UHGV virus genome: UHGV-0098804
Direction: 5' to 3' (one strand)
DNA from: a virus
Length of the DNA: 31,623 nt
In this document: in pieces, positions 1-31,623 of the stretch
Layout of the letters: the number at the start of each line of letters is the position of its first letter
Numbering within the stretch: the first letter of the stretch is position 1
The notes under the pieces: generated by a model
What the model was told of the DNA's origin: nothing
Databases searched by the model: none
The model's input: only the letters and a program-made list of their open reading frames with translations
Program-made: the position numbers and the translations under genes

Positions 1-150
1 CAGATGAAAAGCCCGCCATAGCCTGGCTGATTGCTAGAGCCTGCTCCTGCTGTGGGGTTTTCGGTGCTGGCGCTGCAGATGAAAAGCCCGCCATAGCCTG
101 GCTGATTGCTAGAGCCTGCTCCTGCTGTGGAGTTTTCGGAGTAGAAGGGG
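1..150 (-). repeat. In-frame 75-bp tandem direct repeat (2 copies, about 55 bp identical) inside the tape-measure-like ORF
   Basis: Positions 1-55 and 76-130 are identical (cagatgaaaagcccgccatagcctggctgattgctagagcctgctcctgctgtgg). Period 75 bp = 25 codons, encoding the repeated peptide PKTPQQEQALAISQAMAGFSS on the minus strand. Confidence 0.85.
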
Positions 151-3100
151 ATACTTGATCTCCCGGAAGTAGATCAATGATTTCTGTATCGTGATTAACA
201 GTGCGTTTTTGTTGTATGGCTGTTGCGATATCAGCCACTTGAGAAGCTTTTTTAAATCCAAAAGATTTACCGGTTAAGCCGGATATCTTTTCAGTAAGAG
301 CCTGATCCATTCCTTTCGCTTTTTCGGAAAGCGAAGATATAGAACCAAACGAAGTAGCCAACGCAAAATCCTTTACCAGGTCCAGACTTGTTCCAGCAAG
401 GCTGGTAGCCGCGCCGCCAAATAAATTACTTGCACCACTGATTCCGCTTTCATTTATTGCGATTAACCGCTCAAGCAAACTCGATGGAGAGCCGGTATTA
501 ACATCAGCGTTCTCTGGATTAATCGGTTGTGGTTGGTTACCTGTTTTTTGTGGCTTTTTGACTGCCTGGGCATGTTGTGCAACCTCAATTGGCTGTTGTG
601 TTGCTGTCGGAACGGCATTCAAAACTGGTTGAGCTGGAGATTTTCCATTAGCATATTTTACCTTGCGACCAACACTATATTGCGAATCGCGGGCAATTAG
701 CTGACCACCATTTTCTTTCTGAATTTTATTAATCCGCGCCAATGTTTCGTCAGAGAATTGTCCCTCCCATCGACCAGTGTTTGTGTTAAATGCTCCAAGT
801 GCGTTCTTAATGAACTCATTATTAACTGCCGGATTTCCGCCTTCTTTCGTCGCAATTGCACGAACTAATTGCGTCATAACCTCTGGTTTGCTGACATCTA
901 TTTTTTCATTAGGCGATACACCAAGATATTTACTGACGTTATCAATATATTGGTTAGTATTGTTCTCATTTGGCGGTGCCCATTTTGAAATGATGCTGGA
1001 TACCGTCTGTAACTTCTGATATCCCGCTGCGGCACTGGTGCCGTTGTAATAGCTGGAAACCTGGTTTGCCAGTGCCCTGATCCCTTCTTCAGGTGTGTTA
1101 AATCGCGCAAAACGTTGTTCACCTTTTGCATTTGGCGATTCCAGCGTCGCCCCTTCCTGGTTGGCAAAAACAAGATTGCCGAGATTATTATTTCGGTAAT
1201 TGCGGTTTTTAGCGTTGCTGCCGCCAATATTCAGATCCGCTGCAATGGTGTTGTTGGCAGGTGAACTAAATTCAGTTGGAGAAGTATACCCGTGCTCACC
1301 AACTCCATCCTCGCCATTACGCCCACCTTGTAATTGTTCACCTAGAGAATGAATCGCATCGACAGTTTTTTGGGTGCCGTCTTCAACAGCTTTTTTTACT
1401 TGTTTCGTGTTTTCGTCAGTGGATAAAAATGTATCCTTAAGGCTACCAAAAACAGATTTGGTGACATCTACCGCGCCGTTAACACCACGAGCAATATCTC
1501 CGGTATCAAAATTCTGAAGTTTTTCACCTGCTCTTTCAAATCCTAGCGCAGAAATTCCTTTCCCTATCAAGTTCGTTGCGCCCGACACCAAGCCCCCCAT
1601 ATCGAGCACATTAGCTGTTGCGTAAGCCGTTTTTTGCTGTTCGGATACAGCATCATCGTCACTTAATCCAAAGGCTGCCTTTTGCGCATCTGTATCAGTG
1701 TAACCATCTATAGCGTCATATCCCGCCATAGCCAGCGATCCGATGATAGGGATAGCTCTTGCAGCTGTAGAAGCAGCTGATTTAACACCTATTTTTGCAG
1801 CACTTTTGAGGGCTACGGATTCGGTTTTTTTCTTTGCAACAGTTTCACCTGTTTTAACTGTGGCCTCTTCGGCAACAACACCTGCTGGCTTAACTGCCTT
1901 TGCTGTGTTTTTTGTTTCTTTAGCAATACCCTTAGATGCGTCGCTTGTGGTGCTGATGTCTTTGGCTTTACTAACCTTTGTTTTAACAGTCTTTGCAGCT
2001 CCGGCACCAGCTCCAGCAGCAGCGGTTCCGGCAGCGGCTTTTTCACCAACAGAAAGGGCTTTTTTCCCCAGATTGCGACCTTTCCTTTTCGGTTTGTTCC
2101 GTTTATTTTTACCAGCCTGATCGCCAATATTGATTTTATTTCTTCTGCTTGCTCGATTTCTCCAGAGATCACTTAAGCCGAACTTATTCCCAGAAGATAC
2201 TGATTTGCGTAGCTTAACTACTTCGTCGGAGACATTTTCCAGACCATCAATTATTTTGTTGTCATTGGTCTGAAGAATTTTTGTTTGCTCTTCTACTGCT
2301 TGTGCTGATTTTGTCTCAACAGCATTATTAAATGCTGTTGCAGAGGTTGCTTTTTGAGTATTAACCACCGCCGGATAAGTGATAGCTGGAGATGTCGCTT
2401 TCGAAGGTGAAGCCTCACCTTTCCCCTTTTCTACCCATTCTTTAAGAGATTCTGCTTTACCTGTGATCTCTTTAGTAATGTCGTACATGCCGCGAGCAGC
2501 CATCCACAACGGACCACCAGCGCCAACACCTGCGGCATCTGTTAAAGACTCTTCACTGGAAGACTGATTGCCATCTACCCCTATAATGGAGCCTAATTTC
2601 CGGAGGAAGCCTTCTTGTAGTTTGGCGTCGGCCTTATGTGCTTTCTGCCATTCTTTTTTTCTGGCTATATCTTCGTTGTTTTTCTGGGATACAAAGCGTC
2701 CGTTACTATCCCGAAGCGGTCCTTTTTGGCTTTGGGGGGATTGTGGTTCAAGAGGAGCAGAATTAGCGGCTACTGGCACAGAACCTTTCAACTTTTGGGC
2801 TGACTGGCGTGATGACGCAAAATGAACGCGCTCTGATGTGTTGGTTGCAACAATGAGACGTTCTTCTCCGTTGTTGATCTGCGTCCTCCCTTTTTTCATC
2901 GGAAGGCGTTTTATATATGGGTTAGCTTGGGTGTTCTTGGCATCATCAGAGACATAGGGTTCGCTTGCTATGAGTCTACGGGATAGTCTTTGACTTACTT
3001 TACCTTGATTTTCACCAAGTTGAGTTATAGACCCTCTACCAGAGAGAATGGCGTCTTTGATCTCAGCAAGAGCGTTAAGTTCGTTTGTGCTCGCCCCCTG

Positions 3101-3235
3101 AATAGCGTCAATTATTGCGATACGGTCTTTATTCTCTTTCAAAATAACCTCTCTTTTGCCAGCGGCGATCAACGTTTCCCGGCTTGAGCTTTGTATTTTT
3201 CTTCCAGGGCTTTTGACATATGGAGTGCTCGCCAT
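1..3235 (-). CDS. Large virion protein, tail tape-measure-like; ATG at 3235, 3' end lies beyond window start (partial, >1077 aa)
   Basis: Hand translation of the minus strand from ATG 3235 runs without stop to position 1. The ORF track lists no >=60-aa minus ORF starting here, consistent with an ORF lacking an in-window stop. Gly/Ala/Lys-rich low-complexity stretches, an in-frame 25-aa tandem repeat and position next to tail genes suggest tape-measure or injection protein. An internal block (FARFNTPEEGIRALANQVSSYYNG...) looks like a conserved domain I cannot name. No strong SD before 3235. Confidence 0.55.
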   Translation of the reverse strand, partial: MASTPYVKSPGRKIQSSSRETLIAAGKREVILKENKDRIAIIDAIQGASTNELNALAEIKDAILSGRGSITQLGENQGKVSQRLSRRLIASEPYVSDDAKNTQANPYIKRLPMKKGRTQINNGEERLIVATNTSERVHFASSRQSAQKLKGSVPVAANSAPLEPQSPQSQKGPLRDSNGRFVSQKNNEDIARKKEWQKAHKADAKLQEGFLRKLGSIIGVDGNQSSSEESLTDAAGVGAGGPLWMAARGMYDITKEITGKAESLKEWVEKGKGEASPSKATSPAITYPAVVNTQKATSATAFNNAVETKSAQAVEEQTKILQTNDNKIIDGLENVSDEVVKLRKSVSSGNKFGLSDLWRNRASRRNKINIGDQAGKNKRNKPKRKGRNLGKKALSVGEKAAAGTAAAGAGAGAAKTVKTKVSKAKDISTTSDASKGIAKETKNTAKAVKPAGVVAEEATVKTGETVAKKKTESVALKSAAKIGVKSAASTAARAIPIIGSLAMAGYDAIDGYTDTDAQKAAFGLSDDDAVSEQQKTAYATANVLDMGGLVSGATNLIGKGISALGFERAGEKLQNFDTGDIARGVNGAVDVTKSVFGSLKDTFLSTDENTKQVKKAVEDGTQKTVDAIHSLGEQLQGGRNGEDGVGEHGYTSPTEFSSPANNTIAADLNIGGSNAKNRNYRNNNLGNLVFANQEGATLESPNAKGEQRFARFNTPEEGIRALANQVSSYYNGTSAAAGYQKLQTVSSIISKWAPPNENNTNQYIDNVSKYLGVSPNEKIDVSKPEVMTQLVRAIATKEGGNPAVNNEFIKNALGAFNTNTGRWEGQFSDETLARINKIQKENGGQLIARDSQYSVGRKVKYANGKSPAQPVLNAVPTATQQPIEVAQHAQAVKKPQKTGNQPQPINPENADVNTGSPSSLLERLIAINESGISGASNLFGGAATSLAGTSLDLVKDFALATSFGSISSLSEKAKGMDQALTEKISGLTGKSFGFKKASQVADIATAIQQKRTVNHDTEIIDLLPGDQVSPSTPKTPQQEQALAISQAMAGFSSAAPAPKTPQQEQALAISQAMAGFSS

Positions 3236-3289
3236 TGTGGCAATTGTTCAACGTCACTAACGGGCTGATATCCATACAGAGTCAGGTTG

Positions 3290-4111
3290 TTAATAATGGT
3301 TAGCCATCCATTCAGATCTAATTGATGGGATAAACTCTCTATTGAGAAAGGGGACGTACAGTGTGGTTGTCACATCTGCACCCTCCTTAGCGTTTTTGCA
3401 ATGTTGCGGAGGCAGGATCAGTCGGCTTGAGCCTCTCTCAATAGACATTTTCAGGCCGTGGCGTAGGTCTTTTTGCATAAGCTGTATGCGAGCCACAAGC
3501 GGGGTAAATTCGGTTTCAAGCGCCATGCTTTCAATGATGTCAAAGCGTCGGTTAGCGGCCTGCGTGAAGTCCTCCGGATCGTCTTCAAGCGCCGTGCATA
3601 AAGCGAGTTCAGCAATTCGCATCCGTGCTACGCCAGCACTGTATTCGGGAGTTTTCATATCAGGAAGTGACGCTCGCATTCGTTCAAGGAGTTCCGCGCC
3701 TTTCCCGGTTAATGGTTTAAGTATCCAGTCAGTTGGTACTCCATTTACTGGTACGTTGGTTTTCACGTAAGGAGGTACAGTGAGTATTTCTACTGTTTGG
3801 GCCAGGTCGCTCAGGTTAATATCTGCATGATGCGTATTACCGCAGTGACTGCACTCATAGGAGTAGGTCATTACTGCATCGGGGCGCGAATTAACAAATA
3901 TCCACCAAAGAGCAGTTCTGCGGTCCTGAACTGTCCAGTTAGCACTGTCGTTAATTTCACCATCCTGCATAGAGTTAAGGTACTCTGTAGTCGTTGCCTC
4001 ATCTTCTGCCGGGTTCAGGTCAGAATATTTCAGCGCATCCTTCACGGTAGGGGCGTGGAACTGAATTTCTGTCTCAGGACGGGAAGGCAATGGGAATTTT
4101 GGAATGTTCAA
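3290..4111 (-). CDS. Hypothetical phage protein (273 aa), TTG start
   Basis: Track ORF; GGAGG lies 7 nt upstream of the TTG at 4111; sits between the structural block and the tape-measure-like gene. No family recognised. Confidence 0.55.
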   Translation of the reverse strand: MNIPKFPLPSRPETEIQFHAPTVKDALKYSDLNPAEDEATTTEYLNSMQDGEINDSANWTVQDRRTALWWIFVNSRPDAVMTYSYECSHCGNTHHADINLSDLAQTVEILTVPPYVKTNVPVNGVPTDWILKPLTGKGAELLERMRASLPDMKTPEYSAGVARMRIAELALCTALEDDPEDFTQAANRRFDIIESMALETEFTPLVARIQLMQKDLRHGLKMSIERGSSRLILPPQHCKNAKEGADVTTTLYVPFLNREFIPSIRSEWMANHY

Positions 4112-4219
4112 TTATTCCTCCGAAAAGCAGGTATCTGTTCATTTTCCAGAGGATAGGGAGTGTGTGATTTGCGATGGGGATTGAATGAAGATCTTTGCCG
4201 GTCGAGAAGCGATTATTGA

Positions 4220-4262
4220 GGGTGATTTTTACACCTTAAGTGACGCTACTCACATATCCACA
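4220..4262. promoter_or_regulatory. Origin-proximal elements: inverted iteron-like copy (4220-4237) and DnaA-box-like ATATCCACA (4254-4262)
   Basis: agggtgatttttacacc is the reverse-complement form of the downstream iteron consensus; ATATCCACA matches the TTATCCACA DnaA box at 8 of 9 positions. Confidence 0.35.
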
Positions 4263-4356
4263 GAGTATTTTTATAAACCTTTTTCCATTTTTAATCCTTT
4301 TTAGATCCTTTTTAGGCGTCGCTGGAGCCAGTAGTGGCGCGGGCTGTAGAGGAGGC

Positions 4357-4476
4357 TGGTGTAAGATTTGCCCTCAATTAAATACGATCGGTGTAAGATT
4401 TGCCCTCAGAAGGTGTAAGATTTGCCCTCAAAAGGTGTAGTAATTGCCCTCAAAGTGGTGTAAAAATTGCCCTCAC
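4357..4476 (+). repeat. Five direct iterons (19-20 bp, consensus GGTGTAAGATTTGCCCTCA) upstream of and overlapping the repA start region
   Basis: Copies at 4357-4376, 4389-4408, 4411-4430, 4433-4452, 4457-4476 with about 22-bp spacing. Ends in ATTGCCCTCA like F/RepFIB-type iterons as I recall them. Confidence 0.85.
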
Positions 4477-4499
4477 CATTTGAAGGATCACACAGGGTT

Positions 4500-5255
4500 A
4501 TGAACAGAGCGGAATTAACAGCAAAAGCCGTCAGCCTGATTGAGTCAGCGACACCTATTAGTCGTAGTCTGGCACAAGCCAATGAGATCACGGAGGCTGC
4601 TTATCACCTGACTCGCGACCAAAAGCGACTGTTGTTTATTGTGGTGGGAAGACTTCGCTATGCTTCTAAGGATGGCGTTCTTGGTTCAGGTGCCTGTGAG
4701 TTGACGGTCAACGAATATGCAGAGATGTATAATTTGCCCTCTGCTGAAGCCAGCAAGGATATTCGTAAGGCCATTTCAGGGCTTAGCGAGAAGAAAGTTA
4801 CGATATATAACCCTGATGAATCGACCGAATCAGAAGACAGTTATGAGTCTTATCCCTGGATGATTAAGGATGCCTATTCACCACGGCGCGGGACTTACAT
4901 TATTCATCTTAATCCATATCTCATGCCGTTTTTTACTCTGCTTGATAAGAGATTCACAAGGCTGAATTTTACCGAAGTATCTCGCCTTACAAATCCTTAT
5001 TCTATGCGGCTTTATGAGTCCTTATGCCAGTACAGGAAGGATGATGGAAGCGGCTTTGCCATACTTGGCGTCGAATGGATGCGGGAGCGTTATGGGTTAC
5101 CAAAAAGCTATCAGCGGTATGCCGAATTTAAGAGAAGTTTTTTAACGAAGGCTGTAGCAGAGATTGAAAAAAATACAAAAATGAAAATAGTCTTCTCAGA
5201 GGTGACGGAAGGCGGCAAAGTTACCAGGATAAAATTTACCTATCAGCAGTCTTAA
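4500..5255 (+). CDS. repA: Iteron-binding replication initiator RepA (Rep_3-like), about 251 aa
   Basis: Track ORF 4467..5255; preferred start is the ATG at 4500 (MNRAELTAK...) because the first 11 codons fall inside the last iteron. N-terminal LIESA...LTRDQKRLLFIVVGRL resembles the Rep_3 initiator motif (recalled, not searched). Flanked by iterons on both sides. Confidence 0.8.
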   Translation: MNRAELTAKAVSLIESATPISRSLAQANEITEAAYHLTRDQKRLLFIVVGRLRYASKDGVLGSGACELTVNEYAEMYNLPSAEASKDIRKAISGLSEKKVTIYNPDESTESEDSYESYPWMIKDAYSPRRGTYIIHLNPYLMPFFTLLDKRFTRLNFTEVSRLTNPYSMRLYESLCQYRKDDGSGFAILGVEWMRERYGLPKSYQRYAEFKRSFLTKAVAEIEKNTKMKIVFSEVTEGGKVTRIKFTYQQS

Positions 5256-5546
5256 GGGCAATTTTTACACCCCTCTCAAGGTGTAGAATTTGCCCTTAAC
5301 GATCGGCAATTGAGGGCAATTTTTACATCTTGATTGCATGTATCTCGTTATTAGCAAGTTGTGTTTTTATATAACGTATTGATATGTAAGGATTATGTAA
5401 AAATCGCCCTCAACCAATATCGTGCGTATCGTGCATTCTTATTGCGCTTTTTTATTATCATTCACTGTGTTAACTGATTGATATTATTGAAATATGTAAA
5501 GAATGCCTTCATTGCTGATGGATTGATGATGTAAAAAATGCCCTCA
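5255..5546. repeat. Second iteron cluster downstream of repA (mixed orientation, partly degenerate) with an AT-rich stretch: candidate incompatibility/copy-control locus
   Basis: Iteron-like copies at about 5255-5272 (inverted), 5279-5298 (direct), 5312-5330 (inverted), 5393-5413, 5491-5510, 5528-5546 (degenerate direct); AT-rich 5340-5480. Confidence 0.6.
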
Positions 5547-5636
5547 ACATTGCGCTACCTTCCCTACCCGCTATCGTTGAGGTCGTGGGTGCTGACGGGA
5601 AATGAGCAACCCTCCAGCACACATAATTAAAGCTAT

Positions 5637-6344
5637 TCAGAATTTGATCACTCCACTCACAGCCCCCTTTAACGCGCTTGTAGCCATGCCAGCGGCACCG
5701 TTGACCAAAGCAGAAACACCTGAGCCTGCGGATGTGTATTTCTGGAAAGTGATTGGATATGACAAGAACTCTGACACCTGGTCTCGTGAGCGGGTGATTT
5801 CCCCAAGTTGAGTGGGGAATACGCGCATTTCCTCTTCCAGTTCTTTTCCGCCGTCCTGAGTTACCCGGTAGAGACGGATTTTCATCAGATATTCAGGAGG
5901 AAGGTTTATTGTTCCGTCCGGATTTGTTACGCGAGAACGACGTTCTTTGAACCAGTCCATGATCTTGCCATCTTCGGTATCCCTCACGGTCATAGTGACC
6001 GGTCCGACGCTAACATAGGTTGGCTTGCTGAATTCTACGCTGCCGATCACCTTGCTTTCTGTCTCGATGTTTCCACTGCTGTACGTGATATCCTTCACGA
6101 ACATATCGAAGCCGTTCAGGCCATCCACTTCAACTGTCCATTGCCATCCCTGGGCATAACGGATACGCATAGCGGCAGCAACAATATTTTTCCCGTAGGC
6201 AATATCGCTACTGTAATTCCCGCTTACCCCGCCGCCTGATATGGCTTTATCAAGAATGTCGCTAATGAGGTTGCTGGTGAATGATTTCGTGTTAAATGAC
6301 AATGCGGTGGTCAACGTTCTACCAACGCTGCTGAAAATACTCAC
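5637..6344 (-). CDS. Hypothetical phage structural protein (235 aa), GTG start
   Basis: Track ORF; GGAGG 7 nt upstream of the GTG at 6344; closely packed in the minus-strand structural operon. Confidence 0.5.
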   Translation of the reverse strand: MSIFSSVGRTLTTALSFNTKSFTSNLISDILDKAISGGGVSGNYSSDIAYGKNIVAAAMRIRYAQGWQWTVEVDGLNGFDMFVKDITYSSGNIETESKVIGSVEFSKPTYVSVGPVTMTVRDTEDGKIMDWFKERRSRVTNPDGTINLPPEYLMKIRLYRVTQDGGKELEEEMRVFPTQLGEITRSRDQVSEFLSYPITFQKYTSAGSGVSALVNGAAGMATSALKGAVSGVIKF

Positions 6345-6359
6345 TCTGCGCCTCCAGCG

Positions 6360-6920
6360 TTAAAAAATGGTAGCCCCCGGAATGATTGCCCGGTTTGAAG
6401 ACATTTTTTCCTCAATCTCCTGCACGCGGGCATATAGCGTTGCTTCATCGGGTAGATCGGAGTAGTCAAATTTTCCGTCGATGGACGCTCGCCGCTGCCG
6501 GGCGACATTTCTGACATTGATAAGCGCCTCCAGATACTCCTCCAGCATCCCAATGATCGCTGGCGGCACTTGCCATTCATCCAGCTTTCTGTCGCGTAGA
6601 TTAACCAGATACAGCATCCGAAAAGGCCAGCGTTCTGCACCTGTTAGCTCTAATTCAATAAAGCCGGATAATTCATCCGAATAGACCAGCAGGCCATTGT
6701 TGTCGGTAACATGGACCAGAGAGAGATAATCTTCTGGCAATGGGATTGCCGTGCCACCCTCTTTTTCAAGTTTTAATGTTTTCACTACCCCTGCCCTGTC
6801 CTGATACGTTGTCAGTGCTTTGATCAGGAAGGCTTTCAGCGTTTCTTCTTCACGCACAAGCAGTGGATTAAATCGTGCTTTAACGCTTTCTAATAATTCG
6901 GTTGGTGTCATCGTACCCAC
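6360..6920 (-). CDS. Hypothetical phage structural/assembly protein (186 aa)
   Basis: Track ORF; co-oriented and closely spaced with neighbours; start GTG 6920 or ATG 6911. Confidence 0.45.
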   Translation of the reverse strand: MGTMTPTELLESVKARFNPLLVREEETLKAFLIKALTTYQDRAGVVKTLKLEKEGGTAIPLPEDYLSLVHVTDNNGLLVYSDELSGFIELELTGAERWPFRMLYLVNLRDRKLDEWQVPPAIIGMLEEYLEALINVRNVARQRRASIDGKFDYSDLPDEATLYARVQEIEEKMSSNRAIIPGATIF

Positions 6921-6964
6921 AACTCAAATGCAAGGAGTTCCCGCCACAAGGGCGGGAGCGGGGA

Positions 6965-7456
6965 TTATTCTGCCCAGTTGTAAACAATGCGCAGGGAAGG
7001 CTTAACGACTGCCGTTACGTCTTCGGAGGAGAAGTCCACGGCGTCGGAATACACTTTGCAGTGAGAATATGTGCGGATCAGACCTTTATGGTTACCGCTA
7101 TTGGATTCAGCCGCTGCCTGTAAGGTAATTTCCAGATATTCTTTGCCGTATACCATTTGTTTTACAGCGGCGAGAACTGCGCCCTCGATAGTTTCCGCAC
7201 ATGTGACCTGAAATTCACCAGAGTTGCGTAATGGTCCGTGCTGGTTGAATTTCATGCCACCAGGAGCGTAATCTTCCACATCTTCGCGTGTCATTTCTGG
7301 TAACTGAGCAGTACGAACCAGTACAGACAGATGCTCATAACCTTTAATGGTCATCCAATATTCAGAGCCAATAAGTTTTTCGCCCGCAGCCAGGTTTTTA
7401 TTAAACCGGGATTTCAGAAAGGCCATATCGGCTTTTGTATTTGCAAAACCGGACAT
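6965..7456 (-). CDS. Candidate tail tube protein (163 aa)
   Basis: Track ORF; AGGAG SD before the ATG. Size and C-terminal ...IVYNWAE are reminiscent of T4 gp19-type tube proteins (weak, from memory); followed by an intercistronic hairpin at 6939-6957. Confidence 0.4.
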   Translation of the reverse strand: MSGFANTKADMAFLKSRFNKNLAAGEKLIGSEYWMTIKGYEHLSVLVRTAQLPEMTREDVEDYAPGGMKFNQHGPLRNSGEFQVTCAETIEGAVLAAVKQMVYGKEYLEITLQAAAESNSGNHKGLIRTYSHCKVYSDAVDFSSEDVTAVVKPSLRIVYNWAE

Positions 7457-7464
7457 AAATACTC

Positions 7465-8055
7465 CTACACAAAAACAGATGAGATATTGCTACGGTTAAT
7501 AGAGGTGTTTCCGCTGCATTGCAGGGTTACCGTGTTATGAGTGAAATAGCCTTCCGGTGTGCGCGGAGCGTCCAGTTGGTAACTCACGCTTTTGATAACG
7601 ACGTCGGTAAGGGCTATGTTTCTACCTATGTTTAACGTTACCGTCTCCGGGCGGCGACCGAATGGCGCTACATTGTTCAGTTCCGGCGATTCCATCTTCA
7701 GTAATGCTGTAATGGCTGCGTTCACTTCAAGTTGCGCGTTTACTGTCGCCATGAAGTCAATAACCAGATTAAATTCAGGCGGTTGCTGACCTTCCCAAAC
7801 AAGCATTGAGTTAAAGAGGGTCTTTGTTGTTACGCCGGTTGCGGTCTGAAGTGTATCAGCGAGAGAGCCAGCCGCTGCGCTAATACCGCCAAGCAAGCCC
7901 CCGACTGACTGGTTTTCAAATGGTGATTGCCACATTGAAGACAGTTCTGCGGTAGATCCTTCACCGATATAACCGACGACCATATCCTCAGGGGAGAGGA
8001 TATAAACCTTCATCAATGGACTTATTCCATCAGGCATTATCGCGCCGCAAATCAA
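7465..8055 (-). CDS. Hypothetical tail protein (196 aa), TTG start
   Basis: Track ORF; GGGAGG 8 nt upstream of the TTG at 8055. Confidence 0.45.
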   Translation of the reverse strand: MICGAIMPDGISPLMKVYILSPEDMVVGYIGEGSTAELSSMWQSPFENQSVGGLLGGISAAAGSLADTLQTATGVTTKTLFNSMLVWEGQQPPEFNLVIDFMATVNAQLEVNAAITALLKMESPELNNVAPFGRRPETVTLNIGRNIALTDVVIKSVSYQLDAPRTPEGYFTHNTVTLQCSGNTSINRSNISSVFV

Positions 8056-8104
8056 ACGCTATTCCTCCCAGATAGAGGCCACCTTTGCAGGTGGCCTGTG
8101 TCAC

Positions 8105-8836
8105 TTACAAACCGCGTTTTTTGCGAATGCGCATTGATTTTTTGCGGTTGATATTTGCTACGGATGTATGCGCTTTGCGGCGTGCTTTTTTCAGCGCCTG
8201 TTTTTGCAATGATGTCATGCGGCGAGGGCGCGGGCGCTTACGGATAATGGTAACCTTGCCATCACGGACCACTTTTTTACGTACCGCTTCCAGCATTGCG
8301 CTGTCACCACCAGCAACGGTGTAAATGGCAATAGCCGCTTCCATCATGTCGGCGTCGCTTTCGGAAAGCGCGTCATATACACGTTCGGCAGCAGAGTCAT
8401 CTTCATCGTCGATCATCTCGGTCACGTCGTCCTGGTCTGCGCCAAGCGCAACAGCAGCATCTGCAAGGGCTGCAAGAGCATCGTTATAAGCATCGACTTG
8501 TTCATCGGTAAAATCGGTGTCTTCATCGATATCAGCCAGGCCAGCCATAGTGATTGCTAACGCATCAAATGAGTCAGCTTCCGGATCGCCATCTTCAATC
8601 CAGCCTGCAAGCATGGAAGCCGCCAGGCTGCGCATATCTCCTTGTGCGCGAGACTCAACCGCTTCCATCATCGCGGTTTCAATATCTTCTTTTGGCTTTG
8701 TTTGAGTTTTCTGTTCGGCGCTTTCCAGCATGGCTTTATCATCATTTTCCGGCGTAGATTTATCACCGCTTTCAAAGCAGCCAGAACCAAAAATCGCACG
8801 CATAAAAGGATCAGCAGTATAATTTTTCATTTTCAA
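8105..8836 (-). CDS. Acidic protein with strongly basic C-terminal tail (243 aa): scaffold-like or DNA-binding virion protein
   Basis: Track ORF; Asp/Glu-rich body (DDEDDSAAE...) and Lys/Arg-rich C-terminus (RKRPRPRR...RKKRGL); purine-rich SD upstream. Confidence 0.45.
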   Translation of the reverse strand: MKMKNYTADPFMRAIFGSGCFESGDKSTPENDDKAMLESAEQKTQTKPKEDIETAMMEAVESRAQGDMRSLAASMLAGWIEDGDPEADSFDALAITMAGLADIDEDTDFTDEQVDAYNDALAALADAAVALGADQDDVTEMIDDEDDSAAERVYDALSESDADMMEAAIAIYTVAGGDSAMLEAVRKKVVRDGKVTIIRKRPRPRRMTSLQKQALKKARRKAHTSVANINRKKSMRIRKKRGL

Positions 8837-8871
8837 ACCTCTCTCCCCCGCATTTCTGCGGGGGTAATAAA

Positions 8872-10530
8872 TCAGCGCATCAGAATTGGTTTACCGACGA
8901 TTCGGCGAGCTGTACCGGTCGGGCAAACAGACCAGGACACTTCCCACAGATCGATGTCTTTCTGGACAACCTGGACAACATATGGATCTTCGCCCTGAGA
9001 CTTGTCACGGGGAGTAACCAGCGCACCGGATGCAACGTAACGGTCAAGCAATTCAGTCATTGCTTTCATCAGCGTCGCCTGGGTAATGCCATCCGGTTCA
9101 TGTTTAATCGCCAGTGCTACTTCATAGAAATTACGGGCAATAGCATTCATCAGAGACGAAACATGCTGGAATCGCAGGTAGTTGTTTTTACTGAAAGTTG
9201 TTAAAGAGTCGTCGATGTAGACAGAACCATCAGCAGCAACAGAAACTGGGTTAATGCGTGCGACAACGAATGCTTCGCGATCAACCGCACCGATATTTGG
9301 AATTCGGGCAATATTCTGTCGATCAATAATCGCGCGTGATATACCTGCCGGAGCGTAATGCCAGCCGCCAACATCCGATACCAGAGCCACCCCTCTTGCT
9401 TTTGCTACGAATGCATCGCAACTGATGCCGTAAACAACATTCATACCGGTGAAGGTATCTCGGCAGGAGAATGGGAAGTAGTAGCGGCTTGGCTGGTGTG
9501 AGCCACCAAAACTATGGCTTTTAGCTTCTGAAATGGCATTTTCTGGTGTCTGGTTGCCCTTCAGGTCGTAGAACATGTCTACACGAACGTCTTCTGCCAG
9601 ATTTTTGAGCGCGGCTAAGGCGGATGCGTCATAGCAGCCCAGTGACAGTAATGCGGTGTAATTAACCTCCGAGGCTTCGAGAACCTTTAATGCTTCCAGA
9701 TAGTCTTCGGTGTCAATGGTGGACAAATCGCCATCAGTGCCGCCTTCAAAAGCCACATCCTCAAACATGAGTTGAGCAGCAGATGCTTCCGCATTATCTG
9801 CCAGGACGGCACCAATGCGAGTGGACTGGCTTTCAAGCAGTGTCGGAATCCATGCTGGTTGGCCCATGTCGTTAGTGCCTTCTGGATTGAAGGACACCTG
9901 GTGGCTTTCCAGCACCTCAACAGACCCATCGGTTTGTTTTTCTTTCAGCGTCAGCGTAAAGAGTTCACTTTCTTCATCATCGCGAGTTAGTGATAACGTG
10001 CGATTTTGAGATGCATCACCATCTTTGATGAAGAATAATGCCTTCCCTTCGTCTTTAATCTGGGGAGTTTCTTTTGGTGTGAAAGTTACTGATTGTGTCG
10101 TTGCAGTTGAAGCAACACCCACGCTCAATGTGTCACCTGGATTTACTGTGGTTTCAGCAGGTTCCACGGTAAGTGTTTTGTTGGCCTTTGCCGCTTTTGC
10201 TCTGCTCGCGACGGAAACAGAAATTCCCGGCACCTTCATGTCTTTAGCGCAAACACGAACGACATAACCAGAGCCACCTTTTACGGCACGCTCCACGTGG
10301 CGGTATGGTTCAAATGCCGATCCCAGGCGAGGGTGAATAGGTGAACCTAATACGCTTTGATAAGTCGTATCGTCAACTTTCAGCACTTTACCCGGTGCGC
10401 AACGACGCGATATTACAAGCCCAGCAAAGACAGATGCGCCACCGCTGGTATTGGTGAGGGTAGCGTCAGCATTTACCGCCATTACAGCAACGCCAGCTGC
10501 CTGCCCTACCGAAAAACTAATCTTATTCAT
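8872..10530 (-). CDS. Major virion structural protein (552 aa): candidate tail sheath (or capsid)
   Basis: Long track ORF in the structural operon; assignment rests on size and context only, no confident sequence motif. Confidence 0.35.
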   Translation of the reverse strand: MNKISFSVGQAAGVAVMAVNADATLTNTSGGASVFAGLVISRRCAPGKVLKVDDTTYQSVLGSPIHPRLGSAFEPYRHVERAVKGGSGYVVRVCAKDMKVPGISVSVASRAKAAKANKTLTVEPAETTVNPGDTLSVGVASTATTQSVTFTPKETPQIKDEGKALFFIKDGDASQNRTLSLTRDDEESELFTLTLKEKQTDGSVEVLESHQVSFNPEGTNDMGQPAWIPTLLESQSTRIGAVLADNAEASAAQLMFEDVAFEGGTDGDLSTIDTEDYLEALKVLEASEVNYTALLSLGCYDASALAALKNLAEDVRVDMFYDLKGNQTPENAISEAKSHSFGGSHQPSRYYFPFSCRDTFTGMNVVYGISCDAFVAKARGVALVSDVGGWHYAPAGISRAIIDRQNIARIPNIGAVDREAFVVARINPVSVAADGSVYIDDSLTTFSKNNYLRFQHVSSLMNAIARNFYEVALAIKHEPDGITQATLMKAMTELLDRYVASGALVTPRDKSQGEDPYVVQVVQKDIDLWEVSWSVCPTGTARRIVGKPILMR

Positions 10531-10598
10531 GCTGTGTTCTTATCCTCTAAAGCGAGAGAACGAGGCAAGGCTACCCACGGTTAATGGGTAGCCTCTGA

Positions 10599-10877
10599 TC
10601 AGGATTCGCCTACCGTGAAGTTGTCGCCTACGGTTACTTCTTTCGTAGTCGGTTCAACACTGACGGCGCTTACGCTTTTAGGTGCCTCCCTAACAGTGAC
10701 CGTGCACTGTGCGGTTTTATTGCCGTCATTAGTTTTGATTGTCAGCACTGCCTGCCCTGCCTTAAGAGCGGTACATGTAGTGCCATCAACCTGGACAATT
10801 TCAGGGTGATCGGACTCAACAGTGAAAGATTTGTCTGTTGCGTCAGATGGCGTGATAGTTACTTGAATGTTTGCCAT
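10599..10877 (-). CDS. Small Ig-like (Big_2-type) domain protein (92 aa): candidate decoration protein
   Basis: Track ORF; AGGAG SD directly before the ATG. Thr/Val-rich beta-strand pattern (VTITPSDAT...FTVESDHPEIVQVD...LKAGQAVLTIKTNDGNKTAQCTVTV) typical of bacterial Ig-like domains. Confidence 0.5.
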   Translation of the reverse strand: MANIQVTITPSDATDKSFTVESDHPEIVQVDGTTCTALKAGQAVLTIKTNDGNKTAQCTVTVREAPKSVSAVSVEPTTKEVTVGDNFTVGES

Positions 10878-11023
10878 TTTTTCTCCTGAACGCCCCTTAA
10901 TCAGGGGCGTGTTTTTGCCTTACTTCTGCTTTGTTTTTTTCTGTGCCTTTGAAGTGTTCGCGGCGATAGTTTCACCTTCATCTACGTCAAGTGACGTTGG
11001 TGATACCGACACGTTCGCCACCA

Positions 11024-12721
11024 TCACTTTTTTTCGTTAACCTTGCCTGTCAGCATGTCGATAGCACCTTCTTTGGCACGAGTCAGACGCAGGCGGGCGA
11101 AATAATTCTCACCGTTGCGCGGGTGGACTTCGTTGATAGCACTACCCCAGAGAGTGGTGCGGTTAACGAGAGATGGATTGGTTTCGTGCACATACGGGAT
11201 TGCTGGGACCGCATCACCAGCGATCAGCCCGGCTTTACCGATGCCTTCACCGCGACCATAGAAATAAATGTCATCCAGACCTAAGTCATATCCCTGAGCC
11301 TTGAATTGCTCACACACAGGCTGCGGCACTTCGTAAATACGAATCGTGCCAAACAGGGTGCCGATGTACTGCACATACGGTGACTGAACGTAGCCCGGCG
11401 CGATTTGGAAGTGCTGTGGAGGCAGAGAACGCAGGAAGTTAGCTGCGTCACCACCTGCGAAGCCACCGCGAATACCTGTGGTCAGGGTGCGGTTTGCCAT
11501 TTCCTGAGACAGGGCGTTTACTGCGTGGCGCAGGAGGCCGACCCAGGACTCATAGTTTTGAGCTTCAGGCAGAGCCACATCAAATTCACGACCATAAACG
11601 GTATGGAATACCAGGGTGCGCAGACGCATGATGTCGGTTTCATGGGAGATCCAGTTCCGCATTGCGGAGAACTGAAGTGCCGCCAATTCAAGGCCGTGTT
11701 CACGGCTTAAATCGGAAGCGGACATTACGGTGTGTTCGGAAGCAATTACGTACTGAGACGGTCGAACTTCATACTTACGCATAGCCTGGTTGATTACCGG
11801 AATCAGGCTTGGATTGCGCTCGATGTTAATTTCGACCTGAACCGCAATTTCAGTCCCTTCTGCTGGCGCTTGAGTGAAGGTAATGTCGATGACACCAGTG
11901 TCATAAGCGACTTTTGCGGTAGCTGAGAATGCATTGCCTTTGCAGTCTTTATCATTGAAATAAAGGTTGCCATCGCCGTCGTCAACCTTGGACGGTTTGC
12001 GGTTGATAAGCAGCTTGTTATAACCAGCACGCAGCGGGCAGGACTGCCCCTCAAAATTTTGGATGTCGAACTGGAAAGTTTTGGTGCTACCGTCCCCTTT
12101 CGTGGAAAGGGTATACAGGCGCTTCATTTGAGAATAAACACCAGCGGACTGCATATTCAGTTCGTCACCTTGCTCGAAGGTGCCGAATTTTGTGCCTGCT
12201 ACGTTGACCAGTTCATAAATATTTGACTCATCACGATCACAAGGAACAAAAGTACAGGCATCACTGGTAGCAGCACCCAGAGAGGCAGGCAGAATTAGTG
12301 CAGCATATTGAGCAACTTTCATTACGCCGTCAGAGCTACGCATTGATTGCGCGACAGACTCAAACATTGCCTTGCCAGTGCCTACGTGTGTATCGCTGGC
12401 ACATTCAGTCATCAGGCGTTCAAGTGCCATGTGTGCGTTTGCCAGGATATCGCTTGCCGGGTAGTGACCATGCTGGCGCTTGTACTCATGCAGAGACATA
12501 GCCCACCCACCAGCGATCTGACGTGCAACCTCTGGATTTACGCCTTCAAACATAGCCTCCTTCTGGATAGCTTTATCCAGGTTCTCCATCATCGCTGCCT
12601 GATCAGCAATCATATTGCCCGCAGCATCGGTGGTCGGATCGACGGTCATAGCCATGACGCTTGCCGCCCGATTCATAATCTCGCGCTCGCGATCACGAGC
12701 TGGCTGAATGTTTTTATTCAC
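11024..12721 (-). CDS. Large virion protein (565 aa): candidate major capsid protein, GTG start
   Basis: Track ORF; first gene of the minus-strand structural run, followed by the Ig-like gene. Assignment by size and order only. Confidence 0.35.
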   Translation of the reverse strand: MNKNIQPARDREREIMNRAASVMAMTVDPTTDAAGNMIADQAAMMENLDKAIQKEAMFEGVNPEVARQIAGGWAMSLHEYKRQHGHYPASDILANAHMALERLMTECASDTHVGTGKAMFESVAQSMRSSDGVMKVAQYAALILPASLGAATSDACTFVPCDRDESNIYELVNVAGTKFGTFEQGDELNMQSAGVYSQMKRLYTLSTKGDGSTKTFQFDIQNFEGQSCPLRAGYNKLLINRKPSKVDDGDGNLYFNDKDCKGNAFSATAKVAYDTGVIDITFTQAPAEGTEIAVQVEINIERNPSLIPVINQAMRKYEVRPSQYVIASEHTVMSASDLSREHGLELAALQFSAMRNWISHETDIMRLRTLVFHTVYGREFDVALPEAQNYESWVGLLRHAVNALSQEMANRTLTTGIRGGFAGGDAANFLRSLPPQHFQIAPGYVQSPYVQYIGTLFGTIRIYEVPQPVCEQFKAQGYDLGLDDIYFYGRGEGIGKAGLIAGDAVPAIPYVHETNPSLVNRTTLWGSAINEVHPRNGENYFARLRLTRAKEGAIDMLTGKVNEKK

Positions 12722-12879
12722 GGTTAAGCCCTAAATTCGGGCGCGGCGTGAAGGTTCTTTTGACGCGCTAACAATACCAACTTTGTGATTTAGTCAATAG
12801 CATTAGTAAAATAAAATCTGTTAACACACGTGTTGTTATGTGGTTTAATTTTAATTTTCTAACACAAATCATTACGGTT

Positions 12880-13272
12880 ATGGCGTATCGGATCTTTGTT
12901 TCGTATAAAAATGGCGCGAAAAGCCACTCCCTGAACACAACGAGCCGCTTTCTTGTTGAGGCGCAACTGGCATCAATTCTTGCTGAAAGTGAGATACTCT
13001 CCCTCGCTGAACGAATCGTCATCCAGTTTTCTGGTAGAGATATTCTTAATGTCCCCGCCCTCACCCCGGCCTCCGAAGTCATGGAATCCATTAAATGGCC
13101 TGTATGTGGATGCCCGGCGAGAGTTGAAGAGCCGGTAACCGCTACGCTCTATATGCCGAAAGCAGTAAGAGACTGGCTTGCTGTGATTGGCAACGGGAAA
13201 GTCAGTGCTGGACTGCGAAAGTTAATTGAAATGGCAGATATTCCAGAGTTAAAAAACGCATGGCGACAATGA
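12880..13272 (+). CDS. Hypothetical protein (about 130 aa; track start 12838, ATG 12880 preferred)
   Basis: Track ORF 12838..13272; the first 14 codons lie in an AT-rich promoter-like region; stop overlaps the next ORF (ATGGCGACAATGA). Confidence 0.3.
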   Translation: MAYRIFVSYKNGAKSHSLNTTSRFLVEAQLASILAESEILSLAERIVIQFSGRDILNVPALTPASEVMESIKWPVCGCPARVEEPVTATLYMPKAVRDWLAVIGNGKVSAGLRKLIEMADIPELKNAWRQ

Positions 13273-13289
13273 GTAAACAGGGGGGCAAA

Positions 13290-13748
13290 ATGAGTCACGC
13301 GAATCCATCAAAAACACAATATCGCTTAATGCTGGCGATCGCGTCAGCTATACCAACCAGCCTGAATCCCCCTGCTGGCTATCCCGCTGTTGTTGATGAT
13401 TGTTTTCAGTATTACGGTGAAGACATTCTGGGACAGTCGAAAGCACTAAAACAGTTGTGCAAAGCCGGGATTCTTCACTGCATAGGCGATCCGGATGATT
13501 TTGTTGTCATGCTGGCAGATCGTGACTCTTTTCTGCTGTCCTGGAAAGCCGGGGCGCGCGAAGCGCGTTTGGGGAATGGCATTGGCTACATAGACTATAG
13601 CGATTGCCCGCTGGCATTTGCTGGTGGATATATGCATTGGCATGAGCGAAATAGAGGCCGTCAGCGTCAGTATCGCTTGAGTGACTTTAACGTCTGTCAC
13701 GGTTTCGAAGAAGCTGACAGCCAGGATATCTGGCTTCAGGAGCCGTGA
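13290..13748 (+). CDS. Hypothetical protein (about 152 aa)
   Basis: Track ORF 13260..13748; AGGGGGG sits 5 nt before the ATG at 13290 (MSHANPSK...), making that the likely start. Confidence 0.4.
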   Translation: MSHANPSKTQYRLMLAIASAIPTSLNPPAGYPAVVDDCFQYYGEDILGQSKALKQLCKAGILHCIGDPDDFVVMLADRDSFLLSWKAGAREARLGNGIGYIDYSDCPLAFAGGYMHWHERNRGRQRQYRLSDFNVCHGFEEADSQDIWLQEP

Positions 13749-14020
13749 TTACCCTTCCCTTCCCAAATCTCCCTATTCCTTTGGTTATTCAGTGCGTTTC
13801 GTTGGTTGCATTCATCGATCGTGCTGAATAACTGTTCAGTGTATGTTGGATACTTGTTTAACAGCACTGGCGTGTCCTCTGGCACCAGACAAGGGTAATA
13901 ATCAATCAGATTTGCCTGCGGCTTGCTGGTGGCTTCTACGGTAATTTTCACTGGCACGCTGGTTGATGGCTTTTGCCCGTTCCCGCTGCATCCTGATAAC
14001 GTCATCAGGCACACGCACAT
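13736..14020 (-). CDS. Candidate o-spanin (Rz1-like outer-membrane lipoprotein) starting inside the i-spanin gene
   Basis: Track ORF 13736..14068 in a different frame from 13902..14375. The internal Met gives MCVCLMTLSGCSG with an L-S-G-C lipobox; the overlapped architecture is classic Rz/Rz1. Confidence 0.5.
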   Translation of the reverse strand: MCVCLMTLSGCSGNGQKPSTSVPVKITVEATSKPQANLIDYYPCLVPEDTPVLLNKYPTYTEQLFSTIDECNQRNALNNQRNREIWEGKGNHGS

Positions 14021-14375
14021 CGTTAATCCCAGCACGGTGTAACGCAGTTTCAAGACGAGTGATTTCATTCTGGCTTTCCTCTCGTTGTTTGATTAGGTTG
14101 GCATTCAGTTCTGCTGTTTTGCGCTGGTACTCCTTTTCCAGTGCTTTAATTCTTTCGTTTTCGGTCAGCATGGCTGAGCGAGCGTTCTCACTTAACTGTA
14201 ATGCGGTAGAAAGCGTGTTGTTCGTGCTTTCCAGTTGTGATTTTGAGTCTTCAAGCGATCGGACATACCTGATGTGTTCGATAACTGCCGTCGTTGTTCG
14301 GTAAATTCCAGAAATGGCTAAAAGCGCAATTACAATCAAAATTATCTTTTTCAAAACCATCCTCTCCAGGTTCAT
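13902..14375 (-). CDS. Candidate i-spanin (Rz-like): N-terminal TM helix plus coiled-coil periplasmic domain
   Basis: N-terminal hydrophobic helix (LKKIILIVIALLAISGIY) followed by heptad-rich charged sequence; overlaps the lipoprotein ORF. Confidence 0.5.
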   Translation of the reverse strand: MNLERMVLKKIILIVIALLAISGIYRTTTAVIEHIRYVRSLEDSKSQLESTNNTLSTALQLSENARSAMLTENERIKALEKEYQRKTAELNANLIKQREESQNEITRLETALHRAGINDVRVPDDVIRMQRERAKAINQRASENYRRSHQQAAGKSD

Positions 14376-14430
14376 TTTTGGTGTTAAACATGTACCAATT
14401 TACATCCTTTTGTGTGCCTAAGTGGTGTTT

Positions 14431-15234
14431 CTATGGTTCCTTTTTGGTGTTCTTTTGGAGCGCATCGATAACGCCTTGTGGCATGATTAAACTGATTGCC
14501 GGACTCATTACTGCATCATCCAGTAGAGAACCAGTTAACGTGATGGCGACAGCGTTCTCTAAACCTTTGGTTGCCTGAGTGGTTGACGTTTTAATGCGAC
14601 CTGTAAGGGCTACGACACCCTCACTTGCTGAGTTAATTTCGGAGAGTAAAACTTCGGCGGCTGTCACTGCTTCCCGTAAAGCATCAATTTCATCCTGAGT
14701 AATGTCCGGAGCCTGTGTTGCCCCTCCACCAGCCTGTCCACCATCACTATCACCACCAGCACTCCCGGCAGCTTCAATTTTTGCGTTTATGGCGTTCATG
14801 GCGGTATTCAGATCGTCAAGTTTCAGCGCCGCCAATGCGTCCGTTAATGATTGCGGCATGGAAACATTCCCCATCCCCTCTACCAGGGCGAACGCTGGCG
14901 CGGGGATCAGTTCATTACCTTTTGCGTGGCACTCCCAGCCAATCTTCATCTGTAACAACTCTGATGGCGTGGTGTATGGGGAAAGAGAGTCAGCCAGTGA
15001 TGAAGAAGACTTGCTGGCCTCATTGAGCTGTTCGGAAAATCCAAGCAATTGAGTCGTCCAGGCCGACACTGAATCAGGATAGGTTTTATCAGGGTGAACC
15101 ATTTCCTGTATTGCGCTCGCGAGTGACGAGGCTTTTGAAGAAGCCCCCCGGCTTATGGTTATTGATTCCGGTGTGGAGGCACCAGCACCAGACAGAATTT
15201 GGAAGGCTTTAACTTCACCTATTGAATCAAGCAT
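14431..15234 (-). CDS. Hypothetical protein (267 aa) coupled to the PAAR-like gene
   Basis: Track ORF; start overlaps the upstream stop (TAATG). Ala/Ser/Gly-rich; no family recognised. Confidence 0.45.
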   Translation of the reverse strand: MLDSIGEVKAFQILSGAGASTPESITISRGASSKASSLASAIQEMVHPDKTYPDSVSAWTTQLLGFSEQLNEASKSSSSLADSLSPYTTPSELLQMKIGWECHAKGNELIPAPAFALVEGMGNVSMPQSLTDALAALKLDDLNTAMNAINAKIEAAGSAGGDSDGGQAGGGATQAPDITQDEIDALREAVTAAEVLLSEINSASEGVVALTGRIKTSTTQATKGLENAVAITLTGSLLDDAVMSPAISLIMPQGVIDALQKNTKKEP

Positions 15235-15518
15235 TATGCGACCTGAAAAATATCCTCGCCGTTAGCGATAACAGAACCACAAGAAAGCGGATCGCCTACG
15301 CAGACTACTCCCTTTCCACCTATTGAATACCATGCCCGTGTCGATACAGCCGATCCGGGATGTGCACTGTTGCCATCTGTATGGCTGGGAAACATGGCAC
15401 CATCCACAACAACTGGCTTACCGTTGACGGTGAACCAGGGAACGGTTTCAGCTACCAGTCGCGGCGGAAATCCTCCGTGACCGGAACAAAGTGTGTCGCT
15501 GGTGGCTATTGCGCTCAT
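15234..15518 (-). CDS. PAAR-like spike-tip protein (94 aa)
   Basis: AGGAG SD 9 nt upstream. Motifs CSGHGG, VNGKPVVVDGA and GDPLSCGSVIANG resemble PAAR-repeat proteins such as T4 gp5.4 and T6SS PAAR (from memory). Confidence 0.55.
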   Translation of the reverse strand: MSAIATSDTLCSGHGGFPPRLVAETVPWFTVNGKPVVVDGAMFPSHTDGNSAHPGSAVSTRAWYSIGGKGVVCVGDPLSCGSVIANGEDIFQVA

Positions 15519-15611
15519 TCTTCATCTCCTGGTTATTCGCCTATTGTCATCACTTTGTTATTTCGTCACTCAAAGAGAGAGTGAAATCACGGAACATTTA
15601 CAATTCCCGTT

Positions 15612-15644
15612 TTGTTCTCAAATTGTTCTCAAATTGTTCTCGCT
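15612..15644 (+). repeat. parC-like tandem 11-bp repeats (ttgttctcaaa x2.7) upstream of parM; more ttctcaaa copies at about 15677 and 15763
   Basis: Direct repeats seen in sequence; in type II partition loci ParR binds tandem repeats flanking the parM promoter. Confidence 0.5.
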
Positions 15645-15795
15645 TCTATCCAAGTGCCCAGCAGGCGATTAAAGATATTCTCAAAACAACCTCAATTATG
15701 ACTCTTATTTATCTCTAATTATGTGGATTTTCGATGCCTTCTCTTTTAAAATCATGATTTGATTCTCAAATGTGTCTCAGAAGTGGAGCAAGAAG

Positions 15796-16752
15796 ATGCG
15801 CATTTTTATCGATGATGGTTCAACCAATATCAAAATGCTGTGGGAGCACGACGGGGAAACTCGCACTCACATCAGCCCTAACAGCTTTAAGCGCGGATGG
15901 TCAGCAACATTTGGTGCTGGCAAGCCGTTTAACTATGTCATTGACGACGAAAAGTATTCGTATGATTTGATCTCGCCAGATGTTCTGCCGACAAATAACG
16001 TGGAATGGCAATACAGCCCGCTTAACGTTCTTGCTGTGCATCATGCTTTGTTGACCAGTGGTATTGAGCCGCAAGAAGTAGAAATTGTGGTTACACTGCC
16101 ACTGGCAGAGTTTTACGACGACGATGCGCAATACAATCTCGCTAATATTGAGCGCAAAAAAGCCAGCCTGATGCGCCCTGTCACGCTGAATAAAGGCAAT
16201 GTATTCACAATTAAGAAAGTTACGGTACGACCGGAGTCTATTCCGGCAGGAATTGGCCTGTGCGACAATCTGAACCCTGCCCATTCTGTTCTTATCGTCG
16301 ATTTGGGTGGAACTACCCTTGATGTTTCAATGGTCGCCGGGCAAATGACGGCAGTTTCCCGTGTTTTTGGCGATTCGAATCTTGGTGTATCACTGGTCAC
16401 CAGGGAAGTAAGGCAAGCACTTGCCAGAGCCAATACCGAAACGTCAAATTACAATGTCGATCAGCTTATTATTAACCGCCACGATGAAGAATATCTGAAC
16501 GACAATATCAATGATCCATCCGCTATTGGTGATGTGAAAAAGGCTATTAGTACAAGCATTGACCGCCTGCGTACTCGCGTTCTTGATGTAATTAGCGACT
16601 TTAAAGGGTATACGCATGTCATGGTGATCGGCGGTGGCGCGCCGCTGGTGGCTGATGCAATTCGCGAGCACGTTAACATTCGTGATGATCGTTTCTTTGT
16701 GGCAGATGATCCGCAACTTGCTCTTGTTCATGGTCTGAAGGCTATCGGTTAA
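15796..16752 (+). CDS. parM: Actin-like plasmid segregation ATPase ParM/StbA
   Basis: Track ORF 15772..16752; ATG at 15796 with GGAG upstream preferred. MRIFIDDGSTNIKMLW...HISPNSFKRGW closely resembles the R1 ParM N-terminus as I recall it. Confidence 0.85.
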   Translation: MRIFIDDGSTNIKMLWEHDGETRTHISPNSFKRGWSATFGAGKPFNYVIDDEKYSYDLISPDVLPTNNVEWQYSPLNVLAVHHALLTSGIEPQEVEIVVTLPLAEFYDDDAQYNLANIERKKASLMRPVTLNKGNVFTIKKVTVRPESIPAGIGLCDNLNPAHSVLIVDLGGTTLDVSMVAGQMTAVSRVFGDSNLGVSLVTREVRQALARANTETSNYNVDQLIINRHDEEYLNDNINDPSAIGDVKKAISTSIDRLRTRVLDVISDFKGYTHVMVIGGGAPLVADAIREHVNIRDDRFFVADDPQLALVHGLKAIG

Positions 16753-16758
16753 CGAGGT

Positions 16759-17103
16759 GTGTCCATGCCCCAGGAACGTAAGAAAGTGATGATTTATCTT
16801 CGCCCGGAGGCTTATGCCAATGAAAAAGCCGCGAGTGAAAAGATAAAAAAACATAGCGATATGGCAAGAACTGCGCTTTTAGCTGGCCTTGCGCTGGGAG
16901 AAGTCGATAGTCGGCTGCCGGGATTGCTCGCCTCTCTTCTGACAAAAGAGAGTAACCCAGAGCTGATCCGGGGAATGCTGGCCTCGTTTCTGGAAGTGCC
17001 TGCTGCGACAGAGGAGCGCCCTGCTTCTGTAGCGCCGGGTAAAGAGCAGGTCGTTGTCGAAAGTGTGTCTGCGCGGAACCTGGCTAATTCTCTACCTGAT
17101 TGA
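16759..17103 (+). CDS. parR: ParR/StbB-like centromere-binding adaptor
   Basis: Immediately downstream of parM; ALLAGLAL...LLASLLTKE matches the recalled R1 ParR motif ALTAGLAL...LLCELLTKE. Confidence 0.8.
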   Translation: MSMPQERKKVMIYLRPEAYANEKAASEKIKKHSDMARTALLAGLALGEVDSRLPGLLASLLTKESNPELIRGMLASFLEVPAATEERPASVAPGKEQVVVESVSARNLANSLPD

Positions 17104-17149
17104 CAGCGAATGCGTTCTTGAAAGGCTGCAAATTGCAGCCTTTTTTGTA

Positions 17150-17340
17150 CCGCTTTAACACCAATTTGGTACCAATTTTACACCATATATGAGCCGCTTA
17201 TGTACTGGTGCATAAATGGTGCTGGTTTGGTGCTTTCCAGGTATAAACGTGTACCGGTATATTGGGGATTTGCTGCTATACTGGCAATATTGAGGATTGT
17301 GCCGTTATTGCACCGAAACGGTACCAAAGAGGTACCTTTT
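17150..17340. repeat. Repeat-rich intergenic region (multiple GGTACC / ccaattt / ggtgct motifs): candidate centromere and promoter for the ParA-type system
   Basis: Visible repeated short motifs (ccaatttggtaccaatttt; ggtgctggtttggtgct; acggtaccaaagaggtacc) upstream of the ParA-like gene. Confidence 0.3.
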
Positions 17341-17380
17341 CAGTGTTAAAGTGATGCTAAAACAACACCGAGGAAAGGAC

Positions 17381-18022
17381 ATGATTATCCTGGTAGCAAG
17401 TCAAAAGGGAGGCTGTGGCAAGTCAACCACCAGCGTCAATATTTGTGCCGAGCTGGCCCGAAAAAACAAAGATGTCGTCTTGATTGATGCTGATAAGCAG
17501 GGAACGGCAGCTCGATGGGCGTCAGACCGTAATTCGTCCGAAGTGACACCAGTTATTCATTGCGTCCAGAAGTTTGGAAATATTCGAGAAACTCTGCTCG
17601 ATCTTAACAATCGATATGAATACGTGGTTGTTGATACCGCAGGTCGTGATAGTAAAGAGATGCGCACAGGTATAACGGCGGCGGATATTCTATTGGTTCC
17701 ATTCAGGCCGTCTCAGCCAGATTTGGACACGCTGGCACACTTTGTTGAGGTGTTTGAAGAGGCTTTGGATCTGATGCCTAATCCCAATATTAAGGCGTGC
17801 GCAGTCTTAACTATGGCCCCGGCAAATCCGGTTGTGAATGAAGCAAATGAGGCCAAAGAGTATCTGGCAGAATATCCGCAACTGAAATTGCTGAAAACCA
17901 TTATTCGCGATCGCAAGGTTTACCGCGACTGCATGGCTGAAGGAAAGGGTGTTGTTGAGATGGATAACGGTAAGGCGAAAGGTGAAATTCAGATGTTAGT
18001 TAAGGAGTTGCTAAGTGATTAA
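17381..18022 (+). CDS. parA: ParA/ParF-family partition ATPase (Walker-type, about 213 aa)
   Basis: Track ORF 17297..18022; ATG at 17381 follows AGGAAAGGAC. Deviant Walker A KGGCGKST near the N-terminus. Confidence 0.8.
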   Translation: MIILVASQKGGCGKSTTSVNICAELARKNKDVVLIDADKQGTAARWASDRNSSEVTPVIHCVQKFGNIRETLLDLNNRYEYVVVDTAGRDSKEMRTGITAADILLVPFRPSQPDLDTLAHFVEVFEEALDLMPNPNIKACAVLTMAPANPVVNEANEAKEYLAEYPQLKLLKTIIRDRKVYRDCMAEGKGVVEMDNGKAKGEIQMLVKELLSD

Positions 18023-18299
18023 ACGTCGAGAACCAGCTAAAGCGCCTAAGGCTACTGATCCGGAACTTGAGCGAAGAATTGAAGAGTTCGCCAGCAAAGC
18101 GGATTTAATCCCGGATGAAATTACAAAGGGGAAGGTGCTTGATAAAGATGCGCCGCGCGACTTTAAATCCATACGCGTGAGCTTTAATGAATATGAGTAC
18201 GGGGTGCTCGATGCGTTAGGCAAAAAGCTTAACCGCAGCAAATTGAACCTGATTCGACATGCCATCCTCATGCTTGCTGAGTCAGAGGATGCTAAATGA
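18015..18299 (+). CDS. Small partition partner protein (ParG/ParB-like), GTG start overlapping the parA stop
   Basis: 8-bp overlap with the parA stop (GTGATTAA); small basic protein in the position expected for a type Ib centromere-binding protein. Confidence 0.5.
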   Translation: MIKRREPAKAPKATDPELERRIEEFASKADLIPDEITKGKVLDKDAPRDFKSIRVSFNEYEYGVLDALGKKLNRSKLNLIRHAILMLAESEDAK

Positions 18300-18420
18300 T
18301 ACCGATTTGATGCCTTATTGGCGTCTATCGTGTACCAGTGCAATAATGGTGTCAAAGTGGCGCCATAATGGTGTTAATATACAGCCATATTGATATCAAA
18401 TTGACACTGTATCGGCATCA

Positions 18421-18446
18421 AAAAGCCCCAGGCGGGGCTTTTTCTA
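18421..18446. terminator. Bidirectional rho-independent terminator between the par operon and the dam operon
   Basis: aaaaagcccc aggc ggggcttttt: GC stem flanked by an A-run and a T-run; overlaps the dam stop codon. Confidence 0.6.
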
Positions 18447-19349
18447 TTTGAGCGTTGCAATGATATCGTTAGCGACTATTCGCGTGGATGCTTTGCATGA
18501 CACGGACCGCCTGGCTGGCATGTGGTACAGCTTAAAACCGTTTCTTTCGTACAATTCGCGAATTTTTGGCGCGCCACTGTTTGTTATTACTATCTTTGCA
18601 CCGCGCTGGTGGGCCGCCACCAACAGTGATACAAGCCGTTTTTGTTCATCGAAAAGGAAGCTATTTCCTGAATAGCTGGTAAATCCCTCTGTATCTGGCA
18701 GCGGCTCATACGGCGGATCACAAAAAATCACATCGTCTTCACCAGCCGCCTCGATGACACCAGCAAAGTCACCTGATACAAAGGAAGTGTTTTTGAGTAC
18801 GTCATCAGCCAAAAATGCCTCCATCTCTGCATGTGGGAAGTAGGGCGCTTTGTATTTGCCATACCCCACGTTGAACTCGCCATTTTGGTTGTACCGCGTT
18901 ACGCCATTAAAACAGTGACGATTAAGGTACAAAAATGCGGCAGCATGATGTAGCTGGTCATATTTTCCTCTGTTAAATGCCTCACGCACTTCGAGGTAAG
19001 CGTCAGCGTTGTTGTAATTTTTGAAAAAACTATATGACAGCGTGACGAGCGAATGTCCTTCTCGCTGCAATGTCTGATAGAAGTTAATCAGGTCACCGTT
19101 AATATCATTAAGCAGGTTTTGGCGAAATCCTGCATTCGTAAATACGGAACCGCCACCAACGAATGGTTCTATTAACCGCTTACCGTGTGGTAGATGCTCA
19201 AGCACTGTAGGCAATTCTGAGAATTTACCACCTACCCATTTGAATATCGGACGCTCATATTCATCCGGAGTCCGAATGGTGCGCATATAGCTAATTTCAG
19301 CCATCGTATCCTGTTTTTCTATGGCTATGCTTGCTATAGATTTACTCAT
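18444..19349 (-). CDS. dam: DNA adenine methyltransferase (Dam-like, N6-adenine, DPPY motif)
   Basis: FKWVGGK...EPFVGGGSVF...LYLNR...CDPPY align with E. coli Dam motifs (recalled). Preferred start is the ATG at 19349 (MSKSIA), which overlaps the upstream stop by 8 bp; the track start 19445 would overlap the upstream gene by about 100 bp. Confidence 0.85.
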   Translation of the reverse strand: MSKSIASIAIEKQDTMAEISYMRTIRTPDEYERPIFKWVGGKFSELPTVLEHLPHGKRLIEPFVGGGSVFTNAGFRQNLLNDINGDLINFYQTLQREGHSLVTLSYSFFKNYNNADAYLEVREAFNRGKYDQLHHAAAFLYLNRHCFNGVTRYNQNGEFNVGYGKYKAPYFPHAEMEAFLADDVLKNTSFVSGDFAGVIEAAGEDDVIFCDPPYEPLPDTEGFTSYSGNSFLFDEQKRLVSLLVAAHQRGAKIVITNSGAPKIRELYERNGFKLYHMPARRSVSCKASTRIVANDIIATLK

Positions 19350-20022
19350 AGAGCACCCCCTTATTCGCTTCGAAAACTGCCTTTGCGAATCCATGTGGAG
19401 TAGCACTTCGAAAATTAGCCCTGTCAGGCCCTGGTGGCGCGGCATGGATTCTGTTATCTGGCTTGCCTAATGATTCGTCCATTAGGGCATCAGGCATGAC
19501 AAAGCCCTGGCCGCTCCAGAGGCATGTTTTTTTGGTGTAGTTATCTTCCTGACAATATGCAGTGAAGAAGTAAGGGTGAAAGATGTGATCTGGCTTACGC
19601 CAGAATGTCGATATTTTGCTGACCGGATTTTCAATCATGTACGGACAACCGATCATCTTTGCAATGTCATAACACTGCCAGACAACCTGCATTGCTTTGA
19701 ACTGGAAAACCGGATCTTTATTAGCCTTGTCTGAAAACCAGCGCGCGCCGGAAACAGCCAGGTCAGTACACGGTGGGAACCCGGCCAGAAACACGATGCG
19801 CTGCAAATTCTTACGGAGAAAAGCGTATACTTCATCGCTATCGATGATCGCACTAATACGCGTCAGAACGGCACCTGATTGCATCCGCTCGTCACTGGTC
19901 GATAAGTGCTGTGGATCGACGATAGCGGCATCGACACCGTATTCCAGCCAGGGGGCAACCATTGCCCCCGTAAAATCACAAAGACTCACAACAAGCGGTC
20001 GGTTATTATCGTTCTGCTTCAC
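19342..20022 (-). CDS. Short C5-cytosine-methyltransferase-like protein (about 227 aa)
   Basis: [14 protein letters not shown] resembles C5-MTase motif IV (PCQ) and MIENPV resembles motif VI (ENV); weak motif-I-like LCDFTGA. GTG start at 20022 has GGAGG 10 nt upstream and overlaps the rdgC stop; the track ATG at 20094 would lie 88 bp inside rdgC. Confidence 0.45.
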
Positions 20023-20911
20023 CGCCAATGGCCTCCACCAGCGCGTTAAACAGTGCAGATAATTCGCCCGTAAAGAGCACGAAATCAGCATCAAATCGTT
20101 GTGCTACATCCTCCCGGTCGATATCGTCGTTCTGGTCATAGAGATCATCACAGAATGTCAGGGCTTTGATACTCATATCATCGTTGACTTTGAACGACGC
20201 GCGGTCCATCCAGTTAATTGCAACGGTCGTAGCTACTTTCCCCGCCTCAATGTGAGACATAATCTCGTCGGACTGTAGATCAACTTTGTTGCAGCGAACG
20301 GCACCACCATTATCGAGCAGACCCTTTAATGTGGCGTCTTCACCTGCTGTAAATCCGGCAGGGAAGCCGTTTTTAAACCACTCGGTCATTGTAATTTCCA
20401 GCGGTTCGCGTGGTGTGAATGGAATGACAGGCAGGCTGCCGAGCGATTTTCGCAATAAAGCCAGCTGGTCCTCTGCTTTTTTGGCGCTGCTTGCCTCAAC
20501 GAATACCAGATGGTTGCTGCGGTCGATCAGGATTTTTGCGAGTGATTTTCTCGTGAAAGCACGAGGAAGAAGAGAGTGAAGCACTTCATCCTTCAGCGAA
20601 TCTTTTTCGGTCTTCTTCAGCTTTCTGTCTTGCTCTTCTTCAAGTTTCAGGATTTTTTTCTGTAACTCTTCTTTGAGTACTTGAGAAGGCAGGATTTTTT
20701 CCTCTCGTTTATGCTGCATCAGAAGAAAACCCTGGTATTCATGGGTGAGGTTGTCGCCAAGAATTGGGGTCCAACCAGCTTTAGCCATATCCTGAGAACC
20801 GCATGGGGTAAACACAAACTTGCTAAGGGCTGCATTTACTTCTGCAGTATCCCAGCTAACTTCGCGTGAAAGACGATAGATGAAGATATTTTTGAAAGCG
20901 ACTGATCTCAT
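20006..20911 (-). CDS. rdgC: Recombination-associated protein RdgC homologue
   Basis: Near-colinear similarity to E. coli RdgC as recalled (FKNxxxYRLSRExS, [31 protein letters not shown], [15 protein letters not shown]). Confidence 0.85.
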
Positions 20912-20917
20912 GTCTCA

Positions 20918-20961
20918 CCATTTATGTTAGAAAATACACATTAATTATCTAACACAAATGG
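20918..20961. promoter_or_regulatory. Operator-like imperfect inverted repeat (ccatttatgttagaaaa ... ttatctaacacaaatgg) in the 60-bp gap upstream of rdgC
   Basis: Two arms of about 17 bp around a central acacattaatt; a matching half-site (ttttctaacacaaatca) occurs at 12853-12869 upstream of the capsid-like gene. Confidence 0.4.
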
Positions 20962-20970
20962 GTGCATTTT

Positions 20971-21624
20971 CTATCCTTTCTTGAAATCGAAGTTGCCAGC
21001 AGTGGCCTGAAAGGTTCCCCCTGCCTTGAAAGCTATGTTTCCGTTAGCGGTGACAGCAATATTTTCCCCATTAACATTGATGTTGTTGGCTGATTTGACG
21101 TTAACACTCCCTCCTGCATTCACGATTACATCAGCCGGACCAATGATATATATCTGCCCGGACTCATTCATGCCAATCCTTGAGCCTGCTGCCGTATTGG
21201 CAATTTCATAGCCGCCACCAGCAGTTCGTACTTCAAGAATATTGTTGCGGTGAATAACGAAGTCTTTCGTTGCTGAGATTTGGGGGCGGGGAGGTGCTCC
21301 ATCTACTTCCGGCGGCGTCCAGCCGCTACCATTGCCTGACGCCTCCGGCGCGACGTTTGGAACTCCGCCAGGCGCATCCTGAGCTGCGCCAACTATCATT
21401 GGGCGTCTGGTGTCTATTCGACCGTTAACATCTAAATAAGGAAACTCTACCCAGACAAGGTCACCTTTGACTGTAGGTACAAAAGCGTTCCCGATGGGTA
21501 ACAGGTATTCCGCCCAGGGTAGATCGTCATCAGGAACGCCATTCCAGTCAGGTAAAACACGGACTTGAGCACGCATAAGCCCTGCCGGGTGCACAGTTCC
21601 AACAATTTGCGCTCTACGCTTCAT
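20971..21624 (-). CDS. Baseplate central spike protein (gpV / gp5-like)
   Basis: N-terminal pattern (GTVHPAGLMRAQVRV...LPWAEYLLPIGN...KGDLVWVEF) resembles baseplate assembly protein V; C-terminus is a Gly/Asn/Val repeat typical of a beta-helix spike. Confidence 0.5.
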   Translation of the reverse strand: MKRRAQIVGTVHPAGLMRAQVRVLPDWNGVPDDDLPWAEYLLPIGNAFVPTVKGDLVWVEFPYLDVNGRIDTRRPMIVGAAQDAPGGVPNVAPEASGNGSGWTPPEVDGAPPRPQISATKDFVIHRNNILEVRTAGGGYEIANTAAGSRIGMNESGQIYIIGPADVIVNAGGSVNVKSANNINVNGENIAVTANGNIAFKAGGTFQATAGNFDFKKG

Positions 21625-22601
21625 TTGTTAGGCACTCCCAATATCATTCGTGTTGTGTAGCCTACTCGGTCCTCAAAGTGCGCAACATTTTTTACTATCA
21701 GCTTACGGGGCATTGATTCATCAATGCGGTTTTCCTGGTCATAGCGGTATACGATAATCTCTATTACCATCCCCGGTTTTATATCAGGATTGCCTGCGAC
21801 TTCTATATCCATTTTGGGGACGAGAGACAGCTGCATATTGCGAAGAGTTTCCATATCAGAGTCGGATATATAACGCACTGGGAGTGAGCTATCGCCATAT
21901 TCGACGTAGCCATCGGTCATGGAATACCCAACAAAACGATATTGATTCTTTGCTGTTGTCGCATGTTCCTGTTGGAGTAGGCGCATTTTGGACAAAGTGT
22001 ATTCTGCTTTAGGGTTATTCCCCTCGTAGGTAAATGATGGCGTTTGCTTCATCAGATCATCCAGGGTGTAAAAGTTAAATTCCCCCCGGCATACCCAACA
22101 TAATGCACCTTTGTCTCGCGCTATCTCCGAAAGCATTTTTGACGGTTTGTCACCGGCATTCAGATGATATGTAACTGCGCGTTTTAGCACGCTGCTGGTA
22201 ATTTTAAGCTTGCCGGAATATGCCTTGAATATAGCGTCTGGTGTTTTGTTGGTATGTAAATTTGTGCGCGGGGAGGGGATCTTAAACCTGCGCACGTCTT
22301 CACTGACAGCAATAACGGTAACAACATCACCAGCCAGCATTGCAGACGTAACAAAGAAATCTGTTTTAAAAGTGCCTGCATTACCGTTTGGATCGCCCAT
22401 TTCAGCCACCAGCGATGCACCGTATTTGGCTTTCCAGTCATCAATTACGGTGCCGGTAGCGTCATGAATTTCCAGTTTTAGCAAAGGGGCTTTGAGGCTG
22501 GTTTTTTCTACATATACTGCGGTAAAAATCCAGTCTCGTGGCACTTTGTTATCGTTAATGAGCACTGACTGTAGAAAATATTGTTGTAACTCCTGGGCCA
22601 C
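21621..22601 (-). CDS. Hypothetical baseplate-associated protein (326 aa)
   Basis: Track ORF; 4-bp overlap with the downstream spike gene; no family recognised. Confidence 0.45.
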   Translation of the reverse strand: MAQELQQYFLQSVLINDNKVPRDWIFTAVYVEKTSLKAPLLKLEIHDATGTVIDDWKAKYGASLVAEMGDPNGNAGTFKTDFFVTSAMLAGDVVTVIAVSEDVRRFKIPSPRTNLHTNKTPDAIFKAYSGKLKITSSVLKRAVTYHLNAGDKPSKMLSEIARDKGALCWVCRGEFNFYTLDDLMKQTPSFTYEGNNPKAEYTLSKMRLLQQEHATTAKNQYRFVGYSMTDGYVEYGDSSLPVRYISDSDMETLRNMQLSLVPKMDIEVAGNPDIKPGMVIEIIVYRYDQENRIDESMPRKLIVKNVAHFEDRVGYTTRMILGVPNK

Positions 22602-22604
22602 TTA

Positions 22605-23372
22605 TCACCCCATAGATATCGAGGTTTCGGTAATAATACGTTTTGCGTCCAACTCCCATGCTGTGATCACGTCTGCAATCACACTTATCGGCGCTTGTGT
22701 GGCATAAATACGCTCTTCTCCAATTGGTGCTGAAACATCCGTAAAGCCGACTTCTTTGGCATCCTGTATCGAGCAAATCAGCGGGACCGGAACACGAACA
22801 AGGTGAGTGGTTGCTTCAAATTGTGTACCTGTCATCAGGCGAAGCCGTGCGCCCAGCGAATTACACATCAGACTCATGGTCGCTTTATCAGTTGCCATTA
22901 ACGTAACGTCATACGTCAGAATGGCCTGGGTGTATTCCAGTTCTGCTAAAGGCATTCCGGTATCCGGTTCGCAAAAACTGGCTACTTTTTTGCGGTCAAT
23001 CTGCTGATCATCGTTGATATAATTGATATCCATAGTGCGTGAGATATTGACCAGGGGGAGAGCATCCCGGTTAATGTTCTGGTTTTCAGGTTTTCTCCCT
23101 TGCCCGGCATTTGCGCGACGAACTGCTTTAAGAAACTCGATCGCATTGTCGAAACGGGCCACATAGACACGCTCTGCTGGTGGACGATTCAAGAATGACG
23201 CAAAGCGTTTTTCTTCCGGCGCGGGGGCCACCAGTAAGATATCAGAAAAGATATTGCTGATTAGCGTAGCAAACGCGTTATCCACGTTTTCAAAGCCCGT
23301 GGTCTGGAATTTCCCTGTGCGTGAGGTTTGCCATTCACCTGTTCGCGCCAGGAGGGTTTTATTTGAAGTCAT
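22605..23372 (-). CDS. Hypothetical tail/baseplate protein (255 aa)
   Basis: Track ORF in operon context; overlaps the upstream ORF by 4 bp. Confidence 0.45.
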   Translation of the reverse strand: MTSNKTLLARTGEWQTSRTGKFQTTGFENVDNAFATLISNIFSDILLVAPAPEEKRFASFLNRPPAERVYVARFDNAIEFLKAVRRANAGQGRKPENQNINRDALPLVNISRTMDINYINDDQQIDRKKVASFCEPDTGMPLAELEYTQAILTYDVTLMATDKATMSLMCNSLGARLRLMTGTQFEATTHLVRVPVPLICSIQDAKEVGFTDVSAPIGEERIYATQAPISVIADVITAWELDAKRIITETSISMG

Positions 23373-24160
23373 TCGATCACTCCGTTTTGAGTCGTATCAA
23401 AATTCCTGGCAGGTATGCAGTAGTAAAGCGAACCAACATGCTGTGTGCCGTAGCTAAAAATACGGTGCACGTACCACCAGCGGCGGGCTACGCCGTTTAC
23501 CATCTCTTCATTCCATTCAAGAATTGATCCGACGGGGACGTTATTTGCTGCAATACGCAGAATCAGAACATCATCGGTTAAGCCATCCTGCTCACCGTCT
23601 GCGTCAATCGCATGGAAAGAGTCACGCCCGTCCGGGTTATCCAGCACATAAACGATTTCAGGTTCCTGGTAAGTCAGTTCGCGCTGGTTGTTATCCAGTT
23701 CAGTGAATGACTCTTCTCCTGTTTCGTCGCTGACTACCCCATATGTGCCAACATCTGGTCGATATAAGAGAGCCTGAAACGCGTCTGGGCTGGATTCAAT
23801 AATCAGCATCCAGTCTGCGCGGATTTGGTCGTTAAAGGCTTTATGCCCGTTATAGCGTGCTTTTAGCTGTGGAGTTGGTTCTCTGCCAGCCAGGGAAGGT
23901 GGAAGTATGGCTATATCTGATTCGGCAGCATCCGGAGTAAGGCCAGCGTTGCTATCAGCAAAATTATCATGGCTATCAGCTTTGGCGGCGGGTTGCTCTT
24001 CCAGAATGCTGAATGAATCCGAACCGGTATTGCCATGTTCCGGCGCACCTCCTGCATTCGCTTCAATCGGCGCTGGCGTTTCTCTCTGCGTGCTGTCATG
24101 TTCTGACTCCTTACTTGCCAGGTTTGCATCGTCAGCAAACCATTCGTCAAAACGGCCCAT
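23369..24160 (-). CDS. Hypothetical protein with acidic N-terminal half (about 264 aa)
   Basis: Track ORF 23369..24262; GAGG lies 6 nt before the second ATG at 24160 (MGRFDEW...), preferred over the track start. Confidence 0.45.
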   Translation of the reverse strand: MGRFDEWFADDANLASKESEHDSTQRETPAPIEANAGGAPEHGNTGSDSFSILEEQPAAKADSHDNFADSNAGLTPDAAESDIAILPPSLAGREPTPQLKARYNGHKAFNDQIRADWMLIIESSPDAFQALLYRPDVGTYGVVSDETGEESFTELDNNQRELTYQEPEIVYVLDNPDGRDSFHAIDADGEQDGLTDDVLILRIAANNVPVGSILEWNEEMVNGVARRWWYVHRIFSYGTQHVGSLYYCIPARNFDTTQNGVIE

Positions 24161-24322
24161 AAGCATCCTCAAAGGTCGATCTGTCAGGTATCGAAAGGAA
24201 GATTTTCGGGAGATTGTGATTTTGGATGAAGGAGGGGGAATCCATAAAGTGCACTTGCGCACAGTGCAACAGTGCGCTATAGTTATGGCATTCGGTAATC
24301 ATCACGGAGGATCAAATGACTA

Positions 24323-24625
24323 ATGACCAAAAAAATTAACATAAAGGATTTCAGGGATGCGTGGCTTGATGATTTTTTTGAATTTTCAACACCACATAGA
24401 AAGATACCTCCTGATATTCATATGACATTGTCACGGAAGTTGGACATTATCAATGCCGCAACTACCTGTAAGGATTTAAGATCACCACCAGGTAATCGGT
24501 ATGAGGAACTGTCAGGGAAGCTAAATGGCTATTCATCAGTAAGGGTGAATAAGCAATATAGGTTAATTTTTAAGTGGGTTAACGGAAAGGCCGAGGACTT
24601 GTATCTCGACCCTCACAAATACTAA
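24323..24625 (+). CDS. higB: HigB-like toxin (RelE/ParE superfamily, plasmid-killer type)
   Basis: C-terminal LRSPPGNRYEELSGKLNGYSSVRVNKQYRLIFKW...DLYLDPHKY matches the recalled HigB toxin pattern (PPGNRLE...SIRIN.QWRICF...DYH); toxin-first gene order; GGAGG at 24305. Confidence 0.75.
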   Translation: MTKKINIKDFRDAWLDDFFEFSTPHRKIPPDIHMTLSRKLDIINAATTCKDLRSPPGNRYEELSGKLNGYSSVRVNKQYRLIFKWVNGKAEDLYLDPHKY

Positions 24626-24695
24626 AACAGATACCCGGTTACGGACCGGGTTCTGACCAGAGTCCACTTAATACGCACGCTAGTAAGGGCAAAAA

Positions 24696-25034
24696 ATGAA
24701 ACAGGCAACCAGAAAACCGACGACCGTAGGTGATATCCTTCTGTACGAATACCTGGAGCCGTTAGAGCTGAAGATCAACGAGTTAGCAGAAATACTTCAT
24801 GTTCATCGTAACACCGTAAGTGCTCTTGTTAATAATAATCGTAAGCTAACGATGGATATGGCATATCGCCTGGCAAAAGCATTCGATACTTCTGTAGATT
24901 TTTGGATTAATCTTCAGACCGCAGTAGATCTGTGGGAAGTCGAAAATGATATGCGCGTTCAGGAAGAGTTAAGTCGTATCAATACTGCTGAAAAATTTAT
25001 TTCTCAGCGGAACCTGAATAAAAAAGCAGCCTGA
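24696..25034 (+). CDS. higA: HigA-like antitoxin (XRE-type HTH)
   Basis: HTH region LAEILHVHRNTVSALVNNNRKLTMDMAYRLAKAFDTSVDFWINLQTAVDLW matches the HigA antidote pattern; immediately downstream of higB. Confidence 0.8.
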   Translation: MKQATRKPTTVGDILLYEYLEPLELKINELAEILHVHRNTVSALVNNNRKLTMDMAYRLAKAFDTSVDFWINLQTAVDLWEVENDMRVQEELSRINTAEKFISQRNLNKKAA

Positions 25035-25055
25035 TATAGTAAAATACATACAAAA

Positions 25056-25084
25056 AGCCCACTTAGCAAGTGGGCTTTCCTTTG
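25056..25084 (+). terminator. Rho-independent terminator after higA
   Basis: agcccactt agc aagtgggct followed by ttcctttg. Confidence 0.55.
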
Positions 25085-25090
25085 TAATTA

Positions 25091-25291
25091 ATGAACATTA
25101 AACCTATCCGTACAGAACAAGATTATGAGGCCGCACTGCGTGCGGTCGAACCGATGTTCGATAACGAACCGGAAATGAATACTCCGGAAGGTGATTTCTT
25201 TGAGGTTATGAGTCTTCTCATTGAGGAGTACGAGAAGAAACATTACCCAATTCAGCCACCATCACCTGTTGAATCTTTTAACTATCCATAA
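25091..25291 (+). CDS. Orphan antitoxin-like N-terminal domain ORF (66 aa, no HTH): possible remnant of a third TA module
   Basis: IRTEQDYEAALRAVEPMFDNEPEMNTPEGDFFEVMSLLIEEYEKKHYPI resembles the N-terminal non-HTH domain of E. coli K-12-type HigA antitoxins (recalled). Starts right after a terminator with no SD; the usual C-terminal HTH is absent and an AT-rich gene follows. Confidence 0.4.
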   Translation: MNIKPIRTEQDYEAALRAVEPMFDNEPEMNTPEGDFFEVMSLLIEEYEKKHYPIQPPSPVESFNYP

Positions 25292-25312
25292 TAAAAGTAA
25301 TCAGGATAAGCT

Positions 25313-26041
25313 ATGATGTCAGAAAAAGTTACAGATAATCCGTCTATAAATGAAACAGAACTAAAATCATTTTCTGAAATAATAAAAGATAAAATATTTA
25401 ACAAGGTTTTTGCATATGTTGTCATTTCTTTTCTAATTTTTAACTGGAAGGATATTTTAATTATATTAAAGTCAAAGGACGACATCCTATATACATTATC
25501 TATTGTTTTTGTTGGTGGTAATGTCCCGTTCTTTGATAATTGGATTGTATCCCCGTGGGTTTATCACGTTGTAATCCCATTTGTTTATGGAGTATTTGCA
25601 TCTGTGTTAGCTCCTATTCTCACACTGAAGATATCTAAGCTAACAAGTAAATTATACACTGAAATAAGATATTTGGATGAAGTTGCTGATTATGATAAAA
25701 GAATAGAATTGCAAAGAAAGAAAACAAAGTTAAATCAAGCAACCAATGACGCTAAATATTCAAAACAAATCTTAGATGAAAATGAAAATAAACTTAATGA
25801 CCTAGCTAAGAAACAGCGAGAAATTTGTGGCGCGATAAAACTATTGCATACTGATGTTGGCAGTATTATTGAGCTATATAAAAATAAGGGGGTTAGCATT
25901 GAATCTCCGCAAGATTTATGTGATTTTATAGTCGCTATAAAAAGCACATCATTCTATAATGATGACAAGCATTTTAATAAATTGGTGTCTGATATTTCCA
26001 GTTTGTTTGATAATACTGGAATTGATCTTTCAAAAAAATGA
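25313..26041 (+). CDS. AT-rich accessory gene: multi-pass membrane N-terminus plus C-terminal coiled coil (242 aa), function unknown
   Basis: Track ORF with AGGA SD. Composition is visibly far more AT-rich than the flanks. Hydrophobic segments (FAYVVISFLIFNW; LSIVFVGGNVPFF; VVIPFVYGVFASVLAPILTL) then a charged heptad-like region. Confidence 0.6.
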   Translation: MMSEKVTDNPSINETELKSFSEIIKDKIFNKVFAYVVISFLIFNWKDILIILKSKDDILYTLSIVFVGGNVPFFDNWIVSPWVYHVVIPFVYGVFASVLAPILTLKISKLTSKLYTEIRYLDEVADYDKRIELQRKKTKLNQATNDAKYSKQILDENENKLNDLAKKQREICGAIKLLHTDVGSIIELYKNKGVSIESPQDLCDFIVAIKSTSFYNDDKHFNKLVSDISSLFDNTGIDLSKK

Positions 26042-26074
26042 AAGCCCAGCATAAACTACTAGGCTATGTGTGGT

Positions 26075-27268
26075 TTATGCTTTTTTCACGTACTCTATAA
26101 ACATCTTCTCAGCCTGTTCTTGTGGCGTTCCAGCCATGACAAGCGCATCAATGAACGCCTGCTTCTTCAGTGCGAACTGATCGGCAAGGCGTTGCTGAAG
26201 TTCCTTATTTTTCTGTTTCTCACGTTGCAAGGCCGCTTCTTTTGCAGCCGCCCGTTTTTTCTGTGCGTCTGACAACTTTCTGGCCCTGGTCAATTGGTCA
26301 CGTAGCTTGTCGATCTTGCCGTTGTCCTTTGCCAGTTTTGTACTTAAAGCTGCCTGGCGCTTCTGATAGAGCCTCCATTCGCGCTTGGCAGCGTCAACGT
26401 TTGTTTTACTGTTGCGATTGCGATTAAACTCCCTCTCGTCTTCTTTTGAGAAGTGTTTGGTTGTACGGCGGCGATCGTCACCAAATGCAATTTGCGTTGC
26501 GGCCTTTTGTAACGCACGAGCAATACTCATTTGCCAACTAGCGGACTGTAACCGCGTCATTGAGTGGATCACGTGTTTACAGGCGACGCCTTGTAGCTTA
26601 GGGTTACGAACTTTTGGATAGGCGTATTCTTTTGGCGGTGCCAGGGCAAAGTTACCCGCAGTAGCGATGTAACGATACCAGTATTGATGACGACCACAGT
26701 CACAATCGAAAGACACCCGCCCGGCGCACAGTGATTTAGTGATTTTCAGAGCTGATTTATCGTCTTCTGCGATGTCATCGACCATCTGATCCCATTCTTC
26801 AAAGCGTATCCGGACGATATGGTGCTGGTGGACGGATATATCCGATGCTTCTACGCGGATATTAATCACGTTGTGGCGAAGAGATACAGGTGTAGCTCTT
26901 TTGATACCAGATCCGTCATCCACGGCGTTATTTGCACGCTTAATATCGATTGCCTGGCTGGATGCCACCAGCTGGGCGTATGTGATGCCAGCCGTCTTGC
27001 TGTCATATTTTTCGCGTGTTTTACTCCGTAGCTTTTCGAAACCTTTCAGGTCGTCTCGCGTGAAGAACGTGCCGCCTTTTTTCTTCCCTAACTTGAGAAT
27101 ATCTTCGGCGGATTTGTTCCTCAGTCTACCTGGCGTCAGCGTCCGGTGAGCTTGTCGGCGCTTACGGGTTTGTTCTTTCCTGATAAGGTCGAATAAACGC
27201 GTGAAGTCCTTAGAGGACAGGCCGTCAGTGATATAGCGCCCGTCCTGGTTTTTCAGGAAATCAGGCAT
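26075..27268 (-). CDS. SWIM-zinc-finger-like protein with Lys/Arg/Glu-rich coiled-coil C-terminus (397 aa), function unknown
   Basis: Track ORF; GGAG SD; FDCDCGRHQYWY...CKHVIH fits a CxC...CxH SWIM-type finger; start overlaps the upstream ORF stop by 8 bp (ATGCCTGA). Confidence 0.6.
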   Translation of the reverse strand: MPDFLKNQDGRYITDGLSSKDFTRLFDLIRKEQTRKRRQAHRTLTPGRLRNKSAEDILKLGKKKGGTFFTRDDLKGFEKLRSKTREKYDSKTAGITYAQLVASSQAIDIKRANNAVDDGSGIKRATPVSLRHNVINIRVEASDISVHQHHIVRIRFEEWDQMVDDIAEDDKSALKITKSLCAGRVSFDCDCGRHQYWYRYIATAGNFALAPPKEYAYPKVRNPKLQGVACKHVIHSMTRLQSASWQMSIARALQKAATQIAFGDDRRRTTKHFSKEDEREFNRNRNSKTNVDAAKREWRLYQKRQAALSTKLAKDNGKIDKLRDQLTRARKLSDAQKKRAAAKEAALQREKQKNKELQQRLADQFALKKQAFIDALVMAGTPQEQAEKMFIEYVKKA

Positions 27269-27590
27269 TTTCTATCTCCGGTTCCGCGCTTGCGTAATCA
27301 CGGATCTTGTTCCTCAGCCATGCCACATCAGGAAGAGTTAACGTGGTCCCTGCGGGCATTTCTTCCATCTCTGACTCATGGCCCACCAGCACCCGGAATA
27401 CCCAGCGCAAATCTGCATTGCCATACGCCCTGTAGGCTGCAAGGTCTGAACGATATACTTCATCAATCTTTATCGTGTACTGGAAATTATCAGAGTGATA
27501 CTCCGATACCCGCTTAATCATTTCCTGGTGAAACAGCGCACGAAAAATATCGTCTTCAATGTACCTATCGTCGAGTCTGCTATAGCCCAT
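27261..27590 (-). CDS. Hypothetical protein (109 aa) translationally coupled to the SWIM-like gene
   Basis: Track ORF; GAGGGG SD about 9 nt upstream of the ATG; no family recognised. Confidence 0.5.
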   Translation of the reverse strand: MGYSRLDDRYIEDDIFRALFHQEMIKRVSEYHSDNFQYTIKIDEVYRSDLAAYRAYGNADLRWVFRVLVGHESEMEEMPAGTTLTLPDVAWLRNKIRDYASAEPEIENA

Positions 27591-27651
27591 AACAAAGCCC
27601 CTCAGTCATAACCTGGGGAAAACTGTATGCAGGGTGTGAAATGCGAGAAAG

Positions 27652-27677
27652 CAGCGTCACCAGGCCTGGTGACGCTG
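27652..27677. promoter_or_regulatory. Perfect 26-bp palindrome (cagcgtcaccagg|cctggtgacgctg) just downstream of higA-2: terminator or operator
   Basis: Seen in sequence; on the minus strand it is followed by a T-rich stretch (ctttctcgcattt). Confidence 0.45.
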
Positions 27678-27682
27678 TGAAA

Positions 27683-27976
27683 TTATGCGTGGAAAAATAA
27701 TGGACGGATGTTTGGGCGAGTGGTTTGCGAAGCAACCCAAAGCTCATACTGGGATTGCATACCGGTCCACATTTCGGCACTGGTTCCAAGAGCGGACTCC
27801 AGACGAAGTGCCATATCAGCAGATATACCTGCTTTTTCATTCAGAATTCGGGAAAGCGCCGTGCGAGTAATGCCTAATGCCGCAGCGGCGTCTGTGACTG
27901 ACATGTCTCCCAAATATTCACGAAGAACCGCGCCTGGATGCGCGGGATTATGCATACGACTCATAGTGTTCCTCAA
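27683..27976 (-). CDS. higA: HigA-like antitoxin (second copy, XRE HTH)
   Basis: [18 protein letters not shown]...[38 protein letters not shown] is the canonical HigA pattern; 4-bp overlap with the upstream toxin gene. Confidence 0.8.
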
Positions 27977-28254
27977 TGATAATCCTGATAGTCAACTAGA
28001 ATTGCGTCTTCTCCTTCAAATCGGAAGGTAAGTCGCCAGTTACCGTTTACCGATATTGCCCAGTGACCTTTAAGGTCCGCCCCCTTTAGAGGGTGCAATT
28101 CCCATCCAGGCGCAGACATATCGTCCGGGCGTTTAGCTGTATTAAGCGCAGTCAATTGAATGCGTAGCTTAACCGCATGTTTGGCCTGAATGCCTGCGGT
28201 TGAACCTGTCTTGAAAAAGCGTTCAAGCCCTTTATGGCGAAATGACTTAATCAA
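27973..28254 (-). CDS. higB: HigB/RelE-like toxin (second copy); probable TTG start giving [14 protein letters not shown]...
   Basis: [13 protein letters not shown]...[43 protein letters not shown] matches the HigB/RelE toxin pattern. Track ATG at 28317 adds 21 atypical residues; a TTG at 28254 with GGA upstream restores the conserved N-terminus. Start uncertain. Confidence 0.7.
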
Positions 28255-28590
28255 AATAATTCCATTCGTGCGTGCAACCTGTGTATATACGCTACACGCA
28301 GAAAGAGTAAAATGCAAGCACTATCCGTATAGACAGAGTTTTTTCGCCACCCTGGAATTTATTGACTGTCAACAAGTGACTTTCATTAATCTTAAGGCGT
28401 GGACCAGCTCGATAGTGAGCTGGGTGTTATTTACCGATCGAATGGATTCGAAAAGATGAATATTTTTAATAAGCTGATTGATTTATTGAATAAATTCATT
28501 AGTGCTTCTTTAACTCAGCAGGTATCCACGTCAGTGTTTTTGTTACTCTTCTACCTGGTATTGAGGGAGTTAACAAAGCTACTAATGTGA

Positions 28591-29244
28591 TCAAAGTATC
28601 ACGGTATCTTCATCAACTTCTTTCCCAGCCAGTGACTTTGGCTGGGAGGTGCCTGCTTTAACTTTTTCATGCCCAATAATGGACAGGAACGAAGCGAGTA
28701 TGCCTGTTTTTTGCTCTTTCTCGACTGTGCCGGTCATCTGCTCTACGTAATCTGCACTGGCAACGTTGTGGTATACGGTCGCGTAGCAACACAGGATCAT
28801 CAGAATATGCTCCGGCCTGATATCCTGCCAGTTCACCCTGTAGACTTCTTCTCCGTTACCGTTGTATTCGGTATCAACGATAGAGTCGGGGATTTCGAAA
28901 GCACCTTTGTTATTTTGCGGCAGGGATAATAGCTTCTGGAGTTTTAACTCTCTGTATCTTTCCATCCCGACGATGATTGCTGCTCTGCCATCGGCATGAC
29001 GGGTCTTGAGAGTCACCTGGCTTGCTCCGGTGCCAGCGGAGATCGTTGGCGTAATTTCGTCTACCAGTACCTTAAATTTGCTTTTCCGCAGGGCTGCTAT
29101 AGCTGGAGGAATTTTTTGCTTTTGCTCCAATGCTGACGCGGGAAGGGGTTTTACTTCGTTAATAATGAGAGCACCGTCTTTCAGTATTGCAGTGAGCATT
29201 TGAGGCTTGCTGGTGGTCAGGCTGAATATTGCGATCTTTTCCAT
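28591..29244 (-). CDS. Hypothetical protein (about 217 aa)
   Basis: Track ORF 28591..29286; GGAGGAAGG lies before the ATG at 29244 (MEKIAIF...), and the 14 codons upstream of it are read through terminator hairpin sequence. Confidence 0.5.
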   Translation of the reverse strand: MEKIAIFSLTTSKPQMLTAILKDGALIINEVKPLPASALEQKQKIPPAIAALRKSKFKVLVDEITPTISAGTGASQVTLKTRHADGRAAIIVGMERYRELKLQKLLSLPQNNKGAFEIPDSIVDTEYNGNGEEVYRVNWQDIRPEHILMILCCYATVYHNVASADYVEQMTGTVEKEQKTGILASFLSIIGHEKVKAGTSQPKSLAGKEVDEDTVIL

Positions 29245-29270
29245 TGTCCTTCCTCCACGGATGACGGATA

Positions 29271-29296
29271 CAAAAAAAGGCCGCACATGGCGGCCT
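29271..29296 (-). terminator. Intrinsic-terminator-like hairpin oriented for minus-strand transcripts, 5' of orf 28591..29244
   Basis: On the minus strand aggccgc catgt gcggcct is followed by TTTTTTT; no minus-strand gene is immediately upstream, so the role (insulator or relic) is unclear. Confidence 0.45.
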
Positions 29297-29512
29297 GCTT
29301 TGGCGTTATGACTCCCTACCGCGCTTCGGCTGAAAGTTAATCGTCAAAAGAACCTTCAACGGGAGCCGTTAGCGCGATGGATTATGTGCAGTTTGTGATT
29401 TCCAAAATAGTGTCAACCACTTTTTGTGGATTTTATTTTTTGACCGAAATTTGGCCTAAATCATGTTGATGTAGTTGATTGTTTTTGTAACATAAAACTT
29501 CATTTTGTTTAC

Positions 29513-30136
29513 ATGAAGGACGGTGTAGTGAAGTTAAGGGTTTTAGGGACCGCGCTCGCGGCTATGTTGGGATGCGTATCTGTTAATACAGCCAATGCAA
29601 CTGCGTTACCTGCACAATTCAGGGCAGGGCAGCAGGTTATGAATAACGCTGGTGGGGATCATTCACAAGCGGCAATTATGGACTTTTGCAAGAGAGAGGG
29701 CATTCCATTACGGCCTGTTGGAACTCAGTTTATTGGTAAAACTGACTTTTGCGTTTTTGCATATACAGCATATCTGACGGACAAAGCTATAACAAAAACA
29801 GGTTATTCAACCAAAGATACTCTTTCCAGATTAAGTCAGGGATGGCAGCAATTCGAAGTGTATCGCCAGCAAGGATTAGGTGAGTTATTACAACCACTTT
29901 TTATGCTTGCGCTGGTGCCCGAGGGGCAGCAATTTTTGGTTAAAAAGGGAATGCTTCGCCAAAGTGATATTGCCGGGTTCGATAGCATGATGGCTTATGA
30001 GCGCAAACTAACCGAGCAGCGAAATAAAAAACCATCTGCTTCATGTGTGCAAAGTAAAACAGCAGAATACAGTGCAGTAGCCGGGCCTTTAGCCAAACAA
30101 ATGGCAGAGCAATGGTGTAAAAAATACGGGCAATAA
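29513..30136 (+). CDS. Predicted exported protein (207 aa) with N-terminal signal peptide
   Basis: Track ORF; hydrophobic N-terminus LRVLGTALAAMLGCVSVNTANA with an AxA-like cleavage site; AT-rich promoter-like region upstream. Confidence 0.55.
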   Translation: MKDGVVKLRVLGTALAAMLGCVSVNTANATALPAQFRAGQQVMNNAGGDHSQAAIMDFCKREGIPLRPVGTQFIGKTDFCVFAYTAYLTDKAITKTGYSTKDTLSRLSQGWQQFEVYRQQGLGELLQPLFMLALVPEGQQFLVKKGMLRQSDIAGFDSMMAYERKLTEQRNKKPSASCVQSKTAEYSAVAGPLAKQMAEQWCKKYGQ

Positions 30137-30156
30137 GTTACGCAGCGGAGGCAGAA

Positions 30157-30549
30157 TTGAAAAGATTGGCTATTGCTTTACTGGCGTCTTTCCCTTTGAT
30201 CGCGAGCGCCGGAAATTTACAAGTTAAGTGCGGTCGGTTTGATATAAAAATCTATCCGGATGCCATATTTCTGAATGGGAATAAGGTTGATAACGCACAC
30301 CGAAAAACTGAATCTGACGTAATGAGCTATGTGTTCCAGGAGTATGCGGAGATGGGGGGAACTTACACGCTGTACTCGCTGGATGTTCCTTCTCGCGGTG
30401 ATATGACATTATCCCATCAATGGCAGAACGCCGATGGCGAAGCTCTGCGCGAGGTTAAAACAGAAAAATGTGGCACTTTCCATTCTTTTAAAGGGAAAGC
30501 GCCAAATGTTAAATCTGTGCTTGAAAAACAGCGCGCAGGTGAGCTTTAA
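30157..30549 (+). CDS. Predicted small exported protein (130 aa) with signal peptide
   Basis: MKRLAIALLASFPLIASA signal peptide; GGAGG SD at about 30146; 20 bp downstream of the previous gene. Confidence 0.6.
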   Translation: MKRLAIALLASFPLIASAGNLQVKCGRFDIKIYPDAIFLNGNKVDNAHRKTESDVMSYVFQEYAEMGGTYTLYSLDVPSRGDMTLSHQWQNADGEALREVKTEKCGTFHSFKGKAPNVKSVLEKQRAGEL

Positions 30550-30857
30550 ACACCTTTAACCACGGAGATGCCGTTCCCTGCACGATAGCGGCGGGGAACG
30601 GAATTCTCCATCAGGTCACGAATTACTCCCGCCTCATGTAGTTCCTCTGTTTCCCAGTATCTGTTTGTCACCAGATCGAGGCTGGCTATGACCTTGTGCC
30701 GATCATTAGGCATAGCCAATTTTTCTGCTATAACCATCAGTGAAAACTCTTCATCCAGTAGGATTTGATACCAGACTTTTGACAGTTCCAACTCTCTAAT
30801 GAGGGTGAAGCGCCGCTCAAGTGTGGCGGCAGAATAAGTGAAATCTATTTTTTTCAT
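30546..30857 (-). CDS. Hypothetical protein (103 aa)
   Basis: Track ORF; preceded on the minus strand by a GC-rich hairpin at about 30889-30908. Confidence 0.45.
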   Translation of the reverse strand: MKKIDFTYSAATLERRFTLIRELELSKVWYQILLDEEFSLMVIAEKLAMPNDRHKVIASLDLVTNRYWETEELHEAGVIRDLMENSVPRRYRAGNGISVVKGV

Positions 30858-30916
30858 CGTGCGGATAATCCGATTATTTGGCAGTTAAATCCCCGGCGTC
30901 GCCGGGGATGCAGCAT

Positions 30917-31623
30917 TTAACTAACAATCCAGTCCATAGCAATAACATCCTCTGGAGCTAAATCAATAGCATGGATTTTCCCGTCACGGATGGTGCGCCA
31001 GTGCTTTCGTGATCCACCTTCGGGCCACACCCATATACCTTCAGGCCAGGAAGAACGACGACACACTGTTGCGTATCCAGTCCTGATCTTCTCTCTGACG
31101 GTATGTAGTGACAGATTATCCTTTGGGCTTTCAGGCACAGGATGGTGGATTGCCTGAAACATCCCCATCTTTGGATGATACCAGCGTTTATTGCGTGGTT
31201 CTGCCTCCGACATCACCTGCTTAAAGGCTTTCCGGAAGGGGACCAGGGCCACAATGGAGCGTCGCGCAAGCAAACCATCTGGAGTTAAAAACTCATGCGT
31301 ATCGGTGGGAATCCGGAAAGCGTTAACCAGGTTGCGACATTTGGCTTCAGTCAGGCCACATTTCGCCGCCAGCTGGCGGTAGCCAATGTAGCCTTCCGGA
31401 ATATTGCCTTTCTTGATTTGCTCGAGTGTTTCAGCGACCATCGATACTTGTGCTGATACCTCGGCTACCTGGGCATTTACGGCGTTGATCCGGCGTTCAT
31501 GCTCAAGATGCATTTGCGCCATTTCAGCCAGAATTTCGGCTTTTGATTTTAACTGTACCCGGGCATTCTCCAGTTCGCGCCAGCGGTCCACCAGCCGGGC
31601 GGTGAATTCCGGAGAGAGCTGCG
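30917..31623 (-). CDS. Hypothetical protein with coiled-coil N-terminal region, 5' end probably beyond window end (partial)
   Basis: Track ORF 30917..31591 starts at a GTG, but the frame stays open to 31623, so the true start may lie outside the window. Confidence 0.5.
   Translation of the reverse strand, partial: QLSPEFTARLVDRWRELENARVQLKSKAEILAEMAQMHLEHERRINAVNAQVAEVSAQVSMVAETLEQIKKGNIPEGYIGYRQLAAKCGLTEAKCRNLVNAFRIPTDTHEFLTPDGLLARRSIVALVPFRKAFKQVMSEAEPRNKRWYHPKMGMFQAIHHPVPESPKDNLSLHTVREKIRTGYATVCRRSSWPEGIWVWPEGGSRKHWRTIRDGKIHAIDLAPEDVIAMDWIVS

Follow-up and report, generated by a model that had tools for sequence, protein, structure and literature searches.

Two oppositely oriented HigB/HigA toxin-antitoxin (TA) pairs, at 24323-25034 (+) and 27683-28254 (-), lie in the 31,623-nucleotide stretch of DNA that we analysed (the window), and raise the question of whether they and the genes between them form one unit. 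The ORFs described are all present at their stated positions, and both pairs, which the original prediction took to bracket a 3-kb cassette, are real as judged by Pfam, NCBIfam and PDB matches. The window is 93% identical at the nucleotide level to phage D6 and 100% identical to the E. coli plasmid NZ_CP032875; judged by sequence, the source element is a D6-type (P1-like) phage-plasmid. The locus is best read as a P1-type tail/baseplate cluster with two independent accessory slots that would carry addiction modules and a polymorphic moron, an account that, taken as a whole, we consider reasonably probable. Between genes 7 and 25 lies slot A (24223-26074), with HigBA-1, a 66-aa HigA relic and a membrane-protein gene that we call mem; slot B (27651-28528) is situated between mat and gene 26 and carries HigBA-2. 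The anatomy, homologies, slot edges, turnover, polymorphism and selection regime of the locus are established directly.

The coupled 109-aa and 397-aa ORFs between the modules, which do overlap by 8 nt, proved to be core structural genes. The 397-aa protein (26075..27268, -) is the homologue of the P1 tail protein gp25 (56% identity, 8e-137; PHROG tail match 4.8e-196), and the 109-aa protein (27261..27590, -) that of the baseplate wedge protein gp26 (PHROG baseplate wedge 2.3e-36; 40.6% identity to P1 gp26 by tblastn, with which the D6 orf75 annotation agrees). The bracketed genes had been described as unassigned, which holds for mem, for which we found no named match, but not for these two; nor are the two compositionally foreign, with a backbone-like GC content of 48-49%. 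In P1 (NC_005856) genes 26-25-7-24-6-5 are contiguous under LP26, with only 3 bp separating genes 25 and 7. While the gene order is identical here (gp25 56% and gp26 41% identical), in the D6 clade genes 25 and 7 are separated by 0.3-2.9 kb of accessory DNA on the opposite strand. In the window slot A makes up this interruption and measures 1,852 bp, or 1,914 bp when counted from the ATG of gene 7 to the stop of gene 25, and, again in contrast to P1, gene 25 is followed by a terminator-like hairpin (26043..26065, -) that would end the 26-25 transcript, its T-tract overlapping the last mem codons. The gene 7 homologue (23369..24160, -), which opens the downstream half 7-24-6-5, is a tail gene (D6 orf69 is annotated ‘similar to P1 gene 7’; PHROG tail match 1.6e-115) and is 98-100% identical at the amino acid level in relatives. 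On the right flank of slot B lies the homologue of the virion maturation gene mat (28591..29244, -; D6 orf78 is annotated ‘similar to P1 gene mat’), with 99-100% identity in relatives. Slot A interrupts the ancestral 26-25|7-24-6-5 operon, with its transcription running away from gene 7. We identified no promoter of the kind that 7-24-6-5 would need after such a split, which counts against our explanation.

The left edge of slot A lies at 24222/24223: blastn alignments to five relatives (L021, L054, L058, L065 and L067) all stop at 24222-24230, and the 62 bp upstream of gene 7 to the left of this edge (24161..24222) are common to all D6-clade lineages. The HigBA-1 cassette (24223..25083, +) begins with a palindrome-bearing promoter region, followed by higB1, higA1 and a hairpin, and its exact replacement boundaries, 24223 and 25083, come from blastn against five relatives. 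A putative higBA-1 promoter, TTGCGC-17-TATAGT with GCGCAC/GTGCGC palindromes, was read from the sequence by eye. The HigB1 toxin (24323..24625, +) is of the HigB-like/GraT type (PF05015, Pfam 4.4e-35; PDB GraT 6F8S, 2.8e-14); its gene starts 162 bp from the gene 7 ATG, in agreement with the roughly 160 bp predicted to separate the module from the baseplate operon start. The HigA1 antitoxin (24696..25034, +), with an Xre-type HTH, scores 102.5 bits against TIGR02607 (cutoff 47.7) and 7e-11 against HTH_3, and in the higA1-relic interval a terminator scan detected a hairpin (25052..25080) whose T-tract is strong for minus-strand and weak for plus-strand transcription. Identity across the cassette reaches 99% or more in 87 of 91 plasmids; other lineages have a K-12-type higB in its stead.

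The small ORF that follows (25091..25291, +; 66 aa) is, as predicted, an orphan antitoxin N-domain: it matches phrog_10398 (1.6e-42) and residues 1-65 of PD-Lambda-2_B (2.5e-16), and corresponds to the N-terminal part of a K-12-type HigA (D6 orf72, 119 aa) with the HTH deleted. D6 carries orf72 at full length, and the full-length protein matches E. coli HigA 5IFG. The resemblance to E. coli K-12 HigBA (PF09907 HigB plus two-domain HigA) is extensive in relatives: orf72 of D6 and L021 aligns over both domains, and L021-type relatives have a PF09907 HigB followed by orf72, with an interval of 4 bp in L021 itself. The window, in contrast, has no such toxin gene and an antitoxin of 66 aa without an HTH, that is, a relic and no module. 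Type II TA modules have been inserted repeatedly between mem and gene 7, one ousting another; in the window’s lineage the GraT/HigB-like HigBA-1 cassette took the place of the K-12-type higBA toxin gene, orphaning the antitoxin, which a deletion of 200 bp later trimmed to its N-terminal 66 aa, taking out the hairpin before mem. At most, the fragment may neutralise K-12-type HigB of rival elements. The relatives’ K-12-type HigB and orf72 match PD-Lambda-2 A (2.6e-42) and the N-terminus of B (6.9e-43), and are thus homologous to A and to B residues 1-119 of PD-lambda-2 (Vassallo et al. 2022, PMC9519451). However, the relatives’ pair has neither the peptidase domain nor the P4-antitoxin-like C component, and the window keeps B residues 1-65 only; membership in PD-lambda-2 was rejected on these grounds.

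In the alignment of the window with D6, which is without HigBA-2, the slot B insert (27651..28528, -) replaces 206 bp between gene 26 and mat. Self-blast revealed a perfect 26-bp palindrome (27652..27677) at the slot B junction, just past the higA2 stop. The HigA2 antitoxin (27683..27976, -) scores 98.6 bits against TIGR02607 (cutoff 47.7) and has PDB matches to GraA and HigA, and the HigB2 toxin (27973..28254, -) is of the Rts1/Proteus HigB type (PF05015, Pfam 1.2e-20), with an alignment to Rts1 HigB (4MCT_B, 4e-23) that spans the entire length, down to the C-terminal DYH. The longest HigB2 ORF reaches 28317; the protein is annotated at 93 aa in relatives. We found HigBA-2 in 25 plasmids, 17 of them D6-like and eight large conjugative ones at ~90% identity, and slot B, upstream of gene 26, has captured a module closely related to Rts1 HigBA and akin to the copies on the latter. 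Among relatives the slot is empty, or contains HigBA-2, a Gp49+HTH pair with an orphan HigA2, or an IS.

The closest characterised systems are Rts1/Proteus vulgaris HigBA and Pseudomonas putida GraTA (PF05015 toxin, Xre HigA). As in these, the toxin gene comes first in both window modules, both antitoxins exceed the TIGR02607 equivalog cutoff, and GraT is the best solved relative of HigB1; like Rts1 HigBA, the window modules are plasmid-borne. The differences are that they lie inside the tail-gene cluster of a phage-plasmid, that their activity is predicted, and that two non-cognate copies share one replicon which, as in D6, also encodes phd/doc. We infer expression and toxicity: the modules would act as ribosome-dependent mRNA-interferase addiction systems that, beside phd-doc, stabilise the low-copy plasmid prophage and perhaps abort infections too. 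Plasmid stabilisation has been described for Rts1 and Vibrio higBA, and abortion of lambda infection for a toxin-antitoxin-chaperone module of the HigB type (PMC11980606).

Do the two modules nonetheless frame one mobile defence or anti-defence cassette that includes the 109-aa and 397-aa operon? The geometry is as predicted, and TA modules are common companions of defence islands. The comparison with relatives (27 loci at first, then 38, with slot A readable in 30 D6-clade loci) argues against it. In these 30 loci slot A carries HigBA-1 (16 loci), K-12-type HigB+orf72 (seven), a second K-12-type pair (two) or no TA module (five), and mem is present in 24 and absent from six. TA modules of four types alternate beside mem; one locus has ParE+HTH and then mem, and in two divergent lineages, whose gp25 is 73-74% identical, mem occurs without any TA module. 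Among D6-like plasmids ~79% carry HigBA-1 and ~19% HigBA-2, and each is gained and lost independently of the other, which indicates two independent insertion slots; the modules are 30-32% identical and share no repeats. The gp26-gp25 pair, on the other hand, keeps its synteny from P1 to D6 and in every relative compared, with matches to structural families, an outcome that the original prediction had itself named beforehand as speaking against its cassette. A D6-clade relative with varying or absent gp25/gp26 but fixed TA modules was not seen among the loci surveyed. Thus, while the structural genes are conserved and accessory DNA with TA modules does vary, as expected of a variable hotspot, the TA modules vary too, half of the supposed cargo is fixed core, and the only gene of foreign composition, mem, shares slot A with HigBA-1 rather than being functionally enclosed by a TA pair. 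The single-cassette model is, on these comparative sequence data, already refuted, and we give it next to no credence.

The remaining gene, mem (25313..26041, +; 242 aa), belongs to the D6 orf73 family (phrog_8191) and is the AT-rich membrane/coiled-coil gene that had been described: its GC content is 29.4% as compared to 46.8% for the whole window (28-35% in all alleles), and the protein is predicted to have two hydrophobic segments forming TM helices, a long coiled-coil helix and, at the C-terminus, a small helical domain. The alleles agree in the N-terminal membrane part and differ in the coiled coil. At slot A across the D6 clade there are at least 11 deep allele classes with 20-68% amino acid identity between classes, and deep alleles are found in nearly identical backbones; between the window and D6 alleles dS is 1.25 for mem as compared to 0.03-0.12 for flanking genes. 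The dN/dS of 0.17-0.51 indicates purifying selection. At the same time mem is dispensable, as judged by its absence from six of the 30 loci and by frameshifts in two contigs (L044 and L048, the same contigs as L027 and L022 of the earlier sample and counted once). In most arrangements a terminator-like hairpin separates orf72 from mem, which makes it doubtful that mem is functionally coupled to the TA modules. In a set of 1.84 billion proteins the family has just 40 cluster representatives. Distant homologues occupy the edges of chromosomal islands and come immediately after a DUF4145 protein with a match (5e-13) to PD-T7-4, a validated defence gene. Of the searches suggested for the cargo, those against profiles assigned gp25 and gp26; mem had no match in PADLOC, Pfam or NCBIfam and no significant match in the fold search.

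Several other accounts of mem and the slots deserve consideration. The slots could be rare insertion-tolerant spots in a packed late cluster, with mem a passenger benefiting neither phage nor host. TA modules would pile up there because they resist loss, and with phd-doc already on the plasmid further addiction modules may be superfluous selfish passengers; polymorphism in presence or absence, IS insertions (L006; L027), frameshifted mem copies and relic orphan antitoxins in both slots fit this picture. Purifying selection on mem, its conserved anchor, the retention of deep alleles at one locus across lineages with gp25 down to 73% identity, and the near-invariance of HigBA-1 in 87 plasmids do not, and we consider this account unlikely, although worth keeping in mind. 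Alternatively, HigBA could serve mainly in abortive-infection defence rather than addiction, with mem as the membrane effector or sensor of a three-part system: a TA module precedes mem in 22 of 24 mem-carrying slots, and PD-lambda-2, to which the K-12-type pair is related, protects against lambda-vir (PMC9519451). This is rather improbable given the missing peptidase domain and C component, the four unrelated TA types upstream of mem, the occurrence of mem without TA and of TA without mem, and the hairpin in the orf72-mem interval.

Finally, a membrane protein encoded within the tail/baseplate cluster in all D6-clade lineages that we examined could serve the phage cycle, for instance lysis timing, membrane tail/baseplate assembly or genome ejection, and vary through co-evolution with the adjacent tail proteins. 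However, mem is on the strand opposite to the late genes and fenced off by minus-strand terminators, P1 and the six mem-less loci manage without it, one allele class pairs with gp7 either 79% or 98% identical to the window’s, and distant homologues reside in non-phage chromosomal islands beside the PD-T7-4-like gene; we find such a role quite improbable.

In our preferred reading mem is a moron that the lysogen would express. It would be the oldest resident of slot A, encoding an inner-membrane protein whose two-helix anchor is conserved and whose cytoplasmic coiled coil and C-terminal domain vary, and existing as many ancient alleles exchanged by recombination through conserved flanks. Its context and evolutionary pattern suggest that its role is probably exclusion or defence: most likely it excludes or aborts incoming phages, with the variable cytoplasmic part providing allele-specific recognition. 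Prophages carry morons and superinfection-exclusion genes among their tail genes, such as HK97 gp15 and cor of T1/phi80/N15. Like these, mem is a small membrane protein gene of foreign composition in a tail cluster, dispensable and in its own transcription unit; unlike these, with which it shares no sequence or fold similarity, it encodes a long coiled coil and falls into deep allele classes, and exclusion is a candidate function. PADLOC detected no known defence system in the window, and DefenseFinder surveys show D6-like elements to be nearly without complete defence systems (bioRxiv 10.1101/2025.09.12.675607), which counts against a defence reading. Either way mem, an unstudied membrane protein that exists in many highly divergent versions, is the notable gene of the region.

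While the original prediction had two HigBA modules bracket a single 3-kb cassette of unassigned genes, alignments to phage D6 and to other relatives resolve the region into two independent variable segments. The first, slot A, lies between genes 7 and 25, is occupied on the opposite strand to the tail genes and runs from 24223 to the stop codon of gene 25; its left edge, the exact point at which all lineages diverge, lies 62 bp upstream of the start codon of gene 7. The second, slot B (27651-28528), lies between gene 26 and mat, where 878 bp with HigBA-2 stand in place of 206 bp of D6. Phage D6 shares 93% identity with the window and a 92.5-kb E. coli plasmid (NZ_CP032875) 100%, and in the D6 annotation the 397-aa gene is the homologue of P1 gene 25 (tail), the 109-aa gene that of P1 gene 26 (baseplate), with 7 and mat as the flanks. 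Identity to P1 gp25 is 56% (8e-137) for the 397-aa protein, which also matches a PHROG tail family (4.8e-196); the 109-aa protein matches a PHROG baseplate wedge family (2.3e-36) and is 40.6% identical to P1 gp26 over 96 aa; and both genes have the GC content of the backbone. Because of this homology, and because 26-25-7-24-6-5 form a single contiguous late operon under LP26 in P1, with genes 25 and 7 just 3 bp apart, the bracketed 109-aa + 397-aa operon consists of core structural genes and not of unassigned cargo: this gp26-gp25 half is conserved in synteny and belongs to known structural families, an outcome that the original prediction had itself named as speaking against it. Flanking TA modules, in other words, do not turn the genes they enclose into cargo.

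At amino acids ~180-240 of gp25 (window 26528-26731) there is a CxC...CxH motif (FDCDCGRHQYWYRY...GVACKHVIH) resembling a SWIM zinc finger, which is also conserved in P1 gp25 and on which Pfam makes no call. The 200-bp gene 25 core encoding it (26528-26731) is the sole part of the region that matches, at ~85% nucleotide identity, large plasmids of Klebsiella, Raoultella and E. coli (~180, many of them conjugative-typed). We therefore discarded 189 Klebsiella matches (80-90% identity) as relatives of the accessory genes, since nothing beyond this core aligns.

The order 26-25-7-24-6-5 is kept in the D6 clade but broken between genes 25 and 7, and such a split tail/baseplate operon is tolerated in every sampled D6-clade lineage of P1-like phage-plasmids, including those with gp25 down to ~73% identity. 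A terminator-like hairpin on the minus strand (26065-26043) lies directly 3' of gene 25, its T-tract overlapping the last codons of mem, the 242-aa candidate membrane/coiled-coil gene of slot A (25313-26041, plus strand; D6 orf73 family). With this hairpin and two further ones on the minus strand of slot A in the way, a promoter of their own would be needed for genes 7-24-6-5. The DNA upstream of gene 7 that is common to all lineages amounts to 62 bp, and we recognised no P1-type late promoter (LP26 pattern) in it; the pattern search returned one weak match, at 28374-28392, which is fewer than expected by chance. The 9-mer that the P1 annotation gives as the -22 box of LP26, AAATGACTA, occurs verbatim at 24314-24322(+), immediately 5' of the higB1 start codon; a suitably spaced -10 is absent, ~0.24 chance matches are expected in a sequence of the window's size, and the copy is probably a coincidence. 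Two more elements likewise fence off the units: a bidirectional terminator-like hairpin (25052-25080) separates higA1 from the relic ORF that follows it, and a perfect 26-bp palindrome (27652-27677) lies 3' of higA2; Rfam gave 0 matches across 23.8-29.6 kb of the window. Between slot B and mat, and convergent with mat, there is a conserved small ORF (28399-28590, plus strand; 63 aa, as compared to 45 aa for D6 orf77) with a hydrophobic C-terminus (VFLLLFYLVLRELTKLLM), which is present in the relative L027 as well (L-numbers denote loci of relatives fetched for comparison).

All the ORFs listed in the original prediction are present in the window, and the two HigB/HigA pairs lie where it placed them. 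HigBA-1, in slot A, comprises higB1 (24323-24625, plus strand) and higA1 (24696-25034, plus strand), and HigBA-2, in slot B, comprises higA2 (27683-27976, minus strand) and higB2 (27973-28254/28317, minus strand); in both pairs the toxin gene is upstream of the antitoxin gene, with a gap of 70 bp in HigBA-1 and an overlap of 4 nt in HigBA-2. Both toxins have a HigB-like RelE-fold domain (Pfam PF05015, 4.4e-35 for HigB1 and 1.2e-20 for HigB2), and both antitoxins are Xre-HTH proteins scoring 102.5 (HigA1) and 98.6 bits (HigA2) against the NCBIfam HigA equivalog TIGR02607, for which the cutoff is 47.7 bits. The nearest solved structure to HigB1 in the PDB search is GraT (6F8S), and the alignment of HigB2 with 4MCT, the HigB structure of Rts1/Proteus, runs from end to end, C-terminal DYH included. 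The modules are not a duplication, as the pairs are 30-32% identical and a DNA repeat is absent. Upstream of higB1 we read a promoter-like TTGCGC-17-TATAGT containing GCGCAC/GTGCGC palindromes, which are only suggestive of an operator for autoregulation. Judging by their families, HigB1 and HigB2 would be ribosome-dependent mRNA interferases restrained by the cognate HigA. The modules may stabilise the plasmid by post-segregational killing, as the Rts1 and Vibrio higBA modules do (PMC11980606), and such addiction would come on top of phd-doc, which is present in D6-type elements as well. A contribution of HigBA to defence is possible by analogy with HigB-type toxin-antitoxin-chaperone modules, which abort infection by lambda (PMC11980606). 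HigBA-1 is found in 91 PLSDB plasmids, in 87 of them at ≥99% identity, and HigBA-2 in 25 (17 D6-like and, at ~90% identity, 8 large conjugative plasmids).

The 66-aa ORF at 25091-25291 had been read as an N-terminal antitoxin fragment, and PHROG and PADLOC profile matches agree. It is what is left of orf72, a 119-aa protein in D6 that aligns with E. coli K-12 HigA (5IFG) across both domains and that, in relatives of the L021 type, forms a cognate pair with a PF09907 HigB. In the lineage of the window the HigBA-1 cassette (24223-25083) has taken the exact place of the segment with the K-12-type toxin, and this replacement left the orf72 antitoxin alone; across PLSDB the orf72 sequence occurs in 115 plasmids, 21 of which retain the K-12-type toxin. 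Truncation came with a further 200-bp deletion, seen only together with the window-type mem allele, which removed the HTH domain and also took out the terminator-like hairpin that in D6 and L021 stands between orf72 and mem. A second displacement is seen in slot B of L025 (7157-8081) and L062 (3162-4083), where a Gp49-type toxin (PF05973) with an HTH antitoxin occupies the place of higB2 beside an intact orphan HigA2. Toxin displacement that leaves an orphan antitoxin thus recurs in both slots, and the locus offers a neat natural case of TA turnover.

The K-12-type HigB/orf72 pair resembles the A and B components of the defence system PD-lambda-2 (2.6e-42 and 6.9e-43, respectively). While PD-lambda-2 B consists of a HigA-like HTH plus a C-terminal peptidase, and a third component, the P4 antitoxin-related C, is required (PMC9519451), the window ORF spans positions 1-65 of the 402 in the B profile and full-length orf72 no more than 1-119. 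PADLOC gave no match for HigB1 or HigB2, the A homologue being confined to relatives such as L021, and found no PD-Lambda-2_C among the slot A and slot B proteins. As both the peptidase domain and component C are missing, we rule out membership of PD-lambda-2.

We compared the slots in two surveys: 27 loci retrieved via mem and via matches in PLSDB, and then 38 loci anchored on gp25, and so not selected for cargo. Slot A was readable in 30 loci of the D6 clade. HigBA-1 occupies it in 16 of these 30, a PF09907 (K-12-type) HigB with orf72 4 bp later in seven, and a second K-12-type HigB/HigA pair, of greater divergence, in two; the remaining five have no TA module. One further element carries ParE (PF05016) and an HTH protein in slot A. 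The mem gene is present in 24/30 and absent from 6/30, it stands without any TA module in two divergent lineages, whose gp25 is 73-74% identical, and P1-level relatives (gp25 56%) lack slot A. Slot B is mostly an empty spacer of ~330 bp, with HigBA-2 in a minority of loci and, in single cases, an IS or the Gp49-type toxin and HTH protein beside orphan HigA2. Within flanks that are 95-100% identical we count at least 10 content states for slot A and at least 4 for slot B. Both slots tolerate insertions, as IS3-family elements have landed in each (within orf72 in slot A of L006, 2708-3936, and in slot B of L027, 6467-7740). An extra 159-aa gene matching nothing in Pfam or PADLOC adjoins gene 25 in slot A of L025 (4832-5311), L062 and L067 (5935-6411 in the latter two) and makes up the entire slot A content of L067. 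Slot A is present, plasmid-borne every time, in 95 of the 5,426 complete genomes of E. coli, and 51 of these have the window-type arrangement including mem, so that mem is found in at most 1.75% of the genomes. As an accessory hotspot the locus is of a familiar kind, then, and the prediction of a variable hotspot stands as regards conserved flanks and content that differs among close relatives; recognised defence or anti-defence systems are not part of that content, for PADLOC found no defence system in the window, and the slots of relatives hold TA modules, IS and genes of no recognised family.

The TA modules and tail genes are already annotated (RefSeq, D6 record), and the unexplained gene is mem, which is uncharacterised and highly polymorphic. 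That it is AT-rich and of an unnamed family was correctly foreseen: its GC content is 29.4%, as compared to 46.8% for the window, and it matches no named system. It belongs to phrog_8191, a PHROG of no assigned function, and has no match in Pfam, NCBIfam or PADLOC, nor any match among annotated PHROGs to a characterised exclusion/Abi protein; Pfam run on all 21 members of the family returned coiled-coil noise only. Hydropathy gives two candidate membrane-spanning stretches (residues ~32-54 and ~78-108), and the loop joining these hydrophobic helices is unconserved across the family. The AlphaFold2 model, with a mean pLDDT of 76.8 when built with 21 relatives (51 with two sequences), consists of short N-terminal helices, a ~110-residue helix (81-192) and, at the C-terminus, a small bundle of helices. 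Foldseek found nothing significant for it in the viral (BFVD) and PDB libraries; the top PDB matches, to K+ channel and glutamate-receptor pore domains (E > 3, ~100-125 columns), were given no weight.

Relatives of mem were limited to two E. coli alleles in a word-indexed search, and numbered 40 cluster representatives among 1.84 billion proteins in an exhaustive profile search; a related-locus search of reference genome contigs found none. Each of the 22 homologues from IMG/VR, with identities down to 35%, maps to slot A, between gene 7 and gene 25. Those more distantly related, at 20-29% identity, lie at the edge of small recombinase-bearing islands beside yciI in enterobacterial chromosomes, and several of them are 12-17 bp downstream of a DUF4145 protein, with which they may form a two-gene unit. 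The DUF4145 protein of L037/L038, the only copy scanned, matches the PADLOC profile for PD-T7-4 (5e-13), an experimentally found defence gene. In Citrobacter, E. coli and other enterobacteria the distant homologues are located between yciI and a serine recombinase (L037 4304-5765, L032 4309-5732, L029-L031 4046-5738); the DUF4145 protein is directly upstream in L037, L038 and L032, and in L029-L031 its place is taken by a 221-aa protein without a Pfam or PADLOC match.

The mem alleles of slot A fall into 11 classes at a 70% identity threshold and are 20-68% identical between classes, in elements whose flanking proteins are 95-100% identical. Between the window and a D6-type locus dS is 1.25 for mem, as compared to 0.03-0.12 for gp25, gp26, gp7, gp24 and mat, and gene-wide dN/dS for mem is 0.17-0.51, with 0.00-0.17 for its neighbours in most comparisons. 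All alleles have 28-35% GC; the predicted membrane anchor is conserved, and the coiled coil and C-terminus are variable. The deep classes, high dS, dN/dS of 0.17-0.51 and near-identical flanks indicate that the alleles are old, under purifying selection and moved by recombination between near-identical backbones, and that local hypermutation is not their source. Deep alleles, recombination and purifying selection are together the population-genetic pattern typical of immunity, exclusion and defence loci.

Set beside the anatomy, homologies, slot boundaries, TA turnover, mem polymorphism and selection regime described here, the genomic context leads us to propose, tentatively and as somewhat short of probable, that mem is a moron that would be expressed in the lysogen and exclude or abort other phages, with its specificity in the variable, predicted cytoplasmic part. 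Under a different account mem and the TA modules would be coupled in a three-part defence system. However, mem is found without a TA module, TA modules are found in slots that lack mem, and in most arrangements a hairpin separates the two, which together argues for neighbours and against one system; we consider such coupling very unlikely.

It is also conceivable, if unlikely, that the mem locus is a selfish passenger, and there is a slimmer chance still, the smallest of the alternatives for mem, that it serves the phage's own cycle. The exclusion reading itself has a broader and more doubtful form, in which mem would be a new phage-plasmid-encoded exclusion/abortive-infection determinant, a membrane-anchored coiled-coil protein whose deep allele classes (at least 11, in a fixed slot and swapped by recombination) correspond to specificity groups against rival phages or D6-like elements, and in which the TA turnover and orphan antitoxins would reflect addiction/anti-addiction competition between incompatible phage-plasmids.

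We found no description of the locus in the literature consulted: surveys of P1/D6 phage-plasmids name it neither as a variable region nor as a defence locus (PMC9603915; bioRxiv 10.1101/2025.09.12.675607; PMC10879196), and DefenseFinder surveys report almost no complete defence systems in D6-like elements (bioRxiv 10.1101/2025.09.12.675607). Current defence catalogues (PADLOC; DefenseFinder surveys) lack mem; the gene is a concrete and cheap target for a plaque-assay test, and the TA displacements with their orphan antitoxins could be used for studying anti-addiction between competing plasmids.

Follow-up and report, generated by a model that had tools for sequence, protein, structure and literature searches.

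A toxin-less, truncated higA gene in a cargo slot of a D6-like phage-plasmid is probably a relic of a toxin-antitoxin module

The sequence analysed here (the window) is the 31,623-nt viral genome UHGV-0098804, which by homology is a D6-like, P1-type phage-plasmid. Escherichia phage D6, a P1-like plasmid prophage, shared 89% identity with the region as a whole (99% over 23001-25272 and 89% over 25382-27650), and the window was 100% identical over 1011 nt to several ~92-kb E. coli plasmids. Between the counterparts of the P1 tail genes 7 and 25, at a site where variable cargo separates two blocks of tail genes, lies an open reading frame (ORF) of 66 codons with an ATG start and a TAA stop. It is preceded by a HigB-like toxin gene, its cognate higA and a terminator, and is followed by an AT-rich gene, here called gene X (Table 1).

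Table 1. Features at and around the 66-codon ORF (positions in the window)
Feature	Coordinates	Strand	Basis
861-bp PF05015-type higBA cassette	24223..25083	+	Breaks in backbone homology
HigB-like RelE/ParE-family toxin, 100 aa	24323..24625	+	PF05015, E 4e-35; PGAP: type II TA RelE/ParE family toxin
Cognate HigA antitoxin, 112 aa, with HTH	24696..25034	+	TIGR02607 antidote_HigA, E 8e-30; HTH_3, E 7e-11
Bidirectional intrinsic terminator closing the incoming cassette	25054..25078	both	Terminator scan and RNA fold
Truncated E. coli-type higA, D6 orf72 homologue	25091..25291	+	Homology; PGAP pseudogene note
Lineage-specific 109 bp: end and stop of the truncated higA, Shine-Dalgarno (SD) sequence (AGGA), first 23 codons of gene X	25273..25381	+	Ends of BLAST blocks
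AT-rich hypervariable gene X, 242 aa; 5´ border is the right junction	25313..26041	+	phrog_8191

Since dozens of spurious ORFs of 30-140 aa are present in the same 5.5 kb, the length of the 66-codon ORF is not significant by itself, and its coding origin rests on homology. Searches of Pfam and NCBIfam with the 66-aa product gave no match, nor did phmmer with the fragment alone against the PDB. In PADLOC the product matched the profile PD-Lambda-2_B at positions 1-65 (E 2.5e-16), it also matched PHROG 1373, ´transcriptional regulator´ (E 8e-19), and phrog_10398, of unknown function, is the 66-position PHROGs family for this ORF. The closest point of reference is orf72 of phage D6, whose 119-aa product comprises an N-terminal domain and an Xre-type helix-turn-helix (HTH; Pfam HTH_3, residues 63-115). 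The ORF was 91% identical to orf72 over residues 1-65, but it tracks that protein only to about residue 61 and then runs into an unrelated tail of five codons, SFNYP, and the stop. The entire C-terminal HTH is missing. Since truncation at about residue 61 and the start of the HTH at residue 63 nearly coincide, the break falls almost exactly on the domain boundary and leaves a complete N-domain.

Residues 6-112 of full-length orf72 matched the HigA chains of E. coli and Shigella in HigBA crystal structures (5IFG_B, 5YCL_A; E 8e-8), and a family profile matched E. coli HigA in the PDB with E 1e-4. An AF2 model of the 66-aa fragment (pLDDT 87) was predicted to form two long helices; the top PDB matches of this model in Foldseek were the HigA chains 6KML_B and 5IFG_D, with E values that are non-significant for so small a fold. 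The original prediction that the ORF corresponds only to the N-terminal domain of an E. coli-type HigA is therefore correct, with the link running via the full-length homologue or the profile. The HigA proteins of E. coli K-12 and Shigella (5IFG, 6KML, 5YCL) combine an N-terminal helical domain, whose homologue is present in the ORF, with an HTH at the C-terminus (PMC7984235), and have a PF09907 HigB as partner. The fragment, which belongs to this family through its full-length homologue, differs from K-12 HigA in sharing only ~27% identity, in lacking the K-12 N-terminal extension and in having neither the HTH nor the toxin. A split or relocated gene was considered and rejected, as no HTH fragment and no PF09907 toxin turned up in searches of the rest of the window. 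The identical plasmid NZ_CP022228.3 carries a PGAP pseudogene at this position, described as ´helix-turn-helix domain-containing protein; incomplete; missing C-terminus´.

Related plasmids reveal what once occupied the site. The 66 codons of the window stand against 119 at the same position in D6 and seven other loci. In three of these (L004, L005 and L008), a gene for a 100-aa PF09907 HigB (E 3e-34) precedes the full-length higA at a distance of 4 nt, with a GGAG sequence 8 nt before the higA ATG, within the 3´ end of the toxin gene. The same pair was found in L006, in an unrelated phage-plasmid context, and the two genes therefore constitute a mobile module. At the locus in the window, the cognate PF09907 higB is missing from its place directly upstream, which is taken up by the PF05015 toxin, the TIGR02607 HigA and the terminator. 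Alignment to full-length homologues and a search for the partner in related elements, as originally proposed, thus found the HTH gone from the window and the toxin gene retained, directly upstream and translationally coupled, in L004, L005, L006 and L008. These siblings bear out the suggestion of gene turnover at a former toxin-antitoxin module, with the ORF as its footprint.

The left border of the fragment is sharply defined. The backbone of L004, L005 and L008 is homologous to the window as far as 24222 and then again from 25084, ~7-8 nt before the ATG of the fragment, and the 861 bp between these points stand for 383 bp of ancestral promoter and higB. All plasmids with orphan or truncated higA begin to match the L004 query at position 384, and this shared left junction points to one event. 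Behind the same new cassette, D6, L007, L009 and L010 carry a full-length orphan higA. D6 orf72 (ASR76362.1 / YP_009914749.1, annotated ´HigA family addiction module anti-toxin´ or ´transcriptional regulator´) is the orthologue at the same position: its first ~61 codons are identical to those of the fragment save for E55Q and I60V, it has the same cassette and terminator upstream, and it likewise lacks an SD sequence. It differs from the fragment in retaining all 119 codons, including the HTH, and its own terminator. We also noted a single-base feature of the cassette in the window, a G at 24249 where 13/13 relatives compared have an A. This is the sole difference from NZ_CP022228.3 over 24201-26100 and lies in a palindrome-rich stretch upstream of the PF05015 higB, probably the operator/promoter.

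With the replacement of the upstream 383 bp, the promoter, toxin gene and ribosome-binding site that would have served the ancestral higA were replaced as well. The terminator that closes the cassette is a strong hairpin with 11 bp in its stem (dG -17.9 kcal/mol, z -4.27). It scored on either strand, and 12 nt separate it from the ATG of the fragment. These 12 nt, CCTTTGTAATTA, contain no purine-rich SD sequence, as opposed to the GGAG found 8 nt ahead of the higA ATG in L004. The description of the ORF as beginning directly after the higA terminator without an SD sequence is thus accurate. The companion statement that it has no promoter agrees with a consensus scan of the + strand over 24836-25440, which predicted none, although such scans are weak evidence. 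When 24000-26500 was searched against Rfam by E value, all matches were below threshold and fell on the terminator hairpin. One motif absent from the output of the promoter scan is TGATATAGT at 25032-25040, which resembles a TGnTATAGT extended -10 element; it overlaps the higA stop codon and is directed into the terminator, 14 nt downstream.

The right border was defined by BLAST blocks against D6 and all full-length relatives, which ended at 25272 (about codon 61) and resumed at 25382, inside gene X. The 109 bp in between replace 309 bp of D6 (L001 4074-4382). Relative to D6, the window has lost codons 62-119 with the whole HTH, the terminator after orf72 (L001 4255-4275), the spacer between the two genes and the initial codons of the D6-type gene X. 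When the 62 nt after the breakpoint (25269-25330) were aligned locally with the replaced D6 segment, 336/500 shuffles reached the same score, and the two show no significant similarity. Distant blastn of the 109-bp segment against PLSDB found it only in plasmids with the junction (71 records) and detected no pre-deletion ancestor; the change may have been a simple deletion in an unsampled ancestor or a recombinational replacement. The right junction was always coupled to one 5´ variant of gene X, and this pattern points to a single event. The coupling also implies that the truncation involved a rearrangement at the 5´ border of gene X and not the arrival of the gene.

Gene X itself is AT-rich, as originally noted, with 25-34% GC compared with ~50% in the flanking tail genes. 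Its product has three predicted hydrophobic (membrane) helices followed by a coiled-coil half and matched phrog_8191, a family of unknown function; searches of Pfam, NCBIfam and PADLOC gave no match. Among D6-like plasmids, the gene X alleles share 37-57% amino acid identity and have differing N-termini. Within the lineage carrying the truncated higA, the 729-nt gene has ~22 nonsynonymous and 14 synonymous sites and one in-frame 12-nt deletion, and it is intact throughout, all changes being in frame. The polymorphism of the neighbouring higB and higA is far lower, with 7 sites in 642 nt. Gene X thus has the appearance of a rapidly evolving cargo gene for a membrane protein, with a possible role in exclusion or defence. 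One of the two original suggestions was that insertion of this gene had disrupted the former module. That part did not hold as stated, since a gene X allele follows full-length higA in D6, L004, L007, L008 and L009, while L005 and L010 have no gene X; coexistence of gene X with an intact orf72 means that its insertion alone did not truncate higA.

The relation between the fragment and gene X raises the question of whether the DNA, rather than the peptide, is what matters, with transcription of gene X running through it as a leader or starting from it as a promoter region. The deletion took away, along with the old 5´ region of gene X, the terminator found between orf72 and gene X in D6, and no promoter was predicted between the terminator upstream of the fragment and the start of gene X, so transcription may cross the fragment. 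Throughout the lineage gene X continues to evolve without being disrupted, always behind this junction, which would fit such a role. However, no promoter-like site was found on the + strand within 25091-25312 and no Rfam family came near threshold there, and one plasmid that keeps gene X tolerates an IS3 insertion in the segment. As the argument also rests on absence of evidence for another promoter, we regard a leader function as very unlikely.

We favor the interpretation that the ORF is a non-functional relic, or pseudogene, of an E. coli K-12-type higA (probability about 0.85). As the sequences show, the ancestral unit, still extant in siblings, consisted of a promoter, a PF09907 higB, a 4-nt spacer, a 119-aa higA with N-domain and Xre HTH, and a terminator. 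In one step, a cassette of PF05015 higB, TIGR02607 higA and terminator displaced the promoter, the toxin gene and the SD sequence, leaving a full-length orphan higA as in D6. In another, in the lineage of the window, 309 bp were swapped for 109 bp, with loss of HTH codons 62-119, the gene´s own terminator and the first codons of the D6-type gene X. We infer this order of events, in which loss of the toxin came first and would have made the antitoxin dispensable and free to decay. Given the strong terminator directly upstream and the lack of an SD sequence, the remnant is probably not usefully translated.

The truncated form is common. The junction of the window was found in 71 PLSDB records, where it is the majority allele (~71/112 records). 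Of 95 complete E. coli genomes in which the locus is present, 50 have the junction. The exact 66-aa product occurred in at least 1000 contigs (2076 index blocks), and its gene context was the same in 10/10 places inspected. The truncation is thus apparently one event inherited by a very successful lineage, and the high frequency of the relic would reflect hitch-hiking on that plasmid lineage and not selection on the ORF. Nothing other than the abrupt junction speaks for a collapsed or misjoined assembly of a full-length gene. Such an artefact, to which we give next to no weight, is excluded by the recurrence of the junction in finished assemblies from independent projects, among them the complete plasmids and genomes counted above.

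Variants of the relic were examined for signs of constraint. In one plasmid that is otherwise of the window type and keeps gene X (L012, NZ_CP134379.1), an IS3-family element (2619-3860) lies inside the relic, ~106 nt past the ATG, and one frameshift (P0094) was found; both kinds of disruption are rare among the > 2000 occurrences. The substitutions E20K, P21A, P27L and D11Y affect residues that are invariant in the eight aligned sequences, seven of them full-length. For the full-length higA alleles, pN/pS was ~0.03-0.07, indicative of strong purifying selection. These values do not bear on the orphan state: paired and orphan alleles are near-identical (a single synonymous difference separates higA of L005 and L010), and the divergence measured predates orphaning. 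Across 13 loci of the truncated lineage, the relic had two nonsynonymous changes (E20K and S58L) and one synonymous change, compared with one nonsynonymous and six synonymous changes in the adjacent intact higB and higA. As 10/13 of these loci were chosen by exact protein identity, nonsynonymous changes in the relic are hidden in this comparison, and a Fisher calculation on the counts gave ~0.18, with too few sites for adequate power. The underpowered comparison leans toward relaxed constraint on the relic.

A complete N-domain could nonetheless have kept an activity of its own. The fragment might serve as a mini-antitoxin without a DNA-binding domain that, expressed at a low level, sequesters the PF09907 HigB of competing D6-like plasmids or of chromosomes and thereby provides anti-addiction or cross-immunity. 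The N-domain is confidently modelled as a helical hairpin like that of HigA in the HigBA complex, and its identity to the N-domains of sibling alleles that are paired with HigB amounts to 89-91% overall, rising to 95-98% for residues 1-61. E. coli HigA reportedly clamps HigB as a C-shaped molecule, with both of its halves (Yang et al., 2016; 5IFG), and an N-domain alone may therefore bind poorly. A cognate toxin does circulate, with the intact pair kept in 21 PLSDB records and relatives of ~81% nucleotide identity on the chromosome in 151/5426 complete E. coli genomes, and the truncated allele is very frequent. Orphan antitoxins have moreover been proposed as anti-addiction modules (PMC7354431). 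Weighed against these points are the missing SD sequence, the position of the ATG 12 nt past a strong terminator, the existence of nonsynonymous, frameshift and IS-disrupted variants, and the fact that one event and one context account for all copies. In other genomes examined, N-domain-only forms were present only where the toxin was gone. Taken together, we consider a mini-antitoxin function quite unlikely.

Small antitoxins of this general shape do exist. PaaA2-type antitoxins naturally lack a DNA-binding domain; the gene for PaaA2 lies beside that of its toxin, ParE2, has normal expression signals and has been conserved in this form. As a small helical toxin-binding polypeptide, PaaA2 would be a functional analogy for a mini-antitoxin, whereas the ORF in the window has neither a toxin nor an SD sequence and appears to have arisen by one recent truncation. 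The match to PD-Lambda-2_B likewise reflects only a shared N-terminal module. Component B of the PD-lambda-2 defence system is a HigA-like Xre domain fused to a C-terminal peptidase and is flanked by the HigB-like component A and by component C (Vassallo et al., 2022; PMC9519451). The fragment covers 1-65 of the 402 profile positions and full-length orf72 covers 1-119 (E 4e-43). Unlike PD-lambda-2, the relic has no peptidase domain, the A and C partners are missing and its neighbours are unrelated.

It had also been proposed that the ORF could be a standalone regulatory fragment. Among 1.84 billion representatives searched, 3198 clusters matched the N-domain; in the best 150 of these 3198 matches, the domain was typically N-terminal in proteins of ~100-200 aa, with scattered fragments in addition. 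The other N-domain-only homologues end at different residues and have unrelated tails, the SFNYP end being found only in the identical allele, and those examined were eroded relics without an intact toxin. Among the homologues searched, none was a conserved standalone small protein, for which lengths and ends would have to agree across independent lineages and contexts, and the proposal was not borne out. Two of the short forms illustrate how varied such remnants are. In Photorhabdus (L025, 870-1145), the last ~25 residues of a HigB toxin are fused in frame upstream of a 66-aa fragment, both genes being eroded. On another enterobacterial chromosome (L028-L031), a 56-aa N-domain fragment stands alone in the ybaB-recR spacer.

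Many orphan antitoxins are remnants of degraded canonical systems (PMC7354431), and the relic follows the same pattern as orphan antitoxins of eroded type II loci, with the Photorhabdus and ybaB-recR fragments as parallels. It is an ordinary kind of event, and its status as a relic is already known at the level of annotation, as a RefSeq PGAP pseudogene. What sets it apart from other orphan antitoxins is that the intact pair, the full-length orphan and the truncated orphan are all extant in sibling plasmids, so that the path of decay can be read directly. The stepwise reading is the added value of the analysis. The locus offers a clean example of turnover of toxin-antitoxin cargo in a phage-plasmid hot spot, of little importance in itself, and the ORF should stay annotated as a pseudogene and not as a HigA antitoxin or transcriptional regulator, as it is in several sources. 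Were the fragment able to neutralize the HigB of siblings, decay products of antitoxins would be linked to competition between related plasmids. A decoy created by truncation would make its carrier immune to post-segregational killing by rival plasmids or chromosomal higBA modules, which might account in part for the truncated lineage being more common than any other D6-like type.

Three further observations concern the region and the relatives of the relic. At 27683-28317, on the - strand and just past the homologues of genes 25 and 26, the window carries a second pair consisting of a PF05015 HigB-like toxin and an HTH HigA; at this site phage D6 has two tiny ORFs, and the pair is present in some siblings and not in others. 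The tail-gene region thus holds two separate cargo slots for toxin-antitoxin genes. A separate internal deletion of higA was seen in L011 (NZ_MK356558.1, ~2500-2730), where about codon 30 runs directly into the D6-type spacer that precedes gene X; this record has many small differences and a fragmented annotation, and the quality of its assembly is doubtful. Finally, the full-length higA alleles (L001 and L004-L010) are mosaics in which the N-domain and HTH halves group differently: the N-terminal half of the D6 gene resembles those of L009 and L007, and its HTH half resembles those of L005 and L010. These groupings indicate that recombination within the full-length gene has probably been frequent.

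What the first reader, a model, noticed from the sequence alone, without database searches (positions are those of the whole stretch)
25313..26041. AT-rich single gene encoding a membrane-anchored coiled-coil protein: candidate abortive-infection or exclusion factor
This ORF is markedly more AT-rich than the flanking DNA, suggesting separate acquisition. It encodes about three hydrophobic helices followed by a charged coiled-coil, an architecture common among single-gene membrane effectors of phage defence or superinfection exclusion. It lies right after the truncated antitoxin-like ORF.
Basis: partly seen in the sequence, partly recalled or inferred. Interest (0 to 1): 0.7.

Follow-up and report, generated by a model that had tools for sequence, protein, structure and literature searches.

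The report
Hypervariable membrane coiled-coil moron in phage-plasmid
This AT-rich gene is a real, self-contained add-on gene of a D6-like E. coli phage-plasmid; it encodes an uncharacterised membrane-anchored coiled-coil protein that exists as many ancient variants at one fixed spot, which fits a phage-exclusion role that has never been tested.

Summary
ORF 25313-26041 (242 aa) has 29.4% GC against 46.7% for the window, the lowest value anywhere in it. It encodes two membrane helices, one roughly 110-residue helix and a small helical end domain. It follows a HigA-type antitoxin gene truncated from 119 to 66 codons.

The window is a D6-like (P1-related) phage-plasmid. The gene lies on the opposite strand, between homologues of P1 tail genes 7 and 25.

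- **No known relatives.** Pfam, NCBIfam, PADLOC, PDB sequences and two fold libraries gave nothing beyond coiled-coil noise. The family is rare: 41 representatives among 1.84 billion proteins.
- **Many old alleles.** At least nine allele classes (33-79% identical) occupy this one locus. Synonymous divergence is 0.5-2.7 in the gene and 0-0.17 in flanking tail genes; dN/dS is about 0.2-0.3.
- **A separable cassette.** Some D6-like contigs have an empty site. Near-identical HigBA pairs occur elsewhere without this gene. Distant relatives are single-gene insertions in other prophages.

My best reading is an autonomous prophage moron for an inner-membrane phage-exclusion or abortive-infection protein, independent of HigBA. 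The function is inferred, not shown. Interest is moderate.

The parts
25313..26041 (+). Target gene: 242-aa membrane-anchored coiled-coil protein (PHROG 8191, function unknown). This is the commonest of at least 9 allele classes at this locus.
   Evidence: ORF; phrog_8191 E=2.6e-122; D6 orf73 is a 58%-identical allele of the same length; allele classes; dN/dS 0.2-0.3
25346..25396 (+). aa 12-28: N-terminal amphipathic helix, inferred to be cytoplasmic. Its end overlaps the conserved KDK-x-F-N-K motif.
   Evidence: AF2 helix 12-28; hydrophobic moment 0.99; family conservation
25403..25471 (+). aa 31-53: first hydrophobic helix, kinked at invariant N44 and near-invariant W45. This is the most conserved part of the family.
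   Evidence: Hydropathy; AF2 helices 31-43 and 45-53; N44 invariant
25472..25555 (+). aa 54-81: short loop with a small helix, variable in length between alleles. Inferred to be periplasmic.
   Evidence: Family mean net charge -0.8 in the loop against +0.4 and +1.6 in the N- and C-flanks; insertions and deletions in the alignment
25556..25630 (+). aa 82-106: second transmembrane helix, with invariant P89 and near-invariant P101. It runs straight on into the stalk helix.
   Evidence: Hydropathy maximum 2.13; AF2 helix 81-192; invariant columns
25631..25888 (+). aa 107-192: long charged helical stalk (coiled coil). The most variable region between alleles. Inferred to be cytoplasmic.
   Evidence: Block-mean pLDDT 90 or more across aa 91-180; 3.5-3.6 periodicity; 22-39% identity to the window allele across allele classes; the flank after TM2 is rich in K and R
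25889..26038 (+). aa 193-242: small C-terminal helical domain, moderately conserved among the D6-type alleles.
   Evidence: AF2 helices 199-209 and 219-234; conservation 0.4-0.5
25303..25306 (+). AGGA ribosome-binding site upstream of the ATG at 25313.
   Evidence: Read directly from the sequence
25091..25291 (+). Truncated HigA-type antitoxin remnant (66 aa). It is the N-terminal domain only and lacks the helix-turn-helix domain.
   Evidence: PADLOC PD-Lambda-2_B positions 1-65 of 402, E=2.5e-16; 91% identical to residues 1-65 of D6 orf72, which is 119 aa
25268..25312 (+). Left junction of the cassette in this allele class. Near-identity to D6 stops here, and about 200 bp present in D6 (the HTH half of orf72 plus a hairpin) are absent.
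   Evidence: Pairwise and multiple DNA alignments
26043..26065 (.). Hairpin between the convergent target gene and tail gene 25. It scores as a terminator on the - strand and marks the right end of the cassette.
   Evidence: Terminator scan; similarity to D6 resumes at the stop codon
25054..25085 (+). Terminator-like hairpin after the first higA, immediately upstream of the antitoxin remnant.
   Evidence: Terminator scan
24323..25034 (+). Intact HigB (PF05015) and HigA (HTH_3) toxin-antitoxin pair at the head of the same accessory island.
   Evidence: Pfam E=4.4e-35 and 7e-11; 100% identical to D6 orf70 and orf71
23369..24262 (-). Left conserved flank: homologue of P1 tail gene 7.
   Evidence: phrog_1906; D6 annotation
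26075..27268 (-). Right conserved flank: homologue of P1 tail gene 25.
   Evidence: phrog_1722; D6 annotation

Best explanation
The gene is an autonomous single-gene accessory cassette (a 'moron') of a D6-like phage-plasmid.

**The protein.** It is a two-pass inner-membrane protein. By inference, both ends face the cytoplasm and only a short loop is exposed to the periplasm. The second membrane helix continues into a long cytoplasmic coiled-coil stalk, which ends in a small helical head.

**Most likely role.** I think it is made in cells carrying the phage-plasmid and acts at the inner membrane against other incoming phages. It could hinder genome entry or establishment, as P22 SieA does. Alternatively, the variable stalk and head could sense a phage component and the conserved membrane module could then compromise the membrane, which would be abortive infection.

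**What the diversity suggests.** The many ancient alleles kept at one locus suggest that the variable part sets specificity.

**Shown and inferred.**
- Shown here: the gene is real and under purifying selection, it is a separable cassette, it is independent of HigBA, it is highly polymorphic, and it has no known homologues.
- Inferred: topology, expression in the lysogen, and the exclusion function itself.
For: **A real gene.**
- dN/dS is 0.17-0.52 within and between allele classes.
- The reading frame is kept across alleles that are 33-79% identical.

**A separable cassette.**
- D6-like contigs L063 and L064 have higB-higA followed directly by gene 25, with a single hairpin between them.
- Occupied sites carry the gene between that hairpin and a second hairpin ending in the same ACCGCC.

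**Independent of HigBA.**
- HigB/HigA pairs 90-94% identical to these occur in more than 20 other viral contigs without the gene.
- Family members occur without HigBA in several other settings: opposite-strand single genes between ninB and the replication genes of a lambdoid phage; between terminase and portal in two further temperate phages, one classified as Uetakevirus; same-strand genes between lysis and terminase genes; genes at prophage ends; and one gene in an Enterobacter chromosome.

**Polymorphism at one locus.**
- Synonymous divergence (dS) between alleles is 0.5-2.7. It is 0.00-0.06 for genes 24 and 26, 0.03-0.17 for gene 25 and 0.1-0.3 for orf72 (leaving out the more divergent contig L037 and the mis-framed L029 orf72).
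- P22 sieA similarly exists as three types only about 25% identical at one locus inside the virion gene cluster (PMC10883804).

**Composition.** All 17 members examined are 2-19 GC points below the rest of their fetched locus.

**Architecture.** AF2 pLDDT 81.8; charge distribution across the family fits a topology with both ends inside.

**Context.** A survey found a complete recognised defence system in only one D6-like phage-plasmid from an E. coli isolate, so unrecognised ones are plausible (10.1101/2025.09.12.675607).
Against: - There is no experimental phenotype and no homology to any known exclusion or defence protein.
- No convincing own promoter was found upstream. The only sigma-70-like match on the + strand near it lies inside the ORF, and a terminator-like hairpin sits at 25054-25085, so expression in the lysogen is unproven.
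- Pairwise dN/dS gives no sign of positive selection.
- Topology rests only on the positive-inside rule. The first hydrophobic helix carries a polar N-W-K-D in its middle and may not span the membrane.
- At 29% GC, the gene could be silenced by H-NS.
- Within D6-like elements the gene always sits next to a HigA-type gene or its remnant.
Confidence: 0.5

Rival explanations
1. It is the third (effector) component of a three-gene HigB-HigA-X system comparable to PD-lambda-2. HigBA would regulate or arm the membrane protein, and in this window the system is a decayed remnant.
For: - In several D6-like contigs the island reads higB (PF09907), higA (119 aa), then the family member.
- That HigB matches PD-Lambda-2_A over its full length (E=3.4e-42). 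D6 orf72 matches positions 1-119 of the 402-position PD-Lambda-2_B model (E=4e-43).
- PD-lambda-2 has three genes, and the third is needed for defence (PMC9519451).
- A more divergent phage-plasmid (L035) has a different PF09907 HigB and a HigA, followed by a family member.
- The hairpin between higA and the gene has only a weak T-run in occupied sites, so co-transcription is possible.
Against: - The same HigBA pair occurs at this locus without the gene (L063, L064) and in more than 20 other contigs without it.
- Family members occur without any HigBA in at least six other contexts.
- D6 itself lacks the PF09907 higB.
- The commonest allele class (51 of 75 E. coli genomes with a detectable match) also lacks the HTH of higA, yet remains under purifying selection.
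- The protein does not match any PADLOC model, including those of PD-lambda-2.
- The HigA here lacks the peptidase domain of PD-lambda-2 B.
Confidence: 0.15
2. It serves the phage-plasmid's own biology or the host's physiology rather than defence. Possible roles include lysis timing, DNA injection or assembly at the membrane, plasmid tethering, or some other lysogenic-conversion trait.
For: - It is embedded in the tail and baseplate gene cluster.
- No defence homology was found.
Against: - It is on the opposite strand to the late genes and is absent from some otherwise intact-looking D6-like contigs.
- There is no homologue between genes 7 and 25 in the S. dysenteriae plasmid.
- Relatives sit at unrelated positions in unrelated phage types.
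- There is no embedded or adjacent lipoprotein ORF that could act as an o-spanin partner.
- The charge pattern places the stalk in the cytoplasm, not the periplasm.
- Extreme allelic diversity is unusual for a morphogenetic or lysis protein whose partner genes are nearly invariant.
Confidence: 0.25
3. It is a membrane toxin neutralised by the upstream HigA-type protein or its 66-aa N-terminal remnant, that is, a two-gene addiction module.
For: - The order antitoxin-like gene then membrane protein is kept in all D6-like arrangements.
- The remnant keeps the N-terminal domain.
- By my recollection of the E. coli HigBA structure, not checked here, that N-terminal domain is the toxin-binding part of HigA.
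Against: - The cognate partner of this HigA is clearly the PF09907 HigB found with it elsewhere.
- Family members stand alone in many loci with no antitoxin-like neighbour.
Confidence: 0.07
4. It is a chance ORF in AT-rich junk DNA.
For: Low GC, no annotated function and no database hits.
Against: - dN/dS is 0.2-0.3.
- The length of 242-259 aa is kept across alleles with saturated synonymous divergence.
- There are 41 family representatives with invariant N44 and P89.
- The predicted structure is confident.
Confidence: 0.02

Closest known systems
P22 SieA (inner-membrane superinfection exclusion protein)
   Same: - A prophage gene on the opposite strand inside the virion gene cluster.
- A small inner-membrane protein.
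- It exists as several deeply divergent types (about 25% identity) at one fixed locus and is present in only some relatives (PMC10883804).
   Different: - No sequence relationship: hhalign probability 1.9%.
- As I recall and as the translation suggests, SieA is mostly membrane-embedded, whereas this protein has a stalk of about 85 residues and a head.
- The function of SieA is proven; the function of this protein is not.
Lambda/P22 SieB (PF14163)
   Same: An opposite-strand gene embedded in a phage operon. From the translation, and as I recall, it has hydrophobic helices near the N-terminus followed by a soluble C-terminal part.
   Different: No homology: hhalign probability 0.2%, and no Pfam hit. 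SieB has no long coiled coil.
SNIPE (DUF4041 plus GIY-YIG membrane-bound nuclease)
   Same: An N-terminal membrane anchor followed by a coiled-coil region, acting at the inner membrane during genome injection. Its non-catalytic parts are variable and are thought to set phage specificity (PMC13190303).
   Different: No nuclease domain is present here. PADLOC hits of one family member to PD-Lambda-1 cover only the coiled coil, and the window protein has no hit at all.
PD-lambda-2 (HigB-like A, HigA-peptidase B, and C)
   Same: The neighbouring genes in related elements are close relatives of components A and B. The ancestral-looking island has three genes in the same order.
   Different: - The target is not homologous to any PADLOC model.
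- B lacks its peptidase domain here.
- In the window A is absent and B is cut to 66 aa.
- The HigBA pair and the target occur apart.
Phage morons in the classical sense (extra gene inserted between conserved phage genes)
   Same: Discrete insertion with both empty and occupied sites, deviant base composition, its own downstream hairpin, and opposite orientation to the surrounding late genes.
   Different: An own promoter was not demonstrated.

Membership tests
Classical phage moron | Present in some and absent from other closely related phages at the same junction | tested here: met
   Empty site in L063 and L064; occupied in most others; a deleted site with a higB remnant in S. dysenteriae
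Classical phage moron | Base composition different from the surrounding phage genome | tested here: met
   29.4% against 46.7% GC, z=-4.9; all 17 family members examined are below the rest of their locus
Classical phage moron | Own promoter and terminator, with expression from the prophage | tested here: inconclusive
   A hairpin lies downstream. No convincing sigma-70 promoter was found upstream. Expression is not testable with these tools.
P22 SieA family | Sequence or profile homology to SieA | tested here: not met
   hhalign probability 1.9%
P22 SieA family | [quoted passage not shown] | not testable with these tools
   Two hydrophobic helices are predicted; there is no functional assay
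SieB (PF14163) | Match to the SieB profile or sequence | tested here: not met
   No Pfam hit; hhalign probability 0.2% against lambda SieB
PD-lambda-2 | HigB-like component A adjacent | tested here: not met
   The window's HigB is PF05015 and has no PADLOC hit. The A-like PF09907 HigB is present only in related contigs.
PD-lambda-2 | Component B: HigA-like HTH fused to a peptidase | tested here: not met
   Only model positions 1-65 of 402 are matched in the window. D6 orf72 covers positions 1-119, so there is no peptidase domain.
PD-lambda-2 | Component C homologous to the third gene | tested here: not met
   The target has no PADLOC hit at E<=1
SNIPE / DUF4041 nucleases | C-terminal GIY-YIG nuclease domain and DUF4041 | tested here: not met
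   No Pfam or PADLOC hit for the window protein. The C-terminus is a helical region of about 50 aa.
i-spanin (Rz-like) | N-terminal membrane anchor with a periplasmic coiled coil, an embedded or adjacent o-spanin lipoprotein gene, and a position in the lysis cassette | tested here: not met
   No overlapping or adjacent + strand ORF of 40 aa or more. The gene lies in the tail cluster, not the lysis cassette. The charge pattern puts the stalk in the cytoplasm.
Type II toxin-antitoxin toxin | Obligate pairing with an adjacent antitoxin gene | tested here: not met
   Family members stand alone in many loci. The adjacent HigA pairs with HigB PF09907 elsewhere.
PHROG 8191 | Full-length match to the PHROG profile | tested here: met
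   E=2.6e-122, positions 1-242 of 242; the family has no known function

The most novel reading that the evidence does not exclude
The gene represents a previously undescribed, Enterobacterales-restricted family of single-gene anti-phage proteins. In this reading a conserved two-helix membrane module is the effector, and a hypervariable cytoplasmic coiled-coil stalk and head is the sensor. At least nine ancient alleles would be kept by balancing selection at one locus of D6-like phage-plasmids, acting as a specificity determinant in competition between phages and phage-plasmids.
Probability: 0.3. Interest if true: 0.75.

Novelty: new variant of a known kind. Interest (0 to 1): 0.55.

Why it matters
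A recent survey found a complete recognised defence system in only one D6-like phage-plasmid from an E. coli isolate (10.1101/2025.09.12.675607). These elements are nevertheless widespread at low frequency in E. coli, Shigella and Salmonella.

This work identifies one locus in them that combines several features:
- many ancient alleles in a nearly invariant frame;
- a clean cassette structure with empty and occupied sites;
- relatives inserted as single genes in several other temperate phage types.

That makes it a well-defined, easily cloned 729-bp candidate for a new exclusion or defence family. The natural allele series could be used directly to map specificity.

If the gene turns out not to be defensive, the polymorphism still needs explaining.

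Tried and rejected
**Homology searches that found nothing useful.**
- Pfam, NCBIfam, PADLOC and PDB sequences, with a single sequence and with a profile.
- The afdb50 fold library was not available.
- Profile comparison with lambda SieB and P22 SieA was negative.
- A last protein search with an alignment of the N-terminal domain only, to look for fusions to known domains, returned only short hypothetical proteins from Enterobacterales.

**Structure.** The first AF2 run, with 3 sequences, was unusable (pLDDT 42).

**Other negative checks.**
- Rfam scan of the whole window: no hits.
- Repeats around the gene: nothing meaningful.
- Test for an invertible segment around the distant homologues that sit next to a serine recombinase: no convincing inverted repeats.
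- The metagenome scan added no new contexts.

**Failed or flawed calls.**
- The search for related loci with the wide alignment failed for lack of conserved stretches.
- The D6 genome paper (Gilcrease and Casjens 2018) is not held.
- An accession-based literature search found nothing relevant.
- In one search my coordinates for gene 7 (many pairs) and for L029 orf72 were out of frame. Those columns should be ignored.
- One search was an empty script.

**Rejected readings.** Spanin or holin, spurious ORF, and obligate HigBA partner. The reasons are given under the rival explanations.

Full report
**1. The observation**

An AGGA ribosome-binding site lies just upstream.

Its GC content is 29.4%, and 23.5% at third codon positions. 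The mean of all 729-bp windows is 46.7% (sd 3.5). This is the lowest such window in the 31.6 kb (z = -4.9). The tail genes on either side have 48-50% GC.

Hydropathy gives two strong hydrophobic segments (aa 31-53 and 82-106) and a weaker short one (aa 57-67).

The upstream ORF 25091-25291 (66 aa) is the N-terminal part of a HigA-type antitoxin. That protein is 119 aa long and intact in phage D6 (orf72). Near-identity to D6 stops at about 25268, and the helix-turn-helix half is missing. All parts of the observation are therefore confirmed.

**2. Where the window comes from**

The region is 100% identical to roughly 90-kb non-mobilizable E. coli plasmids. It is collinear with Escherichia phage D6, a P1-related phage-plasmid.

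The - strand carries homologues of P1 tail and baseplate genes 5, 6, 24, 7, 25 and 26. The window also holds a Rep3 initiator, a ParM and a ParA-like ATPase.

Between genes 7 and 25 lies a + strand island, in this order:
- HigB (PF05015) at 24323-24625;
- HigA (HTH_3) at 24696-25034;
- a terminator-like hairpin;
- the 66-aa HigA remnant;
- the target gene;
- a hairpin shared with the convergent gene 25.

**3. The protein**

*No informative matches.*
- Pfam, NCBIfam, PADLOC and PDB sequence searches gave nothing for the window protein.
- It belongs to PHROG 8191, which has no known function.
- A profile search of 1.84 billion representative proteins found only 41 relatives.
- Those relatives hit only coiled-coil models, below threshold.

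*Coiled-coil signal.* The stalk shows 3.5-3.6-residue periodicity. Heptad packing is good at both ends and weak in the very polar middle.

*Topology.* Across the family the flank before the first hydrophobic helix and the flank after the second are rich in K and R. The loop between them is net negative. This points to both ends in the cytoplasm and a short periplasmic loop. It is an inference from the positive-inside rule only. The first helix carries a conserved polar N-W-[KQRE]-[DEN] in its middle and may not be a plain membrane span.

*Conservation.* Conservation is highest in the membrane module: aa 21-70 are 64-76% identical to the window allele across allele classes, and N44 and P89 are invariant. 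It is lowest in the stalk, at 22-39%.

**4. The locus across related elements**

In D6-like contigs and plasmids the same position holds at least nine allele classes of this gene. They are 33-79% identical in protein and 242-259 aa long.

*Divergence.* Synonymous divergence (dS) by gene:

| Gene | dS between loci |
|---|---|
| Target gene, between allele classes | 0.5-2.7 |
| Genes 24 and 26 | 0.00-0.06 |
| Gene 25 | 0.03-0.17 |
| orf72 | 0.1-0.3 |

These figures leave out pairs with the more divergent contig L037 and the mis-framed L029 orf72; the gene 7 columns are out of frame and should be ignored.

dN/dS is about 0.2-0.3 throughout. The alleles are therefore old and functional, and they sit in a nearly invariant frame. 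Diversity decays with distance from the gene. That pattern is expected for long-term maintenance of alleles with recombination. It is not what recent rapid divergence would give.

*Upstream arrangements.* Four are seen:
- higB (PF09907), higA (119 aa), then the gene;
- higB (PF05015), higA (HTH_3), terminator, higA (119 aa), then the gene, as in D6;
- the window type, where the 119-aa higA is cut to 66 aa;
- a deleted site in a Shigella dysenteriae plasmid that keeps only a higB remnant.

*Prevalence.* The window type is the commonest. Of 5,426 complete E. coli genomes, 75 give a DNA match, all on plasmids, and 51 of those match at 95% identity or more.

**5. Is it part of the HigBA system?**

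The PF09907 HigB and the 119-aa HigA are close relatives of components A and B of the PD-lambda-2 defence system. The E-values are 3.4e-42 and 4e-43, although B lacks its peptidase domain here. PD-lambda-2 has a third gene that is needed for defence (PMC9519451). This made a three-gene system a serious possibility.

Four observations argue against an obligate link:
- Two D6-like contigs (L063, L064) have higB-higA followed directly by gene 25. A single hairpin (GGCGGTC...GACCGCC, then TTTGTTGT) lies between them. In occupied sites the gene sits between that hairpin and a second one ending in the same ACCGCC-TTTGTTGT. It is therefore a discrete cassette.
- HigB/HigA pairs 90-94% identical to these occur in more than 20 other viral contigs without the gene.
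- More distant family members occur with no HigBA nearby. They are found in these settings:
  - an opposite-strand gene between ninB and the replication genes of a lambdoid Klebsiella phage;
  - opposite-strand genes between terminase and portal in two further temperate phages, one classified as Uetakevirus;
  - same-strand genes between the lysis genes and terminase of lambdoid prophages;
  - genes at prophage ends beside a small serine recombinase;
  - one apparently solitary gene in an Enterobacter chromosome.
- D6 and the window class lack the PF09907 higB, and the window class also lacks the HTH domain. The gene nevertheless stays under purifying selection.

Every family member examined is 2-19 GC points below the rest of its fetched locus.

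**6. Most likely function**

The data fit an autonomous moron that encodes an inner-membrane protein with a cytoplasmic stalk and head. Prophage genes of this type and placement are typically superinfection-exclusion or abortive-infection factors.

The best-documented parallel is P22 sieA. It is an opposite-strand gene inside the virion gene cluster. [quoted passage not shown] It exists as three types only about 25% identical at one locus, and it is present in only some relatives (PMC10883804).

SNIPE shows that a membrane anchor plus coiled coil can position an effector at the injection site, with the variable non-catalytic parts thought to set specificity (PMC13190303).

The target is homologous to neither of these, nor to lambda SieB, and it has no enzymatic domain.

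I therefore commit to phage exclusion at the inner membrane, with confidence 0.5. I cannot separate an entry block from an abortive mechanism that damages the membrane. If the topology inference is right, the variable part is cytoplasmic, which leans slightly towards sensing a phage component after entry.

Three weaknesses remain:
- no promoter was found;
- expression in the lysogen is unknown;
- the gene could be silenced by H-NS.

**7. Rivals**

| Rival reading | Confidence | Main evidence |
|---|---|---|
| Third component of a PD-lambda-2-like system | 0.15 | Section 5 |
| Role in the element's own life cycle or in host physiology | 0.25 | Argued against by strand, presence/absence, scattered positions in unrelated phages, lack of an o-spanin partner, and extreme diversity beside invariant partner genes |
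| Membrane toxin with the HigA remnant as antitoxin | 0.07 | Family members stand alone elsewhere |
| Chance ORF | 0.02 | Refuted by the selection analysis |

**8. Novelty and verdict**

The kind of element is familiar: a prophage-encoded single-gene membrane moron. The family, however, is undescribed, has no detectable relatives among known exclusion or defence proteins, and shows an unusual multi-allele polymorphism.

A survey found a complete recognised defence system in only one D6-like phage-plasmid from an E. coli isolate, so this is a reasonable candidate for an unrecognised one.

Interest is moderate (0.55). The case is well defined and easy to test, but the function is inferred only.

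Noticed in passing
window 27683-28317 (- strand): A second HigB (PF05015) and HigA (HTH_3) pair lies between tail gene 26 and the mat homologue. D6 has two small hypothetical ORFs there instead. The window therefore carries two HigBA pairs plus a third HigA remnant around tail genes 25 and 26.
   Followed up: partly
window 25091-25291: The 66-aa HigA remnant keeps the whole N-terminal domain and has a clean double stop codon. It is carried by the commonest allele class. It might still bind a PF09907-type HigB from another element, or it may simply be a scar.
   Followed up: partly
L012 1293-1562 (Shigella dysenteriae plasmid NZ_CP026808): The 270-bp spacer between genes 7 and 25 still encodes the first 21 or so residues of the PF09907 HigB (MKIMSVKTLRDFWAKNPDAEQ). 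This 'empty' site is therefore a deletion derivative, not an ancestral state.
   Followed up: yes
L063 and L061, around 3360-3400 and 4160-4200: The cassette is bounded by two hairpins that share the 3' arm ACCGCC followed by TTTGTTGT. The empty site has a single hairpin. This suggests insertion or excision by recombination at the terminator hairpin.
   Followed up: partly
L034 5832-6311 (also L112): One allele class has an extra 159-aa ORF between the target homologue and gene 25. It has no Pfam or PADLOC hit. The island appears to accumulate further unknown genes.
   Followed up: partly
L003, L005-L010, L053-L054 (gene at about 5001-6963 of each locus): Distant family members repeatedly lie tail-to-tail, 3-13 bp from a small serine recombinase gene of about 190 aa (shorter fragments in L003). 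These sit at prophage ends, several next to yciI, or next to an M32 peptidase gene. No inverted repeats typical of an invertible segment were found in L005.
   Followed up: partly
P0045, P0058, P0062 (317-321 aa family members): The longer members carry an extra C-terminal region of about 70 aa after the coiled coil, with the motif ENPGWV-GWIIY...FHSIY. It has no Pfam match and could be a separate sensor or effector domain.
   Followed up: no
window 26075-27268 and the flanking genes in related loci: Synonymous divergence between loci is higher in gene 25 (0.03-0.17) and orf72 (0.1-0.3), next to the polymorphic gene, than in genes 24 and 26 (0-0.06). This looks like linked diversity around a locus kept polymorphic.
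   Followed up: partly
window 4467-5255, 15772-16752, 17297-18022: Plasmid maintenance genes, confirming the phage-plasmid nature of the window: a Rep3-type initiator, a ParM actin-like segregation protein and a ParA-like ATPase.
   Followed up: partly

What the first reader, a model, noticed from the sequence alone, without database searches (positions are those of the whole stretch)
27652..27677. Perfect 26-bp palindrome between higA-2 and the downstream coupled operon
cagcgtcaccaggcctggtgacgctg is a perfect palindrome, longer than a typical terminator stem. It could be an intrinsic terminator insulating the TA module or an operator that couples the downstream operon to HigA or another regulator. 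A second near-palindrome (ttgactgtcaa, about 28354) lies upstream of higB-2 where a HigA operator would be expected.
Basis: seen in the sequence. Interest (0 to 1): 0.4.

Follow-up and report, generated by a model that had tools for sequence, protein, structure and literature searches.

The report
Terminator-type hairpin ending a toxin-antitoxin insert
The 26-bp perfect palindrome is real, and it is most likely a transcript-ending hairpin that closes off a higBA toxin-antitoxin cassette inserted between two morphogenesis genes of a P1/D6-like phage-plasmid, which makes it a fairly ordinary insulating feature.

Summary
Window 27652-27677 is a perfect 13+13 palindrome, expected 5e-4 times by chance. 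As RNA it forms an 11-bp stem with a 4-nt loop (-19 kcal/mol).

The window is a D6-like P1-family phage-plasmid, and all genes here are on the minus strand: mat, higB, higA, palindrome, gene 26, gene 25. Phage D6 and most relatives lack higBA. Exactly 721 bp (27651-28371) replace 52 bp of D6 that form a different, imperfect hairpin at the same place. Both hairpins abut the same backbone tail, TTTCTCGCATTTC.

In six distinct alleles the 10-bp arms never vary, while 4 of 6 central bases and 16 of 69 flanking non-coding bases do. A more distant relative has a canonical terminator at this position. An IncF higBA homolog has an unrelated perfect hairpin at the same offset after higA.

Best reading: a terminator-type hairpin that insulates late genes 26/25 from the constitutively expressed TA cassette. 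It is probably leaky or conditional, because the U-tract is weak and genes 26/25 have no recognisable promoter of their own.

The HigA-operator idea is not supported. Ordinary; low interest.

The parts
27652..27677 (-). Perfect 26-bp palindrome. In RNA it forms an 11-bp stem with a GGCC loop. It lies 5 nt after the higA stop codon.
   Evidence: arms invariant across 6 alleles
27638..27651 (-). Pyrimidine/U-rich tail CTTTCTCGCATTTC immediately 3' of the hairpin on the transcribed strand. From 27650 downward it is backbone sequence, also present after the D6-type hairpin.
27683..27964 (-). higA antitoxin (93 aa, HTH_3 domain)
27973..28254 (-). higB toxin (93 aa, PF05015 HigB-like, TTG start)
28255..28320 (-). 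higBA promoter region, conserved with the IncF plasmid homolog (TTGCAT-17-TAGCGT). Contains the inverted repeat TGTGTA..TACAC at 28270-28288, the best HigA-operator candidate.
   Evidence: (homology ends near 28317-28320)
27651..28371 (-). The 721-bp segment (promoter, higB, higA, palindrome) that replaces 52 bp of phage D6
28362..28372 (.). It lies at the upstream junction of the insert and is not conserved as a palindrome.
28374..28392 (+). P1-type Lpa late-promoter match (-22 box AAGTGACTT, 4 nt, -10 TAATCT). It is backbone sequence and points towards the small ORF, away from higB.
28456..28590 (+). Small 44-aa hydrophobic ORF (the D6 orf77 equivalent), convergent with mat
28591..29244 (-). 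mat (maturation control) homolog, the first gene of the minus-strand unit
29278..29296 (-). Canonical terminator-like hairpin followed by T7, 34 nt before the mat ATG
   Evidence: equivalent site in L041
27261..27590 (-). Gene 26 homolog (baseplate), first gene downstream of the palindrome
26075..27268 (-). Gene 25 homolog (tail), overlapping gene 26 by 8 nt
26043..26065 (-). Terminator-like site that closes the minus-strand unit after gene 25

Best explanation
The palindrome encodes a strong RNA hairpin at the 3' end of the higBA transcript. It acts as a terminator-type barrier (an insulator) between the toxin-antitoxin cassette, which the plasmid prophage must express continuously, and the late morphogenesis genes 26 and 25 just downstream.

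It is not a new invention of this locus. The phage backbone has a hairpin at this point between mat and gene 26 in every D6-like relative examined. The higBA cassette sits immediately upstream of that point, and the perfect palindrome takes the place of the ancestral imperfect hairpin, using the same backbone U-rich tail.

The U-tract is weak and no promoter is recognisable between the hairpin and gene 26. The barrier is therefore most likely partial or conditional: enough to damp read-through from the weak, autoregulated higBA promoter in the lysogen, but passable during lytic growth by leakage or by antitermination. The hairpin may also protect the 3' end of the higBA mRNA from exonucleases.

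Shown here: the anatomy, the replacement, the position, and the conservation pattern.
Inferred: termination, leakiness, and the direction in which the locus evolved.
For: - Strand and position: all neighbouring genes are on the minus strand, and the hairpin starts 5 nt after the higA stop.
- Stability: -19 to -20 kcal/mol, z about -5.
- Tail: CTTTCTCGCATTTC follows the stem; the TransTermHP-style tail score is -2.97.
- Replacement: 721 bp (27651-28371) replace exactly the 52 bp that form the D6 hairpin. Both hairpins are followed by the same TTTCTCGCATTTC and share GTCACCAG/CTGGTG(A/G)C in their arms.
- Positional equivalence: relative L041 has a canonical terminator (AGGCCGCAttcTGCGGTCT followed by TTTT) between mat and gene 26, in a 59-bp spacer.
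- Conservation: 0 of 20 stem positions vary, against 4 of 6 loop and 16 of 69 flanking non-coding positions, across 6 distinct alleles (Fisher p = 0.001 and 0.018). The alleles reached through gene 26, with no condition on the palindrome, all have intact arms.
- Persistence: allele L039 replaced higB and everything upstream of it with another TA pair but kept higA, the palindrome and the gene 26 leader.
- Functional analogy: the IncF plasmid higBA homolog, whose homology stops at the higA stop codon, has an unrelated perfect 15-bp-stem hairpin 4 nt after its stop (-33.7 kcal/mol, tail TTGTTGGT).
- Exclusions: no Rfam family matches, and the palindrome is not a dispersed repeat.
Against: - The U-tract is poor (4 T in the first 8 nt), and the consensus terminator scan did not list the site.
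- Genes 26/25 are essential morphogenesis genes in P1 (PMC10695390), yet no sigma-70-like or Lpa-type promoter lies between the hairpin and gene 26. An efficient terminator here would silence them.
- The arms never change, so there is no covariation. The conservation pattern fits a dyad-symmetric protein site equally well.
- Only 22% of 78 environmental HigA-homolog loci have a significantly structured 60 nt after the stop codon, so a hairpin is not a general attribute of this TA family.
- No transcript data were available.
Confidence: 0.62

Rival explanations
1. The hairpin is only an mRNA 3'-end stabiliser or processing barrier. It does not stop RNA polymerase. It blocks 3'-to-5' exonucleases, so the higBA segment of a longer transcript (mat-higBA-26-25, or higBA-26-25) is stabilised separately from the late-gene segment.
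For: - Strong stem with a weak U-tract.
- Genes 26/25 appear to depend on read-through.
- Arms are conserved and the loop is free to vary.
Against: - Relative L041 has a bona fide terminator shape at the same position, which argues that termination is what is selected there.
- Without termination, the TA promoter would drive late genes in the lysogen.
Confidence: 0.15
2. The palindrome is a DNA operator for a dimeric regulator (HigA-2, the resident HigA-1, or a phage protein) that controls genes 26/25 or couples them to the TA module.
For: - Two invariant 10-bp arms flank a variable 6-bp centre, which is also the pattern expected of a dyad operator.
- The palindrome lies about 60 nt upstream of the gene 26 start.
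Against: - No promoter is recognisable nearby for it to control.
- The arms do not resemble the conserved inverted repeat of the higBA promoter, the asymmetric P1 C1 operators annotated in AF234172, or the Lpa box.
- The half-site does not recur as a regulatory motif; the extra one-mismatch copies are G-D-A codons inside ORFs.
- Relatives lacking higBA have a different hairpin at the same spot, and L041 has a plain terminator there.
Confidence: 0.08
3. The palindrome is a DNA-level recombination feature: either the site at which cargo is captured, or a scar of capture. One version is a hairpin or cruciform hotspot, or a recombinase core site with 10-bp arms and a 6-bp spacer. Another is a quasi-palindrome 'perfected' by template switching when higBA was inserted into the ancestral hairpin.
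For: - It sits exactly at the junction of the 721-bp replacement.
- It shares GTCACCAG/CTGGTGAC with the arms of the D6 hairpin.
- The same spacer has taken up different cargo: a second TA pair in L039 and an IS2-type element in L025.
Against: - No partner site lies at the other junction, where TTGACTGTCAA is unrelated.
- There is no associated recombinase.
- The palindrome is single-copy in the window.
- The L025 IS insertion is elsewhere in the spacer.
- At 26 bp it is too short for an integron attC site and it lacks a GTTRRRY core.
- A scar would not explain invariant arms next to a freely varying loop.
Confidence: 0.08

Closest known systems
Rho-independent (intrinsic) transcription terminators of enterobacteria and their phages
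   Same: A GC-rich perfect stem (11 bp, 4-nt loop, about -19 kcal/mol) lies a few nucleotides after a stop codon and is followed by a pyrimidine/U-rich stretch. It is positionally equivalent to a canonical terminator in a related phage-plasmid (L041).
   Different: The U-tract is interrupted (CUUUCUCGCAUUUC), so the site fails a simple consensus scan. Essential genes lie downstream with no visible promoter of their own, so full termination is unlikely.
Phage 'morons': autonomous promoter-gene-terminator cassettes inserted between conserved phage genes (the concept of Hendrix, Juhala and colleagues, cited from my own knowledge)
   Same: higBA, with its own promoter region and a 3' hairpin, sits between two conserved morphogenesis genes. 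It is absent from phage D6 and from most relatives. As a TA system it would be expressed from the prophage.
   Different: The 3' hairpin seems to reuse the position, the tail and part of the arm sequence of a resident backbone hairpin, so it may not have been imported whole. The insert shows no compositional contrast (GC 0.48 versus 0.48-0.49 in the flanks).
The 3' hairpin of the IncF-plasmid higBA homolog (pCFSAN004179G; CATTATAGGGGGGCC-agac-GGCCCCCCTATAATG)
   Same: Same TA family (about 90% DNA identity), and the same offset of 4-5 nt after the higA stop. It is also a perfect palindrome with a 4-nt loop and a moderate U-tail.
   Different: The sequence is unrelated and the stem is longer (15 bp). 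Homology between the two contexts ends at the stop codon.
The Lpa-dependent late promoters of P1 (9-bp inverted repeat AAGTNACTT at -22 plus a -10 element)
   Same: This is another palindromic regulatory element of the same phage family, and one copy lies 700 bp away in the same spacer (28374-28392).
   Different: The 26-bp palindrome has no AAGTNACTT box and no -10 at the right distance, so it is not a late promoter.

Membership tests
Intrinsic (Rho-independent) terminator | Stable GC-rich stem-loop in the transcript | tested here: met
   11-bp stem, 4-nt loop, -19.2 kcal/mol, z = -4.9
Intrinsic (Rho-independent) terminator | U-rich tract immediately 3' of the stem | tested here: inconclusive
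   The tail is CTTTCTCGCATTTC, with 4 T in the first 8 nt. The consensus scan did not call it. Tail score is -2.97, against -4.05 to -5.73 for neighbouring canonical terminators.
Intrinsic (Rho-independent) terminator | Located at the end of a transcription unit, on the transcribed strand | tested here: met
   It lies 5 nt after the higA stop on the minus strand. It occupies the same position as the terminator of L041.
Intrinsic (Rho-independent) terminator | Transcripts actually end there | not testable with these tools
   No transcript 3'-end data are available.
Phage moron (promoter-gene-terminator insert) | Present between two conserved phage genes and absent from close relatives | tested here: met
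   721 bp replace 52 bp of D6. 28 of the 32 D6-like IMG/VR loci (L013-L044) lack higA in the spacer.
Phage moron (promoter-gene-terminator insert) | Own promoter | tested here: inconclusive
   TTGCAT-17-TAGCGT, with an overlapping inverted repeat, is conserved with the IncF homolog. It did not pass the strict consensus scan.
Phage moron (promoter-gene-terminator insert) | Base composition different from the flanking phage genes | tested here: not met
   GC is 0.48 in the insert and 0.48-0.49 in mat and genes 26/25.
HigA operator | Inverted repeat overlapping the higBA promoter | tested here: not met
   The palindrome is downstream of higA. The promoter inverted repeat is TGTGTA..TACAC at 28270-28288, and its sequence is unrelated.
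P1 Lpa late promoter | 9-bp inverted repeat AAGTNACTT, then 4 nt, then a TAnnnT -10 | tested here: not met
   A PWM built from 6-8 annotated P1 late promoters gives no hit at the palindrome. The second-best window hit, and the only one in this region, is at 28374-28392 on the + strand.
Dispersed palindromic repeats (REP/BIME-like) | Many copies per genome or across genomes | tested here: not met
   The palindrome is single-copy in the window. The 3 IMG/VR hits are all the same locus type. The 13 hits in 596 Gb of genomes are sporadic and in unrelated taxa.
Integron attC site | 57-141 bp imperfect palindrome with RYYYAAC / GTTRRRY core sites at the 3' end of a cassette | tested here: not met
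   The palindrome is 26 bp long and contains no GTTRRRY (read directly from the sequence).
Site-specific recombinase core site (lox / dif / cix type) | A partner site and a cognate recombinase acting on it | tested here: not met
   No second copy occurs in the window, even with one mismatch per arm outside coding-bias hits. The other junction is unrelated.

The most novel reading that the evidence does not exclude
The palindrome is one of a series of conditional barriers in a unit organised as terminator, mat, hairpin, gene 26, gene 25, terminator. Late genes 26/25 have no promoter of their own and are expressed only when a phage-encoded antitermination activity lets polymerase pass. PMC10695390 says such an activity is suspected for P1 but has never been demonstrated. 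On this reading the TA cassette has lodged just upstream of such a barrier, and the locus would give a compact, testable handle on antitermination in the P1 family.
Probability: 0.12. Interest if true: 0.5.

Novelty: new member of a known kind. Interest (0 to 1): 0.17.

Why it matters
The finding matters little on its own. It is a tidy example of how an accessory TA cassette is kept transcriptionally separate from phage late genes in a phage-plasmid. It also marks the mat-gene 26 spacer of D6-like elements as a recurrent cargo site that has taken up higBA, a second TA pair and an IS element.

The more interesting by-product is architectural. Canonical terminators lie directly in front of mat and, in a relative, directly in front of gene 26, with no room for promoters. 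This fits the unproven idea that P1-family phages use antitermination, and it could be tested with simple reporter constructs.

Tried and rejected
- **Regulatory motif.** The half-site CAGCGTCACC with one mismatch occurs 9 times against 1.3 expected, and all 7 extra copies are on the + strand. Six of the seven lie in long minus-strand ORFs, and most read as G-D-A with common codons. This is coding bias.
- **Dispersed repeat or known RNA.** Rfam has no match. Pattern scans of IMG/VR and of 596 Gb of genomes found only this locus type plus 13 sporadic hits in unrelated taxa.
- **Late promoter.** The P1 late-promoter PWM does not hit the palindrome. It hits 28374-28392 on the other strand. I considered a shared bidirectional box, as in P1 LP26/LPpmgL. 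However, the minus-strand -10 is poor (ACAGTC here, CCAGTG in D6), and allele L039 lacks the box altogether.
- **General rule that this HigA family carries a 3' hairpin.** In 78 metagenomic loci only 22% have z < -2, and the downstream regions fold no better than a coding control. The test was not decisive because those sequences are GC-rich.
- **Covariation.** The palindrome arms are invariant, and the D6-type hairpin shows only one-sided changes or broken pairs. There is therefore no compensatory evidence for or against pairing.
- **Literature.** The P1 genome paper, the D6 genome paper and the mat-promoter paper are not held in the library. I took the P1 signals from the annotated GenBank record AF234172 instead.
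- **MAFFT placement of the left junction.** This was wrong. I corrected it with an exact-match walk.

Full report
**1. The observation**

Window 27652-27677 reads cagcgtcaccaggcctggtgacgctg and is its own reverse complement. The repeat finder lists it as 13-nt arms, 100% complementary, with no spacer. It is the longest perfect inverted repeat in the window. From base composition, 4.8e-4 such 26-mers are expected in 31.6 kb, and the next-longest perfect palindrome has 7-bp arms. As RNA it folds into an 11-bp stem with a GGCC loop at -19.2 kcal/mol, z = -4.9, and no shuffle folds as well.

**2. Context**

The region is 100% identical to E. coli plasmid p1_000837. It is about 97% identical, in two pieces, to phage D6, a P1-family phage-plasmid.

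All genes here are on the minus strand. In order of transcription they are:
- mat, 29244-28591
- higB, 28254-27973 (PF05015)
- higA, 27964-27683 (HTH_3 domain)
- the palindrome
- gene 26, 27590-27261
- gene 25, 27268-26075
- a terminator-like site at 26065-26043

The hairpin begins 5 nt after the higA stop and is followed on the transcribed strand by CTTTCTCGCATTTC.

**3. The empty site**

D6 and most relatives lack higBA. Their mat-26 spacer is 328-331 bp, against 1000 bp here. An exact-match walk shows that window 27651-28371 (721 bp) replaces 52 bp of D6: CAGACAGGCCACCAGTT...CACTGGTG.

Those 52 bp are themselves an imperfect hairpin. In the transcribed sense they read GTCACCAGTGAGGGGAT...ATCCCCCTGAACTGGTGGC. 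This hairpin sits at the same place as the palindrome and is followed by the same backbone TTTCTCGCATTTC. The two hairpins share GTCACCAG / CTGGTG(A/G)C.

A more distant relative, L041 (gene 26 protein 77% identical), has only a 59-bp spacer. It holds a canonical terminator, AGGCCGCAttcTGCGGTCT followed by TTTT.

A hairpin or terminator between mat and gene 26 is thus found in D6-like elements and in L041, in three unrelated sequence versions; the more distant L045 group has no spacer at all (section 7). The palindrome is the version found with higA.

**4. Conservation**

There are six distinct higA-bearing alleles: the window, four PLSDB plasmids at 89-97% identity, and IMG/VR contigs. All keep CAGCGTCACC / GGTGACGCTG unchanged. 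The central six bases read AGGCCT, AGGGCG, AGGACG, TGGCCT, GGGCCT or TTGCCT.

| Region | Variable positions |
|---|---|
| Stem | 0 of 20 |
| Loop | 4 of 6 |
| Flanking non-coding | 16 of 69 |

Fisher tests give p = 0.001 for stem against loop and p = 0.018 for stem against flank. The alleles reached through the gene 26 protein, with no condition on the palindrome, all have intact arms.

Because the arms never change, there is no covariation. The pattern fits a hairpin, but it would also fit a dyad protein site.

**5. Does the palindrome travel with higBA?**

It does not travel with higBA outside this phage lineage. In IncF plasmids and on chromosomes, the roughly 90%-identical higBA homology stops at the higA stop codon.

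The IncF copy nevertheless has an unrelated perfect hairpin 4 nt after its stop: a 15-bp stem at -33.7 kcal/mol with tail TTGTTGGT. That is a functional analogue at the same offset.

Across 78 environmental HigA homologs (59-74% identity), only 22% show a significantly structured 60 nt after the stop codon. A hairpin is therefore not a universal attribute of the family.

**6. What it is not**

- It is not a known RNA family.
- It is not a dispersed repeat. Three IMG/VR hits are all this locus type, and 13 hits in 596 Gb of genomes are scattered across unrelated taxa.
- Its half-site is not a recurring operator. The apparent + strand excess is mostly G-D-A codons in minus-strand ORFs.
- It is not a P1 late promoter. 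A PWM built from the late promoters annotated in AF234172 (-22 box AAGTGACTT, 4 nt, then a -10) does not hit it.

**7. How strong a terminator?**

The stem is strong but the tail is weak. The consensus scan did not list the site. A TransTermHP-style tail score is -2.97, against -4.05 to -5.73 for the canonical terminators before mat, after gene 25, and in L041.

No sigma-70-like or Lpa-type promoter lies between the hairpin and gene 26. Three further observations point the same way:
- In L041, gene 26 follows the terminator within about 20 nt.
- In still more distant relatives (L045), the mat-like ORF, gene 26 and gene 25 overlap as one operon.
- Both here and in L041, mat itself is preceded by a canonical terminator about 30 nt before its start.

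Genes 25 and 26 are listed as essential in P1 (PMC10695390). I therefore infer that polymerase must pass this hairpin during lytic growth, and that the hairpin is a partial or conditional barrier. PMC10695390 notes that P1 is suspected, but not shown, to encode antiterminators.

**8. Best explanation (confidence about 0.6)**

The palindrome is a terminator-type RNA hairpin that ends or attenuates higBA transcripts. It insulates late genes 26/25 from a cassette that must be expressed in the lysogen. It takes the place and the tail of the resident mat-26 hairpin. It may also stabilise the 3' end of the higBA mRNA.

The rivals are a stabiliser only (0.15), a protein operator (0.08), and a recombination site or scar (0.08).

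**9.

TTGACTGTCAA is at 28362-28372, not about 28354, and lies at the upstream junction of the insert.
- It is outside the segment shared with non-phage higBA homologs, which ends near 28317-28320.
- It reads TTGACAATCAA in two alleles, which breaks the symmetry.
- It is directly next to the backbone's P1-type late-promoter box AAGTGACTT-TCAT-TAATCT on the + strand (28374-28392). That box points to a small 44-aa ORF and away from higB.

The better HigA-operator candidate is the inverted repeat TGTGTA..TACAC at 28270-28288. It overlaps the putative -10 and is conserved with the IncF homolog.

**10. Verdict**

This is a real, non-random and selectively maintained hairpin with an ordinary most-likely function. 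It is a new member of a known kind, and interest is low (0.17). The most novel reading not excluded is that it is one element of an antitermination-controlled cascade in P1-family phages.

Noticed in passing
window 28374-28392 (+) and 28456-28590 (+): An exact P1-type Lpa late-promoter match (AAGTGACTT, 4 nt, TAATCT) drives a small 44-aa hydrophobic ORF (the D6 orf77 equivalent) that is convergent with mat and abuts its stop codon. The C-terminal half (FLLLFYLVLRELTKLLM) is conserved with D6, while the N-terminal half has diverged. The ORF has no Pfam hit and its function is unknown.
   Followed up: partly
window 29278-29296 (-); L041 2242-2261 and 2962-2980: Canonical intrinsic terminators lie directly in front of mat, here and in L041. 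In L041 one also lies directly in front of gene 26. None leaves room for a promoter. This terminator-mat-terminator-26-25 layout suggests read-through or antitermination control of the unit.
   Followed up: partly
L039 (= L012) spacer, 1122 bp between mat and gene 26: In this allele a different TA pair (a 115-aa toxin-like ORF and a 99-aa HTH antitoxin-like ORF, with its own repeat-rich promoter region) replaces higB, the late-promoter box and the small ORF. An orphan higA overlaps the 99-aa gene's stop and is still followed by the palindrome.
   Followed up: partly
L025 spacer, 1664 bp: An IS2-type element (IS3 family, 136-aa and 301-aa ORFs) is inserted at the start of the small ORF. The D6-type hairpin is untouched.
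   Followed up: yes
L004 (IncF plasmid pCFSAN004179G), about 1450-1485: A perfect 15-bp-stem palindrome, CATTATAGGGGGGCC-agac-GGCCCCCCTATAATG, lies 4 nt after the stop of the higA homolog. It is unrelated in sequence to the window's palindrome.
   Followed up: partly
window about 24322-25034 (+): A first RelE/ParE-family toxin and HigA-family antitoxin pair, the resident D6 higBA (the antitoxin is D6 orf71), lies 2.6 kb away. This plasmid type therefore carries two HigBA-like modules.
   Followed up: no
L077, L105, L073, L075 (metagenome contigs), within 60 nt after the higA-homolog stop: Several unrelated environmental contigs share nearly the same hairpin element downstream of higA (GGAATCCCACTCATCGCAAAGTACGCGATGAGTGGGGCACCCGG). 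It looks like a dispersed REP-like repeat of those organisms.
   Followed up: no
window 26075-27268 (-), gene 25 product: The gp25 homolog contains a CxC...CxH arrangement (FDCDCGRHQYWY...GVACKHVIH) that resembles a SWIM-type zinc finger. Pfam gave no hit at E <= 0.01.
   Followed up: no
window 27660-27669: The centre of the palindrome holds two adjacent Dcm sites (CCAGG, CCTGG) and a StuI site (AGGCCT). These are lost in some alleles, so they are probably incidental.
   Followed up: no

Follow-up and report, generated by a model that had tools for sequence, protein, structure and literature searches.

Two predicted exported proteins in the sim-type slot of D6-like phage-plasmids: a possible superinfection-exclusion module

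Superimmunity of phage P1 has been known since 1982. SimC, a processed periplasmic protein, is the only Sim protein with a demonstrated role in exclusion, the part played by SimB being given as 'putative accessory'. Phage T4 encodes Spackle, a small helical periplasmic inhibitor of tail lysozyme. The gene cited for exclusion by P1 is simC (PMC2409434), and PMC8546580, with reference to Devlin 1982 and Kliem & Dreiseikelmann 1989, regards Sim as stopping injection and so denying superinfecting DNA access to the cytoplasm. P1 does not need simABC for lytic growth (PMC10695390), and these genes form one of eight hypervariable regions in P1-like phage-plasmids (PMC9603915). Plasmid pSL26_91 departs from its relatives at simB, which is replaced by uncharacterized hypothetical proteins, and in the injected transglycosylase gene sit (PMC6799933).

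We analyzed a 31,623-nt stretch of virus genome UHGV-0098804 (the window), in which the original prediction had pointed to two adjacent genes as candidate moron or superinfection-exclusion cargo. Based on the annotation of phage D6 and of matching plasmids, the window represents a D6-like phage-plasmid of the P1 family. The 1.4 kb queried around the two genes (29300-30700) are 100% identical to E. coli plasmid NZ_CP032875 (p1_000837, 92.5 kb) and 97-99.9% identical to dozens of ~90-kb non-mobilisable plasmids from E. coli, Shigella and Salmonella. In PLSDB, 131 records matched the slot query. Among phage records D6 was the sole match, confined to the first 265 nt of the query. The module lies on plasmids in 75 of its 82 places in complete E. 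coli genomes and is essentially restricted to phage-plasmids and plasmids.

As predicted, two neighboring plus-strand genes (29513/29528..30136 and 30157..30549, here ORF1 and ORF2) are present amid minus-strand phage genes (Table 1). Around the slot, the genes are arranged as tail/baseplate genes, HigBA, mat, the ORF1-ORF2 slot, pmgF-like, Rha/ant antirepressor, icd and ref, so that the pair neighbors an immI-like (icd-ant) region, and in P1 simCBA adjoins c4-icd-ant. The gap between ORF1 and ORF2 is 20 nt, which argues for one operon, and the stop codon of ORF2 overlaps that of the convergent pmgF-like gene by 4 nt. To the left of mat, two separate HigB/RelE-HigA toxin-antitoxin pairs (24323-25034, plus strand; 27683-28317, minus strand) lie less than 4 kb apart and flank two tail/baseplate genes; the second has a TnpB gene in its place in CP043746 and is missing from D6. 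Far from the slot, NZ_CP032875 also carries a second pair of icd-like and Rha-type antirepressor genes (79262-80193, L116), which adjoins a lytic replication gene.

Table 1. Features of the slot region in the window, and slot types found in D6-like backbones (aa, amino acids; ::, domains fused in one polypeptide).
Feature	Position	Strand	Remarks
mat-like gene (maturation control; phrog_1837)	28591..29244	-	Left slot boundary; divergent from ORF1
Candidate sigma-70 promoter of the operon	29466..29493	+	TTGATG (29466-29471), 16-nt spacer, TAACAT (29488-29493); weak, 8/12
ORF1 Shine-Dalgarno AAGGA	29516-29520	+	7 nt 5' of GTG 29528
ORF1	29528..30136	+	202-aa predicted exported protein; PHROG 12786 (function unknown)
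ORF1 signal peptide	29528-29599	+	Predicted cleavage after ANA; mature protein 178 aa
ORF2 Shine-Dalgarno GGAGG	30147-30151	+	5 nt 5' of TTG 30157
ORF2	30157..30549	+	130-aa predicted exported protein, TTG start; PHROG 13864 (function unknown)
ORF2 signal peptide	30157-30210	+	Predicted cleavage after ASA; mature protein 112 aa
pmgF-like gene (phrog_7349; PGAP 'transcriptional regulator')	30546..30857	-	Right slot boundary here
Rha/ant-type antirepressor gene	from 30917	-	Then icd; immI-like region
Slot type A: ORF1 / ORF2			Window, many E. coli/Shigella/Salmonella plasmids, E. fergusonii; includes pSL26_91 (L005)
Slot type B: ORF1 allele / SimB::X			L006, L064, L066, L067
Slot type C: SimB::X, in frame behind first 12-17 codons of an ORF1-type gene			D6, many others
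Slot type D: different N-domain fused to X			L012

In case of ORF1, the start had been placed at ATG 29513, which is probably 15 nt too early. GTG 29528 is most likely the true start codon, since it aligns with the start codon of all relatives and is preceded by a Shine-Dalgarno sequence. In an alignment of nine upstream regions its position is the common start, with an ATG there in the distant loci L016 and L023, and ATG 29513 is missing in L008 and L015. Public annotations are at odds over the starts and shorten both proteins: PGAP puts the ORF1 start of NZ_CP032875 (36785-37282) at an internal Met, giving 165 aa without signal peptide, and the annotation of CP043746 (26546-26773) cuts ORF2 to 75 aa.

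Signal peptides, with n-, h- and c-regions in both proteins, were predicted with our own heuristic. The predicted signal peptides and mature starts are MKLRVLGTALAAMLGCVSVNTANA|TALP for ORF1 and MKRLAIALLASFPLIASA|GNLQ for ORF2, each with two K/R in the n-region, an h-region of Kyte-Doolittle ~2.4-2.6 and an AXA site. The mature parts contain no second hydrophobic segment, and the signal-peptide layout is kept across all ORF1 and ORF2 homologues though the residues differ. The N-terminal signal peptides anticipated for both proteins are thus borne out by the heuristic as Sec-type, and ORF1 and ORF2 are both predicted to be Sec-exported. The conserved Cys number four in mature ORF1 and two in mature ORF2, even counts as would be expected for periplasmic disulfides. 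Pairwise dN/dS is ~0.1 for either gene, which indicates purifying selection and thus two genuine, selected genes.

Homology and structure searches, which had been proposed as a check, returned PHROG families without function and a small set of relatives but no known family or fold. No family was found for either protein in Pfam, NCBIfam or PADLOC, their PHROGs carry no function, HMM comparison with PDB sequences gave no match, and tblastn of both against 50,697 phage records was likewise negative. Word-indexed searching in 5.8 billion proteins brought up about ten clusters for either protein, all from Enterobacteriaceae. With a profile of the ORF1 family, HMMER was run exhaustively over 1.84 billion representatives and detected 22 matches only (E <=1e-3). 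The AlphaFold model of ORF1 is confident and all-alpha except for residues 1-21, which are of low confidence (pLDDT <50). It had no match in a BFVD fold search, and ORF1, as modeled, appears to be a structural orphan whose fold is without relative. Mature ORF2 is predicted to form eight beta strands and a C-terminal helix, residues 1-19 of its model having pLDDT <50. Neither protein showed the fold or family signature of periplasmic lysozyme/transglycosylase inhibitors (Ivy, PliC/MliC/PhiA, T4 Spackle). A lysozyme/SLT-like reading of ORF1, based on a conserved Glu and 'LLQP', was rejected, as the motifs do not come in the right order and the fold search yielded no lysozyme.

The promoter-like character attributed to the upstream DNA holds in part. 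The 110 nt upstream of ORF1 are AT-rich (GC ~0.375-0.39 in 200-nt windows of 29300-29599), but the consensus promoter scan gave no site of at least 9/12, leaving the weak candidate of Table 1, whose TTGnnn and TAACAT blocks are preserved in D6, L006, L007, L008 and L015. Neither a P1-type C1 operator near the operon nor a P1 late-promoter motif upstream of ORF1 was found, the upstream region contains no useful inverted or direct repeats, and no convincing terminator follows ORF2. Elsewhere in the window, in the AT-rich DNA that separates higB from the 3' end of mat, there is a P1 late-promoter pattern with one mismatch (CAAGTGACTTTCATTAATCT, 28373-28392, plus strand); matches to this pattern in the window are not more numerous than expected by chance. 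The gap between mat and ORF1 further contains a non-coding block of ~110-130 nt (29278-29410) that is conserved even in the distant loci L016 and L023, where the remainder of the intergenic region is not alignable. On the minus strand this block ends in a strong intrinsic terminator (29296..29278 plus T-run) just 5' of the mat ribosome-binding site, and a perfect TTGACA is found on the same strand at about 29412-29417. The block matched no Rfam family and has no similarity to P1 c4 RNA; it may encode a small RNA or serve as a mat leader that contains a terminator.

We compared the slot in 13 D6-like loci, anchored on conserved upstream DNA, and classified all fetched loci with per-domain local HMMs. 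D6-like backbones carry at least four slot types (Table 1), and every slot occupant has a predicted signal peptide. D6 and the window are near-identical across the intergenic region and roughly as far as codon 12 of ORF1, and divergent afterwards. Behind the same promoter region, D6 encodes a homologue of P1 SimB (D6_79), which consists of a SimB domain (52% identity to P1 SimB over 86 aa) and an X domain of ~160 aa. Type B has given rise to type C by deletion. In the annotated D6_79 gene (L001, 6228-7124), the initial ~12 codons are a remnant of an ORF1-type signal peptide, joined in frame by deletion. The annotated start of D6_79 is probably wrong and the true start an inner Met (MFFIKNGKRF), where its PHROG match sets in and a proper signal peptide starts. 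In E. coli RL465 plasmid II (L012, 4227-5102), a predicted exported protein of 291 aa has the X domain of D6_79 as its C-terminal half (HMM E=2e-82). Here X is joined to an unrelated N-terminal domain, which marks it as a separate, shuffled module. Searches with D6_79, the L012 protein, SimB and SimC against Pfam, NCBIfam, PADLOC and PHROGs yielded no function.

The flanks of the slot are far better conserved than ORF1. Window and the type B locus L006 are mostly 92-100% identical over ~2 kb on the left side of the slot, and likewise on its right side beginning at about 30940, whereas DNA identity within mature ORF1 is 54-67%. In L007 the ORF1 core is 55-70% identical and ORF2 95% identical. 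Diverged ORF1 genes in near-identical backbones indicate an old, recombining allelic series, and such divergence between conserved flanks is the pattern that would be expected of a specificity or arms-race locus. An exploratory comparison of slot type with sit showed no obvious co-variation. The sit gene is itself very mosaic, and plasmids of types A, B and C are about equally far from the window allele, so that the sit comparison lends no support here. The sit-like transglycosylase/tape-measure gene of NZ_CP032875 (L117, 5982-10418; 1478 aa) is internally repetitive, a single record matching it at up to 20 places, and strongly mosaic in D6-like plasmids, only 30 of 111 records covering at least 80% of it.

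ORF1 and ORF2 also occur fused to each other and beside SimB. In P0024 (277 aa) and P0026 (281 aa), one predicted exported polypeptide comprises an ORF1-like domain and, C-terminal of it, an ORF2-like domain, and L023 and L103 likewise encode both domains in one predicted exported polypeptide. P0024 sits in the same slot between mat and icd of a more distant D6-like element; L023 and a similar ORF1::ORF2 fusion in Enterobacter plasmid pJBIWA008_2 occupy this slot, too. In L018, a predicted exported SimB homologue of 106 aa, 34% identical to P1 SimB and retaining all invariant positions, is followed after a 2-nt gap by an ORF1::ORF2 fusion gene. Two more cases came from scans of IMG/VR and metagenomes with profiles of SimB and ORF2, namely L104, with SimB followed by ORF1::ORF2, and L068, a three-gene operon of ORF1, SimB and ORF2. 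L068 and L104 share a RepB-iteron backbone and downstream genes and differ in order and fusion state of the three domains. SimB linkage thus comes in four arrangements, namely SimB before ORF1::ORF2 (L018, L104), ORF1 before SimB before ORF2 (L068), ORF1 before SimB::X (the four type B loci) and the ORF1 remnant in frame with SimB::X of D6. This fusion, fission and permutation of ORF1, ORF2 and SimB is strong comparative evidence that the three domains work together. ORF1 and ORF2 are functionally linked to each other, as their natural fusions show, and genomically linked to SimB. The operon partnership with SimB, present in L018, L104, L068 and the type B relatives, is absent from the element studied here: SimA, SimB, SimC and X domains were found nowhere in NZ_CP032875, and ORF1 and ORF2 must therefore act without SimB in this element.

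Compared with P1 simABC, which we found in the order simA, simB, simC in about 30 loci, the pair shares the coding of small Sec-exported proteins (by prediction for ORF1 and ORF2) in an operon beside immI (c4-icd-ant) at a hypervariable locus, and its relatives share operons with SimB homologues. The succession of simB and simC (264 aa) in P1 is mirrored, in order and size, by SimB and the ~280-aa ORF1::ORF2 fusion of L018 and L104. However, ORF1 and ORF2 have no detectable homology to SimA, SimB or SimC, the element itself has no SimB, and ORF1-ORF2 converges on the 3' ends of ant-icd, whereas P1 sim is divergent from c4-icd-ant. BLASTP of ORF1 and ORF2 against SimC gave nothing better than E=3, and in hhalign the ORF1/fusion profile reached a probability of 0.1 with the SimC alignment; SimC is nearly an orphan, and with only 4 clusters in 5.8 billion proteins the power of this profile comparison is low. 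Gene 79 of phage D6 ('putative superimmunity accessory function protein') sits in the identical slot behind the same upstream DNA, but the mature proteins are unrelated, SimB::X in D6 and ORF1 plus ORF2 in the window. T4 Spackle (Sp) and Imm, small envelope proteins of a resident phage that stop DNA entry after adsorption, serve as a working analogy only.

The moron label of the original prediction fits to a degree. As with the lambdoid morons bor and lom, the genes are oriented opposite to their neighbors, their products are exported (here by prediction), they are present or replaced among close relatives, and the GC content of the slot cassette (0.40-0.48) is below that of the flanks (about 0.47-0.51). 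In contrast to morons, there is no clear private promoter/terminator pair, and the cassette is exchanged 3' of a conserved promoter region, even inside the signal-peptide codons. An exchange point at this position indicates an allelic slot rather than insertion.

Shared slot, shared partners and export signals make sim-type exclusion the most likely reading, and we give about even chances to ORF1 and ORF2 being a SimB-less, SimC-less variant of a sim-type periplasmic superinfection-exclusion module. The predicted cargo that excludes superinfecting phage is partly supported: the sim slot, the SimB-linked relatives and the swapping of the slot are favorable, but SimC homology and a SimB gene in this element are lacking and the promoter is weak. 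The functional side of this reading is based on association only; from it we infer a physical complex, lysogenic expression, and both phenotype and target of exclusion. In such a scheme, the resident plasmid-prophage would express ORF1 and ORF2, both would be exported by Sec and cut by signal peptidase I and would acquire disulfide bonds once in the periplasm, and they would act jointly, probably as a periplasmic complex. They may then block an incoming related phage at a step after its adsorption but before its DNA has arrived in the cytoplasm, as described for P1 Sim, by interfering with the tail-tip or DNA-translocation step, and the diverged ORF1 core would set specificity. A more far-reaching version, which we put forward tentatively and consider rather doubtful, is that the sim locus of P1/D6-type phage-plasmids and some related plasmids is no single gene family but a kit in which at least five exported domains without mutual relationship (ORF1, ORF2, SimB, X, SimC) are combined, being shuffled, fused and split behind conserved regulatory DNA, with ORF1 and ORF2 as a hitherto unrecognised exclusion effector whose highly diverged alleles decide which incoming phages are excluded.

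A different target of the same exported proteins is an unlikely though serious alternative. ORF1 and ORF2 may be periplasmic lysogenic-conversion or defence cargo directed at unrelated phages, at bacteriocins or at muramidase/amidase toxins (as an immunity-like pair), or may change the envelope, rather than exclude phages of their own type. Two small, exported proteins with predicted disulfides and no known fold would suit such a function, and so would the solitary relatives. Genes for distant ORF1-like, predicted exported proteins stand alone beside Rep3-type replication genes in L021 (4928-5533) and L022 (3139-3735), contigs with no phage genes within the stretch fetched, one of them about 1.4 kb upstream of a gene for a 1562-aa autotransporter. 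ORF2-like genes are solitary in phage-plasmids of Citrobacter, Leclercia and Enterobacter, and in L026 about 300 nt upstream of an Hcp gene. These solitary genes indicate that the domains need not always serve phage exclusion. The lack of any PADLOC, Pfam or NCBIfam match speaks against defence cargo, however, and the recurrent linkage to SimB together with the sim slot beside immI points to phage-phage interaction.

The pair may instead, with a low probability in our estimation, have an accessory role in the element's own life cycle, silent in the lysogen, such as in infection, lysis timing, virion release or a plasmid-maintenance envelope function. The operon is divergent from mat, with which it shares a very conserved intergenic region, the module lies directly beside the plasmid replicon in L018, L068 and L104, and neither a repressor operator nor a constitutive consensus promoter was found, all of which would suit such a role. 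No P1-type late promoter motif precedes the operon, however, and the slot content is dispensable and replaceable in near-identical backbones, with ORF1 lost from D6, which would be unusual for a core lytic function; simABC, too, is non-essential for lytic growth of P1 (PMC10695390). Most improbable is exclusion by an outer-membrane lipoprotein of the T5 Llp or phi80/N15 Cor type, by which the receptor would be masked and adsorption blocked. The basis for this is a Cys within the ORF1 signal peptide (..AAMLGC..). This residue is a Gly in P0003, P0004 and P0008 and lacking in P0007; since it is not conserved, ORF1 does not appear to be a lipoprotein. Further, the preceding M-L-G makes a poor lipobox, the ORF2 signal peptide has no Cys, and the conserved cleavage motif is AXA followed by conserved (A)LP. 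Sim-type periplasmic exclusion remains our preferred reading.

Variability of the sim region (PMC9603915) and replacement of simB by hypothetical genes (PMC6799933) had already been noted; we found no prior description of the two protein families, their mutual fusion, their operon linkage to SimB or the orphan fold of ORF1. The analysis assigns two uncharacterised families of predicted exported proteins, which swap places with SimB- and SimC-type proteins, to the sim module, and thereby to a region that is among the most variable parts of P1-like phage-plasmids. They provide alternative effectors for comparison and a natural set of alleles for specificity mapping. In E. coli and Salmonella of clinical and farm origin, such phage-plasmids are common, some with resistance genes, and given this spread and this gene content, the control of phage-plasmid co-infection is of practical interest.
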